DNA of 55,805 bases. Source: Nitrospinaceae bacterium (GTDB lineage: Bacteria; Nitrospinota; Nitrospinia; Nitrospinales; VA-1). Below, one piece after another: positions 1 through 55,805 of this stretch. The stretch's first letter is position 1; every line of letters starts with the position of its first letter. The notes below the pieces were generated by a model, which did no database searches, had not been told where the DNA came from, and saw only the letters and a program-made list of their open reading frames with translations. Location: contig JAJDAV010000039.1 in assembly GCA_029261695.1 (NCBI GenBank), positions 1 through 55,805 on the forward strand, written 5' to 3'. Position numbers and translations under genes: made by a program.

Positions 1-186
1 ATTGTGATTCGACATGGGTGTCGACAGGATATGCGGTTTTAAATTTGGGTGAGTGTATGGATAAGGCTCAACGGCTAAGTAATGCACTTCCCAGCCTTGG
101 TCAAGAAAGGCTTCAATTTTGAATCGTAACCGTCGGCAAAAACCTCCAGGCTTATGTTTATAGTAAACGGTCAGGACGCGAAGCAT
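1..186 (-). CDS. Probable glycosyltransferase (GT4-like), N-terminal fragment running off the window edge
   Basis: Hand translation from ATG at 186: MLRVLTVYYKHKPGGFCRRLRFKIEAFLDQGWEVHYLAVEP..., a typical GT-B N-terminus. Abuts the stop of the upstream GT4 gene. Not in the ORF track. Confidence 0.7.
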   Translation of the reverse strand, partial: MLRVLTVYYKHKPGGFCRRLRFKIEAFLDQGWEVHYLAVEPYPYTHPNLKPHILSTPMSNHN

Positions 187-1395
187 TTATTTCATAGTTG
201 AGGAATGAAGCTGTTGATAAATGGATAGCAGTTTTTCTGCCTGTATCTTCCAACTGCCAAATTCATTGCGTATTCTTTTTACTGCGTTTTTCCCAAGTTG
301 TTCCTGCTGGTCTTGATTTTGAATCAAAAAATTTAATTTTTCAGCCAATTCTTCTTTTGAATTGGATTCAAATAGAAGGCCTTCAATATTATCCTGAATA
401 AGTTCGGGAATTCCCCCAACGTTTGATGCTATCACGGGTAAGCCGCATCCCATAGCTTCTAATAGAGCATTTGGTGTACCTTCGCTTAAACTTGATAACA
501 CAAAAATATCGGCTGCATTCAACCATTGAGAAAGAGAATTATGTTCTTTGAATCCCAGTAAGAAAATTTTTTGCGCTAACCCTTTTTGTCTAATCTGTTT
601 GTCCAGGTTTTGTTTTTCCTCACCCTCTCCAATGATGTACAAATTCCAAGTTGGATTGGATTCAGACAATTTGCTAAAAGCATCGATGAGCAATGAATGG
701 TTTTTTGTTCTATTCAGGCTGCCTACAGAAAGAATAATCTTGTGATCTACATTTAACCCTAAGCTATTCTTGGCTTCAAGGGAGTCCTGAGGTTTGAAAA
801 GATTTAGATTCACTCCATTGCGTATCAAAAATGTTTTTTCGGGATTGAACCCTCGAGATATTAAATACGACTTTAAACTGATGTCCTCGCAAATGATGGC
901 ATCTGCTGTATTTAGAACAGATAAAATGATTTTTGATAATATGGGAACTCGTGCAATAAGTTTATCAGAACCCCACAGGGTGATGACTACAGGTCTGGGT
1001 TTAATTAATCGAACCATTAGAGCTATGATTCCCGAAGCTGACCAGAATGCATGTATTATCTGAGTTTTACGAGCAGACCTTAATGCAGCAAAGAAAAAAT
1101 TAATTAATAAAAATGGAAGTTGAAACCAAACTAACAATCGCGGTTGGGTGATTATTCCCGATCCATAAGCCAGTTTTTGCCAAGCCCTTGGATAGAAATA
1201 AGGAAATCGAACAGTATCAAACTTTTCAGGAAGCGGGCGAGAGACAGGATCATCTGGAGCGACGACTTCTAATTTAATCCCCAGATTGGTTAACTCCTGG
1301 GCATAGTGAAGTACAAAGTTGCCAGCGAAATCTCCCTCAAAACGAGGGAATGAAGTGCTCAGGAAGCTGATATTAACTGGACCACTTTGTTTCAT
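187..1395 (-). CDS. Glycosyltransferase family 4 (GT-B fold)
   Basis: Motifs DIFVLSSLSEGTPNALLEAMGCGLPVIASNVGGIPE and FPRFEGDFAGNFV. ATG at 1395 preferred over TTG at 1401. Confidence 0.92.
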   Translation of the reverse strand: MKQSGPVNISFLSTSFPRFEGDFAGNFVLHYAQELTNLGIKLEVVAPDDPVSRPLPEKFDTVRFPYFYPRAWQKLAYGSGIITQPRLLVWFQLPFLLINFFFAALRSARKTQIIHAFWSASGIIALMVRLIKPRPVVITLWGSDKLIARVPILSKIILSVLNTADAIICEDISLKSYLISRGFNPEKTFLIRNGVNLNLFKPQDSLEAKNSLGLNVDHKIILSVGSLNRTKNHSLLIDAFSKLSESNPTWNLYIIGEGEEKQNLDKQIRQKGLAQKIFLLGFKEHNSLSQWLNAADIFVLSSLSEGTPNALLEAMGCGLPVIASNVGGIPELIQDNIEGLLFESNSKEELAEKLNFLIQNQDQQEQLGKNAVKRIRNEFGSWKIQAEKLLSIYQQLHSSTMK

Positions 1396-1433
1396 AGTCA
1401 AATCATACCAGTAATTCTGACTAATTTTTCTTC

Positions 1434-1613
1434 TTACAACTTTACTATTAAGGATTTCGCTAAAATAAGATGTTTCAAACGGCCCTTCTTTGTCGAAGTA
1501 TCAAGAGCATTCTTATTTTTTTGCAGCTCATCCTTATTGATTTTCCTATCGCCAAAGGCTTTTTTTAGATAGGACACAACCTCTTCTTTGCCATTCTCTG
1601 AGATATCAAACAT
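1434..1613 (-). CDS. Small basic hypothetical protein (~59 aa)
   Basis: ATG at 1613 preceded by SD-like GAGGT. Co-oriented with and 38 bp upstream of the GT4 gene, with a sigma70-like promoter upstream. Confidence 0.55.
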   Translation of the reverse strand: MFDISENGKEEVVSYLKKAFGDRKINKDELQKNKNALDTSTKKGRLKHLILAKSLIVKL

Positions 1614-1643
1614 AATTGACCTCAATTTGGTTCAAAAATCCCC

Positions 1644-1670
1644 TTTTTCTCTCGAGAATCGAGAGAAAAA
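1644..1670. repeat. Perfect 12-bp inverted repeat (hairpin)
   Basis: TTTTTCTCTCGA-GAA-TCGAGAGAAAAA. Confidence 0.8.
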
Positions 1671-1709
1671 CCCAGAACCCTTAATTTTTATTTTTGGAAA
1701 TATTTGTCT

Positions 1710-1737
1710 ATTATCCACATATCTCCTTATTTGTCAA
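1710..1737 (-). promoter_or_regulatory. Putative sigma70 promoter for the small-protein/GT4 operon
   Basis: Minus strand TTGACA-N16-GATAAT. Confidence 0.5.
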
Positions 1738-1775
1738 TAAGTTAAATGGGGTGATAAGGCTGCTTTTGTTACTAT

Positions 1776-1804
1776 TTGGTATTTAAGGCAATAAAAGGTA
1801 GAAT
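1776..1804 (+). promoter_or_regulatory. Putative sigma70 promoter for the small membrane peptide
   Basis: TTGGTA-N17-TAGAAT. Confidence 0.45.
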
Positions 1805-1848
1805 TTAACCTTTGATTTTTAGATTTAATTTCAACTGGGAGATATGAA

Positions 1849-1941
1849 ATGAGTTTAAGTTTGGCAATATCAGTTGGGCTAGGCGGCGTGATTGCATTTA
1901 CTGTTATTTATTATTTTGTTACAGAGTGGAACGCTGATTAG
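1849..1941 (+). CDS. Small single-pass membrane peptide (30 aa)
   Basis: MSLSLAISVGLGGVIAFTVIYYFVTEWNAD*, with SD GGAGA at 1838-1842. Fills an otherwise empty gap and is below the ORF-track cutoff. Confidence 0.65.
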   Translation: MSLSLAISVGLGGVIAFTVIYYFVTEWNAD

Positions 1942-1952
1942 AAAAAACGTAG

Positions 1953-2231
1953 TTAGTTTGTGGCAGGTTGAATTATTAGTGCGAATTCTTTATTTACAAG
2001 TGACTCTTTTTTCTTTTTAGGCCATTTTTTTATAGCAGCCTCGTTTTTTAATGCTTGTGATCGGCTACCGATCTTTTTATGGAATACCAATTTTAGAGGC
2101 CCCTTTCCTCTTAAAAATTTAGCAGACTTGGTTCCCCCTTCTTGGTGCTCCTTGAATCTTCTTTTAACATCTTGCGTTATACCTGTATAAAGAAATCCCT
2201 CTCTGGTTCTTATTAAATATAAGTACCACAT
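1953..2231 (-). CDS. GIY-YIG nuclease family protein (UPF0213/YhbQ-like)
   Basis: WYLYLIR...[19 protein letters not shown]...[13 protein letters not shown]...[10 protein letters not shown]. Confidence 0.9.
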
Positions 2232-2236
2232 ACTTT

Positions 2237-3382
2237 TTAGAGCTTATTGGGTTTAAACATCGGTAGGAAATCGGAGAGCCCTTCTTCTTCAAATTTTTCA
2301 ACGGGAACAAACCTTAGTGAAGCGGAATTAATGCAGTACCTTTTACCCGTGGGTTTGGGGCCATCGTTAAAAAGGTGACCTAAATGGGAATCCGCATTTA
2401 CCGATCTAACCTCGACTCGGGTCATGTTGTAAGAAGTGTCAGTGTGGTTGACTACATTTTCAGGAACCAGAGGCCTTGTAAAAGAGGGCCAACCTGTCCC
2501 TGATTTAAATTTATCCTTGGAACTGAACAAAGGTTCGCCGGAAACAATATCAACATAAATGCCGGCCCGTTTATTGTCCCAATATTTATTCTTATACGGT
2601 GGCTCTGTACCATTTTTCTGAGTAACGTAGTATTGCAGCTTGCTAAGCTTTTTTATGGACTGACTCTTATCTGCAACTCTAATAATTTGGGGCGATTCTA
2701 ATCTATCCCTATATGATATTTTGTATTCTTTATCATCTCCCCAAATTTTATTTATATATTCGTCACGGCCAGAACCTGCACGGTAAATTTTGTAGCGTAT
2801 ATAACTTTTCTTGAAAAAATCTTGGTGATACTCTTCAGCCCTGTAAAAAGGGGATGCGGCAGCTATTGGAGTGATGATTGTTTTTTTGAAACGACCACTT
2901 TTCACTAATTTGATTTTAGAGTCTTCAGCGATTTCTTTTTGCTCCTCGCTTGTGTAAAAAATCCCTGTTCGGTACTGCGCTCCGCGATCAACAAACTGAC
3001 CGCCATCGTCAGTGGGATTAATATTCCGCCAAAAAACTTCGAGAATGTCTGAGTAAGAAATTTTTTCAGGATCAAAATGTATTTCAACGGCTTCTAAATG
3101 CTGGGTCTGACCCGATGCCACTTTTTTGTAAACAGCATTTTTCTTTTCTCCTCCGGTGTAACCGGAAATCGCCTGTGAAACCCCCGGCAGATCTTCAAAC
3201 GGGTGTTCCATGCACCAGAAGCAACCCCCTGCAAGAATGGCTATTTCTTCATTTCCGTTCGTGCTTTTAGCATGGATGATTTCTGGCTGCTTATATGAAA
3301 CATTGTTTGTATTCTCAGGTAAAAACTTAGTGAGAAGAAAAACGCTGATAAATAATATAAATGCTGCGTATAGTTTATTCAT
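2237..3382 (-). CDS. msrAB: Bifunctional methionine sulfoxide reductase MsrA/MsrB with N-terminal signal/anchor
   Basis: MsrA GGCFW and AEEYHQ; MsrB GWPSF, HLGH and RYCINS; hydrophobic N-terminus. Confidence 0.95.
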
Positions 3383-3521
3383 TATTTTAGTCCTTTTTCA
3401 GATTGCCCCAGCAAAAATTTAAAGTACTTTGATGATAACAGAACTTTAATATGTCTGCATCTAAGTCGCACTGAGGGTTTAAGGCTTACAAAATAAATAG
3501 TGAGATTAGGGAGTTTTTAAA

Positions 3522-4217
3522 TTATTTGTTTTTGGGGCTATAGGAGGCGGCAGAGTTTAGGGCTTTATTTTTGGGTAATTGAGGTTGAATCTGCATAGCT
3601 GTTTGTAAAGGATGTATGGCTTTGTTGAACCGTCCCAATTTCATATAAATTTGCCCCAATGCATAATGCGCTTCTGCATTAGAAGGAGAAAGCCGAATGG
3701 TTTCTTGAATTGATACCAATGCTTCTTTGTAGCGATTAGTTAGAAAATACGATAAAGCTAGAAAATAGTGTGCTTCCTGATAATCGGGGTCGAGCTTGAT
3801 AGTCTTTTTATAATATTGGCTGGCTTCCTGATGTCTTTTGTTGGCGGCGTATGCAAGGGCAAGTTTGAAATTGGCTTCTGCCATATTCGGATCCAATCGA
3901 ACAGTTGCCTGCAACTGCTTTAACTTTTCCGGATGCCGTCCAACAGCACCATACGCAAGTGCTAAATGGAAATGGGTCTTTGAGTTGTTTTCTCTAAGCA
4001 TTAAAGATTTTTCAAGAGGATCAATAGCCTCCTGGTACAACTCTTTTTTCAAATACACTAATCCCAACTCAGAAAGTAATTCAGGGTCTGCTGGATTCTT
4101 TTCGAGAGCAAATTGTAATGCCGTTATCGATTTTTCTTCTTTGGAATCTTGAGAAAATGAAGAGGTAGCTACGAATAGAAGGGTCAGACTTGTGAGTAAA
4201 ATAATGGTTTTTTTCAC
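3522..4217 (-). CDS. Exported tetratricopeptide repeat protein
   Basis: Signal peptide followed by about five 34-aa TPR units (e.g. AEAHYALGQIYMKLGRFNKAI). Confidence 0.88.
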   Translation of the reverse strand: MKKTIILLTSLTLLFVATSSFSQDSKEEKSITALQFALEKNPADPELLSELGLVYLKKELYQEAIDPLEKSLMLRENNSKTHFHLALAYGAVGRHPEKLKQLQATVRLDPNMAEANFKLALAYAANKRHQEASQYYKKTIKLDPDYQEAHYFLALSYFLTNRYKEALVSIQETIRLSPSNAEAHYALGQIYMKLGRFNKAIHPLQTAMQIQPQLPKNKALNSAASYSPKNK

Positions 4218-4544
4218 AATGGTTATCCTAAAATTATGGAAGCCATTTCCCCGAAGAATGGATGAGAAATATATCCTTTTGAATTGTTACTGTAAAGCCG
4301 GAAAGTATAAAGCTAATTGATTCAATCTGATTGAAGGGAGGGTTTTTTGAGTGCCAAATTAAAAAATAACACTGGAGCTAGGGTAGCTGATAAATCAAAG
4401 TGTTAGCAAACCTATTAATAGAATCGCAAATTTTTTAAGACTTGTAATAGTAATATTTCTTTGTATTAACGCTATTTAATCGTTTGTTTAGATTCGTGAG
4501 GAATTGAACTCATGATTTCATGAAATGAACGAAGGCTTGGCAAT

Positions 4545-5801
4545 TTATTTATCCTGGCTTTTGATAAAACTGAAAATGTCATCCACCATACTTTGGAATT
4601 CCGGATTGAAAGTTAACCGCCTGACGGGGTTTCCTTTATTCTTGTCAGATTTTTCTCCATATTTTACTTTTGAATTTATATTAATTTCTTGTTTACAGAT
4701 TTTTAACTTATCGGCGCTGGATGAATAGGCCAGGCAATTTTTATATTCTCCATTTTTGCCGTAATAACTATTGGATGGATCTATAGGTATGGATAAATGA
4801 GCGTAGTTTAAGACGCCAAGAAATTTATCATCAATTTTTTGATGTTTAATTTGTCCCCCTGTGCAGCTTTTAATATCGTTTTCATTAGTTGTTTCTACGC
4901 CGGTGTACCAAAGTAATTTGTTTTTATTATTTTTGGTGTGGTTGCAGAAAAAATCTTTTGCCAGGTATGGGTCTACTGTGGCATCTGCGGAACTGAGGGC
5001 CATATAAATAGGGATTGTGATGGGTGGATTATCGGTTGCAAGCTGGCGTAGCTCCTTGGCCAAATAGTGGAATTGGGCGCCGGCGTTAGCGGGAAAAGAT
5101 TCGTATTTAACCTTATCCTCGTCTGGTAATAAGTCCAACCAACCCGCTTTGGGAATAAGCTTGCCTATGCTCCCAATGAATCCCGCAACAAAGCCTAGGG
5201 AAGTATTTTCTTTAATACCTGGAGAAAGTAAAATCAGACCTTTTATGCTTTTCGGATTCTTTTTCCGTATCACATGGTGCAGGGCTAGTGAGGCACCCGT
5301 TGAAAAGCCTGCAATATATAGATTGTCGACTATTCCACTAAAGCTATCTATTCCAGAATCTATTGCTTCGATCCATTGAGTGTATTTAATGTTTAATAGG
5401 TCACCGGGGACAGTGCCGTGACCGGGTAAAAGGATTGATCTAACCCAAAAGCAGTTTTCTTGAAAATTTTTGCCAAGGTCCCGCATGAGAAATGGAGAAT
5501 CGGTCAATCCGTGGATTAATAAGACTCCTCTAGAAGAATTTGAATCACCACAATTTTCCTGATTGGGTTGGTATTCGAAGGGCAAGCGGGCATCAATCCA
5601 TTTTTGCTTAAGGTCTCCCTTCGTTGCTTTTTTAACAATTTTTTCAGTCTCAGCTATATAAGTAGAAAAATTTTTGTTTGGAATTGGGGTTTTAAATCCC
5701 GAGGGGATATGCCGTGTTTCCAAGCTTCCACTGCATCCGAATAAACCCAGCGCTAAGAACTGAATCAATATAAATTTGGAAAAACTAAATTGAATAGCCA
5801 T
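4545..5801 (-). CDS. Alpha/beta hydrolase lipoprotein (esterase/lysophospholipase-like)
   Basis: Lipobox LGLFGC, oxyanion motif LLIHGLTDSP, nucleophile elbow GFSTG. Confidence 0.85.
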   Translation of the reverse strand: MAIQFSFSKFILIQFLALGLFGCSGSLETRHIPSGFKTPIPNKNFSTYIAETEKIVKKATKGDLKQKWIDARLPFEYQPNQENCGDSNSSRGVLLIHGLTDSPFLMRDLGKNFQENCFWVRSILLPGHGTVPGDLLNIKYTQWIEAIDSGIDSFSGIVDNLYIAGFSTGASLALHHVIRKKNPKSIKGLILLSPGIKENTSLGFVAGFIGSIGKLIPKAGWLDLLPDEDKVKYESFPANAGAQFHYLAKELRQLATDNPPITIPIYMALSSADATVDPYLAKDFFCNHTKNNKNKLLWYTGVETTNENDIKSCTGGQIKHQKIDDKFLGVLNYAHLSIPIDPSNSYYGKNGEYKNCLAYSSSADKLKICKQEININSKVKYGEKSDKNKGNPVRRLTFNPEFQSMVDDIFSFIKSQDK

Positions 5802-5834
5802 TAATTTTCCTTGTATTTCTCTGCTTCGAAAATT

Positions 5835-7841
5835 TCATTGATGGGCGTGACAACGAACAAAACATTTTTTATCGCCCGATACTTCTGGATATTGTGTGGT
5901 ACATTTTTTTGCCAACGAAGACCCCGGTTCTTCATTAAGGTAAATAGGGCAACGCGGATGAAAATGACAAGCTGCTGGTGGGTTGAGAGGGGAGGGGACA
6001 TCACCTGTCAAAGGCTCAAAGGGTTTCTGTTCCCCTAAATCAGGTACGGACTTCAGTAGGGATCGAGTATATGGGTGTTTGGGGTTATTAAATACTTCCT
6101 CTACATCGCCTTGCTCTACAATTTTTCCAAGATACATTATTGCAATAATGTCAGCCAGGTATCTTACTACGCTTAAATTGTGGCTGATAAATAAATAGGT
6201 GAGATTTCGCTTTTCCTGCAATTCTTTGAGTAAATTTAGTACTTGTGCTTGTACCGATACATCCAAAGCGCTGGTAGGCTCGTCTAACACAAGAAACTCG
6301 GGTTCAAGAATCAGTGCTCTTGCTATGGCAATGCGCTGGCGTTGTCCTCCTGAAAACTCATGTGGGTAACGTTCCAATACCGAAGTGTTCAAACCCACTT
6401 CTTCCATGACGCGGGAAATTTTTTCCGTCCATTCCTCCTGTGATAAATCTGGCTGGTGGACTTCCAAGCCCTCAGAAATAATCCCTTCAAGGGTCATTCT
6501 AGGTTGCAAGGAACCAAATGGATCTTGAAACACCATTTGCATATGTTTACGAAAACTTTTGAGATCATTCCCGTTTAATTGCATTACATCTCGACCTGAA
6601 AAAATTACTTCTCCCTTTGCATGAGAGTTTAATTTTAAAATCGATTCTCCCAAGGTAGTTTTCCCGCAACCCGATTCGCCTACTAATGCAACCGTTGACC
6701 CTTTAGGTATTTCCAGATCAACATGATCTACGGCGCGGATGTGGGCAACCGTCCGTAAGAAAACGCCTTTTCGAACTGGGAAAAAGGTGCTCAGGTTTTT
6801 GATGGAAATTAGAGACTCATTGCCTATAGCGCGTTTGTTAATGGGTGTTTTTTGATTGTTTATATCCCATTTAGAATTGTTTTCTTTGTCCAACAAGTGA
6901 CAGGTTACTTTGTGACCTTCTGTTACAGTATGGGCAAGGCTTTCTTCAACGCATACATCCATCACAGCTGGGCAACGATCGGCAAAACGACACCCTTCTT
7001 TATATTCTGTGGCCGAGGGAACGATGCCGGGTATGGTGTCTAAAACGAAAGTGGGTTTTTCAAGTTTGGGGATAGAGCTGAAAAGAAGTTTTGTGTAGGG
7101 GTGGGACATGTTACTAAAAATCTCTTCACGTTTACCGTATTCGGCAACACGGCCTCCATACATAATGCAAATATCATCGGCCATCTGATTTACAATTCCC
7201 ATATCATGAGTGATGAGCAATATGGCCATGCCCGTTTGTTTTTGCAAATCACTCATCAGTCGCAATACCTGAGCTTGAATCGTTACGTCCAGCGCGGTGG
7301 TTGGTTCATCCGCAATCAGGAGTTTTGGCTCGCATGCAAGAGCCATTGCGATCATTACTCTCTGCTTCATGCCTCCTGATAATTGATGTGGGTAGTCATC
7401 GACTCGCTTATGCGGATCAGGAATTCCTACCCTGTCTAATAATTCAATGGCTCGGCTACGACAGTTCCCCTCTGCAATTTTTAGATGCTGCTTTAGAGGC
7501 TCTTGTAATTGGTCTCCAATTCGAAAAAGAGGATTGAGAGAAGTCATCGGCTCTTGAAAAATCATGGCAATGTCATTGCCACGAAGATTGCGCATTTCGT
7601 CATCATTTAAATTCGCAAGATCCTGTCCTTCGAAAAATATACTTCCTGAAGGATGATACCCATTTTCTGCAATCAACTTGATGATGGAAAAAGCCGTCTG
7701 TGTTTTTCCACAACCGGATTCCCCTACAAGTGCAAGGGTTTTTCCCTGCTGCAGATCAAATGAAACTCCATCAACAGCACGTGCAATTCTCCCAGGGCCT
7801 GCGTGAAAATGAGTCGCTAGATTCTTAACTGATAGAAGCAT
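5835..7841 (-). CDS. Peptide ABC transporter ATP-binding protein with two fused NBDs (YejF/OppDF-like)
   Basis: Two GESGCGKT Walker A motifs, LSGGM/FSGGQ signatures, Cys-containing oligo_HPY tails. Confidence 0.95.
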
Positions 7842-7846
7842 TATAT

Positions 7847-9052
7847 TTAAAGAGTCTTTCTTGGGTCAAAAGCGTTCCGCACACCTTCTCCTACAAATGT
7901 GAGTAGGGTGATCGTAAAACTCAGAGTTATAAATGTGGGGAGGAGTATCCATATTGCATGCAAATTATTTTTTCCTTGAGCAAGTAGCTCGCCCAGACTT
8001 GGGGCTGGGCTTGGAACTCCCAGGTTGAGAAAGTCCAGGCTAACCAGTGCTAAAATTCCTGCCGTAACCTCGAAGGGGAAAAAAGTGACTACGGGTGTCA
8101 GAGCATTGGGAAGAATATGTCGGCGCATAATTTTAAAATTAGAAACACCAAGACTTTTTGCAGCTTTCACAAACTCATAGTTTCGAATTTTTAAAAACTC
8201 AGCGCGTATATATGCGGCTATACTCATCCATGCCGTAAGATTTAATATTAGAAAAAGTAATAAGGCCGATGGTACAAGAAAAGAACTGAGTATGATTAAA
8301 ATATAAAGTCGTGGTATGGAACCCCAAATTTCAGTTAACCTCTGTCCCGACAAATCCACCCAGCCGCCAAAGAATCCCTGTGTTCCTCCAATCAGGCATC
8401 CTATTAAAGTTCCTGTTATAGCCAATGAAACTCCGAAGACCATAGATATTCTGAAACCATAAATTAACCGGGCTAATACATCACGCCCTCGATCATCGGT
8501 TCCTAAATAATGTCCATCAGCCCAGGAAGATTGATTTATCCCTTCACCATCGTGTGTTTTTGTCTCATAAGGGGCAGCCAGAACAACATTTCCTGTAATG
8601 GATTCGGTGGGGATATATTTGTAATCGTAACGAACCGGAGGCCAGAGCATCCAGTAATCTCGGGGAGAATTCTTAACGACATCGGGTATTGGTTCAACAC
8701 TTGGGGTTGGCTCTTCATCCTCATCTTCAAAGTCTCCCATATCTAATCCAAGCCCAGACCCTTCCGAGTCAATTGTGGTTGCGATGCCCCCTAACAAATC
8801 AGTAAAACCTCGAGATTTGTAATCAGGCTCACTGGGCAGACTGCCGCCAAAATCTTTTTCACTATAAGTGACAGCTATAGGGAAGTAGGGTTTGCCCTCT
8901 ACAACAATTACTAACGGTCGGACATTGCAAATCAATTCCGCGGGGAGGGATAAAACTAGAAGAGCAAACAGTATTAAAAAACTGAAATATGCTCTGCGGT
9001 CGTTTTTGAAAACACTTAGTTTTACTTTCCACTCTTTGTTCAGACGCAGCAT
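7847..9052 (-). CDS. yejE: Peptide ABC transporter permease (YejE/OppC-like)
   Basis: HYLGTDDRGRDVLARLIYGFRISM and EAA-loop AAKSLG. ATG at 9052 lies next to the upstream stop. Confidence 0.85.
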   Translation of the reverse strand: MLRLNKEWKVKLSVFKNDRRAYFSFLILFALLVLSLPAELICNVRPLVIVVEGKPYFPIAVTYSEKDFGGSLPSEPDYKSRGFTDLLGGIATTIDSEGSGLGLDMGDFEDEDEEPTPSVEPIPDVVKNSPRDYWMLWPPVRYDYKYIPTESITGNVVLAAPYETKTHDGEGINQSSWADGHYLGTDDRGRDVLARLIYGFRISMVFGVSLAITGTLIGCLIGGTQGFFGGWVDLSGQRLTEIWGSIPRLYILIILSSFLVPSALLLFLILNLTAWMSIAAYIRAEFLKIRNYEFVKAAKSLGVSNFKIMRRHILPNALTPVVTFFPFEVTAGILALVSLDFLNLGVPSPAPSLGELLAQGKNNLHAIWILLPTFITLSFTITLLTFVGEGVRNAFDPRKTL

Positions 9053-9053
9053 A

Positions 9054-10193
9054 TTACCCTTGGGACTCATCAAAAGAAATTCTGGGATCAATCAATACAT
9101 AAGAAAGATCGGTTAGCAATTGACCAATCAAAGCCATGAGAGAAAAAATAAACAGGGTTCCCAGAACAATCGGGTAGTCGCGCTGAATCACCGCTTGGTA
9201 AGAAAGCAGGCCTAATCCATCTAATGTAAATATTTGTTCCAGCAGGAGAGAACCCGTGAAAAACATGGCCATAAATGCTATTGGGAATCCAGTAACCAGA
9301 GGGATGAGAGAGTTTTTCAATACATGCTTAAAGTAAACCGTTTTTTCTGGCAACCCTTTGGCTCTAGCAGTGAGTACATATTGTTTGCGCATTTCTTCTA
9401 AAAAAGCATTCTTGGTCAACAAGGTTAGAGTGGCGAATCCACCAAGAACGTAACAGAATAGGGGGGCAGCCAGATGATGTAAGTAATCGATCAACTTTTC
9501 CCATAGAGACCAACTTTCGTAGCCGGGAGTTCCCGCTGATGTTAAGCCAGCAATGGGTATGAGATGCGCCACCGCCCCATCGCCCGGACCTAAAAGTACA
9601 ATTAGGAAGATGGCCAAAACAAAACCAGGCACGCTGTAACCAATAAGCACGATCAAACTGGTCCAGGTGTCAAATCGACTGCCATTTTTAATGGCTTTGG
9701 CAATGCCGAGAAGGATGCAAATGGTATAGGTTAAAAAGAAACTAGTGACCCCCAGCGAAGCAGAAACCGGGAGTTTCTCTTTTATCAAAGATAAAACAGA
9801 TTTGTTCCTATAGAAAGAATTGCCGAATTTAAAAACCAGAAACCCTTCCCAATTGTCGTAATTGAAAAGGGAATCGAATAGAGGCTCATCTTTCTTTTGG
9901 GGGGAATACCAGAGAAAGGTTCTTAGATATCTTTCCCAGAGCGGTCTGTCTAGATGATAAATTTTCTTCAGTTCTTCATAATGCTTTGGGTCCAATTCCT
10001 GTTGCTTGCTGTTCGGACCAGACATTGCGCCACCACCCGCTTCTGTTAGCGTACTCCCATGACCACTTAATAGAGATTTCATCTGATCGATGGGGCCACC
10101 AGGAACGAATTGAGTCGCAATGAAAGTGATGGTAACAATCCCGATCAAAGTGGGGAACATCAGTAGCAGACGACGGATTATATAAGCAGTCAT
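9054..10193 (-). CDS. yejB: Peptide ABC transporter permease (YejB/OppB-like)
   Basis: AYIIRRLLLMFPTLIGI...QFVPGGP; YVLTARAKGL; RDYPIV. Confidence 0.88.
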   Translation of the reverse strand: MTAYIIRRLLLMFPTLIGIVTITFIATQFVPGGPIDQMKSLLSGHGSTLTEAGGGAMSGPNSKQQELDPKHYEELKKIYHLDRPLWERYLRTFLWYSPQKKDEPLFDSLFNYDNWEGFLVFKFGNSFYRNKSVLSLIKEKLPVSASLGVTSFFLTYTICILLGIAKAIKNGSRFDTWTSLIVLIGYSVPGFVLAIFLIVLLGPGDGAVAHLIPIAGLTSAGTPGYESWSLWEKLIDYLHHLAAPLFCYVLGGFATLTLLTKNAFLEEMRKQYVLTARAKGLPEKTVYFKHVLKNSLIPLVTGFPIAFMAMFFTGSLLLEQIFTLDGLGLLSYQAVIQRDYPIVLGTLFIFSLMALIGQLLTDLSYVLIDPRISFDESQG

Positions 10194-10199
10194 AGATTT

Positions 10200-12062
10200 T
10201 TATTTCACTGGAGTTCCGGCAGCACGGGCTTTTTGACGCTTTTCTGCTTTTTCACTATCCCACCACCACCATTCTAAAAGATTATTGCTTACTGCGGCTT
10301 GTGAAGCATTTATTTTGGGCTTGCCAAACTTGTTCCAGTAAACCGCTCGGTCATATGCAATATACCAATGAGGCACAACGTAGTACTGGTGAGTGAGTAT
10401 TCGATCCAGGGCTTGAACATTTACAACCAGATCCTTGCGGTTTTTAGCTGAAACTATTTTGTCCACCAACTCATCGAGTGCGGGATTTTTTATTCCCATG
10501 TAATTTCGAGTTCCTGGTGTGTCTGCGGATTCACTTCCCCACATATAACGTTGTTCGTTACCGGGAGAACGACTTTGTGCAAAACCTGCTACTATCATTC
10601 CGAATTTAAAGTTTCTTAACCGTTCTTCGTATTCTGCTACTTGAATAACCTTGATGGTCATATTCACGCCAATTTTCTTCAAGTTATTTTTGTAAGGCTC
10701 GGCAATGCGTTGGAATCCAGGCCCTGCTAAAAGTAGTTCAAACTCCATTCTATGGTTGCCTTTGCTGCGAATTCCATCGCTTCCAATTTTCCAGCCGGCG
10801 GAGTCGAGAAGAGAGTTTGCCACTTTTAGGTTTCTCTCTATGGGTAACCCTTGTCCCGGAGCGCCTACGGGTTTCGTAAGAGTTGTTTTGGGAACATGCT
10901 TTTTATATTTTTTGCGTAAGGACTCGAGCAGAGTTTTTACTTCACCTGTGGGTATTCCTTGCGATTTTAGTTCAGGGTTATTGTCGAAGTAGCAATCGTT
11001 TCGTGTGTATTGTCCATAAAAGAGATTTTTATTACTCCATTCAAAATCAAATGCCATAGCGATAGCAGCCCGAACCTTACGCGATTTAAAAATTTCGTTG
11101 CGTGTGTTCATGGCGAATCCTTGCATTCCAGCGATCCTTGTATGAGGAAACTCTTCGCGTAAATAGTAGCCTTTTTTAACAAAGTCTCCTTTGTAATCCA
11201 GAGCCCAGTCGCGAGAACTGTTCACCAATTGCATGTCAAATTCACCACCTTTGAAGGCTTCGCGTTGCGCTACCGGGTCGAGATAAATTTTAAAAGTGAC
11301 GCGGTCAAAATTGTATCGGCCTTTGTTGACGGCTATATCTTTCCCCCACCAGTTTGGGTTGCGCTTGTAGGTGATGTATTTCCCATACTCATATTTTTCG
11401 ATGGTGTAGGGTCCACTGCCTACAGCCATATCGTCAAAATCTACACCAAAAGATTTTCCCTCCGCTCCATAAATATGTTTGGGGAAAATAAACATCTGCC
11501 CAGTTATTAACGGCAACTCTTGATTGTGGATTGCAAAATTATAACGAACCGTGTGGGCATCAATTTTTTCAATGGATTTTATATCTTTGAAGTACTCTTT
11601 AAAAATCGGGTGATATTGAGGGGCTTTGATCAGGTTGAAAGAAAATACAAAATCATCCGCTGTTAAGGGATGACCGTCGGAAAATTTAGCTTCTTTATAT
11701 AGGTAATAGGTCAGTGAGAGATGATCGTCTGCTACTTCAGCTTTTTCCACCAGATTACCGTATTGGGAAAAAGGTTCTTTGTCATCTGCTGAGCTATCCA
11801 TAGCATTCTGGAATACCAGTTGCGCGACTCCAGGAGCTGTGACCCCTTTTAATGAGGCCGGATTCAATTTTGTGAAAGCTCCAAAATCGGCCAATACCAG
11901 ATTTCCACCTTTTGGGGCGTTGGGGTTGGCGTGATCGTAAGGTTGACCGGGATTGTATTTCAGGTCCTGTGGACCATATAATGAAAGCCCATGTTTTGGA
12001 GTCGCTGTTACCGGTTGGGCAATGAGTAGTATTCCAAATAGCGCAATAAATATTTTTTTCAT
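10200..12062 (-). CDS. yejA: Peptide ABC transporter substrate-binding protein (YejA-like, SBP family 5)
   Basis: Signal peptide; HGLSLYG...NPNAPKGG; AKFSDGHPLTADD; C-terminal WWW. Confidence 0.88.
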   Translation of the reverse strand: MKKIFIALFGILLIAQPVTATPKHGLSLYGPQDLKYNPGQPYDHANPNAPKGGNLVLADFGAFTKLNPASLKGVTAPGVAQLVFQNAMDSSADDKEPFSQYGNLVEKAEVADDHLSLTYYLYKEAKFSDGHPLTADDFVFSFNLIKAPQYHPIFKEYFKDIKSIEKIDAHTVRYNFAIHNQELPLITGQMFIFPKHIYGAEGKSFGVDFDDMAVGSGPYTIEKYEYGKYITYKRNPNWWGKDIAVNKGRYNFDRVTFKIYLDPVAQREAFKGGEFDMQLVNSSRDWALDYKGDFVKKGYYLREEFPHTRIAGMQGFAMNTRNEIFKSRKVRAAIAMAFDFEWSNKNLFYGQYTRNDCYFDNNPELKSQGIPTGEVKTLLESLRKKYKKHVPKTTLTKPVGAPGQGLPIERNLKVANSLLDSAGWKIGSDGIRSKGNHRMEFELLLAGPGFQRIAEPYKNNLKKIGVNMTIKVIQVAEYEERLRNFKFGMIVAGFAQSRSPGNEQRYMWGSESADTPGTRNYMGIKNPALDELVDKIVSAKNRKDLVVNVQALDRILTHQYYVVPHWYIAYDRAVYWNKFGKPKINASQAAVSNNLLEWWWWDSEKAEKRQKARAAGTPVK

Positions 12063-12172
12063 AATTGGTTCAGCTCGATCAGGTGAGTAGGTTCATTTTA
12101 CTTAAATATATTAACACTCCTGCTTGCTTGTGGGTCAACCGGTTTATAACAAATAAATTGAAGGTTTTTTAA

Positions 12173-13183
12173 ATGACTGCAGCCTATTTGGATTTGTCAG
12201 AAAAGGAACTGCATCAACGCGCTGACCAGGCGTATGAGATTTATCGTAGCTGCAAGGTTTGCCCGCATGCGTGCGAAGTTGACCGTACCAACGGTGAAAC
12301 AGGATTTTGTGGGCAAGAGGATACGTTGCACATCTCCTCAAGTGTTCAGCATTTTGGTGAAGAACCTCCGTTAGTGGGTAGCAATGGGGTGGGAAACCTT
12401 TTTGTAACGGCTTGCAATTTACGTTGTGATTACTGCCAGAACTATCAAATTTCTCAGGAGTGGTCGGAAAAAACGAAAGGGACAAAAAGTGAAACGGAGG
12501 AGTCCTATCAAAAAACAGCCTCGGCGATGCTTCGTTTGCAGGAAGATGGCGTCCATTTCATTGGCTGGGTTTCTCCCTCACATGTGGTTCCTGGGTTACT
12601 AAAAAGTCTTTCGCTAGCTCGGGAAAAGGGGCTTCGATTGCCCATCATCTACAACACTAATAGTTATGATGCCATTGAAACCTTGAAACTGCTTGAGGGC
12701 GTTGTTGACATCTATCTTCCTGACTTGAAATATGCAGATCATGAAATGGCCAGACAATTATCCCATATCAAATCTTACCCTGAGTTTTCCCGGCAGGCTG
12801 CACTCGAAATGTTTCGACAAGTGGGACCTCTATCAATAGATGATGATGGTTTGGCGAAAAAGGGAGTTCTCGTTCGCCATTTAGTGTTACCGGGGCAGCT
12901 TACAAGCACTTGGGAAACATTATGTTTTGTTGCGCTGGAAATGTCGGCAAGTGTGCCCTTGAGTTTGATGAGTCAATACCGTCCCGTGCATAAAGCTTCA
13001 TCTACTTTGGATAGAGCAATTACCCGCGACGAATATGATCAGGCCATTGCCTGGGCGAATGAGCTTGGATTTGAGTCCTTGTTCTTGCAATCCCTGGAAT
13101 CCAAGGTGCATAATTTGCCGGATTTCAGTAGCCCCAATAACCCCTTTCCGCTGGATAGCACTAGAAATTCTTTAAATGTTTGA
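12173..13183 (+). CDS. Radical SAM protein, PflX-like
   Basis: CNLRCDYC (CxxxCxxC), N-terminal CKVCPHAC, HFGEEPPL, DIYLPDLKY, LVRHLVLP. Confidence 0.88.
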   Translation: MTAAYLDLSEKELHQRADQAYEIYRSCKVCPHACEVDRTNGETGFCGQEDTLHISSSVQHFGEEPPLVGSNGVGNLFVTACNLRCDYCQNYQISQEWSEKTKGTKSETEESYQKTASAMLRLQEDGVHFIGWVSPSHVVPGLLKSLSLAREKGLRLPIIYNTNSYDAIETLKLLEGVVDIYLPDLKYADHEMARQLSHIKSYPEFSRQAALEMFRQVGPLSIDDDGLAKKGVLVRHLVLPGQLTSTWETLCFVALEMSASVPLSLMSQYRPVHKASSTLDRAITRDEYDQAIAWANELGFESLFLQSLESKVHNLPDFSSPNNPFPLDSTRNSLNV

Positions 13184-13232
13184 GAATAGGGCCACTCTCT
13201 GTCTTGTTATGCCATCTCTTATTTGGTAATCT

Positions 13233-13342
13233 TGTTGATCAATTTGTTCAGGTTAGCCGACCCAGTTAAAAGCTGGGGCGAACCGGTCTGATTCAATTGA
13301 GCAGACTTGAGCTACCAGACATATTTCTGTAGCGGGTCAACA
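13233..13342 (+). ncRNA. Candidate structured cis-regulatory RNA (four-way junction) upstream of ispG
   Basis: Closing stem TGTTGATC/GGTCAACA enclosing three hairpins, paired by hand. Confidence 0.35.
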
Positions 13343-13382
13343 TTTCTCCCAGACAACTATCCTAAAACAGGAACGATAAATA

Positions 13383-14531
13383 ATGCAGCCTAGAAAGACC
13401 CGAAAGATTCGTATTGGAAAAGTAGTGATAGGGGGAGATTCTCCCATCGCGGTTCAGAGTATGGCAGCGACACAAACAACAGATTTGACTGCGACTGCCA
13501 GGCAAATAGAAGTACTGGAAAAGGCCAACGCCGATGTTATTCGCATTGCGGTGGACAGCGAAAAAGATGTTGAAGCCTTGAAAGCTCTGCGGGAAAAATT
13601 TCCAGACAGCACATGGTCTGTGGACCTGCAAGAGAATTACAAGCTGGCTCCTCTGGTTGCTCCTTGGGTTAACAAAATTAGATATAATCCCGGCCACTTA
13701 TTTCACCTCGAAAAAGAAAAATCCATCCGCGAAAAAGTAGAATTTATCGTCAAGGCTGCAAAAGAAAACGATTGCGCCCTTCGAATCGGAGTTAATTGTG
13801 GCTCAGTGGATCCGGATTATAAAGAAAGATACAAAGACGATTCTACCGAGGCTATGGTGCGTTGTGCGGTAGACCATTGCCAGATGCTAGACGAGATGAA
13901 TTTCGAGAACTATTGCGTTTCGCTAAAGGATTCTGATTCTGCCAAAGTGATTGATGCCAATCGCAGGTTTTCCAAGGAAAGGCCTGATGTTCCTTTGCAT
14001 TTAGGTGTTACTGAGGCAGGGCTTCCTCCTGAAGGAATTATCAAAACTCGAATTGCGTTTGAACAATTGATTTCGGCAGGAATTGGCGATACGATCCGTG
14101 TTTCCCTGACTTTGCCAAATGATGACAAAGGCCAGGAAATTGATGTCGGACGAGAACTCCTAAAAGATATTTCAGAAGGGCGGTTTCGCTCAGTTCCAGA
14201 AAACTTTCTTGAGGGGTTAAATATCATTGCTTGCCCGAGTTGTTCTCGTGTCGAGAATGATAAGTTTGTCGATTTAGCTCAAGATGTCCGCAAAATGACA
14301 GAGTATGCTGAAAAATATAAATTAACGATTGCTGTAATGGGTTGCAGAGTAAACGGTCCCGGGGAAACTGATGATGCGGATCTAGGTATGTGGTGTGGCC
14401 CCTCACATGTCAATTTGAAAAAAGGCACCGAAACTCTCGGATCTTTTTCCTATGATGAAATTCTGGATCAATTAAAGAAAGAAGTTGACCAGATGATAAT
14501 TGAAAAATTTGGCGAGCTTGAACCAAGTTAA
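13383..14531 (+). CDS. ispG: (E)-4-hydroxy-3-methylbut-2-enyl-diphosphate synthase
   Basis: [51 protein letters not shown]. Confidence 0.97.
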
Positions 14532-14554
14532 AGAAGACAACTTTTAAGGGCGAA

Positions 14555-15910
14555 ATGATGGAATACGATGTTGAAGAATTAGAGGAGCTTAAACGTAAAC
14601 TGAATATCACCATTCCTGAAGATGTGGTATCCAAACGTGTTAATGCCGCTTATAAGCAGTTGAACAAGGAAATGAAGATGCCTGGGTTTCGACCGGGAAA
14701 AATTCCGCAAAAGGTTCTTGAAAAGCAAGTCCCCATGCAATCGTTTGGGGATATGTTTCAAGAGTTGATGCAGGAATATTATGAAGAGGCATTGCATAAA
14801 ACCGGTCTGCGTCCTACGGGTCAGCCAGAAATTGATCATGCAGGATTGCAGGATATTAAGAAAGATGAGCCTCTAAAGTTTTCCGTTATTTTGGATGTTA
14901 AGCCTGAAATAAAAATTAAAAACTACAAAGGCTTGAAGTTCAAAAAGAAGGAAGCAGATATAACAGAAAAAGAAATTGATGAAACTATGGAGAAGGTTCT
15001 CACTCGACACGGCTCTTTAGAGGTTATGCCAGCTGATTATGTTGCGGCACAATGGGATATTTTGAAAATTGATTTTCAAGGTTTCATAGAAGATGAGCCA
15101 ATGGAAAACGAACGGGCTGAAGATTTTGAACTGCGCATTGGTGAGAAAAAGATGCTGGATGGATTTGAGGAACAACTGATTGGTCATAAGGCTGGAGAAG
15201 AATTTGAGATCAAGGTGATTCTTCCTCCAAATTGGAACCAGAAAACACGACGAATTAGTTTTCCAGTTCCGGGAGCAGGGGAAGAGCAGGAAGATGATCG
15301 AGCGACTTTTAAAATTAATCTTAAAGAAATTAAAAAACTGAGTCTCCCTGAATTGACGGATGAAATTGCCAGACGAGAGGGTTTTGACTCTGTTGATGAA
15401 CTGAAACGTGGCATCAAGGTTGACCTGCAAAGTCATAAAGACCAGCAAGAAGAGCTTAGAATAAAAGAAGATATTTTTAATATGCTGGTTAAAGAACTTG
15501 ATACGGACCCTCCAGAATCAATTATTGAGCGTGAGTTGAAATTTATGATTGAAGGGGTGAAGTTTCAGATCGCTCAATCGGGAACGAAAATTGAAGATTC
15601 TGGTTTTGAACCTGAAAAAGCCGTGGTGGAATGGCGAGAAAAGGCAATTTTCAACACCAAAGGGTATATGGCATTGGAAGCAGTTGCTCAGGCAGAAAAT
15701 ATTCACATAACTCAGCAGGATATGGAAGGTGAATATGAGCTTTTGGCCGAACAAACTAAACAGAAGGTTGAAGATATTCAAAAAAGAATTATGTCCAACC
15801 CGGATTCTCTGAACCAAACAACCACCAAGTTGTTAGGGCAAAAAACAATGAATTTTATTTATGCTAACTGTGAATTTGAGTTTTATAAAGAAGAGCCAGC
15901 AAAAGATTAG
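14555..15910 (+). CDS. tig: Trigger factor
   Basis: MPGFRPGKIP ribosome-binding motif; FKBP domain GFEEQLIG. Confidence 0.95.
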   Translation: MMEYDVEELEELKRKLNITIPEDVVSKRVNAAYKQLNKEMKMPGFRPGKIPQKVLEKQVPMQSFGDMFQELMQEYYEEALHKTGLRPTGQPEIDHAGLQDIKKDEPLKFSVILDVKPEIKIKNYKGLKFKKKEADITEKEIDETMEKVLTRHGSLEVMPADYVAAQWDILKIDFQGFIEDEPMENERAEDFELRIGEKKMLDGFEEQLIGHKAGEEFEIKVILPPNWNQKTRRISFPVPGAGEEQEDDRATFKINLKEIKKLSLPELTDEIARREGFDSVDELKRGIKVDLQSHKDQQEELRIKEDIFNMLVKELDTDPPESIIERELKFMIEGVKFQIAQSGTKIEDSGFEPEKAVVEWREKAIFNTKGYMALEAVAQAENIHITQQDMEGEYELLAEQTKQKVEDIQKRIMSNPDSLNQTTTKLLGQKTMNFIYANCEFEFYKEEPAKD

Positions 15911-15922
15911 CCAAAGGATGTC

Positions 15923-16339
15923 ATGAAATATGTAAAAGTAATGAAGGAAGAAGAGCTGCCTATTGGCAAGTCTGCGATTATTGCGGCTGGTGACAAGCAA
16001 ATTGCCCTTTTTAATTATAAAGGGAAATATTATGCGATTACGAATACTTGCCCACACAGAGGTTCGCCATTAGGTGAGGGGCGAATAGAAGAAGGCATCG
16101 TTATTTGCCCCAATCATGAGTGGCGGTTTCGGTTGATGGATGGCGCCAATATGCAGAATCCCGAGTTGTTTATTCCTACCTATCCGGTGAAAACCAAAAA
16201 TGAAAATATATATATTGGACTAGAACCTGACGAGGGAAATATTGCCTACGGTAAAAAGGCATCCAATTTACCATCCAGTATAAAATTTAGTGTCCCTACC
16301 ATTCAAAAACCCCGCAATCCTGACGAAGAACTCGATTGA
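15923..16339 (+). CDS. Rieske [2Fe-2S] ferredoxin (NirD-like) with C-terminal extension
   Basis: CPHRGSPL...CPNHEWRF ligand boxes. Confidence 0.9.
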   Translation: MKYVKVMKEEELPIGKSAIIAAGDKQIALFNYKGKYYAITNTCPHRGSPLGEGRIEEGIVICPNHEWRFRLMDGANMQNPELFIPTYPVKTKNENIYIGLEPDEGNIAYGKKASNLPSSIKFSVPTIQKPRNPDEELD

Positions 16340-16396
16340 TATTTTTCAATTAGAACTCTAATCTGGGCTTGAAAAACAATACTAAGAGAGAGGTAT

Positions 16397-16834
16397 TCAG
16401 CCTGTAGGGTTATCGTCTTCGATTTCTACCCATTTGGGGTCGCCATGCGCTTTGTAGTTTTCTGTGCCAGCAAATGTACCATCATGGTAGATGTTGACCT
16501 TGAATTTTCCGCCCCCATATTTGTCAGTGATGTAAGGAACCGGGTCTTCAATTTCGATGAGGTCAGGGGTTTGGTATTTCCCAATCAATTTAAATTCCAT
16601 CCCCATTCCCGAAGGGAGTAGAACATAAAACTTTAAATTGGTCGAAGCCAGAATTCTTTTGAAATCATCTTCGCAATTCTCGCGGGTATAATTAGGCCCA
16701 ACGTTCTGACGAGCTCTCCGCTTTAGATAGTCTTCCATAAGATTGTAGAACCACCAGTTTTTCTGCTTTCGGGTATCATGAAGAAAAGGGTATTCTACAA
16801 AACCATGTTTGTTAATGAATGGTTTTTTAGCCAT
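16397..16834 (-). CDS. Hypothetical cytoplasmic protein (145 aa)
   Basis: Clean ORF with SD AGGAG, no overlap with neighbours, protein-like composition. Confidence 0.8.
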   Translation of the reverse strand: MAKKPFINKHGFVEYPFLHDTRKQKNWWFYNLMEDYLKRRARQNVGPNYTRENCEDDFKRILASTNLKFYVLLPSGMGMEFKLIGKYQTPDLIEIEDPVPYITDKYGGGKFKVNIYHDGTFAGTENYKAHGDPKWVEIEDDNPTG

Positions 16835-16919
16835 CGGATGACTCCTGCTACTAAATGAAAATAAAATTGATTATATTCATTTATACGCTGGTAGACAAGG
16901 TGAAGGTTTTTTTATTTGA

Positions 16920-17663
16920 GTGGAAAATATGAGCGGATGGTATCAAGAAAATTATTGGAGAACAGGTTTTAAGTCGAGCTTGTATGAAATGTTGACACCT
17001 GAATCCTATTTTGAGTCTATGCGTCAAACGGTAAAGCTTTTACCCGATAAAGAGGGACTGAAAATTTGGGACGCAGGTTGTGGTTCGGGATTATTATTAG
17101 TTTTCTTGGGGAATATTTTTAAGCGTAGAATTAAATATTATGGATCAGATCTTTTGTCTGCCGGGCTTATGAATGTGCAGAAGCGTGCGCATGAGTTAAT
17201 GGTTTCGGATCAGGTGAGTTGTTTTAAAAATGACCTTGCTGCTCCCCCTTTTAAGGAAAACTCCCTAGATGTTGTAGTGGCGCATTTTTCAATTTATACA
17301 ATTAGAGAAAAGGTTAAGCGTGAGCAGGCTTTGAAAAATATGTGGCAAGTCTTGAGGCCTGGAGGATTACTTTTAATCAGTAATCCATCCAAGAATTACA
17401 ATTCCAGCCAAATTATTGAGGAAAGTCTCAAATTGGTTTTAGAGAAAAGAGGCTTTTGGCATGCGCTTATTAAACGTGTTATTTTTTATCCTTTCACTAA
17501 ATTTCTTGGATTAAACTTTATTCAAAAACAGCTAAAATCGGGACAATGGATTGATTACACAAAGGAGGGGCTAGCAGAAGAATTGCATCACGCGGGTTTT
17601 AAAGCTGGGGTTTCAGTAACCGTTTATGCTGGGAGTGCTTATTTGATGTGCGGTATAAAATAG
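16920..17663 (+). CDS. Class I SAM-dependent methyltransferase
   Basis: IWDAGCGSG motif I; PFKENSLDVV; VLRPGG. Confidence 0.9.
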   Translation: MENMSGWYQENYWRTGFKSSLYEMLTPESYFESMRQTVKLLPDKEGLKIWDAGCGSGLLLVFLGNIFKRRIKYYGSDLLSAGLMNVQKRAHELMVSDQVSCFKNDLAAPPFKENSLDVVVAHFSIYTIREKVKREQALKNMWQVLRPGGLLLISNPSKNYNSSQIIEESLKLVLEKRGFWHALIKRVIFYPFTKFLGLNFIQKQLKSGQWIDYTKEGLAEELHHAGFKAGVSVTVYAGSAYLMCGIK

Positions 17664-17779
17664 TCTGATTATATTGTTGGAACCCAAGTTTCTTTTCCTC
17701 TTTTCAGAATGTCTGTATGCAAAGAATTCCTCTTTATTGGTGGGTCGATAGAGCTAGAAGCATTTGATATTTAAAGTGT

Positions 17780-17808
17780 TTGCCTAAAAACGGAGTTTAT
17801 GCTAGTGT
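17780..17808 (+). promoter_or_regulatory. Putative extended -10 sigma70 promoter
   Basis: TTGCCT-N17-TAGTGT with TG at -15/-14. Confidence 0.4.
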
Positions 17809-17857
17809 TTTTAGGTGTTACTGTAAACACATCCTTAAAAATCAATGCTAACCATAT

Positions 17858-18241
17858 ATGAATTTTGAAATAAATATTCTAATTGTTGAAGATCTTTTGA
17901 CTACGCGTTTGTTTTTGCGAAGAACCTTGAAAAAATTAGGTTACTTCAATGTGGTTCTTGCTGAAGATGGTCAAGCTGCCCTCGAGGAGTTGAAGCGGAA
18001 ATCTTTTGATTTGATTATTTCCGACTGGCATATGCCAAATATGGATGGCTTGGACCTTTTTAAGGAGCTAAATAAAGATCGTAAACTCAGGGATGTTCCT
18101 TTTTTGCTTATCACGGCTGAAAAAGAGCGAGAAAAAGTGGTAGAAGCAGTAGCCGCTGGTATTAAAGAATATATTGTAAAGCCGGTGAAACCGGAATCTT
18201 TAGGCAATAAAATTAAAGAAGTAGTCTTTGGTGGTGCTTGA
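17858..18241 (+). CDS. Single-domain response regulator (CheY-like)
   Basis: LIVED, IISDWHMPNMDG, ITAE, YIVKP. Confidence 0.92.
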   Translation: MNFEINILIVEDLLTTRLFLRRTLKKLGYFNVVLAEDGQAALEELKRKSFDLIISDWHMPNMDGLDLFKELNKDRKLRDVPFLLITAEKEREKVVEAVAAGIKEYIVKPVKPESLGNKIKEVVFGGA

Positions 18242-18283
18242 TAAGCACCCCAAAGTAGTACCTCAATTCCCATCCCCTCCTAA

Positions 18284-19444
18284 TTACAGACCCGCATCTT
18301 TCTTAATTGCTTTTGCTTTATCTGTTTTTTCCCAAGTAAACGTAGCTTCTTTTCTGCCAAAATGTCCATAAGCAGCTGAAGGCAGATAACGCGGTTTGAG
18401 AAGATCAAGAGTTTTTACTATTCCGGCTGGTTTCAAATCGAAATGCGAACGTACCAGATTTTCCAAAATTCCTGGGTCCACATTGTGAGTGCCAAACGTT
18501 TCAATACATACAGAAACAGGATCAGCAACACCTATTGCATAGGCTAATTGAACTTCACATCTTCCAGCTACGTTAGCGGCTACCAGGTTCTTTGCAATGT
18601 AACGAGCCATATATGCAGCGGAGCGATCTACCTTGGATGGGTCTTTTCCTGAAAATGCTCCTCCTCCATGCCGGGAAAAACCGCCATAGGTATCAACAAT
18701 AATTTTTCTTCCCGTTAGCCCACAGTCTCCATGAGGCCCGCCCACTACAAATCGACCCGTAGGGTTGACATGAATTTTCATTTTCTTATGCTGTAGACTT
18801 TTTGGAATGACTTTGTTTATCACCAATTCAGTAACATCCGCTTTTATCTGTTTGGTGGTAACACTAGGATCGTGCTGGGTAGATATAACAACTGTTTCAA
18901 TGCAAACAGGTTTATTATTTTCGTATCGTACGGATACTTGTGATTTGCTGTCTGGTCTTAGATAGGGAAGGGTTCCCTTTTTCCTTACATCAGCAAGTTT
19001 TTTCACTAGTTTATGTGAATACATTATAGGCATCGGCATAAGCTCTGGAGTTTCCTTGCTGGCATAACCGAACATCATTCCTTGATCGCCTGCTCCTTGC
19101 TCGTGTTTGTCGTCATTGACGCCCCGGGCAATATCTTTGGATTGCTCGTCAAGTGCAATTTGCACACCGCATGTTTCATAGTCGAAACCCATATCGGACT
19201 GAGTGTAGCCAATATTTTTAATCGTGTTTCGAATTATTCCTGGCATTTCCACATAGCAGTCTGTAGAAATCTCTCCGGCAATTACCACAAAACCCGTTGT
19301 GATCATGGTTTCGCAAGCCACACGTGCTGTTCGATCTTTGGCTAAAATTGCATCCAAAATAGAATCAGAAATCTGATCCGCCATTTTATCGGGATGACCT
19401 TCGGATACAGACTCTGAAGTGAACAAAAAATTTCCTGGGTTCAT
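18284..19444 (-). CDS. metK: S-adenosylmethionine synthetase
   Basis: [28 protein letters not shown]. Confidence 0.98.
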
Positions 19445-19515
19445 AAAAACTTTCCTTCTTTTAATTTTATTTATTATTAAACCAGATTTACTTTCTATGA
19501 ATTCGGGGAATTAAA

Positions 19516-21285
19516 TCAGGCAGGTATTATTTTTTCCTGGAAGCTTAAATCTCGATCAAAATCATCTGGAAACCGGGTTCGCATTTCCTTAGCAATAAAT
19601 TGAGATATTTCTTCCACAGAACTCAAATTTAACACATGATCGGCCATTTGGCGAGCTTCTTCCAGGCGAATTAACCGAATTATTTTTTTTACTTTGGGGA
19701 TTGAATGGGGTTCCATACTAAGGTCGTGCAGATCTCCTAAACCGAGCAAGAGCATGGTTGCCATCGGGTCGCCCCCTAGCTCACCGCAAATAGAAACTTT
19801 TTTGTTGGCCTTTTTTGCTGCATCAAATATTTGCTTTAAGGCCCTTATTACTGCCGGATGAAAGGGTTGGTACAAGTGGGCCACATTTTCATTTACCCGA
19901 TCAATGGCTAGAAGGTATTGAATTAAATCATTGGTTCCTATGCTGATGAAATTGACATGTTCTAGAATATGGTCAATACATATTGTGGCTGCGGGAGTTT
20001 CAATCATTGCACCGATTTCGATATTTTCGTCAAAAGGGATTTGATCCTCTTTCAATAATTCTTTTGCTTTTTGCAATAGTTCATTGGCCTGGATTATCTC
20101 TGATACTGAAGAGATCATGGGATAAAGTACTTTTACGTTTCCATATAGACTTGCTCTAAGAATCCCTTTCAACTGACTCAAAAATAATTCCGGTTTGGCC
20201 AGGGATAATCGAATGCCTCTTAATCCCAACGCCGGATTGTCTTCATCATTTGTGGGAATACCGGCGAGTTGTTTATCCATGCCGATGTCTAAGGTACGGA
20301 TGACCACCGGTCTTTTACCCATTTCCTGGGCGACTGCTTTGAAATTTTCATATAATTCTCTTTCACCCGGAAGGTTACTGGCAGACATGTAAAGAAATTC
20401 AGTTCGGTAAAGTCCAACCCCTTCAGCACCAAACTTGCGCAGAGTCTTGGCTTCTTGATTGGATTCGATGTTTGCTAATAGATGAATTTGGTGGCCATCA
20501 AGAGTTTCTGCTGATTGATGGATGTTGGCTAATAATCGCTCTTCGTATCTTCGATAGTTTTCCTGCTTTTTTAGAAAATACTGTGAATTTTCCTCATTCG
20601 GGTGAACGATTACTTCTCCATCTATGCCATCTACGACAACGTTATCCCCAGTGTTGATTTGTGATGTTAGATTTTTTATTCCAGTGACAGCGGGAATTCC
20701 CAATGCTGCAGCAAATATCCCTACATGAGAGGTCTTACCACCGGTTTCCGTAGCTAATCCTTTTATAAAGTTTCTAGGCATACTTAATGTGTCGGATGGG
20801 CTTAAGGAATGGGTGACTATAATTACTGGTTCTTGAATGTCGGACAATGTTTCCTGAGAGTGACCGATTAAATTTCTAAGTATGGCCTGGACGAGGAGGT
20901 CGAGGTCATCTTTTTTCCCCTTTAAATAGTCATCGTTTATATTGTCAAAAAGATTGAGGAAGTTTTGCAGGGTTTGATTTAGTGTCCACTCGGCATTTGT
21001 ACGATTCTTTCTAATATTCTCAATCGTATCATTTACCAGAATATCGTCATCAAGCAGAAGGGTATATGTGTCCAGGATAACAGCGTATTTATCGGCAATT
21101 TTTTCTGCACGATTTTTAATGTCAACCATTTGCACTTTTGTTTTTGCAATTGCATCACGAAATCTCTGTATTTCATTTTCTACTTCGTGATCTTCAAGTT
21201 TTTGCTTGAGGATGCAGAATTTTGAACGGTCCAGCAAATATGCTTTTCCGATAGCTACCCCTTTGGATACTGCAATGCCTTTCAT
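19516..21285 (-). CDS. ptsI: PEP-protein phosphotransferase (PTS Enzyme I)
   Basis: MKGIAVSKG start at 21285; GGKTSHV phospho-His; GVGLYRTEF; SIGTNDLIQY; ICGE. Confidence 0.95.
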   Translation of the reverse strand: MKGIAVSKGVAIGKAYLLDRSKFCILKQKLEDHEVENEIQRFRDAIAKTKVQMVDIKNRAEKIADKYAVILDTYTLLLDDDILVNDTIENIRKNRTNAEWTLNQTLQNFLNLFDNINDDYLKGKKDDLDLLVQAILRNLIGHSQETLSDIQEPVIIVTHSLSPSDTLSMPRNFIKGLATETGGKTSHVGIFAAALGIPAVTGIKNLTSQINTGDNVVVDGIDGEVIVHPNEENSQYFLKKQENYRRYEERLLANIHQSAETLDGHQIHLLANIESNQEAKTLRKFGAEGVGLYRTEFLYMSASNLPGERELYENFKAVAQEMGKRPVVIRTLDIGMDKQLAGIPTNDEDNPALGLRGIRLSLAKPELFLSQLKGILRASLYGNVKVLYPMISSVSEIIQANELLQKAKELLKEDQIPFDENIEIGAMIETPAATICIDHILEHVNFISIGTNDLIQYLLAIDRVNENVAHLYQPFHPAVIRALKQIFDAAKKANKKVSICGELGGDPMATMLLLGLGDLHDLSMEPHSIPKVKKIIRLIRLEEARQMADHVLNLSSVEEISQFIAKEMRTRFPDDFDRDLSFQEKIIPA

Positions 21286-21295
21286 ATTATTTTTT

Positions 21296-21760
21296 TCAAA
21301 TGAATTTGGAGTCTTCTTCCAAAAGTATGGAATAAATAGCACTGGAATCCTGAGCTTTAAGAATTCCTTCGCGCAAACCTTGATTTTTGAAAAGTCGAGA
21401 AATTCGTGCAAGAGCCTTTAGATGTTGGCCGGTTGAGTGTGCAGGGGCAATAACCATGCAAACAAAGTGTACTGGTTTTTGATCTAGAGACTCAAAGTCC
21501 ACGCCATTTAATGATCTTGCAAATACGGTTATGATTTGAGTTAGCTCTTCAGATTTCCCATGGGGGATGGCAACATTTTCGCCAATCCCAGTGCTTCCCA
21601 GTTTTTCACGTTCCATAAGGGTTTCAAAAAGGGCTTGATCGTTTTGTATAATATTGTTCTTCTTAAGACATTCGGTCATTTCTTTTATGATTTCTAATTT
21701 ATTTTGACCGACCAAATCTGCAATGACAGATTCTTTTTTTAGTATTTCATCGATTTTCAT
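21296..21760 (-). CDS. ptsN: PTS EIIA(Ntr)
   Basis: EREKLGSTGIGENVAIPHG; HLKALARIS; located in the rpoN cluster. Confidence 0.92.
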   Translation of the reverse strand: MKIDEILKKESVIADLVGQNKLEIIKEMTECLKKNNIIQNDQALFETLMEREKLGSTGIGENVAIPHGKSEELTQIITVFARSLNGVDFESLDQKPVHFVCMVIAPAHSTGQHLKALARISRLFKNQGLREGILKAQDSSAIYSILLEEDSKFI

Positions 21761-21789
21761 ATGTGTATTCTGTTTCCCCGATACTCAGA

Positions 21790-22119
21790 TTAGTCCAAAA
21801 TTTGATTTTTTGATTGATTCCCTTTTTTGTTTCGCAAATCTTTTGCTTTTTCTTTATGTTTGCGAATTTGCTTCTCCATTTTATCTAAGGATTTGTCCAT
21901 GGATGTATAGAGATCATTTGTTTCCTCTTGGCTATGGAGAGTGAACTCTTTGGTTTTTACTGTGATTTCTGCAAAATGTCGGTGTTTTTCTACAGCAAGC
22001 GCCACGTGAACATCAGCTTCTTCCCCAAGGTCATAAATAGTCTTGTCCATTTTACTGTTTAGGTGATCACGAATACCATCGGTTATCTCAATTTTTCTTC
22101 CTGTTACAGTCAATTTCAT
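21790..22119 (-). CDS. hpf: Ribosome hibernation promoting factor (short form)
   Basis: LTVTGRKIEITDGIR...DLYTSMDK...EKQIRKHKEK; downstream of rpoN. Confidence 0.92.
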   Translation of the reverse strand: MKLTVTGRKIEITDGIRDHLNSKMDKTIYDLGEEADVHVALAVEKHRHFAEITVKTKEFTLHSQEETNDLYTSMDKSLDKMEKQIRKHKEKAKDLRNKKGNQSKNQILD

Positions 22120-22201
22120 ATGCGTCTCCTAAAAATGCAATCAATACCTACTATTTTAAACTTGAAATGATTCTGAGTAAATTAAAAGCGGATGGATTTG
22201 A

Positions 22202-23632
22202 TCAAAAAAACTTTTTCCTTTTGCTGGCCGGTGGGATATTAAGTTCTTTTCTATATTTGGTAATGGTTCGTCTGGCAATTTTGGCGTTTTTCCTCATTAG
22301 AACTTGAACCATTTGATCATCTGTGTAAGGGCTGTTGCCATCCTCATCAGCTATCACTTCCTTAATCATATTTTTCACTCTTATAGAGGATAGGCTGTTT
22401 CCCATATAAGATTTAATGCCACTATGAAAGAAGAATTTTAATTCAAAAATTCCCTGAGGGGTATCAATATACTTGTTAGTGGTGATGCGGCTTACCGTTG
22501 ATTCGTGCATTTCTATATCCTTTGCCACATCCTTTAAAACCATGGGTTGTAAGTAAGATAGCCCATTATCCAAAAAGCTTTTTTGCAATTTTACAATGCT
22601 CTTTCCGACCTTGTAAATGGTTTGTCGACGTTGATCAATACTTTTAATCAGCCACAATGCGGAGCGATATTTTTCATCAAGATACTCTTTTGTTTGGCCT
22701 TCCTTGGTTGTGTTTAGCAGATTTTGATAAAATGCATTGATCTTGATATTAGGTACGCCCTCATCGTTTAACGAAACATCATAACCTTCATCGGTTTTGA
22801 ATACGACAAGGTCGGGAGTTACGTAATCGACGGCTTCTGAGTTGAATGCGGTACCGGGCTTGGGATTAAACTCTCTTATGGTGCCCAGCGCATCTAGAAC
22901 ATTATTTATGTCTGTTTTTAGTTCGGCTGCCACTTTGGGTAAATATCTATCTTCAAGGCGATCCAGATATTTTTCAATTAATATATCAACCAGGGGATTT
23001 CTTTCAGGCAGGTCTTGAGCTTGGATCATAAGACATTCTTGAAGCGAGCGTGCTGCTACACCCAAGGGTTCAAACTTTTGAATAATTTTTAATACCCGTT
23101 CGACATTATTTTCATCCGTATGGCAGATTTCTGCTATTTCGGATAATTCGGCACCCAGGTAGCCGTCTTTTTGAATATTTCCAATGATGCCAGACCCGAT
23201 AAACTTGTCTGTGTCTGATTCAATAGTGAGGTTTAATTGCCAATATAAGTGATCGGATAATGAAGCTTCTTTTCTGTAGGTAGCTTCAATGGAGGGCTTT
23301 TCTGTAATACTTTCAGCAGACATTCCTTGGTCAATATTGTTTTGAAAGTAGCTTTCCCAATCCACTTCTTGTTCTTGAGAATCTTGTGAGGTCTCGGAAA
23401 AAGAATCGTAGTCTTCGTCCCCATCCTCTTTTATTTTTTCGTCAGGCGAATCAATGTCATCTTCTTCCAGCATCTCTTCCAGAACAGGGTTGTCGATGAT
23501 TTCTTGTCTAACCAACTGCGCTAATTCCAGTCGTGCAAGTGGTAGAAGTTTAATAGCCTGCTGGAGCATAGGTGTCATGACCAGCTTCTGGCTCATTTTC
23601 AAGTTCAAATTCATTTTCATTTCCATCGCCAT
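22202..23632 (-). CDS. rpoN: RNA polymerase sigma-54 factor
   Basis: MTPMLQQAIKLL; MHESTVSR; RpoN box ARRTITKYR. Confidence 0.98.
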   Translation of the reverse strand: MAMEMKMNLNLKMSQKLVMTPMLQQAIKLLPLARLELAQLVRQEIIDNPVLEEMLEEDDIDSPDEKIKEDGDEDYDSFSETSQDSQEQEVDWESYFQNNIDQGMSAESITEKPSIEATYRKEASLSDHLYWQLNLTIESDTDKFIGSGIIGNIQKDGYLGAELSEIAEICHTDENNVERVLKIIQKFEPLGVAARSLQECLMIQAQDLPERNPLVDILIEKYLDRLEDRYLPKVAAELKTDINNVLDALGTIREFNPKPGTAFNSEAVDYVTPDLVVFKTDEGYDVSLNDEGVPNIKINAFYQNLLNTTKEGQTKEYLDEKYRSALWLIKSIDQRRQTIYKVGKSIVKLQKSFLDNGLSYLQPMVLKDVAKDIEMHESTVSRITTNKYIDTPQGIFELKFFFHSGIKSYMGNSLSSIRVKNMIKEVIADEDGNSPYTDDQMVQVLMRKNAKIARRTITKYRKELNIPPASKRKKFF

Positions 23633-23646
23633 AATTTTTTCTCCGG

Positions 23647-24369
23647 CTAAAATGAAAACTGGTCGCCAAGGTAAATTTGCTTTACCTTTTCATCCTGCGC
23701 GACCTGATGAGGTGAACCTGAACAGATAATTTCACCCTCGTTAATGATATAGGCGCGATCGGTTATGCTTAAGGTCTCGCGAACACTATGGTCAGTTATT
23801 AACACTCCAATTCCTTTGTTTTTTAGTTGCGAGATGATTGATTGAATATCCGCAACGGCTATCGGATCAATTCCCGCAAAAGGTTCGTCCAGTAACACAA
23901 ATACCGGAGAAGTTGCTAAGGCGCGGCTAATTTCTACTCGTCTTCTCTCACCACCCGAGAGAGCGTAGGCCATGGAATCTTTTATGTGAAGAATGTTTAG
24001 TTCTCTAAGTAAAGATCGAGCCTTTTTTTTTCTATCAAACTTAGAGAGTTTTTGTGATTCCAAAACAGCCATAACATTCTCTTCAACGGTTAGTTTTCTG
24101 AAAACCGAGGGTTCCTGAGGCAAATAGCTAACACCTTTTTTAGCTCGCTTATGCATAGGGTAGTTGGTGACGTCTTCATCATTTAATAGAACCTGCCCAC
24201 CATCCGGGTGGGTGAGGCCTACCACCATATAAAAAGTAGTGGTTTTTCCGGCCCCATTGGGACCCAGTAACCCCACAACTTCTCCTTGATTGATTTCCAG
24301 ACTTACCCTGTTAACCACCTTTCGCGACCGGAAAGATTTAACGAGGTTTTTGATTCTCAGACCAGCCAC
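23647..24369 (-). CDS. lptB: LPS export ABC transporter ATPase
   Basis: GPNGAGKTTTF; LSGGERRR; DEPFAGIDP; synteny with rpoN. Confidence 0.96.
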   Translation of the reverse strand: MAGLRIKNLVKSFRSRKVVNRVSLEINQGEVVGLLGPNGAGKTTTFYMVVGLTHPDGGQVLLNDEDVTNYPMHKRAKKGVSYLPQEPSVFRKLTVEENVMAVLESQKLSKFDRKKKARSLLRELNILHIKDSMAYALSGGERRRVEISRALATSPVFVLLDEPFAGIDPIAVADIQSIISQLKNKGIGVLITDHSVRETLSITDRAYIINEGEIICSGSPHQVAQDEKVKQIYLGDQFSF

Positions 24370-24408
24370 ATCAATTATTCTTTAAAAGGAGGTTTGATTA
24401 TATTTATT

Positions 24409-24921
24409 CTAGTTTGAAGGATTCTCTTTTCGTTCTTTTTTATCATCATCTTTTGGATAAATTTTCATGCGGACTCTGTTATTTGCAACAAAACGATCTT
24501 TGTCCAAAAGAAATATCATTTCGCGTCCTTCGATCATATTACTGTCTTCCCATGCTGTTGCTTTTGGGGTGCCAGTAAGGATGATTTTTTGCAATTTATC
24601 TAAATAAATTGCTTTATCGCCCTTGGCTCGCTTTTTTCCTCGTGTTATGAAAACATTACCGAGGGCTACAATTTCATCTGTTTCCTTTTTATCCTTGGTG
24701 TTGTAGACCTCGAGAATATCGGAGGTTATTTTCAAGTCACCCCAATAACCCACAACATTTCCTGAAAAAATAATTTTTAATCCACCATCTTCAGATCGCA
24801 TGCGGTCCGAAGTGATTTCAACCGGGTCTTTTTCCTTACTAATGAGTGGAGAAGGTATTTGTAAGGAAAACACCAAGGCAAGGGTGATTAAGAAAATAGA
24901 TTTTTTAATGTTTTTAGTCAT
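24409..24921 (-). CDS. lptA: LPS transport periplasmic protein LptA
   Basis: Signal peptide from ATG 24921; OstA-like PVEITSD...FSGNV...ALGNV; synteny. Confidence 0.85.
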   Translation of the reverse strand: MTKNIKKSIFLITLALVFSLQIPSPLISKEKDPVEITSDRMRSEDGGLKIIFSGNVVGYWGDLKITSDILEVYNTKDKKETDEIVALGNVFITRGKKRAKGDKAIYLDKLQKIILTGTPKATAWEDSNMIEGREMIFLLDKDRFVANNRVRMKIYPKDDDKKERKENPSN

Positions 24922-24925
24922 ATTT

Positions 24926-25369
24926 TTATTTAGAAAGCTTTGTGTTTGCCGTTCCATCTTTTTCCGCCTGAAATCTTCCAGCCAATGATTGTGAGTCACC
25001 TCTTAACTTTACTTGGCCGACCAAATCAATGTCTTTTGAACTATTATTATAAGTGCCTGATTCTGCTGTAATCACATAAGGGTGCTTGTTCTCTTTGGGG
25101 AGAATCATTTCGACATCTTTTAAACGGGTTACATCCTCTTGATTATTGATTTGAGCCAACCCTGCTTTTAAAATCCATTCTTTTTTACCTTTAACTTCAT
25201 GGGTTACTTTGAAATTTTCGATTTCAACATCCACCCCTTTTTCCATTATTTTGACCTTTACGTTTCCCATTTCTACTTTATTGTCCTCAACCTTATAGAA
25301 ATAAAATCCGGCCAGACTAATAACTCCAAAAGCAATAATCAGTAAGATAACTCGGACGACATTGATCAT
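24926..25369 (-). CDS. lptC: LPS export protein LptC
   Basis: N-terminal TM helix followed by a beta-rich domain; upstream of lptA. Confidence 0.8.
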   Translation of the reverse strand: MINVVRVILLIIAFGVISLAGFYFYKVEDNKVEMGNVKVKIMEKGVDVEIENFKVTHEVKGKKEWILKAGLAQINNQEDVTRLKDVEMILPKENKHPYVITAESGTYNNSSKDIDLVGQVKLRGDSQSLAGRFQAEKDGTANTKLSK

Positions 25370-25403
25370 TTAACTAGTTAATTTTTAAAGAATTATGCAC
25401 TTA

Positions 25404-25419
25404 TGCAAATGGCATACCA
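25404..25419 (-). promoter_or_regulatory. Putative sigma-54 (-24/-12) promoter upstream of lptC-lptA-lptB-rpoN
   Basis: Minus strand TGGTAT-GCCAT-TTGCA, exact GG-N10-GC spacing. Confidence 0.55.
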
Positions 25420-25445
25420 CGGGTTGATGATGCCATAGGGGTGGG

Positions 25446-25931
25446 TCAAAGTAAAGGGAAAAGGGGGGGTGTTCTGGGTGTTAGATGAAACGGTGAAAAG
25501 GTGAATTCGCGTGTGGTTTCATTCTCATTGCTAATATGAATTTCCAGGCGTTCATGAATCCCAAATTTAAACTCTTCTGGTTTTTTATCGGATTGTAATT
25601 TTTCCGACCATTCGATGATTGTAATTGCTTTGCTATAAATGATTTCTTCCAAGCCAAGATTGTTTATCTCATTTTCTGTTTCAAGTCGGTAAAGATCTAT
25701 GTGGAAGATAGGTGTTTTCCCTTGGTATTCATTAATCAGGGTGAATGTGGGGCTTCGAATGTAGGTTTTATTATCCAGTCCCGCTCCAAGGCAAATGCCT
25801 TGTGTTAGGCAGGTTTTACCTGCACCTAAATCGCCAAAAAGTAAAACCAGATCACCTTCAATCAACTTGGCGCCGAGCTTAATTCCTAGTTGCAAGGTTT
25901 CCTCCGGGTTTTTGGTAATTATTTTAGTCAT
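25446..25931 (-). CDS. tsaE: tRNA t6A biosynthesis ATPase TsaE
   Basis: GDLGAGKT; SPTFTL; HIDLYRL; IIEW. Confidence 0.96.
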   Translation of the reverse strand: MTKIITKNPEETLQLGIKLGAKLIEGDLVLLFGDLGAGKTCLTQGICLGAGLDNKTYIRSPTFTLINEYQGKTPIFHIDLYRLETENEINNLGLEEIIYSKAITIIEWSEKLQSDKKPEEFKFGIHERLEIHISNENETTREFTFSPFHLTPRTPPLFPLL

Positions 25932-27469
25932 GGTAGAACTCGTTTTAAGGCATCTGGCAGACTTCTTAGCAGGTCTCCTGCAATCAAGCTGCTTTGGGTT
26001 TCACCGCTTGCAAAGAGGTCTCCAGATTGACCATGGATATATGCCCCGGCTACTGCGGCATTCTGCAGGGAAATATTTTGTGCTGCTAATCCCGCGATGA
26101 TCCCTGTCAATACATCACCCGAGCCTCCTGTTGCCATACCTGGATTGCCCGAAGGATTGATGAAAACATCTCCATCTGGTGTTCCCACAAGGCTAGGAGC
26201 ACCTTTTAATAGCAAGATGACAGAATGTTTTTTCGCAAATTCAGAAGTGATTTTTATTCTGTCCTCTTGAATTTTTTGAGTTGATAAACCGGTGAGTCGG
26301 GACATTTCTTTAGGATGAGGAGTAAGGATTGCAGATTCCAATTTTCCCAGCCAGTCTTTATGGGTCTCAAATGCGTTGATCGCATCTGCATCCAAAATCA
26401 TGGGGCAATTGATTAGCGGCAGAAGCTCGCCGATTAAGTTCACCGTTTCGGGGTTTGTAGTCAGGCCAGGTCCTAACGCAACAGCTGTTTTACCATCTAG
26501 TAATTCTATAATCTGCTCTTTTGCTTTGAGGGAAAGAGTGCCCGCTTTTGTTTCCGCTAAGGGTACTGTCATCACTTCCATAGGGTGCAGTTCAAATGCT
26601 TTTTGGCAGCTTTCGGGTAAAGCCAGTGTGCATAAGCCACATCCTGATCTCAAGGCAGCAAGAGCCGCAAGTGCTGCTGCGCCACCTTTACCAGTAGATC
26701 CTGCCAATACCAAAACATGACCGTAATTACCTTTATGTGAATCAGGTGGACGCGCTGCAAAAATATCTTTTATATCTTCTTCTTCGACAAGTTGAATATG
26801 AATCTTCTGATTGTTCTGGTGGGGGATACCTATGTCTAACAACTCTACTTTTTTCATTACTCCAGCGGCAGGGTGCAACAAGTGGCTATTTTTGAATGAA
26901 GCTAGAGCGAAAGTGATGTCCGATTTAACATGAGGGCCTATTAATTGACCAGAGTCTGCATTTATTCCGGAATTAATATCTACGGAAGCGGTAAATTTTT
27001 TCGGTTGATTTATTTTATCAACAACGGTTTTCATGAAATCTGTTACTGGTTTAGATAGCCCTGTTCCGAATAGAGCATCGACAATAACATCTGCATGACG
27101 CAATTTGTGGTCAAAGGTATCGATGTTCTCAGGGCTTAATTCTTTTAAGGGGATTTTCATATTTCGCGTGATAATTGAATTTGTTTTGGCATCGCCTTTC
27201 AGGTCTATAAGCTTTCCCGCTAGTAAAACAGTAACGTTGGCTCCTAACTGCGTTAGATGCCTGGCAATAACGAATCCATCACCCCCATTATTTCCTTTAC
27301 CACAAAAAATAATAATTTTTTTTGAATGCAGGTTGGAAAGAATTTGTTGCAAACGTTCTACGATAGCCTTGCCAGCATTTTCCATAAGGACGATGCCAGG
27401 GATTCCTAATTCTTCTATGGCCCATCTGTCGATATCCCGCATTTGCTTGGCTGTAACTATTGGCAGCAA
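25928..27469 (-). CDS. nnr: Bifunctional NAD(P)H-hydrate epimerase/dehydratase
   Basis: LMENAG; GKGNNGGDG; DALFGTG; HKGNYG; LTPHPKEM; ATGGSGDVL. Confidence 0.96.
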   Translation of the reverse strand: MLPIVTAKQMRDIDRWAIEELGIPGIVLMENAGKAIVERLQQILSNLHSKKIIIFCGKGNNGGDGFVIARHLTQLGANVTVLLAGKLIDLKGDAKTNSIITRNMKIPLKELSPENIDTFDHKLRHADVIVDALFGTGLSKPVTDFMKTVVDKINQPKKFTASVDINSGINADSGQLIGPHVKSDITFALASFKNSHLLHPAAGVMKKVELLDIGIPHQNNQKIHIQLVEEEDIKDIFAARPPDSHKGNYGHVLVLAGSTGKGGAAALAALAALRSGCGLCTLALPESCQKAFELHPMEVMTVPLAETKAGTLSLKAKEQIIELLDGKTAVALGPGLTTNPETVNLIGELLPLINCPMILDADAINAFETHKDWLGKLESAILTPHPKEMSRLTGLSTQKIQEDRIKITSEFAKKHSVILLLKGAPSLVGTPDGDVFINPSGNPGMATGGSGDVLTGIIAGLAAQNISLQNAAVAGAYIHGQSGDLFASGETQSSLIAGDLLRSLPDALKRVLP

Positions 27470-27530
27470 CTCAATTCTCCTGATTGTTCGAGTCTATAGA
27501 AAGTGTGTCACAAATTTTACGCCATTTAAA

Positions 27531-28151
27531 TTAAACGTAAATAGAATAGGGGTAATCTTCAGATTCTTTAAGAGCCATTTCTTCGCGGGTGGGTATTAAT
27601 CCATTGATAGCCCCAAAGAGATTGAGGTCGTCATATCCCAGGAATTGTTTTTGCTCATGGGGTAGGGAATTGAAATGATCTTGATCTGTCATAAAATTTA
27701 ATTCAAAAAAATAATTGCTGAGAAAATTTTCAAAATGAATAGGGTGTGCCTCCAATTCAGGCAGGGAATTGATTCTTTCGCTATCATTGTCATGATTGTA
27801 ATTAAAGGTGAAGCGAGCTAAAACGTCATAGAGAAAAGAATAATGATAAGAGTTCATATACTGCCATTTGGAAGAATTTTCCAGGCCGTTTTCTAATATT
27901 TGACAGATTTGTTCCAGGTAATTAATAGAATTTGTTTTTCCTGAATAGGGGTAGAACTGCAATAAGTCTTCTCTCCAATACGGCCGTGGTTGTCGTAGTA
28001 TAAAAGACATTATCTCTTTGTCTTCGCTCAAGGCAACTTGGATAAAATGGTGTGGGTCGAATCGCTCGTTATAATCCGCATTGGGCGTGACAATAACATT
28101 CGATTTGTTCAAATTGAAGGGTTCGTAAATATTGTTTTTGAAAACAAGCAT
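27531..28151 (-). CDS. Hypothetical protein (paralog A)
   Basis: 206-aa ORF homologous to 28825-29424. Confidence 0.85.
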   Translation of the reverse strand: MLVFKNNIYEPFNLNKSNVIVTPNADYNERFDPHHFIQVALSEDKEIMSFILRQPRPYWREDLLQFYPYSGKTNSINYLEQICQILENGLENSSKWQYMNSYHYSFLYDVLARFTFNYNHDNDSERINSLPELEAHPIHFENFLSNYFFELNFMTDQDHFNSLPHEQKQFLGYDDLNLFGAINGLIPTREEMALKESEDYPYSIYV

Positions 28152-28247
28152 GCTTGCTCTTTTGTATAATGGATCAAAAGTGATTTATTTTAATAACACT
28201 CAAAACCAGTTACAATAATTTGCAGTAAATTTGTCGGAGAGGATTTA

Positions 28248-28820
28248 TTGAAACAATCCATTTATAACATTAATGTTAAAACCATTTTTGGAGAAGAGCA
28301 AGCACTCTCGCGATTTGAGGGCAAAGTTTTACTAATTGTAAATGTTGCTTCTCAATGTGGGTTTACTCCGCAATATTCGGGTCTGCAAAAACTTTACGAA
28401 AAATATAAGGATAGAGGATTTCGTATTTTAGCCTTCCCTAGCAATGATTTTGGTCGTCAAGAGCCTGGAGAAAATAAAGACATCAAGACATTTTGCATAA
28501 AAAATTATGGGGTTTCCTTTAATCTTTTTAGCAAGGTCAAGGTTCTTGGCCCGAAACAGTCATCTCTCTATAAGTATCTGCATAAGTGTAGTTTGACTCC
28601 AGTAGGTAATACGGGGATTAAAAGTATTATAATGCGGTACGTAACGACATTTCTTCTGAAAATAAAAGGAGATACTACCCCAAAAGAGAATGAGGTGAGC
28701 TGGAATTTTCATAAATTCCTGGTCGATAAAAAGGGTTTTCCAGTGGCAAGGTTTTCAAGTGAAATTGAACCTGATTCACCCCTTTTGGTTAAACGACTGG
28801 AGGAGGAACTGGATAAGTAA
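28248..28820 (+). CDS. Glutathione peroxidase family protein (Cys-type)
   Basis: VNVASQCGFT; LAFPSNDFGRQEPG; WNFHKFLVD; SD GGAGAGG before TTG. Confidence 0.95.
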   Translation: MKQSIYNINVKTIFGEEQALSRFEGKVLLIVNVASQCGFTPQYSGLQKLYEKYKDRGFRILAFPSNDFGRQEPGENKDIKTFCIKNYGVSFNLFSKVKVLGPKQSSLYKYLHKCSLTPVGNTGIKSIIMRYVTTFLLKIKGDTTPKENEVSWNFHKFLVDKKGFPVARFSSEIEPDSPLLVKRLEEELDK

Positions 28821-28824
28821 AAGA

Positions 28825-29424
28825 TTATTTACTTATATAAGGGATTTCAGTTGTTGTTTCTAGTCGAGACTCTTCTTCTGCGGGTGCTAATTGATTGATT
28901 ACTCCAAATAAGCATGGGTCGGTAAGTTTCAAGCTCTTTTTCTCCTCGGGATCCATATTGTTAAACCTTTCGGCATCCATCAAAAAAGCGGTGCCAAAAA
29001 AATAATTATCAAGAAACGCATCAAAGTCTATCGCGCTACCATTGAGTTCAGGAAATATCTCCAACCGCTGTTGAGGCTCTGAATAGCTATAATCCTCATA
29101 GGTTCCCTGTAAACTGTCGAATAGATAGGTTAGGTGGTAGGCATTTAGAGGATGCCACACGCTTTTGTTTATCAGGCCTTCGAATAAACTTCGGGAAAAA
29201 TTATTTAGCTGAGAAATGTTACTGAATTGAGAAGCATGAGGAAATAATGTTTTAAATCTTTCGAACCCTTCACTATCAGGTAATTGATTGAGGCCGAAAA
29301 ATATTTCTCGATCTGTCATTAAAGAGTGGAATATAAAATTATAAGCATCTAAGTCTTGGTTGACTAGGTTTTCTGGGTGCGGGGTTGCAGAAGGTTCGTA
29401 TATATTTTTTTTGAAAATCAACAT
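28825..29424 (-). CDS. Hypothetical protein (paralog B)
   Basis: Start at ATG 29424 (MLIFKKNIYEP) chosen by alignment with paralog A (MLVFKNNIYEP). Confidence 0.85.
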   Translation of the reverse strand: MLIFKKNIYEPSATPHPENLVNQDLDAYNFIFHSLMTDREIFFGLNQLPDSEGFERFKTLFPHASQFSNISQLNNFSRSLFEGLINKSVWHPLNAYHLTYLFDSLQGTYEDYSYSEPQQRLEIFPELNGSAIDFDAFLDNYFFGTAFLMDAERFNNMDPEEKKSLKLTDPCLFGVINQLAPAEEESRLETTTEIPYISK

Positions 29425-29501
29425 GTTAAAATTTCTCTTAGGTTTTGTTTCAGACCATTCAGTAAAATTAATTTTATCATACAAAGCTTAGATGGAGATT
29501 T

Positions 29502-30860
29502 GTGATATTGCAAAATGATCAGGAAATAGAAAATATTTTAAGTCGCATACTTCCTAGTCCACAGCGAGAGCAATTTGGGAGGATGTTGAGCCAATTGCAA
29601 AAAGGGGACGGGAAATCTTTGGATTGGGCATCCATCCACTCTCCGAATGATTCGATGCAGGTGGATTATCATTCGCTGGATGAAGCCTCGAATTGCACTG
29701 AAAATTTTTCCCGACTTGTCGTAGGGAAATTGAATGGCGGTCTAGGCACAAGTATGGGGTGTTTAGGCCCCAAATCTCTTATTCAAGTAAAAGAAGGTAA
29801 AACCTTTTTAGATTTGATTGTTGAGCAAGTCAGCATATTAAATAATAAGTGGGGGGGGGATATTCCTCTACTGTTGATGAATAGTTTCTATACCCATGAG
29901 GAAACCAGTGCGTTTGTTGATTCCTGCTCTCTTCCCATCATTACTTTCAAGCAAAACATATTCCCGCGATTAAATGCGAAAACTTTTAAGCCTGTAAGCC
30001 CAGATGAGTGGGGTGAAAATGCTTGGTACCCTCCTGGTCATGGAGATTTTTACAATTGTATTCAACAGCAGGGAATACTAAAGCAACTAATTGAAAGCGG
30101 TAAGGACATTCTATTCATTTCAAATGCCGATAACCTGGGCGCTGTTGCAGACCCTAAAATTCTTTCTTACATGATAGAGAAAGAAATTCCATTTTTAATT
30201 GAGGTCACTCCAAAAACTCCCTCAGATGTAAAAGGTGGAACGCTGTATGAACAGAATGGAAAACTGAAATTGCTTGAAATTGCTCAAGTGCCGAAGGAAC
30301 ATATTGAAGAGTTTTGCAGTCAGGAAAAATTCTCGGTTTTTAATACGAATAATATTTGGATGAATTTGGCTGTTATTGAGGAGCGATTAAAAAAAGGACC
30401 ATTGGATCTGAATGTGATCGTTAATCATAAAACTATAGACGGCCAACCTGTTGTGCAACTGGAGACCGCTATTGGTTCCGCAATTGATTGTATTGATAAT
30501 GCGGTAGGATTGTGTGTTTCCAGAGATAGATTTATGCCCGTAAAAAAAACTGAAGACCTTCTTTTGGTGCAATCAAATATCTTTAATTTGGAAGAGGGAC
30601 GACTGGTTAGAAATGTAAAAAGAAATAATCCACACTTGCCTGAAATAAAATTTGGACAGCCTCTTGATCAATTGGATGCGTTTAATAAATGCTTTACCAC
30701 GATTCCCGATTTATTGAATTTAGAATCGCTCGAAGCTTCCGGGCAAATTTGTTTTAAGGGGGCAACGTCTTTAAAGGGAGAGATAAAGTTAAATGGAAAA
30801 AATAAATCTATTCACATAGAAAATGGACGATTGTTAAATGATGAAAGTATTGAAGGTTGA
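29502..30860 (+). CDS. UTP--glucose-1-phosphate uridylyltransferase, eukaryote-type (UDPGP family)
   Basis: KLNGGLGTSMGC-GPKS; WYPPGHGD; SNADNLGA; DVKGGTL; FNTNNIW; QLETAIG; RFMPVK. Confidence 0.93.
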   Translation: MILQNDQEIENILSRILPSPQREQFGRMLSQLQKGDGKSLDWASIHSPNDSMQVDYHSLDEASNCTENFSRLVVGKLNGGLGTSMGCLGPKSLIQVKEGKTFLDLIVEQVSILNNKWGGDIPLLLMNSFYTHEETSAFVDSCSLPIITFKQNIFPRLNAKTFKPVSPDEWGENAWYPPGHGDFYNCIQQQGILKQLIESGKDILFISNADNLGAVADPKILSYMIEKEIPFLIEVTPKTPSDVKGGTLYEQNGKLKLLEIAQVPKEHIEEFCSQEKFSVFNTNNIWMNLAVIEERLKKGPLDLNVIVNHKTIDGQPVVQLETAIGSAIDCIDNAVGLCVSRDRFMPVKKTEDLLLVQSNIFNLEEGRLVRNVKRNNPHLPEIKFGQPLDQLDAFNKCFTTIPDLLNLESLEASGQICFKGATSLKGEIKLNGKNKSIHIENGRLLNDESIEG

Positions 30861-31049
30861 TTCCAAAACATCTAGAAATTTGCGGCTTCTTAATCGTCTG
30901 GTTTTAGGAGGGGGATTAAGCTCTTATTATTGTAGTCTCTGGTCCTAATAATTTATAGGGTATATTGACTTATATCGCAGATTTGTTGTCTTAATAATCA
31001 ATTTTTTCATTTAAAACCAATGCTTTATAGCGTAATACGCAAATAAACG

Positions 31050-31077
31050 TTGACATGTATTTATTCCTAAGTATACT
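31050..31077 (+). promoter_or_regulatory. Near-consensus sigma70 promoter
   Basis: TTGACA-N16-TATACT. Confidence 0.7.
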
Positions 31078-31090
31078 TTGCTAATGTGCA

Positions 31091-31260
31091 GCCTAGGACC
31101 TATATTAAGCATAGGATAATTCCTAGGCCCATTTGGTTTTGTTTTAGAGTAAAACCTTCAGTCGCTGGGAGGTAAAAGCAAATGGATCTTTGAAATGTTC
31201 ACTAAAAGGGAGAAGGTAAAGCTTTTGAATTTGCCTTATTTAGAATATTTGTAGGTGAAC
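31091..31260 (+). ncRNA. Candidate structured 5' leader RNA with three tandem domains
   Basis: Stems GCCTAGGA/TCCTAGGC, CCATTTG/CAAATGG and GTTCAC/GTGAAC, each with nested helices. Confidence 0.45.
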
Positions 31261-31291
31261 TTTTGTTAACTAGGGTAAGGGAGGATTTACA

Positions 31292-31723
31292 ATGAAAAAA
31301 CTCGCTATTGTTTTACTCGTTACCATCGCTTCATTTTGTCTCGCAGCTTCAGCATTTGCTGGTAGCGTAGCTCCGGGTGGAATGGCCAAATGTAACAACG
31401 CAGGTTCAATTACCATTGCAACTGCTAGTGGTGGCGATGCTGAAGATCGTGGCAATGCCAATGGCTACATCTGGAAGTCATCCAATTTCACGACTGTTCA
31501 ATTTACATTAGGGCCGAACGACCATCAGGGCTTTTCTGGTAATGGTGGAGGAGCAGCAGGTAATGATCAAGTGAAAATGCCGAGCAAGCACTCCATGGGT
31601 CACAATTCTATTACCTTTAAAGGTCAAAACAATTTCAGCCGCGGCGACTCCATTGGTGATATCAGTGGCGAAGTTCGCATTCACAACACTGGAACGGTTC
31701 CAGTAACTGTATCTTGTGGCTAA
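31292..31723 (+). CDS. Secreted Gly/Ser/Asn-rich hypothetical protein
   Basis: Sec signal ending AFA|G; SD AGGGAGGA; own promoter and terminator. Confidence 0.88.
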   Translation: MKKLAIVLLVTIASFCLAASAFAGSVAPGGMAKCNNAGSITIATASGGDAEDRGNANGYIWKSSNFTTVQFTLGPNDHQGFSGNGGGAAGNDQVKMPSKHSMGHNSITFKGQNNFSRGDSIGDISGEVRIHNTGTVPVTVSCG

Positions 31724-31740
31724 GATTTAAAAAGTAGGTC

Positions 31741-31774
31741 AAACCGCCCTGATTTTCATCAGGGCGGTTTTTTT
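31741..31774 (+). terminator. Rho-independent terminator (possibly bidirectional with uppP)
   Basis: AAACCGCCCTGAT-TTTC-ATCAGGGCGGTTT-TTTT. Confidence 0.92.
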
Positions 31775-31784
31775 ATGCCTGTTT

Positions 31785-32591
31785 TTAGCCGATATAATAA
31801 AACAGAATAGCCGCTGCAAGGATAACCCTATATAGAATGAAGGGTAGCAACCCCACTTTTTCCACCACTTTTAATAGTAGCTTTATTGCCAGCAACCCCA
31901 CCAAAAAGCTGGTGCCTAGTCCAACCATCAGGTGCTGATAGGTGTAGTCTTGAATAGCGCTGGGTTGATCAATGAAGGCGATGAGTTTGTGCATACCTGC
32001 TGCAAAAATGATGGGGGCTCCAAGGAGAAATGAAAACCGAGTCGCTGAAACATGATTAAGATTGCTGAATAATCCCGCAGCGATTGTTATTCCAGAGCGC
32101 GAAGTTCCTGGTAGCAAGGCGATAGCCTGTGCACACCCAATAAAAAATATTTGAGAAAATTTGAGATCTTTTAGGTCACATTCGGGTTTGTCTCTATGTT
32201 TAGCTGAGCGGTCTGCCAGGTAAAAGACCGCGGACCATATCAAAAGATTAGTGGCTACAAAAACGGGACTACGCAAACCAGTTTCAATCAAATCTGCGAA
32301 AAACAAGCCTATTAATCCGGCGGGGAGGGATGCAGCAACAATACACCAGGCTAGCTTATGGGTGGTTAACCCACGGTCAAATAATCCTCTGAATATTTCC
32401 CAAAGATCTTTTTTGAAAAATATTAAAATAGCCATAAGGGTACCCAGATGCAGAATTGCATCTAGAGCCAACCCTTGATCTTTAAAATTAAGAACTAAAG
32501 GGGTGAGGATAAGGTGGCCAGAGCTTGATACAGGTAAAAACTCTGTCAAACCCTGAATTATCCCTAACAATATTATTTGAAACAGTTCCAT
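31785..32591 (-). CDS. uppP: Undecaprenyl-diphosphate phosphatase
   Basis: GIIQGLTEFLPVSSSGHL; PGTSRSG; ATG 32591 gives the canonical length. Confidence 0.96.
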   Translation of the reverse strand: MELFQIILLGIIQGLTEFLPVSSSGHLILTPLVLNFKDQGLALDAILHLGTLMAILIFFKKDLWEIFRGLFDRGLTTHKLAWCIVAASLPAGLIGLFFADLIETGLRSPVFVATNLLIWSAVFYLADRSAKHRDKPECDLKDLKFSQIFFIGCAQAIALLPGTSRSGITIAAGLFSNLNHVSATRFSFLLGAPIIFAAGMHKLIAFIDQPSAIQDYTYQHLMVGLGTSFLVGLLAIKLLLKVVEKVGLLPFILYRVILAAAILFYYIG

Positions 32592-32839
32592 GCGTTTGAT
32601 GAATCCAAAATTGGAGGCGGAAAATCTGGAGCGGTCAGAAATATTGAAAGTGTAGCCCATTGGCTACGTCCAAGAATGGCTATTTTATAACTCTATTCAA
32701 TTTCTCTGGTTCAGTCTGGAAAGATACCATGAAACCCAAATGATACAAGTTGGGTATCGGCAAATACTACTCCTTGCAAAAGGTTTGAATCAAGGAAAAA
32801 GGAACTGCCAAAGGCATTATTTTTTAACGTGGTTTGGAT

Positions 32840-32868
32840 TTGCCGGGGTATTTAAATTGTGATATCTT
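32840..32868 (+). promoter_or_regulatory. Putative extended -10 sigma70 promoter for the alaC-hom-thrC operon
   Basis: TTGCCG-N17-TATCTT with TG at -15/-14. Confidence 0.5.
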
Positions 32869-32990
32869 ACGCTTGCTGTTGTCAGATTCCATTGGAAATT
32901 AGAAGGTTGCCTCCGCACAACCCTGAGTCACATCCTTTCGGTTTGGCCTATCCTGATTAGATGTAAAAACTTTAGAAATACTGCTTTGAA

Positions 32991-34157
32991 ATGAGAGAAT
33001 TTTCACGCATAAAACGTCTTCCCCCGTATGTACTCGGAATCGTTAACGATCTCAAGTATGAGGCACGTAGAAGAGGTGACGATATCATTGACTTCGGATT
33101 GGGAAACCCGGATATGCCAACTCCTCCTCATATTGTCGACAAGCTGATCGAAGCCGCCCAAAAAGAGGCGAATCATCGATACTCGCTTTCTAAAGGCATT
33201 TATAAGCTGAGACTGGCCATATGTGATTGGTATAAACGAAATTACGATGTTGATCTTGATCCTAATTCGGAAGCGATAGCTACGATTGGTTCTAAAGAAG
33301 GGATTGCTCATCTTGCTTTGGCTATTACAACACCTGGAGACTCCGTATTAGTCCCAACTCCAACCTACCCGATTCATACTTATGCTTTTATCCTGGCGAA
33401 TGGAGATGTTATCCATGTTCCTTTGGGGCCTGATTCAGATTTCTTTGAGGGATTGTTAGATGCATTTAAGCGGAATTGGCCTCGCCCCAAAGCAATGGTC
33501 ATTAATTTCCCACATAATCCCACAACGCAGGTGGTTGATATTGACTTTTTTGAAAAAGTTGTGGAATTTGCAAAGGAACATGATTTGATCGTTATTCATG
33601 ATTTTGCATATGGAGATATCGTTTTTGATGGATATAAAGCTCCAAGCTTTTTGCAGGTTCCCGGTGCTAAAGACGTAGGAATAGAGTTTTTTACTTTATC
33701 AAAAAGTTATAATATGCCGGGTTGGCGAGTGGGTTTCGCAGTGGGGAACAGTGAGATCATCAATGCGTTGGCGAGAATAAAAAGTTATCAAGACTACGGT
33801 ATGTTCCAGCCAATTCAAATTGCAGCCACTGTTGCATTGAATGGACCGAGAGATTGTGTTGAAGAAATCACAGAAACTTATCGCGGTCGGCGAAACGTTT
33901 TATGTGAATCATTGAACCGGATGGGTTGGAAAGTAACACCTCCTAAAGCCACAATGATGGTATGGGCTGAAATTCCTGATGAGTTTAAAAAAATGGGCTC
34001 TTTAGAATTTTCAAAAATGCTTTTGGAAAGAGCCAAGGTTGCGGTAGCTCCGGGAATTGGATTTGGTGAAGGGGGCGACCACTTTGTTCGCTTTTCACTG
34101 GTCGAAAATGAACATCGAATTCGTCAAGCAGTGAGAGGAATTCGTGAGGCTTTATAA
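32991..34157 (+). CDS. alaC: PLP-dependent class I/II aminotransferase (AlaC-like)
   Basis: [11 protein letters not shown]; TIGSKEG; NFPHNPT; [14 protein letters not shown]; ENEHRIRQA. Confidence 0.82.
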
Positions 34158-34202
34158 TGCTGCTTTTTTAGTGGCTGGGTTGTTTATTAGAACGGATAAA
34201 AA

Positions 34203-35507
34203 ATGAAAACGATTAATGTAGGATTGATTGGTTTTGGCACGATTGGAGCCGGGGTGGCAAAAATTCTCTCCGAAAACCAAGAGATAATCCAAAAAAGATT
34301 AGGTGCCACACTACGCCTCGCCAAAATTGTCGATCTCGATATTGAAACAGATCGAGGCGTTCAGGTTGATGACGGGGTGTTGAGCACATCGGTTGATGAT
34401 ATCCTTGAAAATCCAGAAATTGATATTGTTATTGAGTTGATGGGAGGGTATGAACCAGCAAGAACCTTTATGCTTAAAGCTCTTGCTAACAATAAACATG
34501 TTGTGACAGCAAACAAGGCGTTGCTGGCTTTGCATGGCGATGAGCTTTTTGGAGTGGTGGAAGAAAAGAAACTTTCGATTGGTTTCGAAGCATCAATTGG
34601 TGGAGCAATACCCATTATTCGGTCTATTCGGGAAGCTTTTGTTGGTAACCGGATTCATACCATTGAAGGAATCGTAAATGGTACAGCCAATTATATTCTC
34701 AGTAAAATGTCGGATGAAAATTGTGAGTTCGATGTTGCATTAAAAGAAGCTCAAGAGAAAGGATTTGCTGAAGCCGATCCTACATTTGATATAGAAGGTA
34801 TTGATTCCGCCCATAAAATTGCTGTGTTGACTCGTATCGCTTATGGGACGCCTGTTAACTTTGATGATATCAATGTTTCGGGGATTACCAATATCAGTTC
34901 TGATGATATTGAATGTGCCAGAGAGTTTGGATATAGAATAAAATTGCTGGCGATATCGAAGTTTGACGGTGAAGCAATTGATATTCGAGTTCACCCGGCA
35001 ATGATTCCCATTAGTCACCCGATGGCAAGTGTAAATGGTGTGTTGAATGCCATCCGTATTTGTGACGATATGATGGATGAAAATATTTTAGCAGGACATG
35101 GCGCAGGGGCCTTGCCTACAGGTAGTGCCGTGGTGGGTGATGTTGTAGAGATAGCGCGTAATATATTATCAAATGCCAGCGATAGAGTCCCTGCCTCTTC
35201 TTTCCTAAACTCTGAAATCAAGCCGATTCCGCTTAAAGATATGAGTGCTATTGAATCAGAATATTTTTTGCGTTTCAATGTTTTGGATAAACCCGGTGTG
35301 CTTTCGAAAATCTCGGGGATTCTGGGTAATCATTGCATTAGTATAGAGTCGATGATTCAAAAAGGCCGGGGCGAAGAAGGTAAGGCTGTTTCTCTTGTTA
35401 TGATGTGCCATCGATCCAGCGAAAAAAACATTCAAAACGCCTTGAAAGAAATTGAGAAACTTGATGTGGTTTGCGGAAAATCTAACCTTATCCGTGTGGA
35501 AAAATAA
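34203..35507 (+). CDS. hom: Homoserine dehydrogenase with ACT domain
   Basis: GFGTIG; VTANKA; NGTANY; GFAEADP; DKPGVLSKIS. Confidence 0.97.
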   Translation: MKTINVGLIGFGTIGAGVAKILSENQEIIQKRLGATLRLAKIVDLDIETDRGVQVDDGVLSTSVDDILENPEIDIVIELMGGYEPARTFMLKALANNKHVVTANKALLALHGDELFGVVEEKKLSIGFEASIGGAIPIIRSIREAFVGNRIHTIEGIVNGTANYILSKMSDENCEFDVALKEAQEKGFAEADPTFDIEGIDSAHKIAVLTRIAYGTPVNFDDINVSGITNISSDDIECAREFGYRIKLLAISKFDGEAIDIRVHPAMIPISHPMASVNGVLNAIRICDDMMDENILAGHGAGALPTGSAVVGDVVEIARNILSNASDRVPASSFLNSEIKPIPLKDMSAIESEYFLRFNVLDKPGVLSKISGILGNHCISIESMIQKGRGEEGKAVSLVMMCHRSSEKNIQNALKEIEKLDVVCGKSNLIRVEK

Positions 35508-35509
35508 AA

Positions 35510-36841
35510 ATGGAATTTAAAGCCTGGTTTCAATGTATCAATCCAGATTGTGGTACTCGTTATGAACTGACGGATATAATTTACCGTTGTAAGGATTGCG
35601 ACGAGTTACTTGAAGTCACGCATGATATGGAGCAACTCAAGAAAAGATCATCCAAGGATTGGAAAGAGCTGTTTGAAAGCCGCTACCGTAAAAATGAATG
35701 GCCTTATGGAAGCTCTGTTTGGGGGAAAAAGGAATTGGTTTGCCCCAATGTCCAAAACGAAAACATTGTTTCAACCTACGAGGGAGGGACAAACCTTTTC
35801 TGGGCGGATAGATTGGGGCAACAGTTAGGTCTTGATGATTTTTGGGTCAAACAATGCGGAATGGCTCACACAGGTTCGTTTAAAGATCTTGGTATGACCA
35901 TTCTGGTTTCAATGGTCAAACAAATGATGTCGCAGGGGAAAAATATCAAGGCCGTGGCCTGTGCCTCGACAGGGGATACTTCGGCTTCTCTTGCCGCCTA
36001 TTGCGCCGTTGCAGGAATTCCTGCAATTGTTTTTCTTCCTAAAGATAAAGTTTCACTGACTCAATTAATCCAACCCATCACGCATGGTGTTTTAACACTT
36101 TCGCTTGATACCGATTTCGATGGATGCATGAAGTTAGTGAGAGAGGTTTGCCAGAATGATGATATTTATCTGGCGAATTCTATGAACTCTCTCAGAATTG
36201 AAGGTCAAAAAACTATCAGCTTTGAGTTGGTGCAACAGTTTAATTGGGAGGTTCCAGATTTTGTTATCGTACCGGGAGGGAACCTGGGAAATGTTAGTGC
36301 TATAGGCAAAGGTTTTAAAATGTTTCATGACCTTGGGTTGATTGATAAGTTGCCCCGATTGGTTTGTGCTCAGGCAGAGCGTGCCAATCCTCTATATAGA
36401 AGTTTTAAACAAAATTTTAAATCTTTTGAGCCGATGCAGGCCCAAAAAACTCTGGCCAGTGCCATTCAAATTGGTGACCCGGTGAGTATTAAAAAAGCCA
36501 TCCGTACTTTAAAAGCTTTTGACGGAATTGTTGAAGAAGCGACCGAAGGCGAACTTGCAAATGCAGCAAGCAAAGCAAACCGTACAGGTTTATTGTGCTG
36601 TCCTCATACGGGGGTTGCGCTGGCTGTGTTGGAAAAACTGGTTGGACGGGGCGTTATCAAAAAGAAAGATAAAGTGGTAGTTATTTCAACTGCAAATGGT
36701 TTGAAATTCACTGATTTTTTATTCAAATGTCACACAGGCAAGGTGCCGGGGGTCCAGTCGGATTACGCTTTTGAGGCTGTTGAACTTCCTGCTAAATATG
36801 AAGATGTTAGGAATGCAATTCGGGAAAAAATTGAAGTCTGA
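35510..36841 (+). CDS. thrC: Threonine synthase
   Basis: HTGSFKDLGM; CASTGDT; PGGNLGN; CPHTG. Confidence 0.95.
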   Translation: MEFKAWFQCINPDCGTRYELTDIIYRCKDCDELLEVTHDMEQLKKRSSKDWKELFESRYRKNEWPYGSSVWGKKELVCPNVQNENIVSTYEGGTNLFWADRLGQQLGLDDFWVKQCGMAHTGSFKDLGMTILVSMVKQMMSQGKNIKAVACASTGDTSASLAAYCAVAGIPAIVFLPKDKVSLTQLIQPITHGVLTLSLDTDFDGCMKLVREVCQNDDIYLANSMNSLRIEGQKTISFELVQQFNWEVPDFVIVPGGNLGNVSAIGKGFKMFHDLGLIDKLPRLVCAQAERANPLYRSFKQNFKSFEPMQAQKTLASAIQIGDPVSIKKAIRTLKAFDGIVEEATEGELANAASKANRTGLLCCPHTGVALAVLEKLVGRGVIKKKDKVVVISTANGLKFTDFLFKCHTGKVPGVQSDYAFEAVELPAKYEDVRNAIREKIEV

Positions 36842-36843
36842 AT

Positions 36844-37584
36844 ATGAATAAGAAAAACTTTTTTGGGCTTATCCCCATTTATTCGATCTTATTATTGGTT
36901 TTTGTTTCTTCTCCTGTATATGCCAGAGAACAAGTATTGGTTAAGGGGGGAGTCTTCGAGATGGGCAGTCATTATTGTGAAGAGGAACAAAACAGCTCTG
37001 ACTGGTGCAATGATGAGCTTATTCACAAAGTGGAGGTGGACTCTTTCTGGATCGATAAGTTTGAAGTAACCAATTCCGATTATCGCAAATGCTTTGTGGC
37101 AGGAGTATGCGAGCCAGAATTTTTACATGATAATAGACCTGCAGATTTTAATAAGAAAAATCAACCCGTTGTGTTTACAACTTGGAATGAAGCGGTAACC
37201 TACTGTAAATGGCGGGATGGAAGATTGCCCACAGAAGCAGAGTGGGAATATGCGGCGAAAGTTGAAAGACTAGGCGGCGCGCATTGGAACCAGCCCTATG
37301 CGGTTGGGTCTCCAACTGCCGTGGGAAGTTTGGAACCAAACTCCCGAGGCCTTTATGATTTGATGGGGAATGTTTATGAGTGGACGATGGATTGGTACGG
37401 TCCCTACAATACTTCGGGAACGCAAAAAAATCCATTAGGTCCGGAAAAAGGTGAGGATAAGGTGGTGCGAGGCGGATCTTGGGATTCCTTGAGCCATTTT
37501 CTGAGAACTTCTGATCGGGTTGGAAAAGACCCCGATTTAAGATACAGCGGTGTAGGGTTTCGTTGTGTCAAGCCGAATTTATAG
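36844..37584 (+). CDS. Exported FGE-sulfatase (SUMF1) domain protein
   Basis: Signal peptide; FEMGS; EVTN; RLPTEAEWEYAA; GLYDLMGNVYEW; RGGSW; GFRC. Confidence 0.92.
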   Translation: MNKKNFFGLIPIYSILLLVFVSSPVYAREQVLVKGGVFEMGSHYCEEEQNSSDWCNDELIHKVEVDSFWIDKFEVTNSDYRKCFVAGVCEPEFLHDNRPADFNKKNQPVVFTTWNEAVTYCKWRDGRLPTEAEWEYAAKVERLGGAHWNQPYAVGSPTAVGSLEPNSRGLYDLMGNVYEWTMDWYGPYNTSGTQKNPLGPEKGEDKVVRGGSWDSLSHFLRTSDRVGKDPDLRYSGVGFRCVKPNL

Positions 37585-37595
37585 AAAGGTTAGTC

Positions 37596-38549
37596 ATGAG
37601 TGATGTGAAGAACGTTGTTATTGTCGGCTCAGGGCCAGCAGGTCATACGGCTGCTATTTATGCTGCCAGAGCGAACTTAGAACCCTTTATGTTTGAAGGA
37701 TACATGTTGGGTGGGTCGGCAGGAGGACAACTGACAACAACAACAGAAGTTGAAAATTATCCAGGGTTTCCCGAGGGGGTTGAAGGTCCCGAGTTGATGC
37801 AGCTTTTCCGAAAACAGTCGGAACGATTTGGAACAGAAATGGTTCAAGAAGATGTCATCGAAGCTGACTTGAGTAAATCACCTTTTACTCTTAAAACAGA
37901 AAACCGGGAAGTAAAAGCTCATTCGGTAATTATTTCTACTGGAGCAACCGCCAAGCGCATGGGTGTTCCCAATGAAGAGAAAATGTGGAACAACGGTATG
38001 TCAGCTTGCGCAGTTTGTGATGGTGCATTGCCTATGTTTCGTAATCAACCTTTGATGGTAATTGGCGGTGGCGACACAGCGGTGGAAGAGGCGAGCTACC
38101 TCACTAAATTTGGTTCCGTGGTTTATATGGTACATCGGAGAGATGTACTTCGAGCTTCAAAAATTATGCAGGAACGCGCATTGAAAAATCCAAAACTTGA
38201 AATCTTATGGGATTCGGTATTGGATGATGCTATTGGAGCAGATTATGTTACAGGCGCAAAAATAACCAATATAAAAACCAATGAAACGCGTGAAATAGAT
38301 GTGACAGGAATTTTTTATGCCATTGGCCATACTCCTAATACCAGTATCTTTAACGGCCAGCTGGATCTGGACGATGCAGGTTATATAAAAATCAAGCCAG
38401 GCACTCAGGAAACCAGTGTTGAAGGGGTTTTTGCTGCGGGTGACGTGCACGACCACAAGTACCGTCAGGCCATTACTGCTGCCGGGACAGGTTGTGCCGC
38501 AGCTCTTGAAGTTGAAAGATGGTTAGCTGAAAAGGGATTAGGTGAATAA
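37596..38549 (+). CDS. trxB: Thioredoxin reductase
   Basis: GSGPAG; CAVC; GGGDTA; AAGDV; ATG 37596 with SD AAAGG. Confidence 0.97.
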   Translation: MSDVKNVVIVGSGPAGHTAAIYAARANLEPFMFEGYMLGGSAGGQLTTTTEVENYPGFPEGVEGPELMQLFRKQSERFGTEMVQEDVIEADLSKSPFTLKTENREVKAHSVIISTGATAKRMGVPNEEKMWNNGMSACAVCDGALPMFRNQPLMVIGGGDTAVEEASYLTKFGSVVYMVHRRDVLRASKIMQERALKNPKLEILWDSVLDDAIGADYVTGAKITNIKTNETREIDVTGIFYAIGHTPNTSIFNGQLDLDDAGYIKIKPGTQETSVEGVFAAGDVHDHKYRQAITAAGTGCAAALEVERWLAEKGLGE

Positions 38550-39591
38550 AGATTCTTTTTCAGAACTGGAACTATTAATAAAAAACCTGCGACAAACCCA
38601 GGAACAGGGAAACTTCTCATCCCAATTGGAAAAGACAGGGGACGATAGTGTCGATCCGCTGATTGAAGTGCTCAATTCTCTTTTTCAGGAAATTAATAAA
38701 AGGGATGAAAAAATTGCGCTTCAAAAAAAATCCCTTAAATCACAGATAGAAATTCATACCGCTGAGCTAGAAGATAGCAATAAGAAATTGGCCCTTGATA
38801 AACGTGAAGCTGAAACTTCCAGCCTCAGCAAATCGGTCTTTCTTGCCAATCTTAGCCATGAGCTAAGAACCCCCATCAATCATATTATCGGTTATAGCGA
38901 AATGCTTCAGGAAGAAATGCAAGACGAAGGTCTTGAGGATTTTCTTCTCGATATTGAAAAAATTCGTGCCTCAAGTCGTAGTCTAATGAAATGGGTTGAG
39001 GAAATAATTGATCTTTCAAAAATTGAATCTGGACGGTCTGAATTGCAGCATCAGGAATTTTTGGTAGAGGATTTGGTTAAAGACCTTACCCAGAAAACCC
39101 AAGAAGATTTAAATCAAACCGGAAACGAGCTTCATACTCACTGCCCCGATGGTATGGGGGGAATAAATGGAGACAAAGAAAGAATTTCTCGGGCATTGTT
39201 TAATTTAATTGTTAATGCTTGCCATACTACCAAACAAGGTGAAATTCACTTAAATGTAAGCAGTGAACAGGTCGATGGAATAGGCTGGATTTCTTTTGAG
39301 GTCAGGGACACCGGTGCGGGAATAAATCCCAAGATTCTTGAAAACCTTTTTAAAAGTTACACCCAAGCAGATGAAAATTTGTCGAGTGGGTTCGGCGGCG
39401 AGGCATTGATGTTGGCTATTTGCCATCGATTAAGCTTGGTGATGGGTGGGAATATATTGGCCGAAAGTGAATTGGGTGTGGGTTCTAAATTTACTCTTCG
39501 CTTGCCTATGGATATGAAATTGCATCTTTCCAAACCACATGTAGTACGCGCGACCAACCTTTTCATCCAAGATATCCTTAAAATGAAATAG
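38542..39591 (+). CDS. Soluble histidine kinase-like protein (HisKA + HATPase)
   Basis: H-box FLANLSHELRTP; G1 DTGAGI; degenerate N, F and G2 boxes. Confidence 0.85.
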   Translation: MNKDSFSELELLIKNLRQTQEQGNFSSQLEKTGDDSVDPLIEVLNSLFQEINKRDEKIALQKKSLKSQIEIHTAELEDSNKKLALDKREAETSSLSKSVFLANLSHELRTPINHIIGYSEMLQEEMQDEGLEDFLLDIEKIRASSRSLMKWVEEIIDLSKIESGRSELQHQEFLVEDLVKDLTQKTQEDLNQTGNELHTHCPDGMGGINGDKERISRALFNLIVNACHTTKQGEIHLNVSSEQVDGIGWISFEVRDTGAGINPKILENLFKSYTQADENLSSGFGGEALMLAICHRLSLVMGGNILAESELGVGSKFTLRLPMDMKLHLSKPHVVRATNLFIQDILKMK

Positions 39592-39706
39592 CTCACAAGC
39601 TTGAATGGTTTTTTAGTTTCCCTCCTTTGTTTGTTCAACCTTGACAATATTAATTCCCGATTTTATCTAGTTATAGAAGGAAAAAATTTCTAGTTGAGGT
39701 GATGTT

Positions 39707-42334
39707 ATGCGCTTTGAACAAATGACCATTAAATTACAGGAAGCTTTCTCAAATGCCCAGAGTTTCTGTGCCCGGGAAGGACATCAGGCTATAGAGGCAG
39801 AACATTTAGTGCTGTCGCTTATCGGAGATGCAGATGGCATAACTCATGCCTTGATCAAGAAAATCGGCGTTGACCCAAATGCTGTTGCACTCAAGGTAGA
39901 AGAGGCGGTAAAAAAATATCCCCGAGTATCTGGAGGTGGAAAAGTTTATGTTTCAGATACTCTTTCAGAAGTAGGAGTGAAAGCTGAAGAAGAAGCTCAA
40001 AACATGCAGGATGAGTTTTTAAGTGCAGAACATTTTTTGCTCGCGTTATCCAATCATAAAAAGACACGTGATTTTTTTAAATCTTTTGGGGTTACCCACG
40101 ATGCTTTGTTGAAAGGACTACAGTCTCTCCGGGGCAGTCAAAGGGTTACAGACCAAGATCCAGAAAGTAAATTTCAAGTTCTTGACAAGTATTGCGTGGA
40201 TCTTACAAAAGCGGCTCGCTCTGGAAAACTTGATCCAGTTATTGGAAGAGACGGAGAAATTCGCAGGGTCATTCAAGTTTTATCCCGACGAACAAAGAAT
40301 AATCCCGTTTTAATTGGAGAGCCTGGGGTGGGTAAAACTGCCATCATTGAAGGGTTGGCCCAGCGAGTTACACATAAAGATGTTCCAGAAAGCTTATTGG
40401 ATAAGAGAATATTGTCTTTGGACTTGGCCCAACTGGTAGCTGGCGCTAAATACCGGGGTGAATTTGAAGATAGACTGAAGTCAGTGCTTAAGGAAATAAC
40501 CGCAGCGGCAGGCGAGATAATACTCTTTATAGATGAGTTGCATACCTTGGTGGGAGCGGGAGCCTCTGAAGGTTCTATGGATGCCTCGAACATGTTGAAG
40601 CCTGCTTTGGCAAGGGGAGAGTTGCATTGCGTGGGTGCTACCACTTTGAATGAATATCGAAAGTACATAGAAAAAGATGCTGCATTAGAGCGTCGTTTTC
40701 AACCTGTACCAATTGGTGAACCTAGTGTTGCAGATACTGTTTCAATATTGCGGGGTCTTAAGGGGAAATACGAAGTGCATCATGGTGTACGTATTCAAGA
40801 CGCTGCGATTTTGGCCGCTGCCAAACTTTCACAGCGCTATATATCTGATAGGTTTCTTCCAGATAAGGCCATTGATCTGATAGACGAGGCAGCTTCATGC
40901 TTAAAGATGCAAATTGATTCAATGCCTGCTGAAATCGATGAGTACCAAAGGAAAATCACACAATTAGAAATTGAACGTGAAGCATTGAAAAAAGAAAAGG
41001 ACAAAGAATCTGTTGCCAGGTTAGAAGTTTTGGAAAAAGAGATTTTGGAAGTAAATGAAAAATGTTCTTTTTTGAAAGAGCAATGGAAACATGAGAAAAA
41101 AATAATTGAAGAAAAGCGGTCATTAAAGGAAAAACTACAAAAGGCCACAGAAGATAATGAAAATGCTGAAAGAGAAGGCCGGCTCGAAGAAGCTGCTGAA
41201 CTTAAATATGGAACTCTTCCTCGCTTGACGCGTGAGTTGCAAGGACTTGAAGAAGCTCTAGAAAAAGCTGATCATGGCGAGAAACTTTTAAATGAGGAAG
41301 TAGGGGAAGAAGATATTTCAAGAATAGTGTCTCGTTGGACCGGCATTCCCGTTGAAAGAATGTTGCAGTCCGAGAAACAAAGATTGCTTGATATGGAAAG
41401 TGTTCTGCATAAACAAGTCATTGGACAGGATGATGCTGTAAGGTTGGTTTCAAATTCCATTCGGCGTGCCAGGGCAGGTCTTCAGGATCCCAATCGACCG
41501 ATTGGCAGCTTTATGTTTCTTGGGCCTACTGGAGTAGGGAAGACTCAACTAGCTCGTTCCTTGGCTGAATTTCTTTTTCAAGATGAACAGGCAATGGTAC
41601 GTGTCGATATGTCGGAATATATGGAAAAACACTCTATATCTCGTCTCATTGGTGCTCCTCCAGGTTATGTGGGACACGAGGAAGGAGGCTTTTTGACAGA
41701 GCATGTTCGGCGTCGGCCTTATACTGTGGTGCTGTTGGATGAAATTGAAAAAGCACATCCAGATGTTTTTAATTTGTTTTTACAAATTTTGGATGAGGGA
41801 CGTTTGACAGATGGCCAGGGAAAGACTGTGGACTTTAAAAATACGGTAATTCTCATGACTTCGAATCTTGGCAGCAAATTTATTGAGCAATCTGGATTAG
41901 AGGCTGCAGAGAGAGAAACTGCAGGAGAAGCCAAGGACGTTTGGGAACGAGAATATGAAAAGGTTCAAGATGCAGTGAGGCAGGAGCTACGGAATCATTT
42001 TCGTCCTGAGTTTTTAAACCGGATAGATGATATTGTTTTGTTTAAAAACCTGACTCGTGATCAGATTCAGGACATTGTTGAAGTCCAATTAAAAGACTTA
42101 AAGAAACGTCTTGCGGACAGGAATATTTCCCTTGAACTTAGCGATAAAGTGAAAGAGATGCTTGCTGAAAAAGGGTATGATCCCATTTTTGGTGCTCGAC
42201 CTCTGAAAAGGGCAATACAAAAATATTTACAAGACCCTCTTTCTATGAAAATTCTACAAGAAGATTTTCAAGATGGTGATGTAATAAGTGTAGACACAGA
42301 CAATGATACTCTGGTCTTTAAAAATGGGTTTTAG
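39707..42334 (+). CDS. clpB: ATP-dependent chaperone ClpB
   Basis: GEPGVGKT and GPTGVGKT Walker A motifs; coiled-coil middle domain; GARPLKR. Confidence 0.97.
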
Positions 42335-42356
42335 TATGTAATTATTTATGAATTAC

Positions 42357-42566
42357 TTAGTACGTATCATCCCCCACATTTTCTAGGGAGGGGCTGGTTT
42401 TTTTAATACTCTTCCTTGAATTTCCTTTTCTAGATGTTCTTGAAAAGGAATTGCAGTTTTCCTCTAGAATTTTAAAATTTTCCCAATGTCTACGCTTTAA
42501 TTCGTTACCGGAAATTATTTTTTTAAGATTTCCTAAAGCATCCAAAACTTTGGTTTCATGGAACAT
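42357..42566 (-). CDS. Small hypothetical protein (69 aa)
   Basis: ATG with SD GGAGA 6 nt upstream; occupies an intergenic gap convergent with clpB. Confidence 0.5.
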   Translation of the reverse strand: MFHETKVLDALGNLKKIISGNELKRRHWENFKILEENCNSFSRTSRKGNSRKSIKKTSPSLENVGDDTY

Positions 42567-42780
42567 ATTATTTCTCCATAGTTATTGGTATTTGAATTTA
42601 TTACGTTTGAGGTTTATTTATATTAACAGCAAATGTTAGTTTGTAAAGGGTTATTATCCATTAAACCTTGAAATAATGAGGGTTCCTGAAGAAGTTAATT
42701 TCCAAGGAAAAAAACTCAATTTTTAGGGATAGAAAGGGTATATTTATGTTCAAGTAAGATTAAAAATAAAGGAGTTAATT

Positions 42781-43341
42781 TTGAAAAACAGAACTCAAGT
42801 TGTAAAAATTAGAAGAGTATTATTTTTCATATTTGTAACCCTTTTTTTGGCGCAAAACGCATTTGCAGCTACTGCGAGAGAAATAGATGTCAGCGTAGAT
42901 GTCGCACTTGAGAGATTTTATAAAGAAGTTCCTGGAAGCAAAAGTTTTGCAAAAAAGGCAAATGCTATTTTGGTTTTCCCTTCTGTTATAAAAGCAGGAA
43001 TAGGGATAGGTGGAGAATATGGTGAAGGTGCATTAAGAATAGGTGGGAAAACAGTAGATTATTACAACACTATAGCAGCCTCAATTGGATTTCAATTAGG
43101 AGCGCAAGCCAAGAGTATTGTATTGCTATTCATGAGCAGTGATGCCTTGAAAGAATTTCGAAATAGCGAGGGTTGGAAAGCCGGGGTCGATGGTTCGGTA
43201 GCATTAATAGAACTAGGAATGGGTGATTCTTTGGACACTACCAATTTTAAAGATCCGATAATCGCTTTTGTGTTCGGTCAAAAAGGTTTAATGTACAATC
43301 TCACCCTTGAAGGTTCAAAGTTTAATAAATTAAAGAAATAA
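42781..43341 (+). CDS. Exported Ysc84/SYLF-domain protein
   Basis: Signal ending AFA|A; LVFPSVIKAGIGIGGEYGEGAL; SIGFQLGAQ; GLMYNLTLEGSKF. Confidence 0.88.
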   Translation: MKNRTQVVKIRRVLFFIFVTLFLAQNAFAATAREIDVSVDVALERFYKEVPGSKSFAKKANAILVFPSVIKAGIGIGGEYGEGALRIGGKTVDYYNTIAASIGFQLGAQAKSIVLLFMSSDALKEFRNSEGWKAGVDGSVALIELGMGDSLDTTNFKDPIIAFVFGQKGLMYNLTLEGSKFNKLKK

Positions 43342-43365
43342 TTTCTATTTTCCCTCCGGAACTCT

Positions 43366-44667
43366 ATGTCGCGCCTATCTCTCGATTTTTCAAATCTAAA
43401 AAGTTTCGTTTCCGAAAAAGATCTGGAATCTATCTTAGCTAATATTGGGTCTTGCCATGAAATGCTGGAAAAAGGGCATGGTCCGGGATCTGACTTTCTT
43501 GGATGGAGAAAACCAGGTATTTCAGAGTCAGTCCGTGCCGAAATCGAAGAGGTAGCACGCTCTCTCCGCAAGCAATGTGAAATTTTTATAGTGGTAGGAA
43601 TAGGGGGTTCCTACATTGGAGCTCAAGCGGGGCGGACATTTTTAAAATCCTCTTTCCCAAATAATATTGGAAAAGAGGGTAGTCCAGAAATCTATTTTTC
43701 CGGGCATAATATTAGCTCAGATTATCATGCCGATTTACTCCAGTTAATCGAAGGGCGCGATATCTGTGTGAATGTAATTTCTAAATCAGGAACAACCACA
43801 GAACCTGCCATTGCATTTCGTCTCTTAAAAGAACAGATAGAAAAAAAATATGGTTCTAAACAAGCCAAGGAAAGAATCGTTGTTACCACGGACTCTAGTA
43901 AGGGAGCTCTAAATCAACTAGCCAATGAGTATGGCTATCGCAAATTTGTGATTCCAGATGATATGGGTGGAAGATTCTCGGTTTTGTCACCTGTTGGGCT
44001 TTTACCAATGGCAGTTTCAGGTGTTGATATTGGTGAAGTAATGGCAGGGGCTGTGAGAGGAGAGGAGCTTTATTCAAGACCCTCAGTGATGGATAATGAG
44101 GCCTATCGTTATGCGGGGTTTCGTCACTTACTCTACCAAAAGGGATGGACTACTGAGATTCTAGCTACATTTCAACCTGCGTTACATCATTTTGCAGAAT
44201 GGTGGAAACAGTTGGCCGGAGAAAGCGAAGGCAAAGATCTGAAGGGCATTTTCCCTGCATCCGTAGAGTTTACGACCGATCTCCATTCTATGGGGCAATG
44301 GATTCAAGATGGAAGGCGAACCATTTTTGAAACATTTTTGCTTGTCGAAAAATCTATGAGAAATTTGAAAATACCTGCTTCCCAAAATGATGCGGACGGT
44401 TTAAACTACCTCGCTGGAAAAACCTTAGATCACGTTAACAATAAGGCCTATGAAGGTACTGCTCTGGCGCACACAGAAGGCGGAGTGCCAAATCTATCTA
44501 TAACCATTAAAGATCGTTCGCCTGAGTCATTGGGGCAATTGTTTTATTTTTTTGAGAGAGCTGTCGCAATGACCGGTTATTTAAATGGAGTTAATCCGTT
44601 TGACCAGCCAGGTGTTGAATTTTATAAAAGTAATATGTTCAAGCTTTTGAATAAACCCGGATATTAG
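43366..44667 (+). CDS. pgi: Glucose-6-phosphate isomerase
   Basis: VGIGGSYIG; SKSGTTTEP; GGRFSVL; ESEGK; NPFDQPGVE. Confidence 0.97.
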   Translation: MSRLSLDFSNLKSFVSEKDLESILANIGSCHEMLEKGHGPGSDFLGWRKPGISESVRAEIEEVARSLRKQCEIFIVVGIGGSYIGAQAGRTFLKSSFPNNIGKEGSPEIYFSGHNISSDYHADLLQLIEGRDICVNVISKSGTTTEPAIAFRLLKEQIEKKYGSKQAKERIVVTTDSSKGALNQLANEYGYRKFVIPDDMGGRFSVLSPVGLLPMAVSGVDIGEVMAGAVRGEELYSRPSVMDNEAYRYAGFRHLLYQKGWTTEILATFQPALHHFAEWWKQLAGESEGKDLKGIFPASVEFTTDLHSMGQWIQDGRRTIFETFLLVEKSMRNLKIPASQNDADGLNYLAGKTLDHVNNKAYEGTALAHTEGGVPNLSITIKDRSPESLGQLFYFFERAVAMTGYLNGVNPFDQPGVEFYKSNMFKLLNKPGY

Positions 44668-44680
44668 AAAGGATTGAATC

Positions 44681-45925
44681 ATGGAAACTGTTAGTCAAAA
44701 GCTGGATGAGGTATTGCATGCTTTGGCTTATGAGAAGATCGAAGGCGATGCCCCCCAAGTGAACTCAGATCCTTTACTGGCGAGATTAACTTCATTGGGA
44801 AGTGAAGTTTGGGTGGATACTGGCGAACTAGAAAAAGCTCAAGATATCTGGAAACAGGAAATGACAGCTCTGACGACCAACAACACTCTGGCTAATCAGG
44901 TTGTTCAAAGTGGCATCATGGATGAAGTCATTGAAGATACTATCCAAAAAATACGAAACGAAGGACTCGAACTTTCTGAAGAAGAACTCATTCTCGAAGT
45001 TGGCTTTGTTATTAACTGTAAAATTGCATTGCGATTGGTGCAAGCCTTTAAGGTGAAAGTCAGCGTAGAATTACATCCGGCAATCTCAAGGAATATTGAA
45101 CGTACCTTGCATTACGGCAGAAGATATTTCAAAGTATGCCCAGAATTTTTTATAGTTAAGGTTCCCCTTACCCCAGAAGGATATCTTGCGGTTAGGAAAT
45201 TAACACAGGAAAATATTCCGATAAACTTCACTCTCGGTTTTTCAGCCCGACAAAATTATCTTGCAGCCCGATTATCTAATCCAGACTTTGTGAATGTTTT
45301 TTTGGGTAGGTTAAACCAAGTGGTGATAGGCCACAAAGCGGGTTCTGGAGATCAAGTGGGCGAAAAGGTCACACTGGCAACTCAAAATGCCCTTATTAAT
45401 GCAAGAGAGAAGTACAAAGAGGTGCGATCTCGATTAATTGGGGCAAGTGTCAGAAGTGGCGAGCAGGTAGCGTTTCTTGCAGGAATGGATGTGTTGACCA
45501 TTCCACCAAAGGCGATCAAAGAATATCAGGAGTCAGGGAAGTCCCCCGATCAGGTGACATCGCATTTGAATGAAGACATCGTTCCGGGTATAGATTCCAG
45601 TCATCCATTGGCTAAGCGATTTCCATGTTTATGGGAAATGCCTGAGAAGTTTATTTCTTTTGTTGATGCTTTAATGAAGTTAGATGGACTAGACAACATG
45701 CAGGGAAAGGAATTGGTAGAGTTTTGTCGCAAGCATGACATGAATTTATTTCACGATTTTAGTGATGCGGAGTTTAAGCAAATATATGATTATGGGAAGA
45801 TACCATGTTTGGATAATTGGTCAGAATCTATTGCTCTAGATGATTTGATGACCCAATCAGCCTTGCAATCGTTTACTAAAGATCAAAACTCACTGGATGA
45901 TCGTATTCGATCGTTTTTAAAGTAA
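44681..45925 (+). CDS. Transaldolase family protein
   Basis: WVDTG; LTTNN; Schiff-base Lys VKVPLTPEG; NFTLGFS; VFLGRL; GASVRS. Confidence 0.85.
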   Translation: METVSQKLDEVLHALAYEKIEGDAPQVNSDPLLARLTSLGSEVWVDTGELEKAQDIWKQEMTALTTNNTLANQVVQSGIMDEVIEDTIQKIRNEGLELSEEELILEVGFVINCKIALRLVQAFKVKVSVELHPAISRNIERTLHYGRRYFKVCPEFFIVKVPLTPEGYLAVRKLTQENIPINFTLGFSARQNYLAARLSNPDFVNVFLGRLNQVVIGHKAGSGDQVGEKVTLATQNALINAREKYKEVRSRLIGASVRSGEQVAFLAGMDVLTIPPKAIKEYQESGKSPDQVTSHLNEDIVPGIDSSHPLAKRFPCLWEMPEKFISFVDALMKLDGLDNMQGKELVEFCRKHDMNLFHDFSDAEFKQIYDYGKIPCLDNWSESIALDDLMTQSALQSFTKDQNSLDDRIRSFLK

Positions 45926-45942
45926 ATGATGATTGTTAGCAT

Positions 45943-46926
45943 ATGATACTTGCCGGAGATATCGGGGGAACCAAAACCTATTTAGCTTTGTATGATGAAA
46001 ATGTAAATTGGTTGGAGAATATAGTTCGATTTGAAAACCGAAATTACCCCGACTTTGATTCCATCCTTGAAGAATTTTTTCAAGGTAATCGCAAAAGACC
46101 CGAAAAAGTTTGCTTGGGAGTAGCAGGGCCAATAGTGAATGGCAGTTCTGACCTGACAAATATTGACTGGAGAATTGATGCGGGCCGCTTGGAAAAAGAA
46201 TTTGATACGGTCTTTTTGATTAATGATTTGGTTGCCACGGCCTGCGCGGTTCCATTTCTTGAAGATGAAGATATTGCAATATTGCAAACAGGAAAAACCT
46301 CGAGCAAGGGTCGCATATCGGTAGTCGCTGCTGGTACAGGTCTTGGTGAAGCTTTTTTAATTCCAGCAGGGGAGGACAAATATTACGTTTTGGACTCCGA
46401 AGGCGGACATGCTGATTTTTCTCCAAGAAATAAACTTGAGACGGAGTTGTTACTATTTCTCAAAAGAAAATTCTCGAGGATTAGTATTGAGCAAGTCGTG
46501 TCGGGTCCCGGTTTGATTCACATATTCGAATTTGTTAAGGAAAAATTTTCGATTAATGAATCGGTGGATTGGGAGAATGGGTTGCCAGAAGAGAAGCTGG
46601 CCTCTGAAATTATTAATCGAGCAGTACATAACCAGTCGCAAGTATGTGAAAAAACACTTCTCCTGTTTGCAGAACTGTATGGTGCCCTTGCAGGTAACCT
46701 GGCATTGCAGTTTTTAGCAAAGGGTGGAGTATATTTGGGGGGAGGGATTGCCCCAAAAATTTTACCGTTTTTGACCAACGGGAAATTTATTGAAGGATTT
46801 TTGTCTAAAAATAAATTTGAGAATTTGTTGGCTGATATTCCTGTGAAGGTGATTTTAAATGAAAAAGCCGCGCTGCTTGGTGCGGCACGATATGCTTTAG
46901 GTGAACGATTCAAAATCATTAACTAA
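45943..46926 (+). CDS. glk: Glucokinase
   Basis: LAGDIGGT; LINDL; GTGLGEA; SEGGH; GGVYLGGGIAPK. Confidence 0.96.
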   Translation: MILAGDIGGTKTYLALYDENVNWLENIVRFENRNYPDFDSILEEFFQGNRKRPEKVCLGVAGPIVNGSSDLTNIDWRIDAGRLEKEFDTVFLINDLVATACAVPFLEDEDIAILQTGKTSSKGRISVVAAGTGLGEAFLIPAGEDKYYVLDSEGGHADFSPRNKLETELLLFLKRKFSRISIEQVVSGPGLIHIFEFVKEKFSINESVDWENGLPEEKLASEIINRAVHNQSQVCEKTLLLFAELYGALAGNLALQFLAKGGVYLGGGIAPKILPFLTNGKFIEGFLSKNKFENLLADIPVKVILNEKAALLGAARYALGERFKIIN

Positions 46927-46971
46927 TTTGATCTCTATATATTTAGAGGCCCTTTAACTTAGAAGATAACT

Positions 46972-48177
46972 ATGGGAAACACGATTAAAAAAATTGTATT
47001 GGCTTACTCTGGAGGTTTGGATACCTCTGTCATAATTAAATGGCTGAAGGAAAAATATAATTGCGAGATTATTGCCTTTGCTGCAGATGTGGGACAAGGA
47101 CAGGAATTAGACCCTGTTAGAGAAAAAGCTTTGGCAACGGGTGCAAGTAAAGTTTATATCGAGGACTTGCGCGAAGAATTTGCCTCCGACTTTGTTTTTC
47201 CAATGTTGAGAGCCAATGCATTTTATGAGCATAATTATCTACTCGGAACTTCTATTGCAAGGCCCCTGATTGCTAAAGAACAAATCCGAATTGCAAAATT
47301 AGAAAATGCTGATGGCGTTTCCCATGGTTCCACAGGAAAAGGAAACGACCAAGTCAGATTCGAGTTGGCCTATCATACTTTGAACCCAGAAATTGTTATT
47401 GTAGCTCCATGGAGAGAGTGGGACTTGAATTCCCGGACGGCTTTAATTGACTATGCCGTTACTCATGGAATCCCTGTTCCAGTAACAAAATCCAAACCCT
47501 ACAGTATGGATAGGAATCTGTTTCACATTAGCTACGAAGGTGGCGTTTTGGAAGACCCTTGGGTAGGTCCGGACGACGATATGTTTCTATTGTCTGTTTC
47601 TCCAGAAAATGCTCCAGATAGCCCAACAGAAATTGAAATTCAATATGAGGCAGGCAATCCAGTAGCGGTGAATGGAGAGAAATTGAGTCCAGCCAAGCTA
47701 TTGGAAAAGCTTAATGAATTTGGTGGCCAGAATGGAATTGGGCGGATTGATATTGTTGAAAACCGATTCGTGGGCATGAAGTCACGCGGTATTTATGAAA
47801 CTCCCGGAGGCACTATTTTACATCAGGCACATCGTGCTATGGAGTCTATTACCCTGGATCGTGAAGTGACTTTCTTACGTGATTCATTGATCCCTGCTTA
47901 TGCACGCATGATCTATAACGGATTCTGGTTTTCACCTGAAAGGGAGCTTTTACAGCAAACGATTGATCAGTCGCAGATTCATGTTACCGGAGAGGTTCGC
48001 CTGAAACTGTATAAGGGGAACTGTATTGTTCTGGGCAGGAAAGCTGAGAAATCTTTATATAACGAAAATATAGCTAGTTTTGAGGCAAACCATGGATATA
48101 GCCAGAATGATGCAGATGGTTTTATTAAACTAAATGCATTACGATTAAAGCTTTATGCAGAAACTTTTGGTCGTTGA
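46972..48177 (+). CDS. argG: Argininosuccinate synthase
   Basis: [10 protein letters not shown]; [12 protein letters not shown]; SRGIYETPG. Confidence 0.98.
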
Positions 48178-48260
48178 AAGTTGATCCTTCTTTAAATTAG
48201 TTCTATAAAAATTTAATCCCCTTATTGCTTTATGGGGAAGAGTGGAGATAGAATTATAGT

Positions 48261-49652
48261 ATGAGCTCCATTCTGGTAGTTGATGATGAAAAGAGCCTTA
48301 GAGATTTCCTCGCTATTATGCTTGAGGAAGTAGGCTATAAAGTATTTACGGCCCACAATGCAGAAAGTGCTGTAAAACTAATTAAAGAGAATATTTTTGA
48401 CTTGATCCTTACTGATATTCGGATGGGCAAGTCAAGTGGGATAAGTGTTCTTGAAAACGCTCAAAAAATCCTTCCCGATACACCCGTAGTTATGATGACT
48501 GCATATGCCAGCGCTGAAACAGCTGTTGATGCTATGAAGAAGGGTGCCTACGACTATATATCAAAGCCTTTTAAAATTGAAGATGTCCAACTAATAGTCA
48601 AAAACGCGATTGAGAAAAGAAAGCTTGCAGAGGAAAATAGATTCCTGAAAACGGCATTGAACGATCGCTTTAAAATTTCCAATATTGTTGGGAAATCTCC
48701 CACATTTCAGAAAATTTTTGATTTGATTGAAAAAGTTTCGCGGAGCAACGCCACTGTCTTGATACATGGTGAAAGTGGGACGGGAAAAGAAATCATAGCA
48801 AAGGCCATTCATTTTAATGGGAATAGAAAAAATTATCCCTTCGTGTCAGTTAATTGCGGTGCATTGCCGGAAAATCTGCTTGAAAGTGAATTGTTCGGTC
48901 ACGAAAAGGGATCGTTTACTAGTGCTGATTCGCTAAAGCTGGGTTTGATGGAGTCCGCAAATAAGGGTACGTTTTTTCTTGATGAAATTGGGGAAGCTCC
49001 TCTTTCTATTCAGGTAAAATTACTCAGGGTATTGCAGGAAAATGAGATATTAAGACTTGGGGGAACAGAAACAATTCCGGTAGATTTGAGAATCATTGCT
49101 GCATCAAATCGTAACCTGAGCAGTTTGGTCGCCGATAAAGATTTTAGAGAAGATCTCTATTATAGATTAAATGTAATACCAATATTCTTACCGCCATTAC
49201 GAGAGCGTAAAGAGGATATACCTGAGTTAGTTGATTTCTTTATAAAAAAATACAACTCCAAACACGGTAAAACCATTATTAAAGGAGTTGAGCCAGAGGC
49301 TATGCGGTTGTTTGAAAATTATTCATGGCCTGGAAACGTCAGGGAATTAGAGAATGTTATAGAAAGAGCCGTAGTTTTAGAAACGGGTGAAACTATTCAA
49401 AAGTCCAGCATCCCAGAAGAAATAATTGGCAGAATGCCAGCGGGACAAATTCAAGTTCCAAACTTGGATGCGGAAAAGATTGACCTCGAAAGAACTCTTG
49501 AACAAATTGAAAAGACAATGCTATCCAACGCTCTGGTTCAATCGGACGGCATAATAAATAAAGCGGCAAAACAATTGAACCTTAGCTTTAGATCAATGCG
49601 GTATCGAATTCAAAAGCATCAATTAAAGGGAAAGTCCAAAGATAACGAATAA
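48261..49652 (+). CDS. Sigma-54-dependent response regulator (NtrC family, PilR-like)
   Basis: Receiver domain, GESGTGKE, GSFTSA (GAFTGA variant), WPGNVREL, HTH SFRSMRYR. Confidence 0.92.
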   Translation: MSSILVVDDEKSLRDFLAIMLEEVGYKVFTAHNAESAVKLIKENIFDLILTDIRMGKSSGISVLENAQKILPDTPVVMMTAYASAETAVDAMKKGAYDYISKPFKIEDVQLIVKNAIEKRKLAEENRFLKTALNDRFKISNIVGKSPTFQKIFDLIEKVSRSNATVLIHGESGTGKEIIAKAIHFNGNRKNYPFVSVNCGALPENLLESELFGHEKGSFTSADSLKLGLMESANKGTFFLDEIGEAPLSIQVKLLRVLQENEILRLGGTETIPVDLRIIAASNRNLSSLVADKDFREDLYYRLNVIPIFLPPLRERKEDIPELVDFFIKKYNSKHGKTIIKGVEPEAMRLFENYSWPGNVRELENVIERAVVLETGETIQKSSIPEEIIGRMPAGQIQVPNLDAEKIDLERTLEQIEKTMLSNALVQSDGIINKAAKQLNLSFRSMRYRIQKHQLKGKSKDNE

Positions 49653-51706
49653 TGTTTACTTTCAAATTTAAAAATCAAGATCACTGGTTAAGGCTTGCCA
49701 TAAAAAACGGAGTAGTAATTTTCATACTATTAATAAATTTAATAGTGACGCCAAGGACCTGGGCAGAATCTGATAATTATGATACCACTCAAGAAAAAAA
49801 ATATGAAAACTCCAAAGAGGTTTATGGCGATCCTTTTATGCAGGCCGAACACTTGTATCATTCAGGGCAGTTTTTAAAGGCCAAGCCTTTTTATCATGAA
49901 TACTTAGAAAAAAATCAAAAAGGTTTAAGGAAACACAATGCGCTTTTTCGCCTTGGATTAATTGATCAGAGCGCAAAATCGTTTTCTACTGCATTGCGTT
50001 TTTATAAAATTATTTTAAATTCCCATCCAAACACCGCACTCACCTACGATATAAAGTTTAATATGGCCGTCTGCAATTATGAGCTTGGAAACATAGATGC
50101 GTCTGAACAACTATTTAAAGGTGTTATCCGCCAATCCCCTGAAAAAAAGAAAAAGTGGAGAGCTTTATATTATCTTTCAAAATTGGATGAGCGGAGGTTG
50201 AGTTTTGAAGATGCGATTCAAAAGTTAAAAAAAGTTTATACGCAGGGTGATGATAAGGAGATGAGTATGCGAGCTTTAAAGCTCGCTGAAATAATGATAA
50301 ATGAGAAATTGGATGAGATGGCTCTTATTTCATTAATTCAAAAATACCGAAATGGTTTTCCTGTCGATCTTCTTTTGTTGAAGAAGCTTTCTGTATACAG
50401 AGAACGAGGTGAGATTGAACGCTACAAAGCAACGCTGAAAGAATTTTTGTATGTTTTTCCTAAACATGCAAAGGCAGAAAATTTAAGGAAGGATCTTGAA
50501 AGTATTAGCAAAGGTAGCGAAACCAGAGTTGAAGTTGGTGTGGTTTTGCCATTGACCGGAAAACTTGCTGCAACCGGCCAAAAAGTTTTACAGGGAATTC
50601 AACTTGCCTACAGCCAACTTCCAGAATCTTCGAGGAAGATGATCTTTATAAATGTAAAAGACTCATCAGGGACAAATGATATCGCAGATATTATTAGTTC
50701 TTTAGGGAGAAACCCAAAAACAGTTGCTGTTATTGGGCCTTTGTTAACCGAAGAAGTTAAACGTTCAGGCGAAGCTGCTAGTAAATTTAAGATTCCTATT
50801 TTTTCTCCCACTGCATCCTCAGCTGGATTGGTGGAAGAGAATCCTTATATATTTCGAAATGCATTAACCCGAAAAATACAAGCCAGGTTTTTAGCCGAAT
50901 ATTCTATAAATACTCTTAAGTTGAAAAGGTTTGTGATTTTATACCCAAGGGAGCCTTTTGGTGAAGAGCTTAAAGAAGAGTTTTTAACCGCTGTTGAAGG
51001 CTTTGGTGGGGAGGTCGTTGGAATATCTAGTTACGATCGATCGCAAACGGATTTCAAAAAACAGATTCTTGAATTGGGTGGTATTGCAGATGATGATCTT
51101 GACAGTATTACAAGAAAACAAATGCTAGATAGTGAAAAGGAAATGGATTTTAGTGACTCAACAGTATTATCAAGACCGAAGGTTGATATGGAGCACTGGT
51201 CTGAAGATGAAATTGAAAACCTTAAGGTCTCACTTGAATTGGGATACGATGCAATATTCATCCCGGGTGTGTATGACAAGGTGGGATTAATTATTCCGCA
51301 ATTGGCTTTTTACAATATTGAAAATATTGCTCTGTTGGGTACGAATGGATGGAATTCCCCCGAGCTAATAAAAATGGGAGGCAAATTTTTAAAATCTATT
51401 TATTTTGTTGATGGGTTTTATTCTGATTCTCGTCAGATGAAAGTTAAAGAATTTGTAAAGCAATTTCAGAATAATTATGGAGAGCTTCCCTCTCAACTTT
51501 CTGGTCAAGCATTTGATGCTGCTGGAATAATTTTTGAAAGTATTGTTTCTGGGGCAAATAACCGATTGAGGCTGAGAGATAGTCTGATCAAAGTGAAAAA
51601 CTATCCGGGAGTAACGGGGAAGACAAATATTATGGCATCCGGGGATTCAGAAAAACGTATCTTTGCCTTGACTGTAAAGAAAAAGAAGATTGTTGAAGAA
51701 AACTAA
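49652..51706 (+). CDS. LpoA/LppC-like penicillin-binding protein activator (TPR + periplasmic-binding fold)
   Basis: N-terminal TPRs; VGVVLPLTG...GIQLA; VIGPLL; FVDGF; YPGVTG; faces mrcA. Confidence 0.75.
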   Translation: MFTFKFKNQDHWLRLAIKNGVVIFILLINLIVTPRTWAESDNYDTTQEKKYENSKEVYGDPFMQAEHLYHSGQFLKAKPFYHEYLEKNQKGLRKHNALFRLGLIDQSAKSFSTALRFYKIILNSHPNTALTYDIKFNMAVCNYELGNIDASEQLFKGVIRQSPEKKKKWRALYYLSKLDERRLSFEDAIQKLKKVYTQGDDKEMSMRALKLAEIMINEKLDEMALISLIQKYRNGFPVDLLLLKKLSVYRERGEIERYKATLKEFLYVFPKHAKAENLRKDLESISKGSETRVEVGVVLPLTGKLAATGQKVLQGIQLAYSQLPESSRKMIFINVKDSSGTNDIADIISSLGRNPKTVAVIGPLLTEEVKRSGEAASKFKIPIFSPTASSAGLVEENPYIFRNALTRKIQARFLAEYSINTLKLKRFVILYPREPFGEELKEEFLTAVEGFGGEVVGISSYDRSQTDFKKQILELGGIADDDLDSITRKQMLDSEKEMDFSDSTVLSRPKVDMEHWSEDEIENLKVSLELGYDAIFIPGVYDKVGLIIPQLAFYNIENIALLGTNGWNSPELIKMGGKFLKSIYFVDGFYSDSRQMKVKEFVKQFQNNYGELPSQLSGQAFDAAGIIFESIVSGANNRLRLRDSLIKVKNYPGVTGKTNIMASGDSEKRIFALTVKKKKIVEEN

Positions 51707-54108
51707 TTTTGAAACTCTTCATCCAGAACTTGTGATAAAAAAGGTTGCTCCTTTTCGGGTAAATAATCTTGCAGAAAAATTTCAAAAGTTGACTCTGTAT
51801 CCCCGAACTTAGCCGGTTCTCCAGAGTCAGGTAATACTTTAAGAAATTGGATGTCACTAGGAACAGGAAAGTTTATTATTGGTTTGTTTGCTAAAGCCTC
51901 TTGCATGAATTGTAACCAAATCGGAATCGCAGCCCGTGAACCAGTTTCGTTTCTTCCTAATGGCTCATCCTTGTCTTTCCCCACCCAGACCCCGGTGACC
52001 AATTCCGGTGTGTAACCCATAAACCAAGCATCCACATAATTATTTGTGGTTCCTGTTTTTCCAGCAACGGGTCTTTTCAGGGCTTTTACTTTTGTGGCGG
52101 TCCCATTTTGAATGACGCTTTCCATAAGGCTGGTGACAATATGTGCTGTTCCTGGTGAAATGGGCTGAGTTATTTCTGGTACTGATGTGAACACTACTTC
52201 CCCGCTTCGATTTTTAATATTTCGAATAGCGGTGGGTTTAATCAGTCTTCCCATATTGGCAAAAGCGGAATAGGCAGAGGTCAATTCGTAAAGAGTTGTA
52301 CCCGACGATCCTAATGAAATTGATAAATTCTCTTCTAAGTTTGAAGTGATTCCCAAACTTCTAGCTAGACTTATTGAACTTTTAATTCCAATTTTTTGCA
52401 TTAGTTTGACGGTTACAACATTTCTGGAATGAGCTAAGGCTTCTCTTAATGAAGTGGGGCCATAAAATTTTTGTTCAAAATTCACAGGTTTCCATTTATC
52501 GAAAGCATCTTCTTTTTCTTTGAAAATTATTGGGGAATCAATAATTATACTTGATGGCGAGAAACCCTCGTTTATTGCAGCAGCGTAAATAATGGGTTTG
52601 AATGCCGAGCCTGGTTGGCGGATTGCTTGAACAGATCTGTTGAATTGGCTTTTATTAAAGTCATAACCGCCGATCATAGCTTTGACATGTCCGGTTAATG
52701 GGCCGAGACTAATGAGTGCTGCTTCAACTTCAGGCTCTTGCTCCAGGGCAAGTGACCAGCCGGAGCCATTTTGTTTTCTGCCAAGTACTTTAACCATGAT
52801 CAGGTCGCCAGCAGCAATGGCATTGCCAGGCTTTCTAATTTTTGCCCATCGCCCATCAATATTTGGATTGGGTTCTCTGGCCCAATTCATATCTTTGATG
52901 TCTAGATAACCATCCTCAGCACCCAAAATAATCCATGCCTGAGTTTCCCCTACAGACATAACAGTTCCGCTAATGACGCTACCAACTTTTATTTCTTCAT
53001 TCTCAGTAAAACCATTTTGTCTAATCATTGCATTTTGAACAGCTATTTCGCCTCTTGATGTGTCCACTGTCCCAAGGGAACCACGATAGCCATATCTTTT
53101 GTCGGCAATAAGTAAATTCTTTTTTATTGCACGTTGTGCTGACTCCTGCATATCCATATCTAGAGTTGTGTAAACTTTTAGGCCTGCTCGATAAAGTTTG
53201 CTACTTCCAAATTTTTCTTCGAGAATCCGCCTGACATGTTCAACAAAATAGGGTGCTTTATTGAGCATTTTCTCAACTTCCCCAAGGTGGAAGTCTTCTT
53301 CAATAGCTAGCTTGGCTTGTTCCCGATTTATAAACGAGACATCCGCCATTCGTCTAATTACATGGTTCCTTCTTTTTCGTGCTTTCTTGGGATTTCTATA
53401 GGGAGAATAATTATTAGGAGCTTTCGGTAGGCTGGCAATCATGGCACATTCTGCAATGGTAAGATCTTTGACGCTCTTTCCAAAATAGTTTCGGGAGGCT
53501 GCTTCTACTCCATATGTACCATGGCCGTAATAAATTTGATTGAGATACAATTCAAGAATTTCATCTTTTGAGAAAACTAGTTCCAAACGCACTGCCAAAA
53601 TTGCTTCCTTAATTTTTCTTGGTAGAGTCTTTTCTCTGGACAGGAACATTGTTTTGGTCAATTGCTGAGTTATTGTGCTTCCTCCTTCGACCACATGTCC
53701 TGCTTTCATATTGGTTATAAATGCCCTGAAAATTGCTTTAGGATCAATTCCAAAATGGTAGTAAAAATTTGAATCTTCAACAGCAAGCGTGGCTTGTTTT
53801 AAGGCGAGTGGAATATCTTCCAAGTCCATAACGATTCTTTTTTCGATATAGAATTCTGCGATTTTCTCATCATTGTGTGAGTAAACCTGAGTGATCGTAC
53901 TGGGTTGATGATTTTTTAACGTACGAACATCGGGTAGGTCTTTCGAAAAATGGAAATAAATAAACCCTGCGCCTATAAACCCTGCTGTCACACATATGAG
54001 AAAAATAGTTAAAAAAGAAGCCAATAATATTTTTTTAAATTTTGACTTCTCTTTAGTTTTCTTTTTGCGGGTTTTTCCTGGGTTCTTTTTTTTGGGTGTG
54101 TCTTGCAT
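51703..54108 (-). CDS. mrcA: Penicillin-binding protein 1A
   Basis: TG motifs EDSNFYYH, GGSTITQQ, RKIKE; TP motifs SAFK, SRN, KTGT. Confidence 0.96.
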   Translation of the reverse strand: MQDTPKKKNPGKTRKKKTKEKSKFKKILLASFLTIFLICVTAGFIGAGFIYFHFSKDLPDVRTLKNHQPSTITQVYSHNDEKIAEFYIEKRIVMDLEDIPLALKQATLAVEDSNFYYHFGIDPKAIFRAFITNMKAGHVVEGGSTITQQLTKTMFLSREKTLPRKIKEAILAVRLELVFSKDEILELYLNQIYYGHGTYGVEAASRNYFGKSVKDLTIAECAMIASLPKAPNNYSPYRNPKKARKRRNHVIRRMADVSFINREQAKLAIEEDFHLGEVEKMLNKAPYFVEHVRRILEEKFGSSKLYRAGLKVYTTLDMDMQESAQRAIKKNLLIADKRYGYRGSLGTVDTSRGEIAVQNAMIRQNGFTENEEIKVGSVISGTVMSVGETQAWIILGAEDGYLDIKDMNWAREPNPNIDGRWAKIRKPGNAIAAGDLIMVKVLGRKQNGSGWSLALEQEPEVEAALISLGPLTGHVKAMIGGYDFNKSQFNRSVQAIRQPGSAFKPIIYAAAINEGFSPSSIIIDSPIIFKEKEDAFDKWKPVNFEQKFYGPTSLREALAHSRNVVTVKLMQKIGIKSSISLARSLGITSNLEENLSISLGSSGTTLYELTSAYSAFANMGRLIKPTAIRNIKNRSGEVVFTSVPEITQPISPGTAHIVTSLMESVIQNGTATKVKALKRPVAGKTGTTNNYVDAWFMGYTPELVTGVWVGKDKDEPLGRNETGSRAAIPIWLQFMQEALANKPIINFPVPSDIQFLKVLPDSGEPAKFGDTESTFEIFLQDYLPEKEQPFLSQVLDEEFQN

Positions 54109-54149
54109 TTAAAGAGAGTTTACCTTTGGCAGGAACAGGCTAAATTAAA

Positions 54150-54578
54150 CTAAGAGTTTTTAGGGGGAAGACGGCCTTCTTCAAGATCGAGAAGGTCCAC
54201 CCAAGTGGTTACATCTGCACGCGAAGGATCGATTCTATCTCTAATTTCCTTAAAATATTGTAGACGGTCTTCTGAATCTGGTTTTCTTTGCAGTATTTGC
54301 TCATTGATAAAACTAATTTCGCTGGGTGACTTGGATTTTGTAATATTTTCTGCCCAACTGGTTATTTCATCATCACTTTTTTCTTTGACCATGTTTGCAA
54401 AAATACCTGCCTCAATCCGTAAAAAGTTCAGGATGATTTTATCGAGGGGGCAGGGGTAAATATAATCAGCAAGATTATTAGTATTGTATGCTCGTCCTTT
54501 GTCAATCATTCGTCCAAGTTGAACCAAACCTGCTATTTTATTCTTTGGACTGCGTGGAAATGCTCTTGATAGATCCAT
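54150..54578 (-). CDS. DUF5069-like protein
   Basis: DL...PRSP...GLVQLGRMIDK...YIYPCPLD...DLLDLEE, recognised from memory of the family. Confidence 0.78.
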   Translation of the reverse strand: MDLSRAFPRSPKNKIAGLVQLGRMIDKGRAYNTNNLADYIYPCPLDKIILNFLRIEAGIFANMVKEKSDDEITSWAENITKSKSPSEISFINEQILQRKPDSEDRLQYFKEIRDRIDPSRADVTTWVDLLDLEEGRLPPKNS

Positions 54579-54581
54579 AAA

Positions 54582-55076
54582 TTAGTCAAGCCGCATGCGG
54601 CTTACACCTCGGAAGTTTTTGGATTTTTTAATGGCCTTGGTTCCCACATCTCCAATTCTATTTCGAAAAAGGTCGAGAGTGGTCAAATTTGTCAATGTTT
54701 CAGATTCAGCCAAATATGTAGCTCCTATTTCGCCGATTCGATTAAATTTAAGTATTAAATGCTCTAGCTTGGCGATTTTTGGTGAATCTGCCAAATATTT
54801 TGCGCCGACCTCTGTAATGTTGTTGGATTTTAAGTTTAAGGTCTTTAAATTATCAATATATGGGGAATTACATAATATATTTACTCCCGCATCACTAATA
54901 CCATTTTCGCCCAAGTCCAGGCAAATGACCTCAGATAATATTTCCATATTGGCTAATTTGGTGACTCCTTCGTCACCAAGTTTGCGGTTTTCTAGGAAAA
55001 GACTGGATCCAGCCACGCCTTTTTCAATTTTATCAGATACCAGTTTTTCAATATCTATGGATAAACTTTCTGCCAT
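54582..55076 (-). CDS. Leucine-rich repeat protein (RI-like)
   Basis: About five 27-aa LxLxxNxIxxxGxxxL repeats. Confidence 0.9.
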   Translation of the reverse strand: MAESLSIDIEKLVSDKIEKGVAGSSLFLENRKLGDEGVTKLANMEILSEVICLDLGENGISDAGVNILCNSPYIDNLKTLNLKSNNITEVGAKYLADSPKIAKLEHLILKFNRIGEIGATYLAESETLTNLTTLDLFRNRIGDVGTKAIKKSKNFRGVSRMRLD

Positions 55077-55287
55077 AAATTACTATTCGCTTTCAAAAGT
55101 TCATAGTTTACAAAGTGTTTATAGATTAACAATATAGACTGAATAGGTTTCGGGGTCAAACTTTACCTTGGTCAGGTTTGAAAGCTCAAAATTTAGTTTG
55201 GCTTAAGCAGGTGGCTTTAAACCCCTGTCAATTCGGTGTTTATTTTGTTAGACTTACTGGATAATACAGCATTTAGGAGATAGGCTT

Positions 55288-55698
55288 ATGATGGGAATTG
55301 GTTTTCCAGAATTGATGGTTATTTTGATCATTATTATGATTATTTTTGGTGCCGGAAAACTTCCGGAAATTGGATCTGCATTTGGACGAAGCATTAAAAA
55401 TTTCAAGGGTTCTATGAAAGAGGCCGAAGCTGAAGACCTTCCCATAGAAGGTAGCTCAGATACCCCGGAGACTGAAGTCAAAAGTGAAAATACTGCAGAA
55501 ACCAAAAAAAGCGATGCTGCCAAGAAAGAAGAAGAGCTGATTGATGAAGCTGCAAATGAAATTAAGGAAAATAGAATTGGCACCATCCGAACCGCTCACG
55601 ATGGATTAGTGCAGCAAGGGGATGTGTTTACAAGTTCGCTTGGCCGAACTCCTGGAGGTCGTGGTCGAGACCGTGGAGTTTCGAGAGATAATTTTTAA
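55288..55698 (+). CDS. tatA: Twin-arginine translocase TatA/E subunit with long C-terminal tail
   Basis: GIGFPELMVILIIIMIIFGAGKLPEIGSAFGRSIKNFK; SD AGGAG. Confidence 0.92.
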   Translation: MMGIGFPELMVILIIIMIIFGAGKLPEIGSAFGRSIKNFKGSMKEAEAEDLPIEGSSDTPETEVKSENTAETKKSDAAKKEEELIDEAANEIKENRIGTIRTAHDGLVQQGDVFTSSLGRTPGGRGRDRGVSRDNF

Positions 55699-55805
55699 CA
55701 GGAATCTCTCTTTTTTCACTCCAATATTTCGTTGGATTTAATATTTGCCGTTTTAAATGACATAATCGATCCAAGGATTAACCCAACGGCCACCCAGGTC
55801 AATTG

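Follow-up and report, generated by a model that had tools for sequence, protein, structure and literature searches.

Some bacterial mRNAs are controlled by CsrA through their leaders, for example the flagellin mRNA in bacteria with FliW–CsrA. The usual CsrA site carries its GGA in a hairpin loop. The 5′ untranslated region (UTR) of ompA in Escherichia coli, which is 133 nt long, reportedly acts as an mRNA stabiliser, a role said to have been described by Arnold, Yu and Belasco in 1998.

Stabilising leaders are also the subject of a passage in PMC3997798. According to this part of the article, the 5′ leaders of ermC, atpE and cryIIIA stabilise mRNAs, and a strong Shine–Dalgarno (SD) sequence without a start codon also stabilises whole mRNAs. 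The article, a review, cites Agaisse and Lereclus (1996) for the STAB-SD of Bacillus thuringiensis cryIIIA, and its references include the ompA 5′ UTR paper.

The leader that we compare with these systems lies in the window, i.e., the whole stretch of 55,805 nt that was analysed. The window is contig C39 of a Nitrospinaceae assembly of 3.07 Mb in 220 contigs, which is 89% complete. Like the ompA 5′ UTR, the leader is long and belongs to what appears to be an abundant mRNA for an envelope or secreted protein. Its hairpins would lie close to the start of the transcript, with a strong ribosome-binding site further downstream in a segment that may be single-stranded. The genome also encodes RNase E/G. 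Unlike the ompA 5′ UTR, the leader is about 208 nt long instead of 133 nt, shares no sequence or Rfam relation with it and contains extra SD-like tracts. Its first domain (D1) is set off from the very 5′ end of the predicted transcript. Stabilisation by this leader is our proposal, made by analogy.

What recalls the STAB-SD is a purine tract resembling an SD that lies a long way upstream of the start codon, has no conserved start codon itself and belongs to the leader of a gene that is probably very highly expressed. The tract is conserved in position. On the other hand, Nitrospinaceae are a lineage of the Gram-negative type, RNase J was not found in the 89% complete genome, SD-like motifs are not enriched in number, and pairing with 16S rRNA presupposes the canonical CCUCC.

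With riboswitches and RNA thermometers that sequester the SD, the leader shares CU- and U-rich tracts able to pair with the SD, as well as conserved helices and unpaired nucleotides, in cis ahead of a gene. In contrast to them, it has no known ligand, no covarying sequestering helix and no Rfam match, precedes one gene per genome and has a narrow phylogenetic range. As for CsrA-controlled leaders, the genome has CsrA and a neighbouring FliW-like gene, and GGA recurs in several tracts of the leader, the SD among them. Here, unlike in those leaders, GGA is not displayed in hairpin loops and the gene is no flagellin; any binding of CsrA is putative.

Promoter and extent of the transcript

A promoter occupies positions 31041–31077 of the plus strand. 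It consists of an UP-like AAATAA (31041–46), the −35 hexamer TTGACA (31050–55) followed by TG, a 16-nt spacer and TAAG-TATACT. In a promoter scan, the two hexamers (the −10 TATACT lies at 31072–77) scored 11/12 against the consensus, in agreement with the first-pass annotation, which had described this promoter as near-consensus. Additionally, the promoter stands in exact register directly before the start of our covariance model in 43 of 46 leaders (see below). Its form in these is AAATAA-N3-TTGACATG-N10-(T)AAGTATACT, with TATAAT in one leader, and the sequence upstream of −45 is not conserved in the 46 leaders. As such, promoter-like sites are about as frequent in the region as expected (4 vs. 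4.3).

Because the promoter is conserved in register, we infer that transcription starts at about 31084, as placed by the position of the −10 hexamer only. The 5′ untranslated leader on the plus strand would then extend from 31084 to 31291, i.e., about 208 nt. This segment contains no plus-strand ORF of 40 aa or more. The terminator scan flagged no intrinsic terminator inside the leader, and attenuation by a terminator within it was rejected on these grounds.

An intrinsic terminator was found at the other end of the gene (31741–31777, plus strand; hairpin and T run at 31741–31770). Its 13-bp stem with 7 GC pairs is followed by a T run, and it separates the gene from a convergent uppP gene that lies beyond it.

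The 143-aa protein

The gene itself (31292–31723, plus strand; start codon 31292–94) encodes a protein of 143 aa that belongs to a Nitrospinota-specific family. Its N-terminus is signal-peptide-like, with MKK, a hydrophobic run and AFA|G. Two cysteines, Cys34 and Cys142, occupy invariant alignment columns and are likely to form a disulfide.

Although the protein had been called an orphan, we detected it in 37 of 41 related genomes drawn from four families in the order; most often, a genome also has one to three paralogues. In the database, 1373 of 1457 candidate proteins matched it at E ≤ 1e-3, mostly from marine assemblies. The closest one (98% identity) comes from a Nitrospina sp. MAG, where its source labels it a hypothetical protein. 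The family is found only in Nitrospinota and is spread across that phylum; hence the protein is no orphan.

Searches for a function gave little. Pfam returned no family for the protein, and the sole NCBIfam row was below threshold (13.8 bits vs. a cut-off of 52.5) and covered the signal-peptide region. In the protein atlas, the nearest clusters were all hypothetical proteins of Nitrospinota. The AlphaFold model, built from a 25-sequence alignment, is a predicted beta-sandwich with a pLDDT of 70.0; a Foldseek search of this model against PDB yielded nothing at E ≤ 0.001, the best E being 0.019. The protein is in our view worth characterising.

Distribution and conservation of the leader

In a BLAST-type search, the 261-nt promoter and leader occurred as one copy in their own genome, where two tandem paralogues of the gene have upstream regions unrelated to the leader. 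Among the 16 other genomes of the genus, 11 had the full-length promoter and leader at 71–84% identity; the remaining five genomes are 59–83% complete. The 3′ part of the leader, together with the promoter, was present in 21 of 23 genomes of the sister genus. A scan of metagenomes with a 19-nt central block added 15 further contigs.

We then describe the leader by a covariance model, R1, which omits the outer stem of the second domain (D2) and which 46 leaders from five genera matched at E ≤ 1e-3. Of the 70 family genomes, 47 contain a match to the model, and never more than one. Counted by genus, matches were found in 11/16 genomes plus our own, 21/23, 4/6, 2/2, 2/3, 3/11, 1/1, 1/1 and 1/2, and in none of three further genera (1, 1 and 2 genomes). 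Wherever we inspected a match, it lay directly before an orthologue of the 143-aa protein gene. Outside the family, the E values of R1 were 0.008 to 0.17 in other families; judged by these matches, sequence and structure of the leader fade beyond the family.

Conservation is uneven along the leader. In 9 genomes of the same genus, mean identity to genome G000 was 0.79 over the last 70 nt and 0.64 over the rest of the leader; third codon positions reached 0.58, and the sequence preceding the −35 hexamer 0.52. Orthologues from further genera and families of the order also stand behind a TTGACA...TATA(C/A)T promoter and a leader of 133–269 nt, the body of which differs. SD regions like GGGUAAGGGAGG precede the orthologue order-wide.

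No Rfam 15 family matched anywhere in the window at gathering thresholds. At E ≤ 10, the sole row for 30850–31400 was a minus-strand snoR31 (23 bits; gathering score 44), a chance match. Similarly, the literature on Nitrospina and riboswitches held nothing on this leader by title or abstract, and a search for nitrospin* with untranslated region, structured RNA, leader or cis-regulatory gave no relevant paper among the top-ranked ones. No relevant expression data on the 143-aa protein were found in the searched text of papers on Nitrospina omics.

Judged from sequence comparison, the leader is a previously undescribed, lineage-specific structured 5′ UTR. Since it is long, conserved and partly structured and matches no Rfam family, its description as a candidate new cis-acting RNA holds, and it can be regarded as a candidate new family for curation of the Rfam type.

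Helices and compensatory changes

RNAfold of 31084–31294 gave a minimum free energy fold with D1, D2 and the outer stem of the third domain (D3). The arm sequences of the three domains, as listed in the first-pass annotation, are all present at the positions given there. Of the three-domain structure drawn from them, D1, the inner hairpin of D2 and the stems of D3 stood up to covariation analysis of the 46 leaders, but the outer stem of D2 did not.

D1 (31091–31128, plus strand) is a nested hairpin that begins about 7 nt after the predicted transcript start at 31084. Its outer stem, GCCUAGGA (31091–98) with UCCUAGGC (31121–28), is paired in 68.7% of cells, and its inner stem, CCUAU (31099–103) with AUAGG (31111–15), in 84.7%, with pairs of the CG, UA, UG and AU types. 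In the sister genus, a simpler GUAGGA/UCCUAC hairpin takes the place of D1. Some species also have a tiny palindrome near the predicted start of the transcript, which is inconsistent across species.

D2 as first drawn (31129–31185, plus strand) is enclosed by CCAUUUG/CAAAUGG (31129–35 with 31179–85), a lineage-specific stem. In alignment A2, this stem together with UUUU/AAAA is paired in only 53.8% of cells. Folds of the single sequences show the stem only in our genome and its nearest metagenomic relative; in other species, the inner hairpin is enclosed by different stems or preceded by a separate small hairpin. The sister genus has a covarying stem of its own around it.

This inner or central hairpin (31154–31173, plus strand) is much better conserved. 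It has the form ACCUUCAG-UCG-CUGGGAGGU with a bulged G, its paired fractions are 91.3% and 89.1%, and CG to AU exchanges occur within it. It folds in nearly all leaders of the same genus and in most of those of the sister genus when each sequence is folded separately. Its 3′ arm carries the first SD-like tract, GGGAGG (31167–72), and its 5′ arm (ACCUUC) resembles an anti-SD.

A near-invariant block, AUCUUUGAAAUGUUCACUAAAAGGGAG, follows at 31186–31212 (plus strand). It comprises UCUUUG, the 5′ arm of D3 (GUUCAC) and the second SD-like tract, GGGAG (31208–12), and its columns are invariant or nearly so in alignments A1 and A2. D3 (31197–31260, plus strand) has an outer stem, GUUCAC (31197–202) with GUGAAC (31255–60), paired in 78.9% of cells, and an inner hairpin, AAGGUAAA (31213–20) with UUUGCCUU (31230–37), paired in 82.2%. 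At one pair of the inner stem, GC occurs 16 times and AU 14 times, and the length of the loop is variable. Of the strands joining the two stems, the 5′ one is invariant and the 3′ one varies within the genus (AUUUAGAAUAUU vs. GAAUAAUUAUA). The translation-initiation region (31250–31294, plus strand) reads nearly invariantly UGUAGGUGAACUUUUGUUAACUAGGGUAAGGGAGGAUUUACA-AUG, with the SD GGGAGG at 31279–84, 7 nt before the ATG.

Two alignments were used to assess these helices. In A2, a plain MAFFT alignment of 38 distinct leaders, the full structure as first drawn is paired in 73.9% of cells, compared with 36.7–51.3% when the partners are slid. In A5, which contains the 46 leaders aligned to the structure, i.e., related sequences fitted to R1, 80.4% of cells pair vs. 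32.3–54.9% with slid partners. The covariation score of A5 is 0.270 and reaches at most 0.142 in controls; both sides have changed in 29 of 34 pairs, and none of 500 shuffles equalled the observed values. An unbiased listing of helices in the leaders was swamped by G-U-rich alternatives.

These results support the maintenance of D1, the central hairpin and both D3 stems by compensatory change; conserved and covarying stems are thus present in relatives, as the first-pass annotation had expected of a regulatory RNA. Overall, this RNA element is single-copy, aligns cleanly and has covarying hairpins, and it precedes the gene for a lineage-specific secreted protein.

Folding energy

Thermodynamics supports the structure only in part. 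The whole leader, with −51 kcal/mol, folds no better than shuffles (z −0.89, 35/200 as good), and the same result was obtained in a repeat test (z −0.69) and at 10, 25 and 37 °C (z −0.41, −0.15 and −0.26). In the leader's own genome, only the 5′ half does better (z −2.99, 1/200 shuffles as good), the 3′ half having a z of +0.27. The comparison with shuffles that had been suggested for this leader therefore comes out against the leader as a whole and in favour of its 5′ half.

The separate domains of the same leader differ as well, with z −3.04 for D1 (2/200 shuffles as good), −2.16 for D2 and −1.19 for D3. Among the 46 leaders, the mean z is −1.55 for the 5′ half (16/46 below −2) and −0.42 for the 3′ half (1/46 below −2). 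The predicted probability that the SD is unpaired averages 0.36 in the 46 leaders; in our genome it is 0.22 at 10 °C and 0.31 at 37 °C.

SD-like tracts, alternative pairings and host factors

The leader carries three SD-like tracts: GGGAGG in the central hairpin, GGGAG at 31208–12 and the true SD. The middle one, about 84 nt upstream of the ATG, is unpaired, abuts the inner hairpin of D3 on its 5′ side and is invariant in 38/38 leaders of A2. Across the order, an SD-like motif stands at −77 to −90 in 10 of 18 sampled lineages, which belong to two families. Upstream SD-like motifs are hardly more numerous than in shuffles (17 vs. a mean of 15.9; 133/300 shuffles as high); for these motifs, position alone is conserved and not number.

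Short reading frames were also considered. An upstream ORF after the second GGGAG was rejected, as our reading of the alignment gave no conserved start codon or frame. A 19-codon ORF from AUG 31195 was rejected too, its frame being broken by indels in relatives. A 3-codon ORF after the first GGGAGG is present in 15/23 leaders of the same-genus type and 0/15 of the sister genus, and is therefore not defining.

Several CU-rich tracts are able to pair with the SD, namely UCCUAG (31121–26), ACCUUC (31154–59), UCUUUG (31187–92) and CUUUU. In alignments of the same genus, RNAalifold prefers a long-range pairing of AAUCCU or CCUUC with the SD. Such sequestering pairings are possible in 81.0–90.0% of cells, but slid controls pair at 63–80%, the tracts being runs of purines and pyrimidines. 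We found no covariation in these pairings: 384/500 and 431/500 shuffles matched the counts of pairs with both sides changed.

With regard to proteins that might act on such a leader, the genome contains three PF10150 matches over the cut-off for RNase E/G and a gene for RNase Y. For RNase J (TIGR00649), the best match in the 89% complete genome had 22.1 bits against a cut-off of 400. CsrA (PF02599) scored 83.7 bits, over the cut-off, at C3:292–450. An ORF adjoining the CsrA gene looks FliW-like, as called by eye. The GGA motifs of the leader sit in stems or single strands, one of them within the SD, and none was found in the loops of the inner hairpin of D1 (AUUAAGC), the central hairpin (UCG) or the inner hairpin of D3 (GCUUUUGAA). 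The 3′ end of the 16S rRNA was not found in the 220-contig assembly, and its sequence was assumed to be the canonical CCUCC.

Possible function of the leader

The reading that we tentatively prefer is that of a constitutive, stabilising and ribosome-recruiting leader of a highly transcribed mRNA, comparable by analogy with the ompA 5′ UTR or the STAB-SD. Positions 31084–31291 would then be the 5′ leader of a monocistronic, strongly transcribed mRNA for a small secreted protein. Its 5′ two-thirds drift nearly as fast as synonymous sites, with D1 and the central hairpin kept by compensation. The near-invariant 3′ third comprises the D3 stem and hairpin, an exposed GGGAG and, leading up to a very strong SD, an AU-rich stretch with weak structure. 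The 5′ hairpins may hinder the entry of RNase E/G and RNase Y, and the upstream SD-like site may hold a 30S subunit, either as a standby site or as a roadblock similar to the STAB-SD. A 30S subunit held in this way could protect the long leader and feed the true SD.

We lean towards this reading because the strong promoter, the SD and the terminator are conserved, the fast-evolving 5′ hairpins are compensated, the ribosome-loading part has no stable structure, the upstream SD mimic is conserved in position, and a long leader persists order-wide despite the turnover of its sequence. The genes for RNase E/G and RNase Y, the RNA contigs of relatives and the published stabilising leaders also speak for it. 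Several results do not sit easily with it. The leader as a whole is no more stable than shuffles, upstream SD-like motifs show no enrichment in number, and the SD has a predicted unpaired probability of just 0.22–0.36. D1 begins about 7 nt from the presumed 5′ end, and in E. coli such a distance would leave a single-stranded 5′ tail. RNase J, the enzyme most clearly blocked by roadblocks of the STAB-SD type, was not found in the 89% complete genome. The strongest point against an expression-boosting leader is that the 45–60 near-invariant nt before the ATG exceed the needs of a generic stabiliser.

This near-invariance suggests a specific partner, and because of it our second-ranked reading stays alive, although we consider it rather unlikely: a regulatory switch that responds to temperature or to a trans-acting factor. 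The three GGGAG and three CU-rich tracts can pair in mutually exclusive ways. In one state, a decoy hairpin would leave the SD free; in the other, CCUUC, AAUCCU or the local CUUUU would mask the SD. An H-type pseudoknot, in which UCUUU:AGGGA is crossed with GUUCAC:GUGAAC, is a further possibility. A CsrA-like protein, an sRNA, the 30S subunit or cold could be the trigger that tunes translation. The RNAalifold preference for AAUCCU or CCUUC, the high share of cells in which sequestration is possible and an SD predicted to be partly paired, more so at 10 than at 37 °C, are consistent with such a switch. The invariant single-stranded blocks resemble recognition sites, and the CsrA gene stands beside the FliW-like ORF. 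However, the alternative pairings do not covary, shuffles reach the observed values and slid controls pair almost as well, the predicted effect of temperature on SD accessibility is small, and none of the three conserved hairpins has GGA in its loop, which speaks against CsrA. We see still less chance for a riboregulator of a new kind, built from repeated SD mimics, mutually exclusive helices and possibly a pseudoknot, and toggled by temperature, a ligand, the 30S subunit or a protein.

Little speaks for the undescribed riboswitch that the first-pass annotation had put forward; its other suggestion, an ompA-like stabilising UTR, fits better, although by analogy. In a metabolite- or ion-binding riboswitch, D3 would serve as the aptamer, with GUUCAC/GUGAAC as P1, the covarying inner hairpin as P2 and conserved joining strands, and sequestration of the SD as the expression platform. 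Indeed, the covarying helices of D3 flank highly conserved unpaired nucleotides, and with no known family matching, such a riboswitch would be new. We nevertheless regard it as very unlikely for a leader that is single-copy, narrow in phylogenetic range and linked to one gene only, and that has no supported expression platform. Each genome with a match has a single copy, which precedes the same gene wherever we inspected it, and the paralogues have none; outside the family the structure is no longer recognisable (E 0.008 to 0.17). The leader has no terminator-like platform, and the SD-sequestering pairings do not covary. Additionally, D3 has a 3′ joining strand that varies within the genus and a z of only −1.19, and no thermodynamic signal comes from the 3′ half, the best-conserved part of the leader. 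The product of the gene is a secreted protein, neither a transporter nor an enzyme.

The weak folding of the 3′ half could also mean that its blocks are conserved as DNA, either as operator sites downstream of the promoter or as an antisense promoter. A candidate for the latter is TTAACA (31269–64) and TATTCT (31247–42) on the minus strand, which are separated by a 16-nt spacer, score 9/12 and lie inside an invariant block. Yet promoter-like sites are not enriched in the region, and in leaders of the G014 type the spacer is about 14 nt by our reading of the alignment. The blocks lie 100–210 nt after the start site, which is far for an operator, and the adjacent helices covary, which can be explained only by selection on RNA. 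Of all the readings, we give this one the least chance.

Nitrospinaceae carry out most of the nitrite oxidation in the ocean, and we know of almost nothing on post-transcriptional control in this group. If it were true, a switch based on SD mimics would toggle a secreted protein that ranks among the most strongly transcribed in the dominant nitrite oxidisers of the ocean. As an expression-boosting element, the leader would be a test case for SD-like standby or roadblock sites outside Firmicutes. Promoter, leader, SD and terminator together could also serve as a natural high-expression cassette in a group without genetic tools.

Transcripts in public RNA data

Small shares of the words of the searched stretch (0.06–0.10) were present in 24 public runs, 17 of which are on record as RNA. 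For a closer check of transcription, we compared contigs from four marine metatranscriptome runs of four studies with the locus at 80% likeness. Such contigs can neither rank expression nor give the 5′ end of a transcript. At this likeness, RNA contigs of relatives do not cover the sequence upstream of about 31178 or the terminator; most likely, the missing cover reflects the divergence of the relatives, and it carries no information on the start site. Transcripts of the 143-aa protein can readily be detected in marine metatranscriptomes: the coding region is covered by contigs of relatives, of which three reach into the leader, back to 31178–31187.

Variation of the leader among relatives

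Reading the leader sequences from other genera of the family (L137, L138, L139, L144, L145 and L018), we observed that a 7-bp stem closes the loop in which the upstream GGGAGGAGG is located. This stem covaries between genera (AAGGUGU/ACACCUU, GAGGUGU/ACGCCUC and AAGAUGU/ACAUCUU). Judged from the sequences, the other genera have the same Shine-Dalgarno (SD) mimic, set in a different local architecture around GGGAGGAGG.

A three-codon mini-ORF, NUG GUU/GAU CUU UGA (31181-31192), lies 8-9 nt 3′ of the first SD-like GGGAGG. It was found in 15 of the 23 leaders of the same-genus type but in none of the 15 sister-genus leaders. Its start codon differs between leaders (AUG, GUG or UUG), while the stop is UGA, replaced by UAG in one case.

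A promoter-like site on the minus strand (31242-31269; TTAACA and TATTCT separated by 16 nt, 9/12) falls within the leader's invariant 3′ block. This candidate promoter would drive an antisense transcript.

CsrA and paralogues of the secreted protein in the source genome

Locus L105 of the source genome (G000:C3:292-989) carries a CsrA gene (83.7 bits) that shares 4 nt with the start of a 153-aa ORF, which, by eye, looks like FliW. Such an overlap of the CsrA gene with a FliW-like ORF suggests a flagellin-type CsrA-FliW pair.

Elsewhere in the same genome (G000:C163:4719-6027), two paralogues of the 143-aa protein, with identities of 47-54%, are encoded in tandem, and their leaders are unrelated. 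Judged by eye, the sequence 5′ of them resembles the C terminus of a LuxR/FixJ-type regulator.

Genomic neighbourhood

The gene upstream of the leader gene (29502-30860) encodes a UTP-glucose-1-phosphate uridylyltransferase of 452 aa that is of the PF01704 type (E 2.7e-147), the family to which the eukaryotic enzyme usually belongs. For the 219-aa ORF at 28825-29484 on the minus strand, neither Pfam nor NCBIfam gave a family at the thresholds applied. On the other side, a predicted terminator hairpin (31741-31777) is flanked by an A run on the left and a T run on the right. Because of its placement between convergent genes, it could serve both of them, ending both transcripts.
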